Shown: one piece after another, positions 1 to 64,000 of the stretch
Layout: each line of letters opens with the position of its first letter
Numbering within the stretch: position 1 is the stretch's first letter
Origin: Scenedesmus sp. PABB004
Taxonomy: Eukaryota
Reading direction: 5' to 3'
DNA length: 64,000 bases
Assembly (NCBI GenBank): GCA_014905635.1
Contig: JABVCE010000019.1
Span: 1 to 64,000 of the forward strand
Position numbers and translations under genes: made by a program
The notes under the pieces: generated by a model
Told to the model about the DNA's origin: nothing
What the model saw: the letters and a program-made list of their open reading frames with translations, nothing else
The model's database searches: none

Positions 1-3000
1 TCGCAAATGTCGTTTGCTGCGGCGGTGAGCGCGCGAGTTTATAGGCGGCGGCCGAGTCGGTGGATGGTGCACAAGGGCACAGAGGCACACAGACGCACAC
101 CCCGTCACTCACCCGGGCTCGGGCTCGGGCTGGGCCTGGGGACGGGGCTCGGGCTCGAGGGGCTCGGGCTCGAGGGGCTTGGGCTCGGGCTGGGCTTCTG
201 TGCCGGGGTGGTGCACGTGGACGTGCCCGGGTTGCAGAAGAAGCTCGCGCAGTCGCCATCCGCCTTGCACGACACTGTTATCGCCGCAGAGGGCGCACGA
301 GCTGCCGCCGCAGTCCACAGCGGTCTCATCGCCGTTCTTGACACCGTCGGTGCAGGTCGGCTCCTGCAGTGGGCAGCCGGCACCATGCCAATGGTCGGCG
401 TCAGCTGCTAATCTGAGCGGTTTCGCCGAGTGAGCGGGAGCAGGCACAATCACGCACCTTTGTCGCGCACACGCCGCTGACGCAATTGGTGGACGCGCAG
501 TCGGTTGCAGCGCGGTGCACTTGCTGCCGGCCGGGCATGCCAGGGCAGGTGCCACCGCAGGTGGTGTTCGAGCAGGACGGTGCCCTGCGCGTTTCAGGCA
601 GGTGGCGGCCAGCGCAGCGAGGGGTTGCGTATTGCTGGGTGTTGCGCGCGACACATGGCGCCGCGCGCTGCGCATGCTCACCACCGTCGAGCACACGCTG
701 TTCACACAGTTGCCAGACGAGCAGTCGCCGTCGAGTGCGCACGGCTGCTGGAGCGGGCAGGGGCGGCAGCTGACGCCGCCGCAGTCGGTGCCTGCGGTCA
801 GGCAGCGGCCAAGCGTGAGGCCAGGCCGGCTGTCAGGGTGCCACCACAAGGCGGTGCGCAAGGCTGCTGAGGGGGCGCCGACCGCCCCGCACCCGTCTCG
901 TCCTGGTTCTTGATGCCGTCGGAGCACGTGGGCCAGGCCCCGCTGCACGTGCCCTGCACACAGTTGCCTGTATCACAATCAGTTGGCACCAGGCATGTGG
1001 TGCCAATGGAGCAGGCGGGGCAGGCGCTGCCACCGCAGTCTACGCCCGTCTCCAGACCGTTCTTGATGCCGTCGGAGCAAGTTGGGTGCTGCAGGGTGTC
1101 AGCAATGAGGCAGGTGTGAGACGCGGGAGCAAGAGGGTCGAGAGGCAGCTCGCTGCATCCGCCCTCGCGCGTGCGCGCACCGGTTCGCCGCAGGAGCCTC
1201 CCTTGCAGTAGTCAGAGCCGCAATCGGAGTCTATCTTGCAGGCGGCGTGGGATGGTGAGGCACGGGAGGCACGAGCTGCCCCACCGCAGTCCACGTCAGT
1301 CTCGTCACCGTTCTGATGCCGTCAAAGCAGGTCGGCTCCTGTGTCTTGCACACACCGTTGATGCAGTTGGCGGACGTGCAGTCATACGCAGTTGAACATT
1401 TACCGCCGACTGGGCACGCCGGGCAAACGCCGCCGCAGGTGGTGCTAGAGCAGGACGGCGGCTGCGCGTTCCGGACAGGCAGCAGCAGCGCAGCGAGGGG
1501 GTTGAGCGCTGCTGCACAGAGTGCAGCGCACACCCGCCGGGGCTGCGCTGCGCGCGCTCACCTGGCGGGCGCAGAAGCTGCCCCTGCACAGCAGGCCAGT
1601 GCTGCAGTCCGAGTCAAAGGTGCAGCGCGTTCCTCTGCGGCACTCGGGGCAGTTGGCCCGCCGCAGTCGACGTCGGTTTCGTTGCCATTCCAGATGCCTG
1701 TGCGGTGCGCCAGCGGGGAGGGGCTCGGGTCGGGCTGTAACCGCTGGCGAGCGCGCAGCGCTGGTGGTAGCCGCATGCTGCGGCCCAGCACGGGGGGCGT
1801 GGTGCGCGCGCACCGTCGTTGCACGTGGGGACCTGGGCGACGCAGCTGCCCTTGTTGCAGTTGCTGGACGCGCAGTCCGAGGGCCGCTCGCAGCGCTGCC
1901 CCGTGCCGCACGGAAGGCAGCTCGAGCCGCCGCAATCCACACCTGCGAGGGCGCGAGAGCGTAGCGCAGCACGTCGGCACCCAGAGGCGCGTGCGGCAGA
2001 GCCCCCTCCTCCCCCCCTCCTCCCCACCGCGGGCGCGGGCCACGGGCCACACCTGTCTCGCCCGGGCTCAGCAGGCCGTCCTGGCAGGATGCAGCCAACA
2101 CGGCGCAGAAGCCACCCTTGCAAAGACCATCTGTGCAGTGTGCAGAGCTGGAGCACCGCTTGCCGGTCGAGCACGTAGGGCAGCTCCCGCCGCAGTCCAC
2201 GTCTGTGTGCGTGGGTGTGCGTGTGCGTGAGGCGGCGGCAGCAGATCAGGCGGCGTTGTGCGGCAGTGCCCGCTGCAGGGCACCCCGGGCGCGCTCGGCG
2301 CGGCGCACCTGTCTCGTCGCCGCTCTTGACGCCGTCCGTGCAGTGGGCCGGGGTCACCTGCGCGCGCGCACACAGCGATGGGTCGGTCCACAGGGCCCAA
2401 CAAGCCGCCCCTCGCTCCCCCGCTCGCGCGCCTCGCTGTGCGTGCGTGCGCGCGCCACTACTCACCACACCGCCGGTGACGCACTGGCCGGCGCTGCACG
2501 CGCCCCGGTGCAGGCCGCGCCGTCAGCCTGGTTCCTCCAGTAAATCATGCCCGTGTTGGCGTCGCACCCCAGCGGCGCGCGGCACTGCTCGGGCGGGGCC
2601 GCACGCACGCACGGCACGCCGAGGTGCCGCCGGCGACCAGGCGCCCGCCGCGCACTTTTGTGCAGGTGGGGCGGGCGCGTAGCCGTAGCCAGGCACACAG
2701 ACTGCGGGAGCGCGCGAGTGTGAGGTGAGGCGAGAGCCCGCGCCTTGGTGCGCTTGCTGCGCGTAGCAGGCCGCGCACCATCACAAGCCTTGGAGTTGTG
2801 CCCTACGGTGGTGAAGGGGAACGGCAGCGATTGCAGCCTCGCTTGGAAGCAGTGAGCGTGTAGCCTGGGCTTGAGCACAGGCAAATCGGCGGGGAGCCAG
2901 GCGTGCACGCGGCGCAGCCCGGGATGCCGCATCCGTGCAGCGCCGAGCTCGGCGGCAGCTTGACGCCGCACTTGCTCTCCGTCGCAGCCACGGCTGCGGG

Positions 3001-3129
3001 TACTGCTGCGTGAGCGGCCGTGGCAGCGGCAAGCATCAGAGCGAGTCCGAGAAGCGCCGCTGAAGCGGGGCGGCGCCCGCGCTGCGGGCAGAGCTGGGTA
3101 CATAGCGGTGACATGTTGGAACGTTTCAT
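1..3129 (-). CDS. 5' part of a paralog of the secreted Cys-rich DCGG/EGF protein; runs off the window; contains apparent frameshifts (pseudogene or read errors)
   Basis: ATG at 3129 (MKRSNMSPLC...) and the same exon structure as 5152-8216. 1-bp indels relative to the + copy occur near 2824, 2595, 1656, 1313, 1281 and 1250, mostly in homopolymers. Confidence 0.75.
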
Positions 3130-3248
3130 GAAAAAACGTTGAGAGAGCGCAAACTGCTCGACGGGCCCCGCTACGCGATCGGCCGGCCTAACAGTTGTTC
3201 TAACATGGTGCGAAGCTCCGGCTGGTTACTCTGAAGGGTTGTTCAACA
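1..3248. repeat. Left arm of a large inverted repeat (partner 5046-8276); near-identical core 63-3156
   Basis: The reverse complement of 5125-8216 matches 63-3156 almost base for base, introns included. Flanks 1-62 and 3157-3248 still align but are clearly diverged. Confidence 0.95.
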
Positions 3249-3933
3249 TAGCGACGCGCCCCACGCTCCAGGGCCAGCTGGCTGCCTGGACACGGGCGCT
3301 GTGGTACTGGGCGCGAAGCAGCGACTACAGGCGCATGGTCGCGGTCTCGCGTCTGGGCGGCCTGGCGCACGCCCAATCGCACAGGAGGCAAAAGCCCGAT
3401 TGGCATGCCACCGCTGGCACGCCGGGCGCTGATGCCACTGGCACGTCCGCACGTGGCACGCGGGACCGTCAGTGGCACTGGCGCCCAATCCCCGCGCCAG
3501 ATCACGCCCCAGGTTGTCGGCCCGACAGCCCCGCCGACGCCTCCAAGCAGTGCCCCCTCATGCTGCCACCGCCCGCTGCGACAGCCGCTTGTCAACGCCA
3601 GCAGCCGGGGGCGGCGCTGCCAGTGGCGCAGCTGCGTGTCGGCGGTTCCGTAACGATCGGAGCTGGCCTGTCATGCCATCCAGCATGGCCACGGGGCCGC
3701 GGCCATGCTGCCGCTGCTGCGACGCCCGCGCCCCGCCCGGCGGGCCCCGGCGGCTGCTCCGGCAGCCGCGCCCAATGCCACCGGTCCACCTGTGCGCACG
3801 CGCAGCCGCTGCTGCGCGGCGGCGCGGCCGCCGCGAGCCCGGCAGTCGCGGCGGGGCGCAGCCTAGGCGGCCCTCTGACCTCTCACCGCGCCCACCACCT
3901 CAGCCGCCGCCTCGCCCGCCCCTGGTGGTGCAG

Positions 3934-4320
3934 GGCCACGCGGAGGCGGTGGTGCGCGGCCTGGCGCTCGAGAGCCTGGCGGAGCTCGACGGCGTCGTGG
4001 GCGTCGGCGGCGACGGGTTGTTCAGCGAGCTGCTGGCCGGCCTGCTGCAGCACCCGCACCCCGCGCAGGCCCTGCGCCTGCGCCTGGCGCTCATTCCTGG
4101 CGGCTCGACCGACGCCGTGGCGTGCACGTGCGCGCACGCCACGCGCGCGCGCGGTCGGCGGCAGTGCGCCGGGGCCGCCGGTCTGCCGCGCCCGCCCGCC
4201 GACCCGCGCCACCGCCGCCCGCGGCCGATCCACGCCAGGCTGCACGGGACGCGCGACGCCCTGACCGCGACCCTCCACATCGCTCTGGGCGACTCAACGC
4301 CCCTGGACGTCGCGCAGGTG
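3934..4320 (+). pseudogene. Ceramide kinase (DAGK-catalytic, CERK/ACD5-like) internal fragment, two exons
   Basis: Exon 3934-4127, GT-AG intron 4128-4238, and exon from 4239 splice to give DGVVGVGGDGLFSELLAGL...LALIPGGSTDAVACTLHGTRDALTATLHIALG. These are the GGDG motif and the CERK-type IPxGSTD motif. No NPxxG exon upstream and no C-terminal exons were found. Confidence 0.75.
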
Positions 4321-5045
4321 GTGCCCTTGGCCGTTGCGCCGCCGGGCGGCGCGGTCGAGGCCGAGCGCGGCGCGACGGCGACCCCGCCATGTCACGCGGG
4401 GCGCAGCCCACCGCTGCCCTGCTGCACCGCGTTGGATCACGCTCGGGCTTGGGCGTCGCCGGGGCGGCGCTGCAGCGCCGTTCGCTGAGCGCTGGGCCGC
4501 GTCGGGGCCGAGCCGCCCGCCCGGTCACCGCCGCGCTGCGCCAGCAGCTGCGGCGTGCTATATACCCCCGCACCACCGCCGCCTGGGGCACGCGCAGCGC
4601 ACCAGGGGCAGGCAGCCGGCGGCCCGCCGCCGCGCGGGGCAGCGCACGGGGTGCAGCGCGTGCTGCCGCGATGTGGCTCGGCCGCCGCCGCGTGCGCGTG
4701 GCAGGCGACGGGCAGGGCCTGCTGCTTGAGTTGTTGCCGCCGGAGCGGCGCTGCTGCTGCCCGCCGCGCTGGCGGCCTGTGCGCGCCGCCAGCGCTGCTG
4801 CTGCCCGCCGCTCAGCGCCGCGCAGCGAGCTGCGATGCGGTGAGCCGGGGCGCGCCCGGCGGCATGGCGGCGGCGGCTTGCTGTCGCCGGCGTGCGCCCA
4901 CTGCGCTGGCGCCGGCGCAGTGCCGTTTGCGGAGGTCGTCGCGCTGCGCTGCCGCAGCTGTTCGTGCCGAGTACCACCACAAAATCATTCCCCCTCTCGC
5001 TTTCAGCGCCTCCAAGCGGCCAACCGGGCAAGCGCCGGGCGCGCC

Positions 5046-8000
5046 TTGTTAAGTAACCCTTCCGAAACACTGCCGAAGAGTGAGCTTCGCACCGTGTTAC
5101 CGGCCGATCGCGCGACGCCGGGCGCAGTTTGCGCTCTCTCAACGTTTTTTCATGAAACGTCCCAACATGTCACCGCTATGTACCCAGCTCTGCCCGCAGC
5201 GCGGGCGCCGCCCCGCTTCAGCGGCGCTTCTCGGACTCGCTCTGATGCTTGCCGCTGCCACGGCCGCTCACGCAGCAGTACCCGCAGCCGTGGCTGCGAC
5301 GGAGAGCAAGTGCGGCGTCAAGCTGCCGCCGAGCTCGGCGCTGCACGGATGCGGCATCCCGGGCTGCGCCGCGTGCACGCCTGGCTCCCCGCCGATTTGC
5401 CTGTGCTCAAGCCCAGGCTACACGCTCACTGCTTCCAAGCGAGGCTGCAATCGCTGCCCGTTCCCCTTCACCACCGTAGGGCACAACTCCAAGGCTTGTG
5501 ATGGTGCGCGGCCTGCTACGCGCAGCAAGCGCACCAAGGCGCGGGCTCTCGCCTCACCTCACACTCGCGCGCTCCCGCAGTCTGTGTGCCTGGCTACGGC
5601 TACGCGCCCGGCCCCACCTGCACAAAGTGTGCGGCGGGCGCCTGGTCGCCCGGCGGCACCTCGGCGTGCCGTGCGTGCGTGCGGCCCCCGCCCGAGCAGT
5701 GCCGCGCGCCGCTGGGGTGCGACGCCAACACGGGCATGATTTACTGGAGGAACCAGGCTGACGGCGCGGCCTGCACCGGGGGCGCGTGCAGCGCCGGCCA
5801 GTGCGTCACCGGCGGTGTGGTGAGTAGTGGCGCGCGCACGCACGCACAGCGAGGCGCGCGAGCGGGGGAGCGAGGGGGCGGCTTGTTGGGCCCTGTGGAC
5901 CGACCCATCGCTGTGTGCGCGCGCGCAGGTGACCCCGGCCCACTGCACGGACGGCGTCAAGAGCGGCGACGAGACAGGTGCGCCGCGCCGAGCGCGCCCG
6001 GGGTGCCCTGCAGCGGGCACTGCCGCACAACGCCGCCTGATCTGCTGCCGCCGCCTCACGCACACGCACACCCACGCACACAGACGTGGACTGCGGCGGG
6101 AGCTGCCCTACGTGCTCGACCGGCAAGCGGTGCTCCAGCTCTGCACACTGCACAGATGGTCTTTGCAAGGGTGGCTTCTGCGCCGTGTTGGCTGCATCCT
6201 GCCAGGACGGCCTGCTGAGCCCGGGCGAGACAGGTGTGGCCCGTGGCCCGCGCCCGCGGTGGGAGGAGGGGGGGAGGAGGGGGGCTCTGCCGCACGCGCC
6301 TCTGGGTGCCGACGTGCTGCGCTACGCTCGCGCCCTCGCAGGTGTGGATTGCGGCGGCTCGAGCTGCCTTCCGTGCGGCACGGGGCAGCGCTGCGAGCGG
6401 CCCTCGGACTGCGCGTCCAGCAACTGCAACAAGGGCAGCTGCGTCGCCCAGGTCCCCACGTGCAACGACGGTGCGCGCGCACCACGCCCCCCGTGCTGGG
6501 CCGCAGCATGCGGCTACCACCAGCGCTGCGCGCTCGCCAGCGGTTACAGCCCGACCCGAGCCCCTCCCCGCTGGCGCACCGCACAGGCATCTGGAATGGC
6601 AACGAAACCGACGTCGACTGCGGCGGGCCCAACTGCCCCGAGTGCCGCAGAGGAACGCGCTGCACCTTTGACTCGGACTGCAGCACTGGCCTGCTGTGCA
6701 GGGGCAGCTTCTGCGCCCGCCAGGTGAGCGCGCGCAGCGCAGCCCCGGCGGGTGTGCGCTGCACTCTGTGCAGCAGCGCTCAACCCCCTCGCTGCGCTGC
6801 TGCTGCCTATCCGGAACGCGCAGCCGCCGTCCTGCTCTAGCACCACCTGCGGCGGCGTTTGCCCGGCGTGCCCAGTCGGCGGTAAATGTTCAACTGCGTA
6901 TGACTGCACGTCCGCCAACTGCATCAACGGTGTGTGCAAGACACAGGAGCCGACCTGCTTTGACGGCATCAAGAACGGTGACGAGACTGACGTGGACTGC
7001 GGTGGCAGCTCGTGCCTCCCGTGCCTCACCATCCACGCCGCCTGCAAGATAGACTCCGATTGCGGCTCTGACTACTGCAAGGGAGGCTCCTGCGGCGAAC
7101 CGGTGCGCGCACGCGCGAGGGCGGATGCAGCGAGCTGCCTCTCGACCCTCTTGCTCCCGGCGTCTCACACCTGCCTCATTGCTGACACCCTGCAGCACCC
7201 AACTTGCTCCGATGGCATCAAGAACGGTCTGGAGACGGGCGTAGACTGCGGTGGCAGCGCCTGCCCCGCCTGCTCCATTGGCACCACATGCCTGGTGCCA
7301 ACTGATTGTGATACAGGCAACTGTGTGCAGGGCACGTGCAGCGGGGCCTGGCCCACGTGCTCCGACGGCATCAAGAACCAGGACGAGACGGGTGCGGGGC
7401 GGTCGGCGCCCCCTCAGCAGCCTTGCGCACCGCCTTGTGGTGGCACCCTGACAGCCGGCCTGGCCTCACGCTTGGCCGCTGCCTGACCGCAGGCACCGAC
7501 TGCGGCGGCGTCAGCTGCCGCCCCTGCCCGCTCCAGCAGCCGTGCGCACTCGACGGCGACTGCTCGTCTGGCAACTGTGTGAACAGCGTGTGCTCGACGG
7601 TGGTGAGCATGCGCAGCGCGCGGCGCCATGTGTCGCGCGCAACACCCAGCAATACGCAACCCCTCGCTGCGCTGCCGCCACCTGCCTGAAACGCGCAGGC
7701 ACCGTCCTGCTCGAACACCACCTGCGGTGGCACCTGCCCTGCATGCCCGGCCGGCAGCAAGTGCACCGCTGCAACCGACTGCGCGTCCACCAATTGCGTC
7801 AGCGGCGTGTGCGCGACAAAGGTGCGTGATTGTGCCTGCTCCCGCTCACTCGGCGAAACCGCTCAGATTAGCAGCTGACGCCGACCATTGGCATGGTGCC
7901 GGCTGCCCACTGCAGGAGCCGACCTGCACCGACGGTGTCAAGAACGGCGATGAGACCGCTGTGGACTGCGGCGGCAGCTCGTGCGCCCTCTGCGGCGATA

Positions 8001-8276
8001 ACAAGTCGTGCAAGGCGGATGGCGACTGCGCGAGCTTCTTCTGCAACCCGGCCACGTCCACGTGCACCACCCCGGCACAGAAGCCCAGCCCGAGCCCAAG
8101 CCCCTCGAGCCCGAGCCCCTCGAGCCCGAGCCCCGTCCCCAGGCCCAGCCCGAGCCCGAGCCCGGGTGAGTGACGGGGTGTGCGTCTGTGTGCCTCTGTG
8201 CCCCTTGTGCGCCATCTTCTGCCGACACTGCCGCCCTGCGCCTGCTCGCCGCCGCAGCGAACAACAACACGTGCGA
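5046..8276. repeat. Right arm of the large inverted repeat
   Basis: Reverse complement of 1-3248; near-identical core 5125-8216. Confidence 0.95.
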
Positions 8277-11200
8277 CCCAGTCAACAACCCCTGCGCCGC
8301 TGTCGTGGGGTCGGACGGCGCGTGCTCCAACACCGCGGGCGGCGGCTTCAGCTGTGGCTGCACACGCGGCCTGACATGGAGCGCGGCGCAGCGCAAGTGC
8401 ATCGGTGAGCGCGTGCCCCAGCGGGCTCCGCTCGACGGCGCTGGCAATCCAAGGTCGGAGCTCATGCTGCCGACCTGGGCACCTGCGCTGCCCCGCAGAG
8501 AAGGATGATTGCGCCCCCGCGGGCGGCGGCAACCCCTGTGCCAACGTGGCCAACTCCAACGGCACCTGCCACGACGTCGCTGCGCCTGGCAGCGGCTACA
8601 TGTGCGACTGCGCCAACGGCTTTGGATGGGATGCCGCTACAACGAAGTGCACGGGTGGGTGTTGTGCGCGCGCGGCCGCAGACGACCGCATGCGCGTCAA
8701 TCCTGCCCCCACCCACCCCGTTCCCCGCGCCATGAAATCTAGCGACGAGTGACTGCGTGCTCAAGCCCTGCGCCAACGTCACCAACTCCAACGGCTTCTG
8801 CTCTGACCTGCCCAATGCGGGCCACACCTGCGGCTGCAACCCGGGCTACACGTGGATTGCCAGCGCCGGCGCGTGCAGAGGTAAAGAATGGCCATGCCGC
8901 AGCGTGACAACGGGCGTCGCGCCCTGCAGCGTGCCAGCGGCTAACCGACACCCTCGCTCGCCCACCTGCTGCGCCTGCGCAGACACGGACGGCTGTGCTG
9001 GCAATCCTTGCAAGGCCGACCCCAACGCCAATGCCACCAGCTGCAAGGACGTCCCAGCGCCCGACAGCGGCTACACGTGCATGTGCAATCCCGGCTTTGT
9101 TTTCAACGCTATCACACGCAAGTGCCAAGGTGCGTTGCAGGAGAGCCGGGGCTCGCCTCTGCACGCTGCACGCCGCACGCTGTGCGCCGCCCCCGCTCAC
9201 CACCCCTCGCCCTTGCTCGCTGCCAATACACAGACGAGGACGGCTGTGCAAACAAGCCGTGCGCTGGCATCGCGAATGCTAATGGTGTCTGTCACGACGT
9301 GCCTGCGCCTGGCACTGGATTCACCTGCGAGTGCAACCCAGGTGGGTGGTGGGCGGATTGGCTGGGGGGCTGCGAGGTGACCAGTGACGTGTGTGCGTCT
9401 GCGGTATTCACGCCGCCGCTCACGCACGCGCGCTCCCTCTGGCTGCGCCAACCAGGCTACGGCTGGGCGGCGGCGACCAAGGTGTGCACAGCGACAAACG
9501 CATGCGTCACCAACCCATGCCAGGGCTTGCCGTTCTCGAACGGTGTGTGCTCCAGCCTGCCGGGCATGCAGTACAGCTGCGGGTGCAGCACCGGCTACAG
9601 CTGGAGTGCTGCGTTGCGCACGTGCATCGACACCAACGGTTGTGCGTCCAACCCTTGTGATGCCGACCCCAACGCCGTCATTGGAAGCTGCACGGACGTG
9701 CGCGCCCCAGACACCGGGTACACGTGTCGCTGCAAGCCTGGGTGAGCTCTTGTCTTGTCTGAAATGTGCAAAAACCTCAACGCATTAACTGCCTTGAACT
9801 CCGAGCTGACAGTCTGCGTCACGCGGCCGCCCACTTGCAGGTATGAGTTCAACCAGCCAACGAGGCAGTGTGTAGGTGAGTGACCTCATTTCAGTGTTGC
9901 GTGTTGTGCTTCCGCGAGCCCAAAGGGCGTTGCTAAGACTGCCTGCCCGCAGATCCCAACGGCTGCACCAACGCGCCATGCAAGAGTGTGGCCAACTCCA
10001 ACGGTCGCTGCTCTGATGTGCTTCCGCCAAACACGGGCTACGTGTGCGGCTGCGACACAGGTTACAGCTGGGATGCCGCTGCCCTCAAGTGCAAAGGTGG
10101 GTGCGTGCGAACAGCATTGATTGTGGTACTGGGAATGTAGCTACTGCGGGAAATTGCCTCGCTCGTTGGCGGCAGACGCTGAGCGTGATAGGGCTGCCCA
10201 GTCCTGAGTATTCCCAAAACAATGCTCCCCCATCGCAGACACAAACGGCTGCCTGGGCAACCCATGCTCCAACATGACCAACGCCAGCGGTGCCTGTACG
10301 GACGTGCCAGCGCCTGGCAGTGGGTTTGTGTGTGGCTGCATCAATGGCGCGCAGTGGATCTCTGGCGCGTGTGTTGGTGAGCAAAACGCTGTTTTGCCGC
10401 CGCTGCCTCATGCTGCTGCCACGTACATGCTCAACCCCCGCTGTTTCTGCCCGCAGATGTGGACGGGTGCGTCAACAACACTTGTGGTGCTGTTCCTGGA
10501 AACAGCAATGGCACGTGCATCGATGTTCCAGCACCTGGCACAGGCTATACGTGCGCCTGCAGCGCCGGCCTCTCCTATGATGCATCCACCAACAAGTGTA
10601 TCGGTGGGTGGGGGCTGCGCAAACAGAGTGGGCTTGAATTCATTAAATGCTGAGCCTCACACCCTTGCTGTCAATCGCAGACACCAACGGCTGCCTGGGC
10701 AACCCATGCTCCAATGTGACCAACGCCAATGGTACGTGCATCGACACTCAGGCTCCTGGAAATGGCTACAGCTGCGCCTGTCGCACAGGGTGAGGGAATG
10801 GGAATGCATTTTGCTGCACGAAATGCTCACGCGCTGCACCAGCCACCACCCCTCACCTTTCTGTCCGTGTCGCTGCAGGTACTCTTGGAGCAAGAGCGCC
10901 AAGCAGTGCAAAGGTAGGTAGGGGGCGAGAAGGCCTTGCGCTGGTTGCTCGCTTCCAAGCCTCTCACGTTTTTGGCTCCCCCTCTCTCTCTCCCGCTTTC
11001 TCCCTGTCTTGCAGACACAAATGGGTGCCGCAATGACCCATGTGGCACCGTCCCACACGCCATGAACGGCTCGTGCGTCGACGTGGCAGCTCCTGGCACC
11101 GGCTACACGTGCAAGTGAGTGCACCGTGCCCGGGGTGTGACCGGGGGGGGGGTGGATGGCGTGCTGCTCTCTCAACCGTTAAAGCCACTAACCAACGCCC

Positions 11201-13133
11201 AACTCAACAAAACTGATCAACTTTGCAGGTGCTCATCTGGATATTCTTGGAACACCACATCGTTGGCGTGCCAAGGTTGGTAGCTGGGTTAAATGATTCA
11301 ACTTTTGTGGCTAACCTGGTGTTTCAATTGCTTGTTTAGTTTTGTTTGACGCCCATTTTCTCTCCGCCCGCAGACATCAACGGCTGTGTGAACAACACGT
11401 GCGCCGCTGTGGCCAACTCGGACGGCAGCTGCACAGACGTGCCTGCCCCGGGAACCGGGTACGTGTGTGGCTGCACCTCGGGCCGCGCATACGACGCTAC
11501 AACCAACGCATGCACAGGTGGGTATGTGCCAGCACGTGAATTCGGCACCGCAGCTTTCTGCTGTGCTGCTGCTGCGCTGCCGGGGGCCCCACCCTGGGTT
11601 TGTGGTACTCTGCTCGCAGACATTGATGGCTGCACGGGCAACCCATGCGACGGCACGACCAACGCCATCAATGGTACCTGTGCCGACGTGGCAGCTCCTG
11701 GCACTGGCTTCACGTGCCAGTGAGTGCGCGCCGTGCCCCAGGGGGAGGGGGTGCTGCTGCTGCTCTCGACCACCAACCAACCATCACACACAAACCAGCA
11801 ACAAATTCCCTGACCAATCTCGCAGGTGCTCATCTGGATATTTCTGGAACACCACATCTTGCCAAGGTTTGTAGCTGGCTGCATGTTTTCATGGTTTTTG
11901 GCAAATATGTGTGTCAACTGTGTTGACGCCCATTTTTCACCTGCCCGCAGACATCAACGGCTGTGTGAACAACACGTGCGCCGCTGTTGCCAACTCGGAC
12001 GGCAGCTGCACAGACGTGCCTGCCCCGGGAACCGGGTACGTGTGCGGCTGCGCCTCGGGCCGTGCATATGATGCTACAGCCAACACATGCGCAGGTGGGT
12101 GTGCCAGCGCTCGTCGTCGTTGGGCTGCCCTGACAGTAGCTCTCCGCTGCTGTACTGCTGTGCTGCTGGGCTGCCTGGGCCCACCCTGGGGTCACAGTCA
12201 TGGCACGCTGCTCGCAGACATTGATGGCTGCACGGGCAACCCATGCGACGGCACACCCAACACCATCAATGGTACCTGTGCCGACATGGCAGCGCCTGAC
12301 ACAGGCTACACGTGCAACTGCACTGCGGCCTTTGTGTGGGACCCGATCTCCAAGTCCTGCCTGCGTAAGCTGGGAGCATGGGAGCGCTGTGCTCAATGCG
12401 CCGGGTGTCGGCGCGCGCGCTCACGCCCTGCTGCACCGCGCCGCTGCCGGTTCGTCACAGCTGCGGCGCTCGAGGGCTTCTACAATCCTGACACCTACAA
12501 AGTGATGCAGACATGCCAGACGGCGGCATGCCAGGGTTGGGTGAAGAGCGGAGAACGGAACATCTACTCTGTGCCTGCCGACACGCCCAACGTGCCCGCG
12601 TGGCGTCCCAACTACCGGGCCAACACCACCAATGGACAGGAGTTTGCGCTGGAGACGACGGGCCCCAACTGTGTTGACATCTGCAACAGCGCCCCCTGCG
12701 GTTCTGCACAGGGCAACAGTAAGTCACTGAAACTTTAGGAGACGCCAGACAGTGCGTGCCCTCCGCCGCTTGACAATGCGCCGCCCTCCGCGCGCTGCCG
12801 CAGTCATTCAATATGGGTGCCATTACGGGTCTAACCAGCGCTGGTACTGGGCCTCCACAGCTGAGGCCAATGGCGGCCGCCTGCTGAAATCAGTGAACTC
12901 TGGAAAGTGCCTGTTGGCCTGCCCAGCGGTCAGCAGCTACTGCAACTTTATCGGAGATGTCTCCACGGCGCCGTGTGATGCTAACGACCCCAACCAGCGC
13001 TGGGTTTACGTGGCACCAGGTGCGCTGATGGATTGGCGCGGTTGTTGATTGCTGTTGCCAGTCCGCAGCGGCGAGCCTGCTCAGCAATGACCCTCGTCCG
13101 TCCCTGCCTGGCCCCTTCCCAGCTTCGCCGTGA
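5152..13133 (+). CDS. Large multi-exon secreted Cys-rich protein: signal peptide, 7 CxDG..ET.VDCGG repeats, (SP)n stalk, ~16 EGF-like repeats, C-terminal ricin-B-like lectin
   Basis: Signal-like stretch ALLGLALMLAAATAAHA. Repeats such as CFDGIKNGDETDVDCGG lie at ~5940-7980 and PSPSPSPSS at 8083-8165. DxNGCxxNPC..C.DVPAPGxGYTCxC exons span 8258-12365. QRW motifs and LKSVNSGKCL lie at 12804-13019. GT-AG introns throughout; proposed stop 13131-13133. Confidence 0.85.
11014..12300 (+). repeat. Recent tandem duplication (~580-600 bp unit, two EGF modules plus introns)
   Basis: The intron/exon sequence gacgcccatttt...cccgcagACATCAACGGCTGTGTGAACAACACG occurs at 11348 and 11926. The split exon gcagGTGCTCATCTGGATAT occurs at ~11225 and ~11822. 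Confidence 0.9.
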
Positions 13134-13470
13134 ACAGGCCAAGGAGGGAGATAGATGAAGGAGAGGGACTCGGGGAGGTGGGCTGGCACACTACTGAGCT
13201 GGCCTGACGGCTTTGTGCCCTGTCCTGATGAATGCGCAGGCGCGAGGGCTGGTCGGCATTGCCATGGTCAGCAGCCCGGCGGCAAAGGCAAGGCAAGGAA
13301 AGGTGTGGGGTCCCGTTTGGTGCAACCAGCCTTGCTGTGCGCATCGCAGAGAACGTCGTTTTACGGAAAGACTTGCTTGAGGTAAAGACCCACCTAGTGT
13401 GCGTCTGGGCGTCGGGTGCTTGTGAATGCGGCGCCAGCGCTCGGCAGTTCGCGCGCCCCGGCTCTGGTGC

Positions 13471-15351
13471 TCACACCCCGAGGTCGCCCCCGGTAATGGT
13501 CCCGCGCCCTTCAAGGGCGGCGCCAATGGTAACAGGATGCCGATGTACAGGCTGACGGCCAGAGGGGCCACCAACATCCGAACGCAGTCGCCACAGCTCC
13601 GCAACATAGGTCGCTGCCGCCCGCGCCGTATCAGGGTGCGCAAGGCAGGGCCCAAGCAACCACTGCCGTGCGCGCTGCAGGTCGCCGCGTACTGCCGCGC
13701 TGTCCGTGTCCGCCGCTGTGCCGGCCGAGTCCGCTGCCAAATCGCCAGCTGCCGCAGCCGCCGGGGCAGGCAACGCCGGCACGCCGCCTACGCCCGCCTT
13801 CCTCAGCTCCAACTCCATGTTGGCTGCCACAGCCGCCGGGTGGAGGCCGCGGGCGGGCAGACGCGGCGCCGCCCGCATCGCCTGCAGAAGCGATGCCAGC
13901 TTGCCCGCGCGACCTGGGGCGGGGCAGCTGAAGAGGAAGTGGGCAGTAGTCTCGGCCGCCGGGGCGCCGACCCCGGCGGCCTGGCACGTGGGGCACGCAG
14001 CGCGCAGCCGCGCAGCCGCCGCGCTGCCGCGCTGATAGCCGTGCTCTGCGGCCAAGCCTGCGCATTCAGCGCGCAGGCGCAGAAGCAGCTGCGCGGCCGC
14101 GCCGCGCCGGTCGTTGGAGAGGTCAGCGAGGTAGCGCCGGGGCTGGGGTTTGTAGTGCCGCAGCTCACCGGGCCCAAAGGCCCGCGTGTAGCGTGCTGCA
14201 ATGCCGTCGGCGTTGGCAGCCGCGCTGCGCCGCCACGCTGCCGCGACGTACGCCCCCGCGCGCCGCGCGATGTGCTGCGCAAAGCTCATGGCGTCCCAGG
14301 CAAACGCGCCCGCTGCAAGCCCCCAGCTGCGTGCCAGACCGTCCAGCGCACTAGCCCAGCCGGCATCGTGGCCCCACGCCCGCAGCGCACGCACCACCAG
14401 GCGGTCAGCGGGCAGGTGGCGCAGCCTGTGCCAGTAGCGCAGCGCCGCCGCGGCGCATGTGACATGCAGCGGCACGACGCCCAGCTCCTGCTGTAGGCAG
14501 ACTTGCGTAGCGTTTGGCGGGCATCCCAGCGCCCACGCCACCGTCTGCGTCTGCCACGAGTCAAGCTGCCGCCGCTGCGCCGCCGTGTCCCGGGACCAGA
14601 CCTGTGCAGCGTATGTGACGCAGGGCTGCACAACCGCTGTGAGCGCAAGGCGCCGCACAGAGAGAGGCAGGCGCGGGTCGCGCAGCACGCCCTGTTGCGC
14701 GCGCGCCGCGCGGCCAGCCTGCCGCAACCTATGCTCCAGGTGTGCGCCCCAGCTCGCGTCGTCCGTGAGGACGACGCCGAGGTACGTGTAGGTGCGAACC
14801 GCAGGGATGGCCATGCCGCCGGCAGTGCCCCACCACCATTGCTGCTGCGACGTTGCCGCCGCTGCCGCCGCCTCGGCCGCCGCCGCTGCCGCTGCAGCGC
14901 TGCGACGCGCGCTCAGCGACCGCGGTCGCGCCCGCACCACCATGATGGCCGTCTTGGACGCGTCGCTGGCATCAACGCTGGCCTTGAGCCGCCAGCGGCT
15001 AAGCGCAGCATGCGTGACGTCGGTAAGGCTCTGCATCTCCTCCGGCGAGCCAGCCACGGCCGCACAGTCGTCCGCGTACGCCAGCGCAACGAGCTTATCG
15101 TCGGGCTCCGTAGCCGAAGCCTGCGTAGCGACCCCAGCCGGCAGCGCGGCGGCCGGCGCAGGGAGCGGCACACCCGGGTGCGCCGCCCATACCTCGCGCA
15201 GCACCGCGTCGATGAACACGGTGAACATGGTGGCGGCCAGCGTGTCGCCCTGCTCCCAGCCCATGCCCGGCTGGTAAGCCGCCGACAGCGCGCCGCGGTG
15301 CAGCACGCGGCTGCGCGGGCCGCCCGTCATCTGCGCCAGCACGCGGAAGAG
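13471..15351 (-). mobile_element. 5'-truncated non-LTR retrotransposon (3' half of RT plus C-terminal Zn finger), related to 17315-23071
   Basis: LFRVLAQMT...GWEQGDTLAATMF...LAYADDCAA...YTYLGV...CPTC..ETTAHFLFSC is colinear with the C-terminal half of the 1911-aa ORF. Homology stops abruptly at ~15351. Confidence 0.93.
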
Positions 15352-15366
15352 CAGCATATGTCGACC

Positions 15367-16152
15367 CACCTTGTACGTGTCGGGGTTGTAAAAGCCTTGG
15401 ACGACGTGCCAACATACCAGCTTGGCAACCAAGAGACCGAGGCAACGACCAGTTCGCGCTCGTGACGACGAACTGGCAGGGCGCCTTCTGCGTCGACATA
15501 TGCAACAGCGCAGACTGCGGTGACGTCCACGGCAACAGTGAGTAGGACAGGAATACAAACGCTTTTGCGGTTTGCTGCGTTTTGTTGCTTTTGTGCTGAC
15601 CTGCCTGCTGCTTGTTGTCAACAGCAGTGCCCACCCTCCACCGCTTGACGATGCGCCGCTCTCCGCCGCGCGCGCTGCCGCAGTCATTCAATACAGCTGC
15701 CAGTGAGTGAGGGCAGGGGTTCTGCCGCGCGCGCTGCCGCAGGGGGCGCCCTGGCGCGCGGCGGCGGGGCGCGGCGGCGTGCCGTGCCACGCCGCGCGCC
15801 TCGTGCGTGGGCGCTGCGCTTCACTGCAGTTGGGCGCCCCACACGCTCGGCGTGCTGCCCGTCGCGCAGTTATGGACCCAACCAGCTGTGGTACTGGAAT
15901 TCCACAGCAGACGGCTTTGGCGGGCGCCTGCTGCGCAGCGTGAGCTCTGGCAGGTGTGTGACCGCATGCCCGGAGGCCAACACGTACTGCAACTTTGTTG
16001 GCGATGTGTCTACGGCGCCATGCAACGCGACCGACCCCACCCAGCGCTGGGCCTACAAGGCACCAGGTGTGGCTGATGCGCATGACCCTGTGCCAACTTC
16101 CGCCAGCGCCAACCTCACACGCCCTACACCGCTCGCAGGGTCGGTCCCTTGA
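15367..16152 (+). pseudogene. Second, rearranged copy of the C-terminal ricin-B-like lectin module
   Basis: + strand exons ANIPAWQP..QFALVTT..CVDICNS (15407-15537), IQYSC (15684-15702) and HYGPNQLWYW...QRWAYKAP (15870-16066) parallel 12461-13019. The GFYNPDTYKV part lies inverted at 15367-15402. Confidence 0.8.
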
Positions 16153-17314
16153 CAATGATGATGGTGGTGGTGGAGGAGTTGGTGACGTTGAGTCGTTGCA
16201 AACAAATGCAGGCTTCTGGACAATCTGCCTGGACGCACAGTCAGCATGAATCGTTGCTGTGCATTTGCTGGTGCATCTCAAGCTGAGGGCAAGCAGCATG
16301 AGCAACACTGCAGTGTGCTTCTCCAGCAGCATTGCGTCGTTGAGCCGGGCCTGGCGGCTGGCGGCTGGGCTGCGGCGCCCGCCGCGCCGCCCCCTCCGCC
16401 GGAGCCTGCAGGGAGCTGAACAGGCTCGCCCTCGGGGTTGTTCGCCCGGGCGGCGTGCTGCTCACCTGCTCTTGCAGCGGACCCAGAGTGGTGGCCTGGC
16501 CTTCATTGCCGTCGACGCGGCCCGCAAAGCGGAGCAACAAGTTGTACTGCTGGGCCACGCCGACGCTGTGCCGGATCGCCCCCTGCATACAATGAGGGCG
16601 AGAACCTTGCCACACTCATGTCATGGACAGAACTTGGGGTGGCTCCCGGGAGGCCATTGCGTGCCGAAAAGCCAGGACCAGCGCCACACCAGACCCGATC
16701 TCAACCCACACGCGCAGCGCCAGAGGCGCGCGAGCCCGCGCGGAGCCAGTCGGCCGTGGCGGGCTGCCCGCCAACGGCTAGTTCCGTTCGGCCGCGCGCG
16801 CGCCCGTGAGGGCGCGCGCGCCTGCTCAGAGCGCGTTTTCGTGAGGCTGGAGGCGTGAGGGCAGCCGCGGCGGGCCCGCCGCGAGCGCGGCGGGCCTGCA
16901 GCGTGCGGCAGCAGCAGCGCAGCGACCACGGCAGCGGCAGCGGCGACGGCAAGGCGACTGACGGCGTGCCCAGCGCAATGCGGACCCCTTGACCTTCAAG
17001 GGGGCTGCACTGCGCCGGAGGCGCACGCTGTCGGTCACGCTGGAGCAACGGCAGCAGCGGCGGCAGCGGCAGCGGGCGGGTGCCCCGAGAGCGACAGCGC
17101 TGGCGCAGGAGACGTCTGGCCCGCCAGCGGCAGCGTGCACACCCCTAAGACGCGCCACGCCGCCGGACCCAGCCGGACTCCCCTGCACAGCGCAGCCGCT
17201 AGGCGGGGCGCTCGCCTGCCAGCCGCGGCCGCCGCTGCAGCTCGCCCAGCACCTGCCAACGCCCACGCTCACCGCGCGCACGCGGCTGCCCCACCCTCCA
17301 GCTACTGACACACC

Positions 17315-20300
17315 ATGCAGGACCACAGGGACGCAGGAACGGAGGCGGCTGCAGCCGGCGTCAGGGCCACAGCGGCCACGCCGGGCTCGCCTGCCGTGCG
17401 CCCCTGTGGTCCTGGCGTCGGCGGGCCGCTCTACGTGTGCGTGGGCGGCGCGTGGCGGACCATCACCAGCGACAAGCTCGGGGTTGGGCCGTCCGCCGCC
17501 GGGCCCGCACCGGGGCCGGACTACGCCTGGGTGGAGGGGGCCTGGCGCCGCGCGGCGGCCCTGCCGACCCCGGCGGGGCCGCCGGAGCGGCGTGCTGGGG
17601 GCGCGCGCCTGCCCGGCAGCACTGGCCGCGCGCGCGCTGCACCCACCGCCGCACCTGCCCACGCGCCGCCTGCCACCGCCGCCCGCCGCCGCACGACAGG
17701 TCATGCCCAAGGCCGCCCCGCGGCGGTCGCGCAGCGTGCGGCCCCGCCTTGTGCGCTGGGGCTCTCTGCCCTGGTGTTTGGCGTCGGCCCCGAGGATGCC
17801 ATCGACGGCGGCAACCCCGCGCGCAGCAAGCTCTCCGAGGCCGTCCGGCGGGCTATTGCAGCGGGGGCTGATGCCGACACGCTCACGTTGGCGGCGGCCG
17901 CGCTGGCCGCGGGGCGCATGCAGTGGATGGGCAGCACGCGTGCGGCGCAGCGCCGCCGCGTCATGCGTGTGCGCCTGCAGCGCATCCCCAGCGCCCACCG
18001 CGCTGCGCTGCTCCAGCACCGCGCGGCGCTGGCGGCGGCGCTGCGCACGCAGCTCGGCTGGCGCCTCGTGGTCTGCGAGGACGGCCGCGCCCTGCCTGCT
18101 CAGCCGCCCCTGCCCACAGACGCCAACCCCTACGCAGCGCTCGCCGATGCTGCCGCCGCCGAGGCGGCGCCGGACAGCGGCGCCGAGTGCCGCGCGGCTC
18201 CCCCGCGCCTGCACGGCAGCATTGTGTGCAAGCACTTTGCTGGCCACGGCGACTTCTACGGCGTGGTGCTCAAGATCCGCGGCGCCCGCGGCCCCTACGC
18301 CTACCGTGTGCACTACACCGACGGCGAGGACGAGACGATGACGGAGGAGGAGGCGCGGGGCCACCTTGCCGGCAGCGTACCAGCAGCGCACGCGGTGCAC
18401 GCGCTGCGCGCGCGCCTGCTGCCGCCGACGCCCGCAGATGGCGTGGTCGTCAAGAAGTACTTCCGGTCGCACCGGCAGCACTTTTACGGCGTGCTCACCG
18501 TCCGGCCGCCCTTCTTTGCCGTAGCCTACACCGACGGCGACGCGGAGGACATGGACGCCGACGAGGCTGCGCGGCACGCGGTCGCCGACGCGCCCGAGCT
18601 CGCGCCGCACTGGGCCGGGCTCGCCGCGCGCGGCGCGCGCGCTGACCTCTACCCCCTTGCCGCCGCCGCGGCCGCTCAGCTCGCGCTTGGCGCCGACGCG
18701 CCCGAGGCGGCGCCGGCCGCTGCGGCCGCCGCCCCGGCTGCCGGGGCGGCGGCCGCCGACGTGCCGCTCGCGCCGGAGCGCGTCCCGGCGGCCGACAACG
18801 CAGCGCGGGCGCGCCGCGCGTGTCCCGCCTACACCGACCGCCGCATGCGCCGCCGCCACACAGGCCTCGTACGCGCCGCCAACCTGGCGTGGGCCCGCGC
18901 GGGGCTCCGCGTGGCGTGCATCAACGTCTGCGGCATGACCAGGCTGCAGGCTGCCGAGCTCGCCGCTGCTACGACGGCGCTCTGCATCGACATCCTCGCC
19001 GTCGTCGAGACCTGGGAGGGCCACCCCTGCGTCGCCCACGAGCTGCCTGGCTACACCTTCATCGGCAAGCCGCGCAGCCGGGGGCAGGGCGGGGGCGTGG
19101 GCTTTTACGTCGCGCGCGCGCTGGCCCCGCTCGTGCGCGCGCACGCCGACACGCAGCTGCCCGAGGCGCTCTGGCTGGAGCTGCGCCGCGGCGGCAGCGC
19201 CGCGACCGCGCGGCCGGCGTCTGTCGGCGTCGTCTACCTGCCGCCGGCGTCGCTGGAGAGCGCCGCGCTGCGGGCCGACACCTACGCGCAGCTGCAGACG
19301 GACATCCAGAGGTTCCAGGAGCGGGGCGCGGTGCTGGTGCTGGGCGACTTCAACAGCCGCGTGGGCAGCAGCGCGCCAGCGGAGCAGCAGGCGGACCAGC
19401 CGCCGGCGCGCATCGGGCAGTGGGGGGAGAGCGGCGCGCCCGACGCGGCGGGCCAGGCCCTGCTGGCCATGCTCGACGCCACTGACCTGTACGCCCTCAA
19501 CGGGCGCGCGCCCACCGCCACCGGCCTGCCTGCCTACACCCGCGCCCGCCTCGTGTGCGGCGCTGACGGCACGCACACCGAGCAGTGCTCGGTGCTCGAC
19601 TACGTCCTCGCGCCCGCGGCGTGGGCGCTCCCCTCCAGCCGCGGCCCGGCGCCCTGCGCCCTGACCGTGGCCGACGATCGGCGCATCACCAAGTCTGACC
19701 ACCTGCTGCTGTGGACCTGCCTGCCTCACCCCGCCGCCCGCGCGCGCGCCCCCGCGGGCCTGCGCCGCCGCGTCGCGCGCACCGACCTGCTCAAGCCGGT
19801 CCCGGGGCAGCGCGATGCGGGGCATGCCGATGCCTACCGCGCGGAGCTCGCCGACGCGCTGGCCGACTATGCCGACGACGTGGCTGCCCTCGCCGACCAG
19901 GTGGGCAGCGCGCTGCTGCCGGCGCGCGAGGCGTGCGCGCGCGCCAAGGCTGCGCTGTGCGATGCCATTTGGACGGCGGTCGATGGCAGCGTCGGCTACA
20001 GGGAGGTGCGCTCGGGCGGTCGCGGCGGCAGCGCCGCCGCCGCGCGGCGCATCTTCACGCCGGCGGTCCAGGCCGCCGTGCAGGCGCGCCGCGACGCCGA
20101 TGTCGCGCTGGCGGCCGCCCGGGGGGCGGCCGCCGGCGGCGACGCTGACGCCGCCCCTGCCCAGGCTGCTGCCGAGCTTGCCGCCGCGCGGGACCAGCTG
20201 TGCGCCGCACAGCGGGCTGTCAAGTCCGCCGTGGCGGCTGCGCGCGCAGCGGAGCTCGGCCGCCGCGTTGACGCGGTTCACGCCCGTCACGCGGCAGGCG

Positions 20301-23050
20301 ACGGCAAGGGCATGTGGGAGCAGCTGCGCCAGATTGCCGGCACTGCCAGGCGGGGCCCTGGCGGCCCCGCAGCGCTGCGCGCTGCTGCCAGCACTGGCAT
20401 GGTTGTGGGCGAGCAGCAGATCGCAGACGCCCTGGCAGCGCAGTACGCCAGTGTCAGCGACCCCGCGGCGTTTGCTGCCGGGGCAGACTTTGACGAGCAG
20501 TGGCGCGAGCAGGTCGAGGCGGACGTGGCGCGCTACCGCGCCGCCGCCTCTGACCCCAGCGGCAGCGACAGCGAGCAGGACCCCCTCAGCGCCGACATCA
20601 CCGCCGCCGAGGTCGCAGCCCAGGCGCAGGCCCTCTCCAACAACAAGGCCCCCAGCCCGCTCGACGGCGTCACCAACGAGCTGCTCAAGTACGGCGGCGA
20701 GCCCCTTTGGGGCGCGCTGGCCGCCTTCTTCAACCTGCAGTTCACCCTGGAGACCAAGGCCCAGACCGCCGGCGTCATCACCCCGATCTACAAGCGCGGC
20801 GACCCGACCGACCCCGCCAACTACCGCCCCATCACGCTCGGCTCCGCGGTGGACAAGCTCTACAACCTCGTGCTCAACAAGCGCCTCACCGACCACCTTG
20901 AAGGCCACGGCCTGCTGCACGACGCGCAGCAGGGCTTCCGGCCCGGGCGCAGCGCCGCCGACAACATCTTCATGCTCACCTCCTGCCTCGACGCCCGCGC
21001 CGCGCAGGGACTCGACACCTACGTACTGTTCCTTGACATCGCCAAGGCCTACGACACCGTGTGGCGCTCCGGCCTGCTTCACAACCTCTGGCGCGTGGGC
21101 GTGCGCGGCCGCCTGTTCCGCGTGCTCGCCAACATGACCGACCGCACGCGCAGCATGGTGCGGCACCGCGGCGCGCTGTCAACAGCCTTTGAGCCGGGCC
21201 TTGGGTGGGAGCAGGGCGACACGCTGGCGACTACGATGTTCAACGTCTTCATCAACGCCGTGCTCCAGGAGGTGTGGGCCGCCTGCCCGGGCGTGCCGCT
21301 GCCCGCCGCGCCCGCGCCCGCGCCCGCCGCGCCACCCGCGCCCGAGCCAGGCGCCGCCGACGACAAGCTGGTCGCGCTCCTCTTTGCGGACGACTGCGCC
21401 AGCCTTGCGGCCGGCCCGGCGGAGATGCAGCAGCTCCTTGGCGCCACGCGCGCCGCGCTCGCCCGCTGGCGGCTCAAGGCCAGTGTCAGCTCGGCGGACG
21501 CGTCCAAGACAGCGGTGATGGTGGTGCCGGGGGGCCGCACCCGGCGTGCCGTCGCTGCGGCGGCTGCTGCCGCGGCGGCCTACCAGTGGTCGTGGGGCGC
21601 GGAGCAGGTGCCGCGCGTCACTGGGTACAGGTACCTGGGCGCGTGGCTGACGGCCGACCGCAGCGCCCGCAGCTGGGACGCCCACCTGCAGCGCCGCAAG
21701 GCTGCTGCGGACAAGGCGTTCTGGGCTCAGTCGGCGGTGCTGCGCGAGCGGCGCCTGCCGCTGCGCCTGCGCCTGCTCACGCTCACGGGCGTGGTGCAGC
21801 CTGTGTTGACGCACGCGGCCCAGGTCTGGGCCCGCCCCACGGTCGAGCGCCGCGCGGAGCTCGACTCGTGGCAGGCGGGGCTGGTGGCGCGCATGACCGG
21901 GTGCCCGCCCAACGTGTCGCACGCGTGCCTGCAGCAGGAGCTGGGCATCACCCCGCTGCATGTCGTCTGCGACACCCTCATGCTGCGCTACTGGCACCGC
22001 CTGCGCGCCCTGCCAGCCGACCGCCTGTTGCGCCGTGTTGCCGACGCCTGGCCCGCCACGCCGTGGTGGAAGGGCGTGGGCGGCCTCCTGCGGGACTACG
22101 GCGTCGATGTTGTGGCTACTGCTGGCATGAGCCGCAACGAGTTTGCTGCTCACCTTTGCGACCTTGCTGGCGACCACATCGATGGCGCCTGGGAGGCCGC
22201 TGCCGGCCGCGGCTCGGTGGCGCGGCGCTACCGGGAGGCCTTTGGCAGCGGCGTCTTCTCTACTCGCTCCTTCACGCGCCGCGCCGGCGTGCCGTGCGCC
22301 CGGGATTACCTGGGCTGGCTCTGCAGCCCCGGCGGCCCGCGGCGCGGCCGGCCGGCGGAGCTGCTCATGCGCCTGCGCATGGAGTGCCTCCCGCTGCGCG
22401 CTGCCCACAGCCACGCGCGCCGGGGGGAGTCGATCGCGCAGCAGGCGGAGCGAGAGCGCTGCCCCTGCTGCGCTGCGCGCGCGCCCGAATCGGCCGCGCA
22501 CTTTCTCTTTGAGTGCGGCGCGCCCGGCCGCCCTGCACGCCTCGTTGCGCTGCTTGCGGACCTCCGTGCCAGCGGCGGGGGCGCGCATGCTGGCGCGCTG
22601 GCTGCGCACCTGCGTGCGGCTGGTGTTGAGATGGCGGCTAGCGGCAGCCAGGAGCTGGAGGCTGGAGCTGGCGGCGGCGGCAGCGGCAGCGTCAGCGACC
22701 CCGGCGTCGTGGCTAGCGCGGCGGCCCCTCGGGCTGCTGACGCAGGCGCGGCGGTCAGCATCAGCGATAGCGGCGTCACGGCTGATACGGCGGCCCCTCG
22801 GGCTGATGATGTCAGCGCGGCGGTCAGCGTCAGCAGCGTCTCTGCTGGTGCGGCGGCCCCTCGGGCTGCCGTTACCGGCGCGGCGAGTCGGTGTGCAGCA
22901 CTGGAGCAGGCTCGGCGTTATTTGCTTGGTGACCTGCTGCAGGATCAGCTTGCTGTTCACTCTGTGGCAGATTATGTGATGGACATCTGGAAGATGCGGG
23001 ACACCGTCCTTAAGGGGCGCGGGACCAATGGGCACGAGCCTGTGGTGTAA
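17315..23050 (+). CDS. LINE polyprotein, 1911 aa: ORF1/RRM-like region, two Tudor-like domains, APE endonuclease, reverse transcriptase, CxxC..H..C Zn finger
   Basis: APE motifs at ~18905-19705: INVCG, DILAVVETW, GGGVGFYV, VLGDFNSRVG, LDYVL, SDH. RT motifs: KAPSPLDG, PIYKRGD..PANYRPITL, QQGFRPGRS, FLDIAKAYDTV, EQGDTL, LFADD (FADD 21383-21394), YRYLG. Zn finger CPCC..ESAAHFLFEC at ~22460-22516. Confidence 0.95.
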   Translation: MQDHRDAGTEAAAAGVRATAATPGSPAVRPCGPGVGGPLYVCVGGAWRTITSDKLGVGPSAAGPAPGPDYAWVEGAWRRAAALPTPAGPPERRAGGARLPGSTGRARAAPTAAPAHAPPATAARRRTTGHAQGRPAAVAQRAAPPCALGLSALVFGVGPEDAIDGGNPARSKLSEAVRRAIAAGADADTLTLAAAALAAGRMQWMGSTRAAQRRRVMRVRLQRIPSAHRAALLQHRAALAAALRTQLGWRLVVCEDGRALPAQPPLPTDANPYAALADAAAAEAAPDSGAECRAAPPRLHGSIVCKHFAGHGDFYGVVLKIRGARGPYAYRVHYTDGEDETMTEEEARGHLAGSVPAAHAVHALRARLLPPTPADGVVVKKYFRSHRQHFYGVLTVRPPFFAVAYTDGDAEDMDADEAARHAVADAPELAPHWAGLAARGARADLYPLAAAAAAQLALGADAPEAAPAAAAAAPAAGAAAADVPLAPERVPAADNAARARRACPAYTDRRMRRRHTGLVRAANLAWARAGLRVACINVCGMTRLQAAELAAATTALCIDILAVVETWEGHPCVAHELPGYTFIGKPRSRGQGGGVGFYVARALAPLVRAHADTQLPEALWLELRRGGSAATARPASVGVVYLPPASLESAALRADTYAQLQTDIQRFQERGAVLVLGDFNSRVGSSAPAEQQADQPPARIGQWGESGAPDAAGQALLAMLDATDLYALNGRAPTATGLPAYTRARLVCGADGTHTEQCSVLDYVLAPAAWALPSSRGPAPCALTVADDRRITKSDHLLLWTCLPHPAARARAPAGLRRRVARTDLLKPVPGQRDAGHADAYRAELADALADYADDVAALADQVGSALLPAREACARAKAALCDAIWTAVDGSVGYREVRSGGRGGSAAAARRIFTPAVQAAVQARRDADVALAAARGAAAGGDADAAPAQAAAELAAARDQLCAAQRAVKSAVAAARAAELGRRVDAVHARHAAGDGKGMWEQLRQIAGTARRGPGGPAALRAAASTGMVVGEQQIADALAAQYASVSDPAAFAAGADFDEQWREQVEADVARYRAAASDPSGSDSEQDPLSADITAAEVAAQAQALSNNKAPSPLDGVTNELLKYGGEPLWGALAAFFNLQFTLETKAQTAGVITPIYKRGDPTDPANYRPITLGSAVDKLYNLVLNKRLTDHLEGHGLLHDAQQGFRPGRSAADNIFMLTSCLDARAAQGLDTYVLFLDIAKAYDTVWRSGLLHNLWRVGVRGRLFRVLANMTDRTRSMVRHRGALSTAFEPGLGWEQGDTLATTMFNVFINAVLQEVWAACPGVPLPAAPAPAPAAPPAPEPGAADDKLVALLFADDCASLAAGPAEMQQLLGATRAALARWRLKASVSSADASKTAVMVVPGGRTRRAVAAAAAAAAAYQWSWGAEQVPRVTGYRYLGAWLTADRSARSWDAHLQRRKAAADKAFWAQSAVLRERRLPLRLRLLTLTGVVQPVLTHAAQVWARPTVERRAELDSWQAGLVARMTGCPPNVSHACLQQELGITPLHVVCDTLMLRYWHRLRALPADRLLRRVADAWPATPWWKGVGGLLRDYGVDVVATAGMSRNEFAAHLCDLAGDHIDGAWEAAAGRGSVARRYREAFGSGVFSTRSFTRRAGVPCARDYLGWLCSPGGPRRGRPAELLMRLRMECLPLRAAHSHARRGESIAQQAERERCPCCAARAPESAAHFLFECGAPGRPARLVALLADLRASGGGAHAGALAAHLRAAGVEMAASGSQELEAGAGGGGSGSVSDPGVVASAAAPRAADAGAAVSISDSGVTADTAAPRADDVSAAVSVSSVSAGAAAPRAAVTGAASRCAALEQARRYLLGDLLQDQLAVHSVADYVMDIWKMRDTVLKGRGTNGHEPVV
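22700..22870 (+). repeat. In-frame tandem repeat (3 copies, ~60-69 bp) in the LINE C-terminus
   Basis: cggcggcccctcgggctg recurs three times (AAPRA), the first two followed by AAVS. The insert is absent from the related element at 13471-15351. Confidence 0.85.
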
Positions 23051-23072
23051 CTATCTTTATCTTTATCTTTAC

Positions 23073-26000
23073 CTGTGCCTGATCGATCAAGTAGCCCCCC
23101 ACAGAAGTGCCGTCCCCGATGTTGGCCTTGCCAGCAACACCAGAGCCTGCGCGCAGGGGCAGCGGCGTGCGTTGGCTCTCCGCGGCAGACATGCGTCCAG
23201 CGGGCGGGGCGGGCCCGCCACTCACACGTCACTGCCACGTTGTTGACCGCGTTGCTGCAGGTGGCGCTTTGGGCATACTGGACGCAGAGGAGGCGCGCAG
23301 GGGGGGGGGGGGGGGGGGCAGATGATGAGTGGCCAGCCCGCGCATGCTGCACACGAGCATGCTTGTGCGTGCAGCGTGCGGGGGCCCCGCACCTTGCAGC
23401 ACTTTTTGCCCGCGTCCGAGCTGCTCAGGCCCGTGATGTCGGTGGTGCCGCCAGCGTTGACCAGGCCTTGATCGCCCCAGGTGCTGGAAAGGGCGTCGCT
23501 GCCTGCGCACGAGAAGCAGGCAGGCAGCGGGGTGGGCTGGCGCGCACGCAGGGGTGGGGCCACGCCACACACTCCCCGCACTCACATGACAGCTCCCCTC
23601 CTGATGCGCCGCCCTCGTTGACGTTGGCACAGGTCGCGCCGGTAGGGAAGGCCTGCGGCGGAACATGCAAACAACGTGCCGTTTGTCAAACATGCGTGCG
23701 TGGCTCACAAGAGCCCTCTGCGGCGCAGGCACTCACCGTGCAGCAGAGCGAGCGAGCGGCGTCTGCGCCCAGACCACCGATTGGAGCCTCCTCCGTGTCC
23801 AGGAGCTTGCCTGTGCCCTCGCCTGCGTGCGGATTATCAGGGGAGTTGAGTTATGGATGCTGGGCTGGCAGGTCAGCTTGGCGGCCAGCGAGCGCCGCCG
23901 ACGCACATGACACGGCGGTGGAGCCAATGTTGCCGCATGTCAAGCCGCCGTCGTACGGGTCGGCGGTGCAGCAGATGGCATGCGCTTCCTTCTCCGTGAC
24001 GCCCGCGATGCGGCTGGAGCTCCCCATGTTGCGCTTGCCGGTGACGCCGCAGTAGAGCTGGTCGCCCTTGGTGCCGTCGCCGTTGACGTCGATGCAGGAG
24101 GCGCTGCCCGTCGCAGAGAACTTGATCTGTGGCAGCAGCGAGTGAGCTCCATTTGCTTCAAGGGCGGCGGCGCGGGCGCAGACGGGCAGCCGACGCGGGC
24201 TGCGCGCGCACCACAGCGCAGCACGCGGCGTGCGCCTCCTCCGGCGTCTTGCCCTCAATGGTGGTGGTTGCGAGGTCGAGCGCCGTGTCGAGCTTGAAGC
24301 CCGCCCCGCAGACCATGCCCACCGGCGACTGGGCCCCCGGCAGCGTGCTGAGGCAGGTGGCCCCCTGGGCGTACGTTGCCCTGCACGTGCCAGGGCTGGT
24401 GCTGCTCCACGTCGCAGATGGGCCGACTTGATCGCAGCGCGCGGTGGGTGGGTCGTTGCCGATCACGCACCGGGCCTCACACGTCTGGCCGATGCTGTTG
24501 GGGCAGAGCAAGGGCCAGGCGGCGTGCGTGATGGTGATGGGTGGCGACAGCACGCACGTGACTGCGTGGGGGGCGATGGCGGCAGTGAGGCGGGCGAGGG
24601 TGGCAGCGCTGCCCCGCGCCCAGCCGCCGCTCACGCTCGGTGCAAGAGCCGGCAGGGAGCGTCCATGTGCCCGTCGCTCTGTCGCACAGCGATGACGCGC
24701 CGCCCCTGAAGCCGGATGCGCACGTGGCAGAGCAGCCTGCGCCTGCGTCGCAGCCCGTGTCCCACACTGCATTTTCCACCTGTGGCAAGTTGGTGCTGCT
24801 GCACGCAACGCCGTCTGCGGGCAACGAGGCAGGGTGAGGTGGATTGTGTCGTCGGCAGCCTGGATACGCTGGGCGCAAAGCTTGCTGCGCGTGCGCGCAC
24901 CGGTGGTGGGCGTGATGCAAGCCAGACTGTCCACCCGCCAGTCGCCCGAGGCCTGGCATTCTGCGCTGCGCACGCCAAACCTCGTGTCGCACACGCCCTC
25001 GCACACGTCTCCGCTTGTCATGCCGGCGCAGCGAGCGGGCCATTGGACGCCGAGGGCGGGCGGCTTGGAGTCGCAGCGCGTGAGGATGATGACTGCGTGC
25101 CGTCGCAGCGCGCGGGGGCTCATGGTAAGTGGGCAGAGAGCAGCAGTGCAAGCCAACTTGCAAGCCAATTGGCTGCTCCCCTACCTCGAACAAAGCTCTT
25201 GTCAGGGGCTGGTGCAGCAAAGCGCGAGCTCGCAGCATTGATTGCGCCTGTGATGGTCGATACCAGCAGCGTGATACTGGGGGTGCCAGCGCTCAGTTCG
25301 CTCGTGAGGAGAGCAGCGATGGCGTCGACGTCGACGCTTGACGCCGAGGTGGGAATGCCCAGTGCAGTTGCGAGCGCTTGGGCAGCCTGCACGGCCTGGT
25401 CGTCGGCAACGTCCGCGCGCGTGGTGAGGGTGAAGGTGTACTGGGCATCTTGCTGCTGGTGAAGGCGGCGCCGGCGCCTGGGCTGCACGCAGGCGCCGGG
25501 TGCGCTCTCGAGCATTCCGGCCTGCGCTGGGTCAGCCCCGCGGCGAGTTGAGCAAGCAAGGTGCGTGCCAGGTTTGCTGCGTCGTCCTCGGTGGCGTCAA
25601 TGCAGCTCTTCAAAGGCAAGTCGAGGTCGACGCGCAGGCGCCGCAGCACAGGGACCCGACAGCACATGGACTTGGTCGCCTCGCTCAAGCTGTTGAGCTG
25701 CGGCGCGGGCTCTCGAGGCGGCAGGCCGAGGGCCTCACACTTGCCAGCACACGCGTTCTGCGGTGCAGCCAGCAGCAGGTGGGCGGACCGAGCGGCCGCA
25801 CAGCGCACAGCCACAGCGCACAGCGCACGGCGCGCAGCGCGCAGCGCGGCGCACAGCGCACAGCCAGCGGCCCGCGCGCTGCCCGCAACCTACGCAGCAC
25901 GTCGCAAAGGAGGGCGTACTGCCCTGCAGCAAGGTCGGGAGTGGGGAGCGCAGCGCGGCACCAGCGCCGCAGGGGAAGCCGTTGCACGTTGGGGCGGGCG

Positions 26001-26580
26001 AGGGGCAGGCGCGAGGTCCACCGCGCATGATTGTGACGTCTGCGGCGGGAGCGGCGCAGCAGTCAGCCACGTGCCAAAGAGCGCGCCAGGCGAGCAGCGT
26101 GGCCGCCAGCGCACCGACGGCAGTGATTGACGTGCTGAAGGGCGCGGCGGCGGCCGCGAGCGCAGCCCGGGGCCCCGGGCCCTGCAGCGCGCACGCCGCC
26201 TGCTCGTCCAGCGCGGGAGAGCCGCCGACTGCGGCCGGCCTGCCCAGCAGCTGGAAGCGGTAGCGGGCCGTAGAGATGGCGTCCTGCGGGCGCGGCCGAG
26301 CGGGCGGGGCGGGGCGGGCGTCTGCGGCCGATCGCTGGTCGGCCGGCCGGTGGCCAAGAGCCGGTGGCGTTGGCGGCCAAGACTGCCCACTCACGCTGGT
26401 GCAGCCGGCCTTCTTCACCTCCATGCGCGCGCCCAGCGCCTGCTGCGCAGCCCGCACGAGCGCGTCGTGCAGCGCTCCGTTGCAGCGCCCGGTCGCGCGC
26501 ACGGCGAGCTCGACCACCGCCGGCTGCGCGGCGGCGCCATGCAGCAGCAGCGCCGCCAGGAGCGCCAGCAGGGAGCGCAT
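23073..26580 (-). CDS. Multi-exon secreted Cys-rich protein with repeated TC..C..CC modules; 3' end cut off by the LINE
   Basis: ATG at 26580 begins MRSLLALLAALLLHGAAAQP (signal peptide). GT-AG introns separate modules such as GATCLST..VC..AACC and ASCIDVNGDG..YC..AICC. The last visible exon, 23146-23073, abuts the LINE tail. Confidence 0.75.
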
Positions 26581-27353
26581 GGCTGAAGCGACGCGCCGCC
26601 CTGCGCGGCGGGGGGGGGGGCACACAAGTGAGAGGGCGCGCGTCGGCGAGAGGCGAGAGCGTCGGCACCGCCGGGCGGCGTGCGGTGCAGGGTCCGTCGC
26701 ACTCAAGCGTTGGGCGAGCTCAAAAAGGCCGGGCGACGGGGACTTGGGGCCCTGGCCGCCCGTGCCCATCGCGATCCGCCTGGGGCCGCCCGCGCTGGGG
26801 GCCCAACCGCGACGCCCGCGCGGCCCTCCGGGCCGCAGAGGGCAGCAGCACAACCCGTCCCACGCGCCCTCACCTCTCGGCGCGACGAGCTCGCCGTCGA
26901 CCAGCCCGCTCGAGCTCAGCGATCACCCCAGCAGGCGGCGGGATGATCCCCCGTGACCGAGCGCCGGGCGGGAGCGGCAGGACCGGGGGAGGGCCCTGAG
27001 AGGCGGACGCCGCGCGGCACCCTGCACCGCTGCTGGGAACCTGCGCGCTGGACGCAGCGAAACACCGTCCCGGGGGGCGTTGGGCGCTCTGGAGTCCCGG
27101 GGGGCACTCCCAACGCCGGCGACCACGTCAACTGGGGCGCGTTGGGCGAGCTGGAGTCCAGAGATGATGATGGCGCCCACTCGCCGCGCGCCTGGCCCAC
27201 CGCAGGCGCGGCGAGCGCCCGAACCGCTGCGGGATGGTCGGTGCTGCAGCGCCCCGGGCGGCAGGCGGCGCCGCCGTGCGGTGGGGCGCCCGCGCCCGGA
27301 CCCTGCTCAGCGAGCGCCGCCCGCCGCCCGCTGCGTGCTGCGCGGTCCGCCAG

Positions 27354-28066
27354 GTCGGACCCGCTGCACCTCGCCTGGCTGTGCCGCTGCCTGGTGCTGT
27401 CGGGGCGCGCGGGCGAGGCGTGGGCGGCGTACGAGGCCGCCGCGGGGGCCGGCGCGCCGGGCGCTGCGGGCGAGGCTGGGTACTGGCTGCTGCAGGTGAT
27501 CGCGGGCGACTGCTACCGCGCGGGCGCCTTCCTCCACGCGCTCAGGGTGCGTGCGCGCCGCAGCGGGCGGGGCGAGCGCCGGACCCGTTGCGGCTGGCCG
27601 GCGCGCGCGGCTGGCGAGCTCGCCAGCCCTCGAGGGCGCGCGCCGCGCCGCTCCTGGCCAGCGGCCGCCCCGCCCTGGCCCACGGCCCCGCCGCGCCGCC
27701 TCTGCCAGGCGCTGGACGCACTGGAGCGGCTCGACCCCGCGCCGGAGCTGCTCGAGGCCAAGCGCGGCGCGGCAGCGGGGGCGCTGCAGCTCATTGTCGC
27801 CGGCAAGCTGCAGGTGCGCCGGCGCCGCGCTGCCAGCGCCGCGCCAGTGCTCCGCTGGCGGCGGGGCTGGCTGACGACGTTGCGCCGCCGCGCTGGCCGC
27901 CGCCGCGCGCGCTCAGCCCGAGCTGCTGGCAGAGGTGGTGGAGCTGCTGCAGGCCAGCGCGGGCGGCGGCGCCGGTGGGCGGGCGCGTCCGGCGGCAGCG
28001 CAGCAGGTGGAGCACATGGTGCGCGTGATGCGCGCGTGGGGGCTGCGCAACGGCGTCGCGGTGTGA
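27354..28066 (+). pseudogene. IFT56: C-terminal three exons of intraflagellar transport protein 56 (TTC26/DYF13); 5' portion not found
   Basis: Exons 27354-27546, 27709-27813 and 27917-28066 give [72 protein letters not shown]. This matches the TTC26 C-terminus as I recall it (LLQLIANDCY..FDVLERLDP..EGKRGA..QVEYMIR). Confidence 0.8.
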
Positions 28067-28179
28067 GCGTGGCGGGGCCGGCGCCAGCTCTGCGCATGCG
28101 TTTGGTGTTACTCTTGCCTTGCCAGTGGCGGCGGCCCCCGGCGCGTCACCGCTCTTGTGACACGGCCGCGCGCCGCCGG

Positions 28180-30021
28180 TCACCGCGCGGATGCGGCGGC
28201 CCCCGGGCGCGGCGCGGCCGAGCCCGCGAGCAGCCCAATCGCCGCCAGGTACAGCACGACCTGGGCCGCGACCAGCGCCCGGCCGAGCCGGCGCGCGGCG
28301 CGCTGCTCCTTGAACTGCACGACCCCCCACAGAACGTTGACCACGGGGTAGGCCTGGCGGCAGTGCGGCGGTGGCGGCGGCGGTCACGTTGGCACGCGCG
28401 CGCGCGCGCGCGCGCGCGCGAGCGAGCACGAGCGAGCGCGCGAGCCCAGGGCGCCTGCGCTCAGGGACCGCTGAGCCCCCACACCCCCTCACAACCCCCC
28501 TCCGCACCATGACCAGCATCGCCGCCGCAAAGCCGGCGACCTGGCCGCCGATGAGCTGGGTCAGGTCGCCGCTCGCGGCGAGCAGCCCGGCCAGCACCGA
28601 CAGCCCCCGGCCGCGGTGGTCGCCGAGCCACGCGCGCACGCTGCTGCGGCGCGTGCCAAAGGGCGGCCGGTGCAGCAGCGCGGGCGCAATCGCGACGGCC
28701 GCGGCGAGCTGGCCGACGCTGAACCACCAGTTGGCGGTGTACACGTTAAGCGGCGCCACGCCGGGCGGCAGCAGGCCAAAGGTATCGCTCGCCGCGACCT
28801 GGAAGGCCGGCAGCAGGAGCGCGTGCACGACGCCGCCTGCGTGCGCGCGAGGCGGCGGGCCGTGCGTGGTGCGCGCCGGTGGGTCGCGGCGGGGCGGCTT
28901 GCAGCTTTCGCACGCGCGCGCGCCAGCCCACCGATCAGGGCGATGCTCAGGCCGAGCCACGCGGGGCTGCCACCCGTGAGCTGGATGGACCGCTCCTGCA
29001 GCGCCGCGTCGGCGTCGCGCGGCCCCGCCCCGCACGGCTGCTCGGCGGCGCCGCCGGCGCGCGTGAGCTCGAGGCTGCTCGCGCTGCGGGCGTGCGCCAG
29101 CGGCGTCGCGTGCTGCCGTGCCGGGCCGTGTGCTGCCGGCTGCTCGACGTCCTCCAGCTGCACCAGGTCGTCCTGGCGGGGCTGCCGCCACCCCGGTTGC
29201 CGATGCTGCCCGCCGAGCTTGGCGGCCGACGCCGGCGCTGGCTCTGGCGCCTTGCAGTTGGGCGGCCTCCCGCCGCCGCCGCCGCCGCCGCCGCTGCCGG
29301 CGTCGTCGTCACGCCTCACCGCGCTGAGCACGTGCGCGGCCGCGCCGGCTGCGATCGCGCCCGCGGCGGCGGCCGTGCCGGTGAAGACGAGGGCGGGGGC
29401 GTTGATGCCGCCGTCGAGGAAGTACGAGAGGACGACGCCGATGATCACCGAGGTGGCGTTGAGCAGCGCGGGGCCTGCGGCGCGCGGGCGGGCCCGGCGG
29501 CGGGCTGCCGCGTCGGCCGAGGCGCGGCGAGCCGCGCGCGGGCGCGTCGGCCGCGGCGCCGCGAGCCGCGCGCGGGGCGCCGGCGCACCGATGCTGAGCC
29601 CCAGCAGCGCGGTCGCATAGAGCATGGCGAGGTCGCCGAGCGCGAGGCACGCGCCGCCGGCGAGCGCAAAGCCGACGAGCGGGGCGTTGGGCTGGCGCAG
29701 CTGCGCGAGGAAGGAGAGCGCGGCCGGCCCCGGGCCGAGCTGGCCGAGCGTGAGCGCGGCGGCGGTGCCAAAGGCGAGGTAGGTGAGGGCGTAGTCCAGG
29801 AAGACGTGGCCTGGCACGCGGCCGCGCCGCTCGACCGCGTTCCACACCGCCGGCCAGCTGCGGAGCGGCGCGCGGCGTGAGCGCGTGGGCGGCTGCGGCG
29901 GCGCGCGGCGTGAGCGGCTGCAGCGGCGCGGCGGCCCGCATTTCGCCGCTCACGTGCCGAGCAGCAGGACGCCGGCCAGCATGAGGCCCACCGCCGCGGG
30001 TACGGTGCTGACGATCAGCAT
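28180..30021 (-). CDS. Ureide permease (UPS family transporter), multi-exon
   Basis: LLLGTWPAVWNAVERRGRVPGHVFLDY, IGVVLSYFLDGGIN, VAPLNVYTANWWFS, IGGQVAGFAAA, and AYPVVNVLWGVVQFKE. Multiple hydrophobic segments. Confidence 0.9.
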
Positions 30022-30781
30022 CGCTGCTCTGGCCCCCTGGCCGCGCTGACGCCGCGCGGGCTGCCAGGGCGCTCGAAAATAGCTGGGGCGAGCGTTTCCA
30101 GCGGCGGTAAAACCAGGGGAGGGCCTGGAGGCACGGCGCTCCGCGGCGACCGCTGCCGAGAACCTGGCCGCTCTTCGACGCGGAACGCCGTCCTGGCGCA
30201 GGCGAGTGCAGTGAAAACGGCGGTTTGCGTGCCCTGACGAAGCGCCGTGACACCCCCGCGCACCAGCTGCTCGGGGTGCGGCGGCCGGCGGCGCAGGCCA
30301 GCGGGCGGGCGGCCGAGTCTGGCGGCGCAGCAGGTGGACCACATCGTTCGCGCTGTGCACCGCCCCGCGCCGCCACCGCGCCCGCGGCGCGCCCCCGCGG
30401 CTGCAGCCAGCTGGCACCTCACGCCCGCCCGCTGCCCTGGGCCTCAAGGCGGAGGCCTCCTGCCGTGCGCGACGGGTGGGGCTGCTGATGATGACACCAA
30501 CTGGGCCGGGACGCCACTGACTCGGGGCCCAACCAGGCGCGCTGAGCGCGGGCGGCGCGCGCGTGGCGACTGAGGTCGGCCGGCGCGCGGGCAGCGCGCG
30601 GCGGGCGGTGTGGTTGGCGGCGCGCTGCGGCGGCCGTTCAGTTGAGCCTACTGCTGGCTGCAGAGTTGTGCAGGGCTGCCAGGCCGCGGAAACCAGGGCG
30701 TTGCGCCGTCCCCGCACCAGCCAACTGCCACGCAGCCCCGTCGCGCTAAACAAAACAAAGCCCTTGGCGCAGCGGCGCACA

Positions 30782-33700
30782 TCAAGCAAAGCGCACGGGC
30801 TCGGGGGCGGGGTTGGCGTCTGCATTGGTAGAGCTTCGGCCCAGCTGACCTTTGTTGTTTTGTCCAAAGCACGCCACCGCGCCACCCGCCCACCACGCGC
30901 ACGTGTGATAGCTGCCAGCAGCAACGCCCGCCGCGCGGCTCAGGCCCGGCACCGTCAGCGGGGTGGGGTTTGGGGTGTCAGTGCCCACGTCGGCGGGCAA
31001 GCCCAGCTGACCATAGAGGTTCAATCCAAAGCACGCCACCTCGCCGCTTGCAATGACACATGTGTGATACGCACCTCCAGCAACGTGCGTCACGCCAGTG
31101 AGGCTCGAAACGGCCAAGGGGTTGAGCTGGATGATCTGGCTGCCGCCGTCGCCCAGTTGCCCATAATTGTTGCTTCCCCAGCACGCCGCCGTGCCGTTGG
31201 CCAGCCGCGCGCAGGTGTGGGCCGCGCCATGGCCAGCGGTGGTGCTTGCGATGTCGACCAGCGGCGCGCCACCCGGCCACGTGACGGGTACAGGCACGAG
31301 TCTGTCGGTGGTGGTGCAGTCGCCCAGCTGGCCGGCCGAGTTCAAGCCCCAGCACGCCGCCGTGCCGTCGTCCAGCCGTGCGCAGGTGTGGGCCACGCCA
31401 GCGGTGATGCTCACAATGTTGGTCAGAGGGGGGCCGCCTTGGTTCAGCGTGACAATCACAGGGTTGGGACGATTGGCGGTTGTGCCGTCCCCGAGCTGGC
31501 CATGATTGATGCCGCCCCAGCACGCGGCTGTGCCGTTGGCCAGCGTCGCGCAGGTGTGGGCCCAGCCAGCGGTGATGCTGGCCACGCCGGTCAGCGGCGC
31601 GCCGCCCAGCATGACGGTCACAGGGCTGGAGCGGGTGTTGGCATACGAGCCATCGCCCAGCTGACCACGGTCGTTCAAACCCCAGCACGCCGCCGTGCTG
31701 TTGGCCAGCATCGCGCAGGTGTGGGCCCTGCCAGCAGTGATGCTTGCCACGCCGGTCAGCGGCGCCCCGCCAGGCCACGTGACTGGCACGGGCACAGGGC
31801 TGTCTCCGGTGGCGCCGTTGCCCAGCTGGCCATGATTGTTGTATCCAAAGCAGCGCACCGAGGAGTCCCTCAGCAGCACGCAGGTGTGGTAATCGCCGAC
31901 AGCGACGGCCGTGACCGCCGGCGCCCCGGTGCAGCAGGCGCCTTCGGCCTCGGCGGCGCTGAGCCCGGCGATGTCGGCGGCGCTGGTCACTGCGGCACAG
32001 TCCCCGCCTGCAAAGCGGACGGGCGGGCAGGGACAATGCAAGTGAGGGGGGCGCTGGACGCACGCGCAACGGCCAGCACCTCCCGCCCAGCTTCCGCCGA
32101 GCGCCACACCCAAGCCGCCCGCGCGCGCAGCGCTGCACTCACAAAGCAGGGGCTGTGCGCCTGCGGTCAGACTGCCGTCGACATCGGCGCACGTCGCGCC
32201 CGCAGGGTACGCCTGGCGCGGGGAGGGGGGCGCGGGCACGCGCGGCACGGAGCGGCACGGAACGACTCAGCGCGTATGAGCACCGCAGAGTGCGGCTCTG
32301 CCAGCTCGCCGCGCGGGCATCACTCTCTGCCCACTGCTGCGGCCGCCGCGTGCGCCGCCGCCCACGCAGTCCCTCACCGTGCAGCACGCCGCCTGGGCGG
32401 CGGCAGCGCGCAGCGCGGCGATTGATGTGGTGCTGTTGCCCGAGTTGGCCATGCCCGTGCCGGTGCCTGCGCGCACACGCAGCAGCAGCCGGGCGAGGGC
32501 GGGTGCGCCAGCGGTCGGCAGCGCAGGAGGCAAGCATGCCGCACGCTTGGGCCTCGCTGATACAAGCAGGCGCGTGCGGCGGCGCGCGGCGCTCACACGG
32601 CAGCAGGTCGCCATCGGTGCCGTCGCCGTTCTCGTCCGTGCAGGTGGCGTGCGTGGGATAGGCCTGCTCGCGGACGGGGCGGTGCAGGGCAGGGCGGGCG
32701 GGTCGCAGGCGTGCGCGGTCTGTGTGCTGAGGAGCAGGCGCCAGAGCAGGCGAGCTTCCCCGAGCCGCAGCGCCCGCTCACCGTGCAGTACACGGCGTCG
32801 GCCTGCGCCCGCGTCAGGTCGGTGATGTTGCCGGCCGGGTCGAGGGCGTTGTTGGGGAGGGGCTGCCTCGAGTCCACACAGCTGAACTCGGGCGCGCCGC
32901 CGGCAGCGCCGTTGGTGTCGCCGCAGGTCGCGCCGGCAGGGAACGTTGGCAGGGCGTCAAAGCGCACGGCCTCGGGGTTGGGGTTGGCGAGCGTGTCGGC
33001 ATTGAACGACAAGCCCCGGCCCAGCTGGCCGTAAAGGTCATACCCAAAGCACGCCACCGCGCCACCCGCCCACCAGGCGCATGTGTGATAACTGCCAGCA
33101 GCAACGCCCGCCGCGCGGCTCAGGCCCGGTACCGTCAGGGGGTGGGGTTTGGGGTGTCGGTGCCCGTGTTGACGGTGACGCCCAGCTGACCATAGAGGTT
33201 CCATCCAAAGCACGCCACCTCGCCGCTTGCAATGACACAGGAGTGAGACCCGCCGCCAGCAACGTGCGTCACGCCAGTGAGGCCCAAAACGACCATGGGG
33301 CTGGCCTGGACGTTGCCGCTGGCTCCGTCGCCCAACTGGCCAAACTCGTTGCTTCCCCAGCACGCCGCCGTGCCGTTGGCCAGCGTCGCGCAAGTGTGGG
33401 CCGCGCCATGGCCAGCGGTGGTGCTTGCGATGTCGACCAGCGGCGCACCGCCCAGCATGACGGTCACGGGGCTCCACCGGTCGGTTCCGCTAGTGCCGTC
33501 GCCCAGCTGGCCGGCCGAGTTCCAGCCCCAGCACGCCGCCGTGCCGTCGTCCAGCCGCGCGCAGGTGTGGGCCACGCCAGCGGTGATACTCACAATGTTG
33601 GTCAGAGCGGGGCCGCCTTGGTTCAGCGCGACAATCACAGGATTGGGATGATTGGCGGTTGTGCCGTCCCCGAGCTGGCCATGATTGTTGCCGCCCCAGC

Positions 33701-36530
33701 ACGCGGCTGTGCCGTTGACCAGCCGCGCGCAGGTGTGCCCAACGCCAGCAGCGAGCTCGGCCACGCCGGTCAGCGGCGCACCGCCGAACATGACAGCAAC
33801 AGGGCTGGGCTTGTTGGCGTTGTCGCCGCTGATGCCGTCGCCCAACTGGCCCTCGCTGCCCCTTCCCCAGCACGCCGCCGTGCCGTTGGTCAGCGCCGCG
33901 CAGGTGTGGGCCCTGCCAGCAGTGATGCTTGCCACGCCGGTCAGCGGCACGCCGCCCGGCCACGTGACGCGCACGGGCACGAGTCTGTCGGTGGTGGTGC
34001 CGTCCCCCAGCTGACCGTAGAAACTGTCTCCAAAGCAGCGCACCGCGGTGTTCCTCAGCAGCACGCAGGTGTGAGCCTCGCCGACAGCGACGGCCATGAC
34101 CGCCGGCGCCCCGGTGCAGCAGGCGCCTTCGGCCTCGGCGGCGCTGAGCCCGGCGATGTCGGTGGCGCTGGTCACTGCGGCAAAGTCCCCGCCTGCGGGG
34201 CATGCGAGCAGCAGCAGAGCAGGTGAGCGCCCGCCTGCCCTCTCCCACGGTGCGTGTCACCACGCGCCCACCGCCAGCGCTCCTCAGCCCTTCCCGCACC
34301 AGACCCGGCGAGCTGCCGGGCGTGCGCGCAGCGTGGCAGAGCGCGCGGGCACCCTGCCGCCAAGGGTGGCACCCCCGCCCCAGCACTGCACTCACATGAC
34401 AGCGGCTGCATGTCTGCCGTCAGGTCGCCGTCGCGGTCAGCGCACGTCGCGCCCGCAGGGAGAACCTGTCGGGCACAGGAAGGGAGCGGGCGGCGTTGGC
34501 GGCGTCACGACCAACTGCAAGTTTCCCCAAGCACAGGCGCTGCGTCGCCGCCCAGCCGCAGCACTCACGCAGCAGCGCGTGTCATTAGGGCCCTCGCCCT
34601 GCCCGAGCATGGGAACGGACGCCGCCAGCACCAGGCCGCTGGAGCAGGCAAAGTTGGTGCTGCAGGTGCGCTGCGGGGCGCGGAGCACAAGGCGGGTGGT
34701 CGACGCGGGGGCTGCAGAACGTGCACCACCGCCCAGCCCCGGCACTCACACAGCAGGCCGCCGCACTCGCGCCGAAGGTTGCTGGGGGCATGGGCTCGCC
34801 GGCTGTGCAGGCGACCGAGGCGCAGGTTGAGGGCGGCACCCACCACCAGCCGCCGCCGGCGTCCCAGGGCTCAGGGCTCGAGCTTGTGCTTGGGCTTGGA
34901 CTGGGGCTTGGGTTTGGGCTTGGACTGGGGCTGGGGCTCGTGCGAGGGCTCGGGCTCGGGCTGGGGCTCGGCTCCGGCGATGGGTCAGGCGTTAGCGTCG
35001 TCACACCTGCCGGGGGTGCGACAGAGCTGAGCAGGCAGCGCTGGCCAGCGCACGCACCACCTGCGCGAGAGCACGCCGCGCTCGGCTCACCGACGTCGAG
35101 GACTGTCGCTCCCTTGCTCTGTGCAGCCTGCTCAACCGCCCGCTTGAAATCATCACTCCCCAGCGCCTCCACCACGCGCGTGGCATCATTGGCACCTCCC
35201 CACACCTCCATGCCGTATGCGTTGGACTCGTTAGACTGGCGCGGCGGTGCCAGCAGGGCGCGCCCCTTGCCGGCTGTGGGCTGGTGCGCAAGCGATGCGC
35301 GTCGCTGCGGCAGCGTGGGAGTGAAGGGGTCAGAGCAGGGCTCGGGCAGCGGCGGCGGTGCCGCGCAGCGCTGCGCTCACCGCCGTGGTCACGCAAGCGG
35401 TCTTGACGACGTGGACGCCCGCGCCGAGCGCCTGCTGCGTGGTGTTGACCAGCGCGTCGTGCAGGCTGTCGTCGCACGGCCCGCTGACGCGGACGGTGAG
35501 CCGGGCGAGGGGCACCAGGGGCGCGGGCGAGGGGCTGCTGGGCACGGGCGGGACGTCTGCGGTGCAGTCCAGCTGCGACGTGGCGCCCGGCGCGGAGGTC
35601 GAGCCAAGCGGGCAGGCCTCACACGTGACCGTGCTGGCCGGCCCGCCGGGCGAGAAGGTGTTGGCCGCGCAGCGCGCGCAGTCGGCGCCGCCGTGGCCGG
35701 GGCTGCAGGCTGCGGGCAGCGGCGTCGGCAAGGGGCGGTGAGGTCAGGAGCAGGAGCGGTGGGCAGGGGCAGCACATCACGCCAGCGGTCAGACAGCGCA
35801 GCTCGCACCCGAGCACGCGGTGCGGTCGCTGCCGGCGGTGGAGCGGCCCGCGGGGCACGCGGCGCACTTGGGCGCAAGCGCAGTGTTGTTGGGCGCCAGC
35901 GCCACCAGACCGCCGGGGGAGGTGCGGCCAGCCGCGCACGGCCGGCAGGCCGGCACTATGACGCGGGTGCCGTTGACGGTGCGCTGCACACGGCGCACCT
36001 CGGTGCCAGCGGGGCAGGCTGGGCGCAGCATCGGGCGGCAGCGTCGGCGGCAGCTGAGCGAGGGCCGAGGCAGCAGCTGCACGGGCGAGAGCGCTGCCTG
36101 CCGGCCGCCGGCGCCCCGCCGCTCACCGTCGCACTTGGTGGACCCGCGCTGCAGCGTCGTGAAGCCGTCGCGGCAGGGGGCGCACTTGGCTGCACCGGGT
36201 GCGGCGCTGACCCTGCCGACCGCGCACGGCGCGCACCTGCCCTGTGCCTTGGCGCTGGGCGCGTGGCCCGGCTTGCAGCAGAGGCAGGCGCGGTCCTTGG
36301 GCGCCAGGGCGCGGTCGTTCACGCAGACCTGGCACTGGCGCGCACAGCGCGTGGTCGTGGGCGACGCGGCGCCGGTGGACGTCGCGCCGCACACGTCCGG
36401 AGCTGCCGCCGCGCTCGTCCAGGGGTCTTGCCTCACCGCAACACACGGTGCGGCCAGGAGCAGGGCCGCCGCCGCCGCCACCGCGAGGAGCAGCAGGGGC
36501 CGCAGCCGGCGCGCGGCGCGCGCGCCCTGC
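30782..36530 (-). CDS. Large secreted protein: Cys-rich TNFR/GCC2-like repeats, (SP)n stalk, TC..CC modules and two RCC1/BLIP-II beta-propeller blocks; start codon not found; 1-bp frameshift near 33138
   Basis: Signal-like LLLLAVAAAAALLLAAP (~36440-36500), CxxCxxGxxS repeats at 35570-36300, and SPSPSP at 34870-34990. Repeats AGxAHTCAxLxNGTAACWGxNxxGQLGDG fill 32960-34110 and 30782-31920. Linking all exons into one gene is inferred. Confidence 0.75.
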
Positions 36531-36977
36531 GCACGGGCAGCGGCGGACGGGTGACGCCTCAGCGCGGCCTGTACAGATATATACGGCTTGCTGCGCCTGT
36601 GGTTGCCCGACACAGCTCTGGTGGCGCTGGGTTGTGAAAAAAAGCTGCGGGAATGTGACGGGAGCTGCGAGCTCGGCGCGAGGGCGGCCCCACAGGGCGC
36701 GCGGAGTCGCGAGGGATGCGTACACGCGGCTGCCGTCTTCCGCGTCGCTGCCGCCGCCTGGATCGCCCACGCGCGCACCAGGAGCGGCCGTACCGTCTTT
36801 TCCGAGCGCGGAGCGTCGCGGCGCGGCCCGGGGGCGCGTCCACCGGTGCGGCCAGGCCCCCCCGCCGGCGGCAGCGCTGCCGACCGCCCCGCCGCCGGCC
36901 GCGCCGCTGGACACCCAGGCGAGCGGGCTGGTGCGGAGCCCAGAACAGTTAGCATTTACCTCGCCACGCGCACGCGC

Positions 36978-37835
36978 TCAGCTCACGTGGCACTCGGTCG
37001 CGAGCCGCCGCAGCGCGGCCGCCGCGCACGCGGCCGTCAGCCTTGCGCCGCCGTTCCCGCCGCCGCCGCCGCCGCTCGCGCCGCCGCCGCAGCCGCGCCG
37101 CGCGGTGAGCCAGGCGGACATGACGTAGTCCAGCCGGCTCAGCGGCAGCGCCGCGGGCGGGGGAAGCGCCGCGGCGGGCGTGTAGTGCCGCAGGATGTCC
37201 AGGTCGCCGAGGCCCACGCCGCGCGTCGACAGCGCGAGCCACGCGCGGTGCAGGCGCGCCCACACGCCGCGGTGCGGGCTCAGCAGCACCGACGCGCCGA
37301 GCGGCACCGTCGCCAGCGCGTCCGCGTCGCCGGGCGGCGAGGCCGCGTCGTCGCCGCCGCCACCCGCGTCGTCGCCGGCGGGCGAGCCCGCCGCCCGCGC
37401 GCTGACGCGGTGCGCGTGTGTGAGGTCGTGCACCGGCTGGAAGCGCCCCGCGCGCTGCAGCTCCGCCTCGGCCGCCGCGACCGCTGCGAGCTCGGCCGCG
37501 CTCAGGCACGGCGCGCACGCAAACGGGCCGTCCGGTGCGGGCCCCGCGCCGGCGGCGCACAGCAGCTGCCGCACGTCGGCGGGCAGGTCGCCAGGCGCTG
37601 GCAGCGGCCCCGACCACTCCAGCTCCGGCGGCAGGCTGGCCGCCGCGACTGAACTCGCAGCAGCGGACGCCGGCGCGGCGCTGCCTGCCGCCGCCGTGCC
37701 TGCGCCCGGCCGGTGGTGGTGCGGCCGCTGCTGCCTGCTGCGCGGGTGACGGTGCTGGCGGCGCGGCGCAGCCGCCGCCGCCGCCGGCTGGGGTGGCGAC
37801 GCGCCAGCCGCCGCTGGTGCCCCAGGCGGCGGCGA

Positions 37836-37874
<39 letters not shown>

Positions 37875-39943
37875 GTGCTGCTGCTGCTGCTGCAGCCGCC
37901 GCCTGCCGCCGTCCCCGCCGCCGCCCTGCGCGGCCGCCGCGACCGCCGCCGCCGTGCGCAGCAGTGCGAGCCCGTCGCCGGCCGCCGCCGCCGCTGCGGT
38001 GCCGCCGGCGCCCGCCGCGTCGCCGGGGGCGGGCGGCGGCGGGTCCACCGGCAGGCCCAGCAGGCCGAGCATGTCATGCACGAAGAACTCCTTCTGGTCG
38101 TCAAAGTCGTCGCCGCTGCCGCCGCTGCCGCTGCCGCTGCCGCCGCCGCTGCCGCTGCCGCTGCCGCCGCCACTGCCGCTGCCGCCGCCGCCGCCGCTGG
38201 CGCTGCTGCCGCCGCGCGTCGCGTTGGCGTGCGCGTTGAGCCGGCACGCCGCCGCGCCGCGCTCGCCGACGCAGCCGCTCTTGCGCCGCCGCGCCATCGA
38301 GGGCACTGCGTTGACCTCGAGCAGCCAGGGCACGAGGCGGGCGTCGAGTACAAAGTCCAGCCCAAAGTATTCAAACGTGCCCTGCCACGGCAGCAGGGGT
38401 AGAAGAAGGCGCGGGCGCGGGCGCGGGCGCGAGGCGGCGCAGGTCGAGGCGGCCGCCGGCCGGCGCGCGGCGCGGCGCGGCGTGGCGCGCACCTGGCGCG
38501 GCGCCGACGCGTTGGCGGCCGCGGCGCGCATCTCCGGCAGCGCCGCGGCGAGGACGAGCCCCGCGGAGCGCTGCACGTCGGCCCACGCGTCGGCAAACGT
38601 GCGCTTGCGCCCCTCCCGGTGCTCCCGCTGCTGCTGCTCATGCTCCTCCCCTTGCACCTGCGCCGCGCCGCCGCCCTCGCCAGCGGGCGCCGGCGGCAGC
38701 ACGAGCTCCGGGTGCGCGTCGAGGTGCGCGCGCAGCTGCTGCAGGCTCCAGATCGGCGACTGCTCGCGGTCCTGCGTCCACAGGTTGACGAGCAGCCCGT
38801 CGCCGCCGGCGCTGGCGTTGCTGGCGGCGCCGCCAGCAGCGCCGGCGCCCGCGCCGGCGCCCGCACTGGTGGCGCCGGCGGCGCTGGCGCTGGCGTTGCC
38901 GGGCGTGGCGCGGGCCTTTCCAAAGATGGCGAACCCGCCGTCAAAGAGGTACGCGCGCAGCGGCGTGACGCTCGTGACGAGCAGCCAGACGCGCAGGTAG
39001 CTGCTGCGCCCGCCGAGCAGCAGCTGCGGCTCGAGGTAGCGCTGGACAACCACCGTCGCGTACGCGCGGCCCCCGCCGCCGCCGCCGCCGCCGCCGCCGC
39101 TGGCGCCGCCCGGCGCGGCGCGCAGCGCGGCCGCAAGCGCGTCGTCCTGCGCCGCGACCGTCACGCCGCGCCCGCGGTGCGCGTTGGCCTTGAGCACCCA
39201 CCGCGCGTCGCCGGGCGAGCGCGTCGCCGCGAGGTGGTGCCGCCAGAGCCAGTACTGCTCGGGGATGAGGTAGGAGCGGGGGATGAAGCCAAACGCCGCC
39301 TCGCCGTACGCCTGCGCGGGCGCAGCGCGCGCGTGTGTAGGAAAACGAACGCGGCGCGCCCTCGCGGCGGGCGCGGGCGCGGCGGCGCCGGCCAGCGGGG
39401 CCGGGCGCGGCGGGGCCTCCACGCGCGCGCCTGCTGCCACGTCGCGACGAACGCGCGCTTGAGCGCCATCGCGTTGACCCCGGGCACGCAGTTGACGAGC
39501 TGCCCGGGGCGCATGCGCGGCAGCGCGCGCGCGCACGCGGAGCGCACGGTCCAGTACACGTCCCACGCGTCGGGCGTGAAGTAGCCCTTTACGCTGAGGA
39601 AGGCCGCGCTCGACTCGCCCGCGAGCGAGAGGCGCCCGCGCGACGCCGCGATGTGCGCGCGCAGCACCTCGGTGTCGCCCTCCAGGAAGTAGCCCTCGTC
39701 AATGAACACGCGCCGCGGCGCCGGCTGCTCCTGCTGCTGCTGCTGCGCCGTCGCCGGGGGCTCGCCGGCCCCCGCGGCGGCCGGCGCCGGCGGCTCGGCG
39801 GCGCCAGCGGCGGCGGCGCCCGCCGCGAGCAGGGCCACGGCGGCCAGCAGCAGCGCGCGGCGCGCCGGCGCGGGCGCGGCGCGCGCCGCTGCCGCCGCGC
39901 CGGCGACACCGCGCCGGCGGCCCTGCCGGCGCGCGGACAGCAT
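36978..39943 (-). CDS. Tubulin-tyrosine ligase-like (TTL/TTLL ATP-grasp) protein with an N-terminal hydrophobic signal or anchor
   Basis: WDVYW, QLVNCVPG...LK, FIPRSYLIP, WVLK..HRGRGV, VVQRYLEPQLLLGGR..LRVWLLVTSVTPLRAY, and FEYFGLDFVLD..LVPWLLEVNAVPS. Confidence 0.85.
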
Positions 39944-40458
39944 CAAGGGCTCGGACGCTCGCCCATGAGCGCGCTGGCCGGGCGGCAGCGGCCCCGCACG
40001 CGCCGCGGCGGCTGGCGTACGCCGCGCGTGCGCCGCCGCTCTGCGCGCGGCGCAGGTGTGCACGTGGGCGGCGTCGCGGGGGCGGCGAGAGCTGGTAGCG
40101 CTGATCAATAGTCGCGGGCGGCGGCGGGCTGAGGCTGTCGGCCGTCTTCGTCGGGGCGGCGTGACGGCTGCGAAAGTGCCGCACCGACGGTGATCGCAGG
40201 TGCTCCACCACCGCCAAGGCACAGCGCAGCACAGCCTCGCCCGTGGGACGCAGGCGCGCGCTCGCGTCGGCAGCGGCGCAGTTTCACCGTCAGCGCCGCC
40301 GCCGCCGCGCCGCCGCCGCGCCGCGGCCGCCCCCGCGCGGCGGCAGCGTCCCCGCGCGGCTCTGCGCCCGCCCAGCACGGCGCGGCGCCGCCGCGCGTGC
40401 CCGTTGTTGCGCGGGCAGCAGCGGCAGCAGCAGCGGCAGCGCGCGCGCCGCCGCCGCG

Positions 40459-42620
40459 ATGCCGGGCCTGCTCGGCCCCTACAAGGCCTGGGTGCGCGCG
40501 CACCCGGGCCTGGTGCTCAACGCGGAGCGGCTGCTGCACTGGGTGGCCTGGAACCCGGACCGCTTCGGCGGCAGCGAGTTTGGGTACGAGGCCTTCAACG
40601 CCGCCGTGGGGCTGCTGGGCATCTGGAACGAGTCCATCCTCGCGGAGCACCCCGACTACGACGCCGCGGTCGCGCGCTGGGCGCTCTGGCTCGCGGCGGT
40701 CGAGCAGGCGAGCGCCGCCAGCTGCTGCGCCGTGCACCCGCCGCCAAGGGGGTCGCCGCACAGCGCCGCCGCCGGCTCAGCCGCGCCGCCGCGCCCGCGC
40801 GCCCCCGCACTGCACGCGCAGGTGCAGACGCTGGTCGAGCTGCGCGCGATCCAGCTGGAGGGGCGGGGCAAGATGAGCCGCTACGGCCCCCTCATCGCCC
40901 TGGAGCTGGCCAAGTGCGGCGCCGCCGCTGCGGCGCGGCGCGCGCGCCGGCGGCAGCCTCGGCGCCCAGCGCCGGCAGCCGCGCCGCGCTGCGTTGGCGG
41001 CGCCCACGCGCCGAGCGCCCGCGCGCACGCGCCGCCGCCGCCGGGCGCGCGCGCAGGACGCTGCTGCGGCTGCGGCTGTGGCGCAGCAGCCGCTGCACGC
41101 TCGCGCTCGAGGCGGTATCGCGGGAGGACCAGGAGCAGCACGAGTGCGAGCAGCAGCTCAAGGAGCTGCTCCAGGTGGGTTTAGGGTTGAGGGGGGCGCC
41201 GCGGCGAGCAGCCGCAGCTGCAGGGCGGCTGCGGCGCCAGCGGCGGCGGCGGCGGGCCGCGCCGCGCGGCCGCACGCGCGCTGCGCGTCCCGCCACCCCT
41301 GCGCGCCCACCGCGCGCACCACGGCAGGCGCTCACGCGGCTGCGACAGCGGCACAGCTGCGACGCCGACGGCGGCCCCACCCCGGAGCAGCAGGCGGCGT
41401 GGAAGGCGGAGCTGCAGCGCGCGCAGGCGGTGCGCGCGGCGGCGCTGGCGCCGCACCGCCCGCCCGCCGCGTGCGCGGCGGGGCTGGGCTCGCTGGGCGG
41501 CTGCGCGGTGCCGCTGCCGGCCGGCTGTGGCAGCGGCGGCGGCGCAGGCGCGTGCGCAGCGTGCGGCTCGACTCGCAGCGGCAGCGGCGGCGGCGTGCCG
41601 GCGGAAGCTGCGTGCGGCGCCAGCGAGGCCGACAGCAGCAGCAGCAGCAGCGGCGGCGGCGGCGACGCCGGCGCGGGCGGCGCGCCCGCGCCGCAAGCGC
41701 AGCCGCAGCAGCGCTGCGCCGCCTGCGGGGTGCCGCTGCAGGCCGGCCAGCTGCAGGGGCGCAGCGCTGTCAGCGAGATCGAGCCGGCTGACGGCAGCGA
41801 CGCCGGCGAGCGCAGCGCGCTCGCGCGCGGCTGGTGGCAGCGGCTGGGCAGCCTGCGCCCGCGCGGCGGCCGCGGCGCCGGCCTCCGCGACGCCGGCCCG
41901 CTCCCCGAGGCGCGCGCGAGCAGCGCCGGCGCGCTGCCCGGCACGTGGGGCCCTGGGCAGCGGCCGTACGCCGCCGCGCCCGGCGCGCGCGCGCCGCCGC
42001 GCGCGCCCGCGGCGCCGCGGCCGCTCGCGGCGCTGCCGTGGTGCCTCTGCGACCGCGACGCGAGCATCGGGCGGTCGGTCATGTGGGCGGGCGAGCTCGT
42101 GCACCTGCTGCGCCCGCTCGCGTACGTGCTGCTGCTGCGACGCTACGGCCTGCGCTCGTGGCGGCCCTGGGCGGCGAGCCTCGCGCTCGACCTCGCCTCC
42201 GGCTATGGCCTGCGCACGGGGCGCGCGATCCTGTGCCAGACCGGCGCCGCGCGGTGGCCCGCGGCGAGCACGCTCTACTCGCTCGCGCTGCTGCGCAGCC
42301 TCAGCGGCGCGCGCTGGAGCCCGGGCGAGCGCGCCGAGCTCGCGGCGCGGCGCGCGTCGCTGCTGCGCTACCTGCTGCGCAGCCCCTGCTACGACGCGCT
42401 CACCAGGCGCGGCGGCGGTCGCCGCGGCCGCTGCGGTCGCCGCGGGGTGCGCGCGCACGCGCAAAGCTCACACCGCCGCGCCGCGCCGCCGCCGCGCAGG
42501 CGGCTGCTGCTGCGCGTCGTCGCGGGCAGCCGCTGGGCGCCCGGGCTGTCCGCGCTCGCGCAGTTTGCGTTCAGCATGGTCGAGGGCATGCAGAGCTACT
42601 ACACCTACGTCGAGAGCTGA
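40459..42620 (+). CDS. PEX16: Peroxisomal membrane biogenesis protein PEX16, multi-exon
   Basis: YKAWVRAH..PDRFGGSEFGYEA..VGLLGIWNESIL; GELVHLLRPLAYVLLLRRYGLRSWRPWAASLALD; ERAELAARRASLLRYLLRSPCYD; C-terminal YYTY. Confidence 0.9.
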
Positions 42621-42854
42621 GCCCCGGAGGACGCCGTGGCGCGCCCGGCCGGCGGCGCCGGCGCGCGTTGTGACGAGCGGCGAGCGCCAACTTTTCCCGC
42701 GCGCCGCCCCCGCCGCGAGACCCCGCGCCGCGACGGCCACGCGTGCGGAACGATCCCGTCCAGCGCGCACGCGGCAGATCAGGCGCAGCGCTCGCAGCAA
42801 GCGGCGCGCCGGCTCGCCATCATCCCGCGCCGCGCCGCCGCCCCGCCCCGCGCC

Positions 42855-43955
42855 ATGCCGCTCACGCCCGCCTACACCTGGTCGGAGACGGACACTTCGG
42901 TGACGCTGATCGTCGACGGCGTGCCCGTCCGCGACCAGGGCGCCCTGTTCTGCAGCGACCGCGTGGTCAAGCTCAACGCGCCGCCCTTCCTGCTGCTGCT
43001 CGACCTCAAGGAGCCCGTGGACGACGACGCCAGCTCCGCCACGGTGCTGCAGGGCCGCCGGGTGGTGTTCAACCTGGTCAAGGTGCTGCGCCGCCGCTGG
43101 AGCTGCAGCGCCGCCGCTGCTGCGGAGCGCCAACCCCCCGCCGCACGTGTGCAGGCGACGCCGGGGCTGTGGGGCAGCCTGACGGCGGCAGGCGACAAGC
43201 GCGCCATCCGCGCGGAGCGCGACGCGTCGGTCGCGCGCGCGCACGCCAAGGCGGCCGCCGCCGCCGCTGCGCGCGCGGAGCGCAAGCTGGCGGACGAGCG
43301 GTGCGGCCGCGCGGCGCGGCGGCGGGCGCGCCCGCGTGCGCGCCCGCGCCCACGCCCGCCGCGCCGCCCGCAGCGCCGCGACCGACCGCCAGCTCGCGGG
43401 CGAGCGCGCGGCGCGCGCGCGCCTCGACGCGCTCAAGGCGGCGGAGCTGCAGCGCGAGCGCGCCGCGCTCGGCGCGTGGGCGGCGGCGCTGCCCGGCGCC
43501 GGCGGCGGCGCTGCGCCGCTGCCGCAGGGCGACGAATCTGACTATGAGGACGAGGAGGACCTGCGGGCCGAGGGCGGCTTGCAGGACGTGCGGCGCGGCG
43601 CGGCGGAGCAGGCGGAGCCGCCCATGCCCGACCACCCACACTATCACGGCCGCGGCTGGCGGCGGGGCAGCGGCGCCAGCGGCGCCGCGGACGCCGCCGC
43701 CGAGGACGGCGCGGCGGACGCCGCCGCCGAGGACGGCGGCGGCGAGGGCGAGCAGCAGCAGCAGCAGCTCGTGGAGCTCCGCGCCAGCGGCGGCGCCCGC
43801 GCGCCGTCGGCGCTGCAACAGCTCGTGAGCGACGCGGCGGCGGCCACGCAGGCGAGCACCGTCGCCGCGCCCGGGCGCGGCAGCGCGCCCGCAGCGGCCG
43901 GCGGCGGCGGCGGCGGCGCGCTGCTCACCGCCGTCTGCAGCAGCAGCACGCGGCA

Positions 43956-44038
<83 letters not shown>

Positions 44039-44680
44039 GGCCGATGGCGCCCGTCCGCGCGCGCGGCGAGCCGCTCGCCGTGCGCTTCACCGCGCTCGAG
44101 ACGGCGCACCTGCCGGCGCGGGAGCAGCGGGAGGTGGAGATCCAGGGCATACGGCGCGGCGCGGCGCGCGACCAGGTGCGGCGCCTGGCCGCCGGCGCGC
44201 GCGCGCATGCTGCGCTGCACGCGTACGCGAGCCCGCCGCCACGCGCAACGCGCCGACCGGCCGGCGCGGCCGCGGCGCGCAGGACAGCCTGGGCGTGGCG
44301 GAGCGGCAGCCGGCGTTTCTCAAGGACAAGGGCGACGGCCTGGCGGCGCAGGGCAACTTCAGGTGGGCGGCGCGCGCGGCCCCTGCCGCCCGCCCCGGCT
44401 GCGGGCGCGCGTGCGCGGCCGCCCACCCCGGCCCGCCTCCCCCCCCCCCCCCCCGCGCAGGGGCGCGGCCAACGCCTACTCCAAGGCGCTGGAGCTCGAC
44501 CCCGGCCAGGCGGCGCTGTGGGCCAACCGCGCGGCGTGCCGCCTCGCGCTCGGCGAGCCCGACGGCGCCGAGGCGGACTGCGGGCGGGCCATCGAGCTGC
44601 TGGCCGCCACGCGCGCGCGGCTCGTGGCCGCGGCGGGGCTGCCGGACGCCGAGGCGGAGGTGCTGGCGGGGCTGCTGCCT

Positions 44681-44713
<33 letters not shown>

Positions 44714-45949
44714 TCGCCAGGGCGCAGCTGCGACGCGGCGGCCGCCGCCGAGCTGGACGGCGCAGACCGCGAGCCGGTTGGCGTGGACGCAGCGGCCTCC
44801 AGCAGCACGCAGGCACCCACGGACGCCCAGGCGCCGAGCGCGCCGCCGCCGGCGAGCGGCGCGGTGCTCAAGGTGCAGGCGCAGCTGGTCAAGGCCCTGG
44901 CGCGGCGCGCGGCGGCGCGCGTGGAGCTGGGGCAGCTGCAGGGCGCGGCGGACGACCTCGCCGCGGCGCTCAGGTGCGCCAGCAGCGCGCTGAGCTGCGC
45001 TGCCCGCCGCGCGCCGCCGCCCGCCCGTGCGTGGCGCCACGCGCGCTCTTGCCGGCCGCAGGCTGGACCCGGGAACGCGCGGCTGCAGGCAGACGCGCTG
45101 GAGGTGGCCGCGGCGCTGGACCCTGACGCCGCCGGCGCCGGTCGGGGCGCGGCAGACAGCCTGCGCCGGCGCGGGGCGGCGCGCTTCAGGGCGGGCGACG
45201 CCGAGGGCGCTGCCGAGGCGTACGGCGCGCTCGTCACGCTGCTGCGCCGGCAGCAGGAGGCGCGGCAGGGGCAGCAGCAGCAGGAGGAGGGGCAGCAGCA
45301 GCAGGAGGAGGGGCAGCAGCAGCAGGAGGAGGGGCAGCAGCAGCAGGAGGAGGGGCAGCAGCAGCCGGCCGGGGGCGGCGAGCTGCTCGCGGCGCACAGC
45401 AACAGGGCGGCGTGCTGGCTGTCGCTGCAGCGCTACGTCCCCTGCCTGGAGGACTGCGCCGCCGCGCTGGCGCTCGCGCTGGAGGAGGCGCCCCGCGGCG
45501 GCGCGCACGCCCCCCTGGAGGAGGAGGAGGAGGAGGGCGGCGCCGCGTCTGCCTGTGCCGCCAGCGACGACGACGCGGGCGCCGACGGGCGCGGGGCGGG
45601 CGCGCACGCCGTGGAGCGCCTGCTGGCCCTGCTGCGGCGGGCGCCGCCGGAGGCGCTGCAGCGGGCCGCCGCCGCGGGCGGCGGCGGCGCGGCGCGGCGC
45701 GTGCGCTCCGCCGCGCTGCTGCTCGGCCGCGCCGCGGTCGCGGCCGCGTGCCTGAAGGCGGCCGGGCCGTCGGCGCGGCTTTACGCCGCCGCGCGGGCGT
45801 GCTGGGCCGCCCTGGGCGAGGCCGGCCGCGCCGCCGTGCTGGCGGCGGACGAGGCGCGCCTGCTCGGCGGCGGCAGCGGCGGCAGCGGCTGCGCTGGCGC
45901 GTGCGGCGGCGGCGCCGCGCCGCCGTCATCCGCGGTGCCCGCCGCCTGA
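42855..45949 (+). CDS. DNAAF4: Dynein axonemal assembly factor 4 (DYX1C1/PF23): CS domain, coiled coil, TPRs
   Basis: MPLTPAYTWSET..VKLNAPPFLLLLDL..VD (CS domain); VRFTALETAHLPARE; ERQPAFLKDKGD..GNF, AYSKALELDP..LWANRAACRL, and KALARRAAA (TPRs). Confidence 0.85.
43957..44037 (+). repeat. (CCG)27 microsatellite encoding poly-Pro in DNAAF4
   Basis: Uninterrupted ccg run, read directly. Confidence 0.95.
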
Positions 45950-46338
45950 GCACGCCCATTGGCCGCCGGAAAGCGAGGGCCGGGCCCAGCGGTGCGATCG
46001 GATGGCCCTGGGCGAAGGTGCGCCCCGGCGATGGCGCAAACTGCGAGGTGCCTGCACAGCGCGCGCGCCGGCGTGACGCGCATGCGGGTGCGGCCGTCGC
46101 GCCGGCAGTGAGCGAATGATGGCTGCGGGCGCAGCCGTCAGTGGTTATGCCGAGCCGTCTCGCCAGCTGGCTCGGCGCGCCCACGCCTCCCGGCGCGCCG
46201 TCCGCCGCTGCGCCCATTCCCCCCGCTCGGGCCCGCGTCCCTGGTGGACTCCCCGCGCCCAGATCGTCCCCACCCACCCCCCGGCAGCGATCACCGGCCT
46301 CCCCGCGCCCGCCCTGCGCCGCGGCGGCTCCAGGCGCC

Positions 46339-49300
46339 ATGGTGCTCAACGATCTCGTTCCCACGATCGTCATTCCCGTCTCCGCCGTGCTGGCGATCAT
46401 CTTTGGCGCCTGGCTGTGGCACCGGGTGTCGGCCATCAGCCTCACGCCCGGGCAGAGCGTGTTCCGCAGCCAGAACGGCCGCGAGTACCTGCTGGAGGAG
46501 GAGCAGCGCGGCGACGATGAGGTGCGCCCGCGGCGCGGCGCCCCTGCGAGGCGGTTGCCCGGCGGCGCCGAGCACGCACGCCTGTCGCCCCCGGCGTCGC
46601 AGGTGGTGCAGAAGGCCGCCGACATCCAGGACGCGATCAGCGAGGGCGCCAACTCGTTCCTCTTCACCGAGTACAAGTACCTGGGCGTCTTCATGGTGCG
46701 GGGGCGGCGTGTCGGCATCGCACCCCGCGATGCCCCGCCCCGCCTGGGCCGCGCCGCCCACGGCGCGCCGCGCACGGGCCGCAGGTGATCATGGCGATCG
46801 CGATCTTCGCGCTCCTCGGCTCCGTGGAGCCGGAGGGCAAGCGCACGCGCGCGGACGAGGTGCGCAACGGCCTCTTCTCGACCATCGCCTTCGTGCTCGG
46901 CGCGTCGACGTCCATCCTCTCCGGCTACGTGGGCATGAAGATCGCGACCTACGCCAACGCCCGCACCGCCGTCGAGGCGCGCAAGGGCATCGCACCGGCG
47001 TTCATGTGCGGTGCGTTGACGGCGCCGCGCCGCGCTGCGCCGCCGTGCTGTGCCCCCGCCCCCGGCCCTCCTGCCTTGCGCGCGCCGCCGCCGCGCCCTC
47101 CTGCGCGCCTCGCCCCGACACCCGCCGCCGCGCTCGCCGCTGCTGCCGCGCTGCAGCGTTCCGCTCGGGCGCGGTCATGGGCTTCATGCTCGCCGGCTTT
47201 GGCCTGCTCAACCTCTTCATCGCCGTCGTGCTCTTCCTCAAGGCGAGTTGTTATTTGAATAATAACAGCTTGTTTCGTGACGCCGCCGGGCGGGCGAGAG
47301 AGAGCGGCGCCGGCCCCCGGCAGCGCGCCCCCGGCTCGCGCGCCAGGCTCGCGCGCCCGCTCACCCGCTCCCGCCGCCGCCGCACCCGCCGCACCCGCCA
47401 GGTCTACGGCGACGACTGGCAGGGCGTGTTTGAGGCGATCACCGGCTACGGCCTCGGCGGCTCCTCCATCGCGCTCTTCGGCCGCGTCGGCGGCGGCATC
47501 TACACCAAGGTGCGGCGCCGCACACGCGCCGCACGCGCCGCGGACGCGCCGCGCACACGCGCCGCGCGCCTCGCCGCCTCACGCCGCGTCTCGCGTCTCG
47601 CCGCTCGCCGCGGGGGCCAGGCGGCCGACGTCGGCGCCGACCTGGTGGGCAAGGTTGAGAAGGACATCCCTGAGGACGACCCGCGCAACCCCGCCGTCAT
47701 TGCCGGTGCGGCCCGCCGCCGCGCTCGCTGCTCGCCGCGGTCGGACTGCAATGCACGCCCGCCGCCGCAGCGCGCCGCGCGCGGCCCGCACTGCACGCCG
47801 GCCTGCGCGTCGGCCTGCCGCCTGCCGCGCTGCGCCGCGCCCGCCTGCCGCCGCCGGCGGCCGCAGCAGCGCGCCGCTCACGCTCGCGCCGCCGCGGCCG
47901 CGCGCCCGCCAGACAACGTCGGCGACAACGTCGGCGACATCGCCGGCATGGGCGCCGACCTGTTTGGCTCGTTCGCCGAGTCGACGTGCGCCGCGCTCGT
48001 CGTCGCGGGCGTGAGCGAGCTCGGCGCGGGGCACAACTGGCCGGCGATGATGTTCCCGCTCATGGTCAGCGCGACCGGCATCCTCGTGTGCATGATCACC
48101 ACGCTCATCGCGACCGACTTCAAGCCCGCCAAGCAGGCGCGTGTGCATGCAGGCCGCTGGTCGCCGCCGTCTGGGCCCGCGGCCCGCGCAGGCCCCGCCG
48201 CGGCCCGCGCAGGCCCCGCCGCGGCCGCGGCCGCGGCGCCGCCGGGCCCAGACGAGCCCGCCCGGCCCGAGCCATGAGCCCTGAACCGTGAGCCCTGAGC
48301 CGTGAACCCTGAGCCCTGAACCCTCTGCGCCGCGCCACGCAGATCAGCGAGATCGAGCACACGCTCAAGATGCAGCTCATCATCTCCACCATCCTCATGA
48401 CGCCCGTGAGTGACGGCCGCGGCGGCTGTGACACACGCAGCGGCAGCGAGCAGCGGCGGCGCGGCCGGCAGCGCGCGGCCGGCGGCGCGGCGGCGGCGCG
48501 CAGTCGGCGGCGCGCAGCGCGTCGGGCGCAGGGCCGCGGGCGCCAGGCGCAGGCGCCGACCCCGCCGACCCCGCCGCGCGTCGCGCCGCGCCGTGCTGCA
48601 GGTCGCGCTCGCGCTCGCTCTCATGTCGCTGCCGGCGACGTTTGAGCTGCCCGTGCCCTCGAAGGTCGCGGGCCGCGACCACGACTTCAAGACCGTCAAG
48701 AACTGGTGCGCGCGCGTGACTGGGGTTTAGTGGCTGGTCGGGCTCAACCCTGGGCGCGCGGCCAGGGCTCTGGGGCGGCAGGAGCCGTCGAGCCCGGCGG
48801 CGGCAGCTGTGCCTCGACGGGTGTGCGTAGACTGCTGCGCAGGCCCCTCGAGGCGCAGCTGCCGCCGCAGGGTTGCGGCGCGGCGGCGTCGACCCCGGGG
48901 CTGGGTCGGCTGCGCCGCCGCCCGCGCGCCGCGCACACCCGCGCGCCCACCCATGCGCCCCCGCCGCGCGCCGCGCGCCGCGCGCCGGTGTCAGGTACAT
49001 GTTTGTGTGCGTCGCGTGCGGCCTGTGGGGCGGGCTGGCGATCGGGCTGCAGACCGAGTACTTCACGTCCAACCGCTACACCCCCGTCCAGGTGCGGCGG
49101 CGGGCGCTGGGCCTGGCTCTTGCGCTCGCCGCGGCGCGTCGTTTCGCGCCCGAGTGCAGCGACCCCCCCCCCCACCCTCCTCACCCCCGCTCCTCCTCCT
49201 CCTCCGCGCCCGCCGCGCGTGCTCGCCCACGCGCGCGACCCCGCAGGACGTCGCCGACGCGTGCCGCACCGGCCCCGCGACCGACATCATCTTTGGCCTC

Positions 49301-51467
49301 GCGCTCGGCTACAAGAGCACCATCATCCCCTGCTTCGTCATTGCCATCACCATCTACGTCGCCAACTCGCTCGCCGGTGCGGCGCCGGGGGGGAGGGCCG
49401 TCGCTTGTTGTGTCATTTTCTGTTATGTTTTTTTGAAACAAGAATCAGCCGACGCGCGCGCCCCAGCCGCCGACGCGCGGGGGCTGCGCCGTTGGCCGCG
49501 CCGCGCTGAACACCGCACCCCCCTCCTCCCGCCTCCCTCCCTCGCTACCCTCCCCTGCCTCGGCGCGCGCGCCAGGCATGCTGGGCATCGCGTGCGCCGC
49601 GCTCGGCATGCTCGCGACGCTCTCGACCGGCCTCGCCATCGACGCGTATGGCCCGATCTCGGACAACGCCGGCGGCATTGCCGAGATGGCCGGCATGGGT
49701 GCGCGCCGGGCGCGGGGTCGAGCGGGGCGCTTCAGACGCGCGGGCCCGGCGGGGGTTCACATTGGCGCCGGCCCGGCGCCCGGGCGGCGCGGCCGCTGCG
49801 CCCGGCGGCTCCCGCGCCGCCCGCGCGCCGCCGGTGGCCGTCGCCCTCACCGCCCCGCCGCGCCGCGCCCGCCCGCCGGCAGGCGAGGACATCCGCGAGC
49901 GCACTGACGCGCTCGACGCGGCGGGCAACACCACGGCCGCGATCGGCAAGGGCTTTGCGATCGGCTCCGCCGCGCTCGTGAGTCTCGCGCTCTTTGGCGC
50001 CTACGTCACGCGCGCCAAGATCGACCTCATCGAGTCGTCCATCCTCGACCCCAAGGCGCGTCATCTGTTAGTTGTTAGTTGTTGTTTTGGTTTGGTTTGT
50101 TTTTTTTTGTGTTGATGGCGCGCGCGCCGAGCTGCTCGTCGCGCCGCGGGCCGCCCTCCCCGCGCGCACGGCCGCCTGCTGCACGCCCCTCGCTCACCCC
50201 GCGCCCGCCCCCACCCCTCCTTAACCCCGCGGTGTCGCAGGTCTTTGCGGGCCTGCTCGTGGGCGCGATGCTTCCGTTCTGGTTCAGCGCCATGACCATG
50301 AAGAGCGTCGGCAAGGCCGCGCTCGCGATGGTCGAGGAGGTGCGCCGCCGCTGTGCCGCCGCGCCGCCGCGGCCGCGCCGGGCTCTCGAGGCTGGCAGTG
50401 GCGCTCGCGACGCAGCGGCGGCCTGCGCCGCGCCGACCCCGCTCTCGCCGCCGCCGCGGCGTCCGCTGCCGCCGCCGCTGCCCCTCAGGTGCGCCGCCAG
50501 TTCAACACCATCAGCGGCCTCATGGAGGGCACCGCGCGCCCCGACTACAGCCGGTGTGTCAAGATCTCCACCGACTCCTCCCTGCGCGAGATGATCCCCC
50601 CGGTGCGGCGCGCAGCGCCGCCGCGGGGCCGGCAGCGTCCGCCGCCGCGCCGCCTGCTTCAGGGGCGTGGGGGTGCTGCGCCTGCCCCGGCGCGCGCCCA
50701 CGTCGTCTCGCCCGCGCCGCTGCGCCCGCCGCGCCTGCCGCAGGCGCGCTCGTCATGCTGTCGCCGATCGTGGCGGGCACGCTCTTCGGCACGCGCACGC
50801 TCGCGGGCCTGCTCGCGGGCGCGCTCGTGAGCGGTGTGCAGATGGCGGTCTCGATGTCCAACACCGGCGGCGCGTGGGACAACGCCAAGAAGTACATCGA
50901 GGTGCGGGGGCTTTGGCCTTTTCCGCCGCTGCGCCGCCGCCGCCTCTGCCGCGCCGCCGCGCTTCCGCGGGGACCGCGCCGCCCACGCGCCGGCGGCCCT
51001 CACCGTCAACCCTGCACCCCGCGCGCGCAGGCGGGCGCGACGGAGCACGCGCGCGAGCTCGGCGGCAAGGGCAGCGACTGCCACAAGGCCGCCGTCATCG
51101 GCGACACCGTGGGCGACCCGCTGAAGGACACGAGCGGCCCGAGCCTCAACATCCTCATCAAGCTCATGGCCGTGGTGCGCGCGCACGGGCACAGCACGCA
51201 CAGCACGCGCACAGCACGGCGTGGCACGCGCACAGCACGCGCACAGCACGCGCACGGCACCACGCGCACAGCACGCGCACGGCACGGCGCGGCAGAGCAG
51301 CGCACGCCCCTCCCGGGCGCGACAGACAGCTCACGGCCTGCGCCCCGCCCCGCTGCCGCGCCCCGCCCGCGCGCCGCGCCGCGCAGGAGTCGCTCGTCTT
51401 TGCGCCGTTCTTTTACAACTGCGCCAACGGCGAGGGCCTCATCTTCCAGTTCTTCTCGGGCAACTGA
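46339..51467 (+). CDS. Vacuolar-type H+-translocating pyrophosphatase (AVP1-like, K+-dependent type), many exons
   Basis: [73 protein letters not shown] (Ala form), [12 protein letters not shown], and [21 protein letters not shown]. Confidence 0.97.
48272..48324. repeat. Intronic degenerate heptamer array CC(C/G/A)TGA(A/G) x7.5, telomere-like
   Basis: ccatgag ccctgaa ccgtgag ccctgag ccgtgaa ccctgag ccctgaa ccct. Confidence 0.8.
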
Positions 51468-51484
51468 GCGACTGAGCTCAGCGC

Positions 51485-51525
51485 AGCTCAGCTCAGCTCG
51501 GCTGCCCGCCGAGCTGAGCTGAGCT
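51485..51525. repeat. Perfect 18-bp inverted repeat (5-nt loop) in the H+-PPase 3' UTR
   Basis: agctcagctcagctcggc-tgccc-gccgagctgagctgagct. Confidence 0.9.
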
Positions 51526-52296
51526 CTCGGGGCGGCCGGGCCGGGCGGCGCCGCGCGGCGCCGCGCGGCGGGCCGCCCCGCGCTGGGGTGGAGGCGGCGG
51601 TGGCTCGGATGTTGCCAGCGCGCGCGCCCGCGGCGCGCCGCGCGCCCCGGCGGCGGCGGCGGCGGCGGGCGCGCGCGCGCGCGGCAGAGTTGGCGGCGAC
51701 GGTTGAGGCGGCGGCGGCCGGGGCGGCCGGGCGGATCCCTGGCCGCGCCGGCGCGCCGGCCGCGCGCGGGCACCGGCGGGGCGCCGAGGGCGCCGGATCC
51801 CCCGCTGCGCGGCGCGCGCGCTCCTGCGCGGCACGCGTGCGCGGCGGCGGGGCGGCGGCGGCCCGGCGGCGCGCCCGCGAGGCACGGGCCTTCTTGGCGG
51901 GTGCGGCTAGCGTCACAGCTGTTTGTGCAACCCCGCGTGGCTGTGGGTGCGTGGGCGGGCGGGGGGGCTGCTGGCTGGGCCCACCGAGAGGGCGCGTACG
52001 GGAGCGTGCGCTTGCGTATGCGTGCGTGTGTCTGTGTGCCTGTGTGTGTGTATGTGTCTGTAGGTGTGTGTTCGGCGTCGTCTCACAGCACTGGTCGGCA
52101 CCGCTAGTCGGGGCGAGGGGCCCGCCGCGCGCCGCGCGTGTGAAGGCGGCTGGCAGGGGCGCGACGAGCCCCTGCTGCCGCCGCGAGGCGCGCGCGCCGG
52201 CGGGCCCCCTCGCCACCTGCTGTCGTCATGCCCCGGGAGAGTTGGGCGCGGCCGCGCGGCGTGCCGCCTTCTCGTGGCGAGGCGCGCGTGTGTGTG

Positions 52297-52301
52297 TGTA
52301 A
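52297..52301 (+). promoter_or_regulatory. Candidate TGTAA polyadenylation signal for the H+-PPase
   Basis: TGTAA lies between the PPase stop and the convergent gene. TGTAA is the established chlorophyte poly(A) signal; a similar site at 55824-55828 follows the hypothetical gene. Confidence 0.55.
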
Positions 52302-52463
52302 CCAGCACTGCGTCACACGCTCCGGCTCGCTCTCGCTCTCGCTCGCCAGTCGCGCAGTGCGCACTCAGCCAGACCTCCCCCGCCGCACCGCAGCCTGCCG
52401 CCCTCCCTCGCGCCCCCCGCCGCTACCTTTTGACGCCTGCGTTTGAACCTCTACTCTTCAAAC

Positions 52464-52853
52464 CTACTTTTGGAACGACTCCTCGGGCGGCAGCGGGAGG
52501 CCGGGGTGCTTCGCGCCCATGTGCTCCGCGAGAATCTTGTACGTCGGCAGCGTCGCCTGCGGCGGCGGCGCGGCGCGCGCGGCAGTGAGCCGCGGCGCAG
52601 CGCCCCCGGGCCGGCGGCGGCGCGCCGCGCCGCGCCGCGCACCCGGCAGCTGGGGCAGACAATGGGCAGGCCCGCCGCGCGCGCCTTGAGCTGGCTGCCC
52701 GCCTTTTTGCTCGCCTCTGCGCGCGGCGCGGCGCGCGGGGCCGTCGGCGGCGGCGCGGCCCGTGCGCCCGCCCGCGGCGCCGGACGCTCCCCGCGCACCC
52801 GCCCGCTTCTCCGCCTTCTTCTGCGCCTCAATCTTGGCGTTGCCGCGCACCAT
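52464..52853 (-). CDS. Small ZNF706/4F5-like zinc-finger protein, 3 exons
   Basis: MVRGNAKIEAQKKAEKR|AEASKKAGSQLKARAAGLPIVCPSCR|ATLPTYKILAEHMGAKHP: CxxC..H...KHP pattern. Confidence 0.85.
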   Translation of the reverse strand: MVRGNAKIEAQKKAEKRAGARGASGAAGGRTGRAAADGPARRAARRGEQKGGQPAQGARGGPAHCLPQLPGARRGAARRRRPGGAAPRLTAARAAPPPQATLPTYKILAEHMGAKHPGLPLPPEESFQK

Positions 52854-53611
52854 CGTGGCGCCGACCCCGCCCACGCGTGGTGCCTGGGCGCGGCGGCGGC
52901 GGCGGGCGCTGGGCGCTGCTGGGCGCGCGGCGGCGGCGGCGGCGGCGGCGGCGCACGCTGCTGCTGGTGGTGCCGGTGCTGGTGCTGCGCGGAGCGGCCC
53001 GTGGCCGCCGCTGCTGCGCGCATGCCGCAGCGCGGGCCGCGGCGGGCGGCGGCGCTGCTGCCGTGCGCCGGCCGGCGCCGCCGCCGCAGGCGCCAGCGCT
53101 GCCCTGCCTGCTCCTGCCAGCCCGCCCTGCACGCACCCGTGCGCGCAGAGGCGGTGGAGCCCGCGGGGCGTGCAGGCAAGTTCTGCTGCTGCTGCTCGCG
53201 TCCAGCGGCGGCGGCGACGGCTGGCTGCGTGGCGGCTGATACGGCTGTTCGGACGACGGGCCGCGCGGGCAAGTCGCAGTCGCAGGCAGCCGAGCAGGCG
53301 GGTCTACTGCTTTCGCGGTGTGACGGGTTGGCGCCCGCTCGTCCATGACTCGTCAGTGTGTTGCCCGTCCACCGTGAGCGTCCCGACCAGCGTGGGCGGC
53401 CATGTAGGCCGGGGCATCAAGCAGTATCTGGCGCAGTGGCCGCGTTCCTGCGCGGGGCGCGCCGGGGGCCCCGCTGAGCTCGGGGCAGCTCGAGCAGCTC
53501 CCGCCGCGCCTTCTCGTCAGGGCGCCGGCGGGCGGCGCGGCGCCGCGACGCGCGGCGGGCGGCGCAGCAGCAGCTGGCCGCGTGGCCGGTCGCTGCGGCG
53601 CGCCGCCGAGC

Positions 53612-55576
53612 ATGGGGACCGCCTCCTTCACCTTCCCCGCGCTCGGCCAGCTCGGGCAGGAGCTGGGCGCGCCGTTGGCGGCGCAGGCGGCCGAGCCCGA
53701 GAAGCCCGCGCGCCGGCCGCACCGCCACCGCCACCGCCACCGTGACGGGGACGAGCGCGCGCGCCCGCGCAGCGCGGAGCGCGTCGACGAGCGCTGCGCC
53801 AGCCCGGGCCTGGTGGCCATCATCGAGGACCAGCGGCCCAAGTGAGCAGCGCCGCCGCACACGCGCGCGCGAGCGTGCGCCGTCGCTCGCGCGAGACACC
53901 GCGCGCGAGACACCGCGCCCGCCGCCGCCGCCGGCGCGCAGGTCGTTCACCGAGGGGGAGCGGTCGCGCCACCGCCACAGCAGCAACGGCAGGCACAGCA
54001 GCCCCAGCGGGCGCGTCAGCCCGCCGCCGAGCGGTGGCGGCGGCGGCGGCGGCGGCGGCGGCCAGCGCGTGCACCAGCACCAGCACCAGCCCGCCTGCCA
54101 CATGGGCAGCAACGGCGGCGCCGCGCGGCACGCCGCCGGCGCGCGGCAGTCGGCCAGCGGCGGCGGCGCCGCCGCCGCGCCCGGCGGCCGGCACTCGCCA
54201 CTGCGCAGCGCGCGCGAGCGCGAGCCGCACGGCCACCGCCACGGCGCCGGCCTCGCGGGCGGGCACGGGGGGCTGCCCGGCCTCGGCGCCGGGCCGCTGA
54301 CCAGCCACGGCGCCGGCGCCGACGGCGGCAGCCCCGGCCGCTGCTGGCCCGCGCTCGCGCCCAAGCTCGTGCGGGTCATGTCTGAGAGCGTCCCCCCGGA
54401 GCACATCGCCAAGGCGCGGCGCGGCGCGGCGCGGCAGCCCTGCTGGCCCAGGCCGCGGCGCGGCGCGGGCTGGCGGCGAGAGCGCGCGCCGCCGCCGCCG
54501 CCGCCGCCGCCACGCAGGGCTTTGCGCCGCAGATGTTCAGCCGGCGCGCGCTCGACATTTTCACCGGCAGCCGCCCCGCGGGCACGCCGGACGCGCTCGC
54601 GCGGCTGCTGCCCACGTGGGCCGCGCTGCACCTGTGGTGCGTCCGGCCGCCGCGCAGCAGGTGCGTCCGTGCCCTGCCTGGGGCCTAGGCGGGGGGCCGC
54701 AGCGACGCTCGGCTCGCCTGGCGCCGCGCGGCGGGGGCGCGGCGCGAGCGCCGCCGCCTGCCGCCCCGCGCGCGCGGCGCTCGCGCAGGCTGTGGGTGCC
54801 GCTGCACCTCGGCGCGGCTGACAACCTGCAGGTGCGCCGCGGCGACCGACGGGCGGCCGCCGCCGCGCGCAGCGCTGCCGTTGGCCTGCAGCCTGGAGCA
54901 GCGCGCGCAGCCTTGCGGGCGGTCGCAGCCGAGCCGCGGCTGCCCGCCTCGGCGCAGCCTCCCTCCGCCCCGCTCACCCTGCCCCCCCCCCCCACACACA
55001 CACACACACACACTCGCACCACACGCAGGCGGGCGTGCGCGCCTACCTGCACCCCGACGGCAGCGCCGGCCCGCCGGGCGAGCCCGGCAAGCGCCGCGTG
55101 ATGCACGACCTGCTGTGCAGGGGCTTTGCGCTGCAGATCAGGCGCGCGCGCGCGTGGCGCGCCCCGCCAGCGTCGGGCGCCGCGCTCTGCAGGCCCTGCC
55201 GCCCCGACCCCGTCGCCACGCCCCCGCGCCCCGGCGGCAGGTTCCGGCCCGCAAAGCCCTGCCCCGCGGCGCTGCGCGACGACGCGCTGGCCAAGCTGTC
55301 CGCGTTTGACCTGCCGCTGAACGACGCCGACAACGGCGGTGCGCTGTTTTCTCACGGCTGCTGCCCGCCGGGCAGCGCGCCGCGCGCCGCCGCGACGCGC
55401 CCGCACGCGGCGAGCCGCGCCGCCCCGCGCCGCGACGCCCCGCGCGTCGCTGCCGGTGCACACGCTGCCGGCCGATCGAGCTGCCCAACGGCTGGAACGT
55501 GCTGGACTACCCGGTCGTGTGCGCCGACCTGGACGCCGCGTATGTGGCCAGCTTCGGCCCGCGCCGCCACGGGTGA
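53612..55576 (+). CDS. Hypothetical multi-exon protein with a low-complexity N-terminus and an unrecognised globular C-terminus
   Basis: Plausible spliced exons include LVRVMSESVPPEHIAK|GFAPQMFSRRALDIF, VMHDLLCRGFALQI and IELPNGWNVLDYPVVCADLD. TGTAA lies downstream. Family not recognised. Confidence 0.55.
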
Positions 55577-55947
55577 CGCGGGCGACGCGCACAGGCGCAC
55601 GGCACGCCGCGGGCTGCGCGCGCGCGGGTGCCGCCGCCGTGCGGCCCGGCCGCAGCCCACTTGTACAGAACCTGATCTTGAATTCATTCAGCCCTGCAGC
55701 TTGACACTGCCGCTGCTGCGTGGGGCCGCTGTCCGGCGCGCTGCTGCGGCCGGGGCCGCGCGCCGCTCGCATGGCCTGGCGCTCGTGCACTGAGCCGCCG
55801 CGGTTGCCGCAGCGCGCGCTGCCTGTAACCACTGACCTCAGCGGCCTGACGGGGCTGCGCACGCGAGCGGGTTACCCGCGCAGCGCCAGCGGGCCCATTC
55901 ACTCCGCCTGCGCGCTTCTCACATCGCGCGCGCGCCCCATCACGTGT

Positions 55948-58900
55948 TCACGCGCGCGCCTTGCCCTTGACCACGTGGTTGAGCAGCTTCTGCCAGCTGC
56001 GGTCCATGCCCTCGCAGCCGCCCACGTCGATTGCCTGCAGCGTGGCGTTGCCCTGCGGCGGCGGCGCGCGCGCGCGCGCGCTGGGCCCCCCGCGGCTGCC
56101 GGCGCGCTGTGCCTCGTCCAGCCCGGCCGCTGTCTGCGCGGCCCCCCCGCCCCCTCCGCACCTGCAGGGCGTTGCACAGCAGCTGCGCGCCCGCGTCGGT
56201 GACGCGCGTGCCGCGCAGCGAGAGGCGCTCGAGCACGCGGCTCGCCGAGAGCAGGCCGGCGAGCGCCGCGGCGCCGCGGTCGTCGATCGCGGTGCGCGAG
56301 AGGTCGAGCTCCTTCAGCCCGCTGCTCGCCGCGCCCTTGAGCGCCTTGCACAGCGCCTCGCAGCCGAGCGTGCCGACGTGCGTCCCTGCCAGGCTCAGGC
56401 TGGACAGCACGGGGTTGACCTTCAGGGCGTCGGCCAGCGCGATGGCGCCCTCGGGGCCGATCTGCGCGCAAAGTGTGTGTGAGAGGGAGGGATGGAGGTC
56501 GGTGGCCGCGCGCCGGCGGTGGCGGTGGCGGCCGAGGCGCCGCGGCCGCCGCGCGCGCGCGCGCCTGGCAGTCGGAGAGGTCCAGCGAGAAGAGCGCGAT
56601 GTTGCGCCGCAGCCCCTCGGCCAGCGCGGCGGCGCCCTCGTCGCGCACGGGGCAGCCCGCGAGGCGCAGGCTCGCCAGGCTGCGGTCGCTCGCGAGCATG
56701 GCCGCCAGCGCCGCCGCGCCCTGTGCATGCGCGCGCGCGGTGCGAGCGCGCGGGTGCCGAGCCTCAGCTGCTGAGCAGCGAATTCGCTTTGAAGCACCGC
56801 GGGGTGCAGCGCGCCTGCAGCAAGGCTCACCGGCGGGAGCATGTTGTTGCCCCCCAGGTCGAGGTGCGCGAGCCCGAGCGCCTCGCCGCCGCCCGCGAGC
56901 GCGGCCACGACGCCGCGCAGTGCGCCGTCGTCGAGGCCGTTGTTGGCGAGCGAGAGCGACGACAGGCCGCCTGCGCGCGGCGGCGGCGCGCGGCGGCGGC
57001 GCGGCCGCTCAGCGCGCGCGCACCGCGCGCACGCCGGCGCGGCCGGGCCCGGCCTCAGCCGCAGCTCAGCTGAACTGCTGAGCAGCCCAGCAGCCGACGC
57101 AGCAGCCCACCCGCATCAGCGAAGATGTCTGGCAGCATCGCGCTCAGCTGCGCCCCCGGGACGATGCCCTCCGCGTCCAGCTCCTGCGCACGCGGGCGGC
57201 GCGCGGCGCGGAGCGCAGCTGCGGCGTGAAGCGCCGCGCGTCGCCACGCGCGCGCGCGCCGCGCAGCTCCGCGCGCGCGCCTGGATCTGCAGGCACGGCT
57301 TGCCCGCCGCGACGGCGGGGTCGAGCGCGTGGCGCGTGTTGAACGCGTGCACCGCCTTTCGCAGCAGGTATGCCCGGTGCGGGTCGGCGAGGCCGACCGA
57401 GGTGTCCTTGAGCTGGCTGCTGTAGTGCGCGAAGAGCTCCTGCGCGGCGGCGGTGGTCGCGCGGCGGCTGGGTTTGCGCGGCGCGCGTGCGTCGAGCGCG
57501 CACGAGCGCCACCGCGCCGGCGCCAGCCCAGAGCCCCTCCTGACCGACCGCCGACCGCCGAGCTGGGCGCCGGCGTGGGCGCTGTGGCGCCGCGCGCCCC
57601 CTCCCGCCCCCCGCCGCGGCGCGCGCGCGCGCGCCTTGAGCACGAGGCGGCCGCCGCTGGCCGACAGTGCGACCTTGACGCGCACGAGCCAGTCGCGCAC
57701 GAGCGAGCCGGGCAGGCGCGCGGCGTGGGAGCGCACGTAGAGCAGCGGGAAGCCGTCGCCGCGCTCGTGCATCCAGGGGTCAACCACGCTGAACCTGCGC
57801 GCAGCGCAGCGCGCACAGCACGCAACGCGCACAGCACGCGGCGGCACGCGAGCGGGGCGTTGGCGGCGCGCGGCGGCGAAGCGCGGCGCGCCCGGCCATA
57901 CGCCGCGCTGCGCCCGGGCGCGGGCGCGCGGCGACGCCCGCGGCCTTCAGCCAGCCCCGTCTGTGCACCGCTTAAACCGCCGCACCGGAGGATCTTTTCG
58001 ACCGAATTGATCGCGCAGAGGCAGACGGCGGCGTAGAGCTGGTCGTGGTAGCTGGTGAGGAGGTGCAGGTCTCGCACGTCCTGGAAGGACACATGAGCAC
58101 GCGGGCGCACGCGGGGCGGTTGGCGGGGCGGTTGGCGGGGGCGGCCGGGTGGTCCGCGGCGGGCGTGCGCCGCCACGCAGGGCGCGGGGGCGGCGGGGCG
58201 CCCCCGCGCAGCCCGCGGGTGCGCTGGTAGCGCGCCGCCGCGGCCGCGCGCTGGCAGCACTCCGCGGCCGCGCCCAGTCACCGTCTTGAGCCGCCCCCGC
58301 ATGAAGACGGCGTACTCGACCGCCCCCACCACGACCGCGGGCAGCGCAAAGAGCAGCGTCACGAGCGCGACGCGCGCCTCCTCGTAGCCTTTGAACATCA
58401 CCTGTTCAAGCGCGCGCGCGTGCACACACATGCGCGCATCGGCGTGTGTGCGGCCGGGCGGGCGGGCGCGGCGGCGGCCGCCGCTTGCTGTTGGCTCGCC
58501 TGCGTCATGCCCTCGAGCATGCAGTTGCCGTGCACGATGCTGGCGACCATCTGCGCCCGCGCGGCGCGCCGCGGCGGCGGCCTCGCGCGGCGGCCTCGCG
58601 CGGCGGCCCGCGCCCCACTCCCGACCCCGTTAGCCGCCCTGAGCCCACCCGCTGAGCCCCAAACCCTTGCCTGTATGTCGTAGAAGAGCACGTGGCTCAC
58701 GCGCGTGCCGAGGGCGAGCACGTCGGAGAAGTAGGTGTCCCCCGCCTCGCGCATGTCGAGCTCCTTGAACATCGTCACAGCGCTGCGCCGCCAGGGTTTC
58801 GAGGGCGGGCACAGGCGTGGCGTGTTGTTGTTGTGTCGTGTTGTGTTCTTGCGTGCGCGCGACCGCCCGCGGCGGCAACGCTGCTGGCCGGGCGCAGCCC

Positions 58901-60087
58901 CCCGCGCGCGCGCGAGAGAGAGAGCCCGCGCGCCCCCCGCGCGCGCCTGCAGTAGTGCGCAAACGCGTAGCAGGCGACGATGATCAGCGGGCTCGCCGCG
59001 TGGCCGTTGTCCCACATGATCTGCGGGGGGGGGGGGGCTTGAGAGCTGGGCGGGCGCCTGCCCCTCGCCGGCGGCCTCGCGCGCGGCCCGCGCTGCGCCC
59101 GGCGGCGTTCAGCCCCGCCCGCCCCGCAGCAACGCTGCAGACGGCCGGCAGCTGCTGCAGCCGGCGGCGGCGCACCCAGATGACGCCGAGGTTGACGCCC
59201 ACGGTCAGCACGTGCAGCGTGAGGCTCGCCTGGCCCATCGCCCAGAGCGCCCACTCGACAGCGCCCGGCGCGCGGCGGTCGAGGGCGTCGACGCTCCACC
59301 AGAACGCGCCGCCGAGCGGCCTGCGGGGCAGGCAGCCCGTGGTGGCGGGGTCGGCGCGCGAGCGGGCGAGGGGTCGGCGCGCAGGCCATGGCGCGCCGTG
59401 TGCCGCAGCCCCGGTCGCCGCGCGGGGGGGGGGGGGGGGGGGGGGCTGTTCCGCGACCTGGGGGGGGGGGCGGCAGCGCGTGCTGCTCGCCTGAAGAGCA
59501 GCTGCCACTTGTTGACCAGGTACGAGAGCAGCAGCACGATGGACCAGGGGAAGATGATGAAGCAGTTGATCAGCACCTGCCAGGTGTTACGGTGCAGGGC
59601 TTAGGCTTTTAGGCCAGGTTCGCGAGCGCGTGCGGCGGGGCCGCACGAGCCGGCGCGCGCGGCGGCTCGCGGCTGCAGCGGCGGCGCAGCCGGCTGCAGG
59701 CGGCGGCGCGCCTTCCAGGCGAAGCCGTAGGGCGGCGGCTCGTCGCCGGCGTAGGGCGCGGCGAACGGCTGCGTGCGCGGCGGCGCGGGCGGCGCCGCGA
59801 GCGTGCCGAGCACGGCCTTGATCCGCGCCCTGCCCGCTGCCGCGGCGCCGCCGCCGGGGCCACAGGGCTCGCCGCCGGGCGCCGCGCCGCCGCGCCCCGG
59901 CGGCGGCGGCGACGCGAGGTCGGGGTCGTCGTCGATGTCCACCTCCTCCTCCGGCGCCTCCTCGTCGCCCTGTCACGGGCAGGCGCGCCGTCGGCGGGGC
60001 GCGACAGCAGCGGCCGGGCCGTGGCGGCGGACAAGCGCGCACCGGCCCCGTGCGCGAGCGCCGGTAGCCCCGTACGGCCTTGAACAT
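55948..60087 (-). CDS. Multi-pass membrane protein with C-terminal RNI/NLRC3-like leucine-rich repeats (may be two genes)
   Basis: Hydrophobic exons LINCFIIFPWSIVLLLSYLV, LTLHVLTVGVNLGVIWV and VALVTLLFALPAVVVGAV. LRRs LSSLSLANNGLDD, LFSLDLSDCQIGPEGAIALADALKVN and LKELDLSRTAIDDRGAAALA. Confidence 0.7.
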
Positions 60088-60536
60088 GGCTCCGACGCGC
60101 GGCGCGCGGCGCGGTCGCCCGCGGCCGGCCGGTCCGCCGCGCTGCGCGGCGAGGCTTGACGGCCGCCGCTTGGCCGCGGGGCGCGCCGCGCCGCGGCCGG
60201 CGCTGCTCCGGCGGATAAGGCTAAGCTCGGCGCCTCTTTTTAGGGCGCCAGGGCCCTGCTGCGCTGCGAGCAGAGGCTGCGGCGGCGCCGCGGCGCGCTG
60301 CGACCGAGCGAGCGAGGCGAGGCCCTGTGGTTGCTGGCGTCGCGGCGGGCTCAGCTCCTCTCTCCGCTCCGCCCTCACTCTGACGCCGCTTTTGTGCGGT
60401 GGCTGCCGCACCGCCGCGGTGCAGCGCCACGGCGCGGTCGGCCGCGCCGCGGCCCGCGCGCACAGCGCCTCCGCTCGCCAGTCGTCCGGTGCCGCGCTGG
60501 CCGTCGTCCGCGCCAGCCAGCGAAGCCGGGGCCGCC

Positions 60537-63462
60537 ATGGACGCCGCGGTGCAGGAGGTGTGGCGGCGCTCGCTGCTCCAGCCGCCCGCGCGCTCCGGTT
60601 GCCCACACAAAGAGCCTGGTTGCGCGGCCGGCGGCGCCGCATCGCCGTGCCGTGCCGCGGTGGATCGGCGCGGTGGCGCCAGGCCGCGACGACGCGCGCC
60701 GCCGCTGCTGCTGCTGCCGGCGCCTTGCTGCGGCGCAGGCCAAGGACCAGGCGGAGCTGAACGACCTGCTCATCTGGGCGGCAGCGCGGGGGCTGCTCGG
60801 CGACGTGCGGCGGCAGCCGTTTGGCGGGCACGGGCGGCAGCAGCGGCCGCGCCCGGCCCAACCCCCGCAACCGCCGCCGAGCGTGCGGCCGCCGCCGTGC
60901 GGGCGCCGACGCGCGCCGCGCCGCGCCGCCGCCGCCGCCGCCGGCAGGCGGAGGAGCTCGTGTCGCGCGGCGCGGAGCCGGGCGCGCGCGACAAGGCCGG
61001 CCGCGCACCCGCGCACTACGCGGCGGCGCAGGGGCACGCGCAGCTGCTCTCGTTCCTCGCGACGCGCGGCGCCGACCTCGACGTCGAGGACCCGCAGGCG
61101 CGCACGCCGCTGCACTACGCCGCGGCGGCGGGCTCGAGCGCCGACGCCGTGCGCCTGCTCGCCGGCCGCGCCGCGTGGCTCGACGCGCCCGACGGCGCCG
61201 ACGACACGCCGCTGCACCTCGCCGCACGGTGCGCACGCCGCGCGCCGGGCGGCGCGCGGCCGGGCCGCGCCGTGCCGCCGCAGCGCCGCCGCCGCGCGCT
61301 GCGCCACCGACGGGCGCCGCGCCGCGCCCGCAGGCGCGGCTGGGCGCCGGGCGTCAAGGTGCTGGCGGCGGCGGGCGCGGCGGTGGACGCGCCCAACCGG
61401 CGCGGCCTCTCGGCGCTGGGCGAGGCGGTGGCGGGCGGGCACGTTGAGGCGGCAGAGGTGCTCCTTGCCGCGGGCGCGGACGCGTGCTGGCGGACCGGGG
61501 GCTACACCCTGCTGCACGTCGCGGCGGGCCTCGGCCAGGTGGACGCGCTGCAGCTGCTGCTGCGGCAGCCGGGCGCGGCGGCGCTCGCGCGCGACGCCGC
61601 CAACAGCCACGGCGCCGCGCCGCTGCACGCGGCCGCGCTGGCGGGCTGCGCGCACTGCGCGGGCGCGCTGCTGGCGGCCGGCGCCGACGCCGCAGCGGCG
61701 GGCGCGGGCGGGCTGCAGCCCTGGGAGCTCGTGCCGGCGGGCGAGGGCCAGCAGGCGCTCGTCAAGCAGCTGCAGGCGGCGGCGGGCGTCAAGACGCGCG
61801 CCGCCGCGCGGCTCGCGGCGGCGCGCGCCGCGGCGGCGGCGGCCGCCCCCGCCGCGACGCCGGGCAGCGGTGGCAGCGGCGGCGGCGGCGCCGCGCTGGA
61901 CCCCGTGGCGGCGTACGCCGCGACCTTTGGGGTGCTGCCCGAGGCGGAGCAGGCGCGCAAGGTGGACGCCTTCGCCCGCATGCCCGAGGCCGAGCTGGGC
62001 CAGCTCGACTTCCTGAGCCCCGCGGCGCGCGCCGCGATCGCAGACGTGCGCGCCGCGCGCTGCGCTCTCTGTCTCGCGCGCCCGCCCGCGCGCCGCGCGC
62101 CGCCGCCGCCGCGGCTGCGCCGCACCCCACGCCGCGGCACGCCCCGCGCGCACCCCAGGTGCGGCGCGCGGCGCAGCTTCTGGCCGTGTACGAGGCGGTC
62201 GCGGCGCTGCGGGCCGACGCCGCGTTCCAGGAGGACGCGGCCGAGCCGGCGGTGCAGACGGCGCTGCAGGAGATGGCGGTCACAGGGGACATGGCCAAGT
62301 GCGCGCACGCGCACGCGCACGTGCACGCGCGGGCGGCGCCGCGCTGCTCGGTCGACGGCGCCGCCGCGCTGCCCGCGCCGCCGCGCTCGCTGCGCGCTCG
62401 CAGGGCGAGCCTGTTGATTTGTGCCTGACGCCAGCGCCGCCGCCGCCGCCGCCGCCGCGCCCTCAACCCTGGGGCGCAGGTACGCCGGCGACCGGCAGGT
62501 CATGGCCGTCTCAGCAAAGCTCAAAAAGTTCCACACCGTCCTCAAGGCCGCCGGCGGTGTGCGGCTGGGCCTGGCGGACGTGCTGGTCAAGCCGGGGCAG
62601 GCCGCGGACGCGCTTGCCGCGGCGGACGCCGCGCAGGTCGCGGGCCTCGCCGCCGCGGCGGACGCCGCGCGGCGCGCCGCCGCAGCCGCGCTCGCGGGGC
62701 GCCCACCGCCGGCGGCGCGGCCGGCGGGCGGCGGCAGCGGCGGCGGCGGCGGCAGCGGGGGCGGGGAGATTGAGGCGGCAGGTGTGCGCGCCGGCGGGGG
62801 CGGGGCCCGCGCGCCGGGCGCGGGGGGGGCCCGCGCGCCGGCCGCTCGCTGCCCGCCGCGCCCGCGCTTGCTGGGCACCGCCCGCGCCGCGCGCACCCCT
62901 GCCCGTGTGTGCGCCACAGGCCCCGAGGCAGGCGCGGCGGCGCCGGGCGCCGACCTCGACCTGGACGCGCAGCTGCGCGCCGACAGGGCGGCCGCGGCCG
63001 CGGCGCGCGGGGCGCCGCCGGCGCGCAAGGCGCCCGAGGACATGGCCTTTGGCGAGCGGCTGCGCTACGAGCTGATCAAGAGCTTCAAGGACGTGAGTTT
63101 GCAGTTTGGTTTGACTTTGTTTTGTTTTGTTTTGTTTTGTTTTGGTTGCGCCTTTTCAAGGGACGGGGCTGCGCGCGCCGTGGTCCGCGGCGGCGCACGC
63201 ATGCGTGCGTGCCGTGCGCGCGTGCGGCCGGGCCCCCGCTCCACGCCCCGCCGCGCCGCGCGCCCGGCAGGCTGCCAAGATCATGCTGATGCTGTGCGTG
63301 CTGTGGGGCGTCATGTGGGCGGCCGGCATGTCGCCGTGGCAGCAGGACGGCGCCGCGCTGGAGGCGCGGCTGCGCGGCGTGCTGGAGGCGCGCGAGGCCG
63401 CGGCGCGGGCGGCGGACGGCGGCGGGGCGGCTCAGGCTGCCGCGCACGGCGGCGAGCTGTGA
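60537..63462 (+). CDS. Ankyrin-repeat protein with a C-terminal transmembrane segment, multi-exon
   Basis: GRAPAHYAAAQGH, ARTPLHYAA, DDTPLHLAAR, GYTLLHVAAGLGQ, GAAPLHAAALAG. C-terminal IMLMLCVLWGVMWAAGM; ends in HGGEL. Confidence 0.85.
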
Positions 63463-63500
63463 GCGCCCCAGCGTAACTGCGGCCGCGCCCCGGGAGATAC

Positions 63501-64000
63501 TTACACGGCGGGCTGAGCCGGCCGCGCGCCGCGCGCGCAGTCGGCCGCCGCCCGGCCGCAGCGCGCGCGCGCGCCTTGGTGCGGGTGGTGCACTCGGCGT
63601 CCAGCGCGGGCTGGACGCGCCCCTCCTGACACCACTGAGTCCACCCCTCCCCTAATCAAGTTCTCTGAAAGAACTAAACAAGGGCGTGCCTGGATCGAGA
63701 TGACCTCCCACTTGGGCCCCGCGAGGCCGAGCAGCAGGCCGTTCGCGCCGACCGCGTAGAACTGGCCGCTCGGGTCCACGAGCGCGCCGGTCAGGGACAG
63801 CTGCGCCCACTCCTTGCGCTTCGGGACAGCGTTCCACTTGGTGCCATCAAAGCGCAGGATGGTGCCCTGCGCGGGCGGCCGGGGAGCGCGGCCGGTCGGC
63901 GGCGGCGGCGCGCGGGGGCGCGCGACGGGGGCTGGCAGCGTGCGGCGCCGCGCGGCCAGCCGCGGCCGCGGCCGCACCTCCTCGCCGACAGCAAACGCGA
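63501..64000 (-). CDS. 3' end of a gene entering from outside the window; beta-propeller-like repeat
   Basis: AFAVGEE|GTILRFDGTKWNAV..FYAVGANGLLL..W (exon 63866-63690), a repeated AVG..G.IL..DG..W blade pattern. Terminal exons are tentative. Confidence 0.6.
   Translation of the reverse strand, partial: AFAVGEEVRPRPRLAARRRTLPAPVARPRAPPPPTGRAPRPPAQGTILRFDGTKWNAVPKRKEWAQLSLTGALVDPSGQFYAVGANGLLLGLAGPKWEVISIQARPCLVLSENLIRGGVDSVVSGGARPARAGRRVHHPHQGARARCGRAAADCARGARPAQPAV

What the first reader, a model, noticed from the sequence alone, without database searches (positions are those of the whole stretch)
18215..18580. LINE retrotransposon carrying tandem Tudor-like chromatin-reader domains upstream of its endonuclease
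Seen: the 1911-aa ORF has two similar ~50-aa units before the APE domain, GSIVCKHFAGHGDFYGVVLKI..YRVHYTDGEDETM..EE and GVVVKKYFRSHRQHFYGVLTV..FAVAYTDGDAEDMDADE. Knowledge: the G..V.K.F....F.G.V...Y.V.Y.DGD.E pattern is that of PTM/DIR17-like Tudor domains. Chromodomains in LTR integrases are a precedent for reader-guided insertion, and some LINEs carry PHD fingers. Inference: this may be a non-LTR family that reads methylated histones or other marks to choose insertion sites. I do not know of tandem Tudor domains in the same frame as APE-RT.
Basis: partly seen in the sequence, partly recalled or inferred. Interest (0 to 1): 0.85.

Follow-up and report, generated by a model that had tools for sequence, protein, structure and literature searches.

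The report
LINE retrotransposon clade carrying tandem Tudor domains
An intact jumping gene of a green alga, and a whole group of related elements, carry two Tudor-type chromatin-reader-like domains in front of the enzymes that cut and copy DNA, which may let the element choose where it inserts.

Summary
Window 17315-23050 (+) is one uninterrupted 1911-aa ORF, and 18215-18580 encodes two units that are 43% identical to each other (E 2e-8). Together they match Pfam PTM/DIR17-like Tudor above its cut-off. AlphaFold2 gives each unit a confident Tudor-type barrel, and the best structural matches are histone methyl-lysine reader Tudors. Downstream, in the same frame, lie an AP-endonuclease, a reverse transcriptase with FADD, and a CCHC motif. 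The element ends in a (TATCTT)3-like tail at about 23071.

This is not a one-off capture. The three near-identical copies found, which NCBI names under Scenedesmus sp. PABB004, all keep the module. So do 16 of 16 divergent relatives (40-50% identity in endonuclease-RT) whose protein reaches upstream of the endonuclease, across every subclade of an RT tree. The aromatic and acidic signature residues are conserved as in host-type Tudor proteins. A weakly supported RRM-like domain precedes the Tudors.

That the Tudors read a histone mark to guide insertion is plausible but untested. Seven full-text searches found no LINE with a Tudor domain, and a 2025 paper calls a Gypsy element the first Tudor-bearing transposon.

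The parts
17315..23050 (+). Single 1911-aa ORF of a full-length LINE (P0001). The MQDHR start is conserved in relatives.
17429..17554 (+). Small conserved beta unit (aa 39-80, four short strands) of unknown role. Clade motif: CGP...GxGPS..CP..VW..AWRR.
   Evidence: Model pLDDT about 85-94; conserved in the alignment
17756..18085 (+). Alpha/beta domain (aa 148-257) with an RRM-like/ferredoxin-like fold, ending in the conserved LGWRLVVCEDG motif. Possibly the equivalent of an ORF1 RNA-binding domain.
   Evidence: pLDDT 93-97. VIA-align: human L1 ORF1p RRM 2w7a_B Z 5.2, rmsd 3.5, 93 aligned; RAMP and many RRMs at Z 4.2-5.6. The Z scores are middling, so this is weak.
18215..18367 (+). Tudor unit 1 (aa 301-351). 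Signature residues: F308, F314/Y315, Y330, Y334, D336, E338, E340.
18392..18418 (+). Helix in the inter-Tudor linker (aa 360-368). It corresponds to the clade motif SW..VP......L..LGGR that follows each Tudor unit.
18437..18583 (+). Tudor unit 2 (aa 375-423). Signature residues: F383, F390/Y391, F401, Y405, D407, D409, E411. Y405, D407, D409 and E411 are invariant in the 13-row alignment.
18836..18859 (+). Basic run DRRMRRRH (RRRRR in relatives). Reading it as a nuclear localisation signal is inference.
18905..19723 (+). AP-type endonuclease (aa 531-803).
   Evidence: Pfam Exo_endo_phos 8.6e-8; boundaries from motifs
20798..21487 (+). Reverse transcriptase (aa 1162-1391), with FADD at 21377-21403.
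   Evidence: Pfam RVT_1 7.2e-25; nearest solved RT is human L1 ORF2p, 1e-15
22460..22516 (+). C-terminal Cys/His motif CPCC-x9-H-x4-C.
   Evidence: C, P, C, H, C columns nearly invariant in A2; weak zf-RVT hits in relatives
23051..23071 (+). 3' end of the element: a (TATCTT)3-like short repeat tail straight after the stop codon.
   Evidence: Sequence. Contigs of three runs leave the window sequence at 23068-23071.
13471..15687 (-). Second LINE of the same clade, 5'-truncated. It is 43% identical to aa 1257-1910 of the first, and its N-terminal part is missing.

Best explanation
Window 17315-23071 holds an intact single-ORF LINE of L1-like type, with an AP-endonuclease, a reverse transcriptase and a C-terminal CCHC motif. 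Its protein begins with a conserved N-terminal module: a small beta unit, an RRM-like domain, two PTM/DIR17-type Tudor domains each followed by a short helix, and a basic run. This module is ancestral to a clade of LINEs found in this alga and in unnamed metagenome and run assemblies. The most likely role, by inference, is that the Tudor pair tethers the endonuclease-RT protein, bound to its RNA, to nucleosomes or chromatin proteins carrying a methylated lysine. Target-primed reverse transcription would then start preferentially in chromatin of one state. This would be the LINE counterpart of chromodomain-guided integration in chromoviruses. Shown here: the domains, their fold, their frame, their conservation and the conserved pocket-type residues. 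Inferred: the ligand and the effect on target choice.
For: The ORF is continuous, with Tudor, endonuclease and RT in one frame. PF21743 scores above its cut-off on the ORF and on the segment. Ten of the 13 tandem segments from 13 elements hit PF21743 at E<=0.01, best 2.8e-13. The AF2 model on a 13-row alignment has mean pLDDT 81, with both units at about 87-92; each unit has four strands and a helix. Foldseek's top hit is the BAHCC1 tandem Tudor bound to H4K20me1 (E 3.4e-4), followed by 53BP1, SETDB1 and AGDP1. VIA-align gives BAHCC1 Z 5.5, rmsd 2.3, 55 aligned; PHF1 Tudor Z 5.0; and RDM15 Tudor bound to H3K4me1 Z 4.8 at 22% identity. All three other copies found keep the module at 98-99% identity. 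All 16 of 16 relatives with at least 190 aa before the endonuclease have Tudor-like units by phmmer (E 2.3e-13 to 1.5e-3), mostly two units about 90 aa apart and three in P0050 and P0063. In the RT tree, Tudor-bearing rows occur in every subclade of a 27-row group with 100% SH-aLRT support. The Tudor units are islands of conservation: mean identity 0.32 and 0.38, against 0.18-0.24 in the linkers beside them. The same positions are conserved in 26 LINE units and 49 host-type units: F9, aromatic at 14/15, Y30, Y34, D36, G37, D38, E40, E46. The nearest non-LINE carriers of this Tudor type are chromatin-type proteins, combining it with SET, with PHD and bromodomain, or with Myb.
Against: No binding data exist for this domain or, as far as I recall, for any PF21743 member. 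Each unit alone is below the Pfam cut-off. The structural Z scores of about 5 are middling, and KOW, PWWP and SH3-like barrels sit among the hits. The inter-unit linker has low confidence (pLDDT 57-59) and pTM is 0.48, so an integrated two-Tudor reading surface is not shown. Mapping the conserved residues onto an aromatic cage rests on recalled 53BP1-type geometry, not on coordinates, which I could not inspect. No insertion-site statistics could be made because no genome is held. The one full copy seen lies among ordinary host genes, which says nothing either way. Tudor folds can also bind nucleic acids or methyl-arginine proteins.
Confidence: 0.5

Rival explanations
1. The Tudor pair belongs to the element's ORF1-like half and works in RNP assembly rather than target choice. 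It would bind the element's own RNA or single-stranded nucleic acid, or a methyl-arginine host protein such as an Sm-type or Argonaute-type partner, helping RNP formation, nuclear import or escape from silencing.
For: The Tudors sit directly after a domain with an RRM-like fold that aligns with human L1 ORF1p RRM at Z 5.2. There is no separate ORF1. SMN and TDRD extended Tudors, which are methyl-arginine readers, also appear among the structural matches at Z 4.5-5.0. Titles and abstracts listed describe Tudor domains that bind DNA or RNA (listing only; the papers were not read).
Against: The nearest sequence relatives outside LINEs are chromatin-type proteins with SET, PHD plus bromodomain, or Myb. 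The best fold matches are histone-lysine readers. The conserved D-G-D after the third strand is, from recall, more typical of lysine readers such as 53BP1 than of methyl-arginine Tudors, which use Asn.
Confidence: 0.3
2. The Tudor pair is retained but acts after integration. It would recruit or mimic host chromatin factors at the new copy, for example to keep the copy transcribed or to shield it from silencing, without influencing where it lands.
For: Only general evidence: TE capture of reader and even writer domains is described as possibly helping evasion of host suppression (bioRxiv 10.1101/2021.11.30.470311, section 10, read).
Against: The domain is part of the same polypeptide as the endonuclease and RT. 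From established LINE biology, that protein acts in cis at the target site during insertion. No mechanism is known for a LINE protein remaining at its copy afterwards.
Confidence: 0.1
3. The Tudor segment is a chance capture of a host exon in this one copy, or an artefact of a long spurious ORF in very GC-rich DNA.
For: The window is 70-80% G+C and full of long spurious ORFs on all frames.
Against: The segment is present at 98-99% identity in all three other copies found. It is also present in 16 of 16 divergent relatives with an N-terminal part, some from DNA of ordinary G+C content.
Confidence: 0.02

Closest known systems
Chromoviruses (Ty3/Gypsy LTR retrotransposons with an integrase chromodomain, e.g. 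MAGGY)
   Same: In both, a retrotransposon protein carries a royal-family histone-reader-type domain fused to the enzyme that inserts the element. Chromodomain-guided targeting to H3K9me chromatin is the precedent (cited in the text read).
   Different: Chromoviruses are a different class of element (LTR, integrase), carry a different reader (chromodomain, C-terminal) and have experimental support. Here the element is a non-LTR type, and the readers are two Tudor units placed N-terminal to an AP-endonuclease. No ligand is known.
Gypsy-10_Ec32 of Ectocarpus (LTR retrotransposon with a C-terminal Tudor domain)
   Same: It is a transposable element carrying a Tudor domain. [quoted passage not shown]
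   Different: It is a Gypsy LTR element of a brown alga with a single C-terminal Tudor. Here we have an AP-endonuclease LINE clade of green-algal type with two or three N-terminal Tudor units. I did not compare the sequences, because that element's sequence was not on hand.
L1-type LINEs (human L1 ORF1p/ORF2p; green-algal L1 and Zepp-like elements)
   Same: They share the AP-endonuclease then RT order, and human L1 ORF2p is the best solved match to the RT (1e-15). They also share a C-terminal Cys/His motif, and an RRM-like fold like that of L1 ORF1p (weak).
   Different: This element has one ORF instead of two, and the RRM-like part is fused to it. It has a short-repeat tail instead of poly(A), plus the Tudor units. 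The margin over R2 is small (1e-15 against 1e-13). No reference set of LINE clades was available, so the clade assignment is provisional. The Zepp-like papers consulted do not contain the word Tudor. Relatedness to Zepp-like elements was not tested.
Tandem Tudor histone readers (BAHCC1, 53BP1, SETDB1, LBR Tudor, plant RDM15 Tudor)
   Same: Each unit shares the fold. There is weak sequence similarity to the LBR Tudor (E 0.039). Conserved aromatic and acidic residues lie at the positions that, from recall, line the methyl-lysine pocket.
   Different: Identity is only 10-22%. The two units here are joined by a 25-aa linker with a helix that is predicted with low confidence, so they are not shown to pack into one body. 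Binding is untested.
Helitron with three PTM/DIR17-type Tudor units (P0020, unnamed record)
   Same: It is a second kind of transposon carrying the same Pfam Tudor family. P0020 has Helitron_like_N, a PIF1 helicase and PF21743 in three stretches at its C-terminus, and it matches the window's tandem across both units.
   Different: It is a rolling-circle DNA transposon with its Tudors at the C-terminus. Only a single protein record was seen, and I did not follow it up.

Membership tests
PTM/DIR17-like Tudor domain (Pfam PF21743) | Sequence score above the curated Pfam cut-off (27.2 bits) | tested here: met
   31.6 bits on the ORF and 41.3 bits on the 122-aa segment, with two stretches. Each unit alone scores 23.2 and 24.7 bits, below the cut-off.
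PTM/DIR17-like Tudor domain (Pfam PF21743) | Tudor-type (SH3-like) beta barrel | tested here: met
   In the AF2 model both units have pLDDT of about 87-92, with four strands and a helix. Tudor domains dominate the matches, although Z is only about 5.
PTM/DIR17-like Tudor domain (Pfam PF21743) | Family signature residues (aromatic residues on strands 1-3; D-G-D-x-E turn) | tested here: met
   The same columns are conserved in 26 LINE units and 49 host-type units.
Histone methyl-lysine reader | Binding of a methylated histone peptide through an aromatic cage | not testable with these tools
   No coordinates could be inspected and no binding assay run. The cage assignment is by recall of 53BP1-type Tudors.
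Integrated tandem Tudor domain (53BP1/BAHCC1 type) | Two Tudor barrels packed into one rigid unit | tested here: inconclusive
   Linker pLDDT is 57-59 and pTM is 0.48. Whole-model superpositions have rmsd 12-15 A.
AP-endonuclease-type non-LTR retrotransposon (LINE) | AP-endonuclease followed by reverse transcriptase in one protein | tested here: met
   Exo_endo_phos at aa 555-796 and RVT_1 at aa 1162-1391; FADD motif.
AP-endonuclease-type non-LTR retrotransposon (LINE) | Several copies, 5'-truncated copies, defined 3' end | tested here: met
   Three further copies as gene models. Contigs of three runs leave the window sequence at 23068-23071. One contig joins a 3' end to a copy that starts at 18218.
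AP-endonuclease-type non-LTR retrotransposon (LINE) | Target-site duplication | tested here: inconclusive
   The 5' end of this copy is not defined. The longest repeat found between the 3' flank and the upstream region was a single 8-mer.
L1 clade | RT groups with L1 reference elements | tested here: inconclusive
   Human L1 ORF2p is the best solved match (1e-15), but R2 is close behind (1e-13). No reference LINE set was available for a tree.
L1 clade | Separate ORF1 and a poly(A) tail | tested here: not met
   There is a single ORF. The tail is a (TATCTT)3-like repeat. Relatives L001 and L002 end in (ATGT)n.
Zepp-like centromeric L1 elements of green algae | RT groups with Zepp/ZeppL; copies clustered and nested in a few regions | not tested
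   No Zepp-like sequence and no whole genome were on hand. The window around this copy holds ordinary host genes.

The most novel reading that the evidence does not exclude
A widespread clade of green-algal-type LINEs uses two or three N-terminal Tudor domains to read a histone methyl-lysine mark. The conserved acidic pocket residues suggest a low methylation state such as H3K4me1 or H4K20me1/2. Reading the mark would steer target-primed reverse transcription to that chromatin.
Probability: 0.35. Interest if true: 0.8.

Novelty: new variant of a known kind. Interest (0 to 1): 0.62.

Why it matters
Reader-guided integration has been shown experimentally for LTR retrotransposons and retroviruses. 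For LINEs, the most abundant retroelements of many genomes, target choice is mostly ascribed to endonuclease sequence preference or to sequence-specific DNA-binding domains. A LINE clade that has kept a Tudor pair across deep divergence would offer a natural system for asking whether chromatin marks can direct target-primed reverse transcription. It would also show that Tudor domains, like chromodomains and PHD fingers, have been recruited repeatedly by mobile elements: here by a LINE clade, by a Helitron seen in passing, and by a Gypsy element in print. A compact reader-plus-endonuclease-plus-RT protein may interest those who engineer site-biased insertion tools.

Tried and rejected
Several searches gave nothing usable.
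- The whole-genome search of the window's own assembly failed because no genome is held. No copy census or insertion-site statistics were possible.
- phmmer of the 122-aa segment against PDB sequences gave no hit. The profile of A1 gave only the LBR Tudor at E 0.039 and 0.16, plus one unrelated row.
- The ESM Atlas gave no usable hit.
- The word-index search with alignment A1 in 'longer' mode returned only 7 proteins, all LINEs already seen or of the same kind. The tool warns of crowding out.
- The listing of cluster members gave no organism names for the relatives.

The metagenome scan was only partly useful. With protein P0042 it gave three loci, all of them 3' parts without the Tudor region.

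On expression, no RNA holder was listed for the 8-kb stretch, so I make no statement about expression.

Depth figures from read laying were not used, because they come from contigs. The 5' end of the element could not be fixed. Contigs reach upstream to about 16349-16631 in one run, but this may be the same locus in a related strain.

The TSD search found only one 8-mer.

The gene models P0003 and P0004 both place the same C-terminal piece of another LINE in front of this element. This may reflect nested insertion, transduction or duplication. I could not tell which without their DNA.

Complex prediction was not used, because no defined partner was available to test.

Literature: seven full-text searches found no report of a Tudor domain in a LINE. 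Repbase and Dfam could not be consulted. Supplementary TE libraries of the green-algal papers were not opened and may hold such elements.
Full report
OBSERVATION

The window is very G+C-rich, 58-83% in 2-kb windows. On the + strand, 17315..23050 is one open frame of 1911 codons.

- The units are 43% identical (22 of 51 residues; BLASTP E 2e-8).
- Pfam PF21743 (PTM/DIR17-like Tudor) scores 31.6 bits on the whole ORF and 41.3 bits on the segment, with two stretches, against a curated cut-off of 27.2.
- Each unit alone scores 23.2 and 24.7 bits, just under the cut-off.
- Downstream in the same frame lie Exo_endo_phos (aa 555-796) and RVT_1 (aa 1162-1391), an FADD motif, and a CPCC-x9-H-x4-C motif.

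FOLD

I aligned the tandem segment (aa 296-445) with the matching segments of 12 related elements (alignment A1). AlphaFold2 on this alignment gave mean pLDDT 81. Both units scored about 87-92, and each has four strands followed by a short helix. The 25-aa linker scored 57-59, and pTM was 0.48.

- Foldseek against the PDB put the BAHCC1 tandem Tudor bound to H4K20me1 first (E 3.4e-4). The 53BP1 tandem Tudor, SETDB1 Tudor and AGDP1 Agenet followed.
- VIA-align gave BAHCC1 Z 5.5 (rmsd 2.3, 55 aligned, unit 1) and SETDB1 Z 5.3 (unit 2 plus helix). PHF1 Tudor scored Z 5.0, and Arabidopsis RDM15 Tudor bound to H3K4me1 scored Z 4.8 at 22% identity.
- KOW, PWWP and designed SH3-like barrels appeared at similar Z. 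These values are middling, which is usual for 50-residue barrels.
- By sequence, the A1 profile reaches only the lamin-B-receptor Tudor (E 0.039).

Together with the Pfam score, a Tudor-type barrel is well supported for each unit. A rigid two-barrel body is not shown.

THE ELEMENT

- The nearest solved relative of the endonuclease-RT part is human L1 ORF2p (1e-15), with R2 close behind (1e-13).
- There is no separate ORF1.
- A (TATCTT)3-like repeat follows the stop codon directly, at 23051-23071.
- Contigs from three coded metagenome runs of three studies match the element and then leave the window sequence at 23068-23071. That fixes the 3' end.
- One contig joins a 3' end, with a single T between, to a copy that begins at 18218. 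This is a head-to-tail pair with a 5'-truncated member.
- The 5' end of this copy could not be fixed, and no target-site duplication was found.
- A second LINE lies 1.6 kb upstream on the other strand (13471-15687). It is 5'-truncated and 43% identical in RT and C-terminal part.
- The rest of the window holds ordinary host genes: ureide permease, RCC1-like, tubulin-tyrosine ligase, Pex16, H+-pyrophosphatase and ankyrin.

NOT A ONE-OFF CAPTURE

A word-index search with the Tudor region found three proteins of 1661-3146 aa that are 98-99% identical in this region. All three carry PF00078, PF03372 and PF21743, and NCBI names them under Scenedesmus sp. PABB004, a chlorophycean alga.

A search with the endonuclease-RT part returned 31 proteins:
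- those same three copies;
- one chimeric host gene model (P0066);
- 25 proteins at 40-50% identity, from unnamed ENA, JGI and Logan records;
- two distant proteins at 31-32% identity.

Of the 27 relatives that are not same-genome copies, 16 have at least 190 residues before the endonuclease (or, in P0055 and P0059, where Pfam reports no endonuclease, over 1100 residues before the RT).
- All 16 are hit by phmmer with the window's 122-aa segment (E 2.3e-13 to 1.5e-3). Most show two stretches about 90 residues apart.
- Pfam itself reaches its cut-off in two of them (P0042 at 36.5 bits; P0044 at 40.1 bits). It is sub-threshold in three more.
- Of the 13 segments in A1, 10 hit PF21743 at E<=0.01.
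- The other 11 relatives have under about 120 residues before the endonuclease.

I built an RT tree of 29 rows. I left out P0003-P0005 as same-family copies and P0066 as chimeric. The upstream LINE of P0003 gave no hit at 1e-5 and so dropped out.
- The 27 close rows form one group against P0067 and P0068 (SH-aLRT 100).
- Tudor-bearing rows occur in every subclade.
- Several rows without an N-terminus are near-identical sisters of Tudor-bearing rows, for example P0041 with P0042 and P0065 with P0047.

The simplest reading is that the module is ancestral to the clade and that the short rows are truncated copies or truncated gene calls.

THE WHOLE N-TERMINAL MODULE

Alignment of the N-terminal parts shows a shared plan:
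- a conserved MQDHR start;
- a CGP...GxGPS..CP..VW..AWRR motif;
- a conserved domain ending in LGWRLVVCEDG..LP...NRFA.L;
- two Tudor units (three in P0050 and P0063), each followed by SW..VP......L..LGGR;
- a run of arginines;
- the endonuclease.

A model of aa 1-300 gives a small four-strand unit at aa 39-80 (pLDDT about 85-94) and an alpha/beta domain at aa 150-256 (pLDDT 93-97). The alpha/beta domain has a ferredoxin-like/RRM-like fold. Foldseek gives nothing below E 0.017. VIA-align over 48,161 chains lists RAMP proteins (Z 5.6), the GUCT domain (Z 5.4) and the RRM of human L1 ORF1p. The L1 ORF1p match is 2w7a_B at Z 5.2, rmsd 3.5, with 93 of 99 residues aligned. Some two dozen RRMs follow at Z 4.2-5.0. 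This is weak evidence. It suggests that the element fuses an ORF1-like RNA-binding domain to its ORF2.

CONSTRAINT ON THE TUDOR UNITS

Across 12 full-length relatives, mean identity to the window's protein varies by region:

| Region | Mean identity |
|---|---|
| Tudor unit 1 | 0.32 |
| Tudor unit 2 | 0.38 |
| Linkers beside the units | 0.18-0.24 |
| Endonuclease | 0.48 |
| RT | 0.58 |

A profile of 26 LINE units and 49 units from 20 non-LINE PF21743 proteins shows the same conserved columns in both sets. These are F at position 9, an aromatic at 14/15, Y/F at 30, Y at 34, D36, G37, D38, E40 and E46.

In the window's protein these columns correspond to:
- unit 1: F308, F314/Y315, Y330, Y334, D336, G337, E338, E340;
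- unit 2: F383, F390/Y391, F401, Y405, D407, G408, D409, E411.

From recall of 53BP1-type Tudors, the strand-1 aromatic, the strand-2 aromatic, the aromatic at the end of strand 3 and the following acidic residue line the methyl-lysine pocket. An aspartate there favours mono- and dimethyl-lysine. I could not inspect coordinates, so this mapping is a lead and not a result.

WHO ELSE CARRIES THIS TUDOR TYPE

phmmer of the segment against 1.84 billion representatives gave 36 hits at E<=0.001. The only endonuclease-RT protein among them is this family's own cluster. Of the 33 hits scanned with Pfam, the carriers include:
- small multi-Tudor proteins;
- SET plus Tudor (P0013);
- Myb plus Tudor (P0019);
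- PHD plus bromodomain plus Tudor (P0034);
- PDZ plus Tudor;
- one Helitron (P0020) with Helitron_like_N, a PIF1 helicase and three Tudor stretches at its C-terminus.

Several hits were low-complexity matches without a Tudor domain. Two had TPR and CHAT domains, one had bacterial Ig-like domains, and some matched no Pfam family at all.

HOW IT MOST LIKELY WORKS

Shown here: one polypeptide carries, in order, an RRM-like domain, two Tudor barrels with conserved pocket-type residues, a basic run, an AP-endonuclease and an RT. This order has been kept across a deep clade.

Inferred: after translation the protein binds its own RNA in cis and enters the nucleus. The Tudor pair then holds the complex on chromatin that carries a particular methyl mark, and the endonuclease nicks nearby DNA so that reverse transcription starts there. 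I put this at about 0.5.

The main rival, at 0.3, is a role in RNP assembly or in binding a methyl-arginine protein or nucleic acid, as part of the ORF1-like half. A post-integration role gets 0.1. An artefact or one-off capture is excluded by the data.

COMPARISON WITH WHAT IS KNOWN

Reader domains in transposons are a known theme. A survey of 172 eukaryote genomes found 823 gene models fusing chromatin and TE domains, mostly chromodomains and PHD fingers. That text also cites chromodomain-guided targeting by MAGGY (bioRxiv 10.1101/2021.11.30.470311; section 10 read whole and other passages seen).

For Tudor domains, the Ectocarpus TE paper describes Gypsy-10_Ec32 with a C-terminal Tudor. It states that this is, to the authors' knowledge, the first TE reported with a Tudor domain (PMC12477816, one passage read).

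Two papers on Zepp-like L1 elements of Chlamydomonas do not contain the word Tudor (PMC8226300 and bioRxiv 10.1101/2025.03.28.645958; term searches). Seven full-text searches returned no paper describing a Tudor domain in a non-LTR element. Repbase, Dfam and the supplementary TE libraries of these papers were not examined, so an unremarked catalogue entry cannot be excluded.

VERDICT

The feature is real and conserved, and apparently undescribed for LINEs. It is a new variant of a known kind, the retrotransposon with a chromatin-reader-type domain. Its proposed function is testable but untested. Interest 0.62.

Noticed in passing
P0020 (protein from an unnamed record; no window coordinates): A 2363-aa Helitron-type protein has Helitron_like_N, a PIF1 helicase and three PTM/DIR17-type Tudor stretches at its C-terminus. 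It matches the window's tandem across both units. This is a second transposon class carrying the same Tudor family.
   Followed up: partly
window 17756-18085 (aa 148-257 of the ORF): A confidently modelled alpha/beta domain has an RRM-like fold and aligns with human L1 ORF1p RRM at Z 5.2. The element may be a single-ORF LINE with a fused ORF1-like domain.
   Followed up: partly
window 17429-17554 (aa 39-80): A small four-strand unit with the conserved motif GxGPS..CP..VW..AWRR is confidently modelled, but no fold match was obtained for it.
   Followed up: no
window 13471-15687 (-): A second LINE of the same clade, 5'-truncated and head-to-head with the full-length one, lies 1.6 kb away in an otherwise gene-rich stretch.
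   Followed up: partly
window 23051-23071; L001 2760-2780; L002 2340-2362: Elements of this clade end in short-repeat tails rather than poly(A). The window's element has a (TATCTT)3-like tail. Two copies of a relative end in (ATGT)n, after which their flanks diverge.
   Followed up: partly
window 23070 joined to 18218 (contig of run X5): One metagenome contig joins the 3' end of a copy, through a single T, to a copy truncated three bases into Tudor unit 1. This head-to-tail arrangement may mean insertion at an existing tail.
   Followed up: no
P0003 and P0004 (gene models on two different contigs): Both gene models place the same C-terminal piece of a different L1-like LINE directly in front of this element. 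This could be nested insertion at one site of that LINE, 3' transduction or segmental duplication.
   Followed up: no
window 23300-23320: A run of about 20 G lies 230 bases beyond the element's 3' end.
   Followed up: no
window 18722-18756: A 35-base stretch inside the ORF, in the alanine-rich low-complexity part between Tudor 2 and the basic run, is its own reverse complement at 97%.
   Followed up: no
window 27794-62414: Host genes were recognisable by Pfam in long open frames: ureide permease (27.8-29.9 kb, -), RCC1-like (30.8-32.3 kb, -), tubulin-tyrosine ligase (37.0-39.7 kb, -), Pex16 (40.2-42.6 kb, +), H+-pyrophosphatase in three pieces (46.1-51.5 kb, +) and an ankyrin-repeat protein (60.4-62.4 kb, +).
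   Followed up: no
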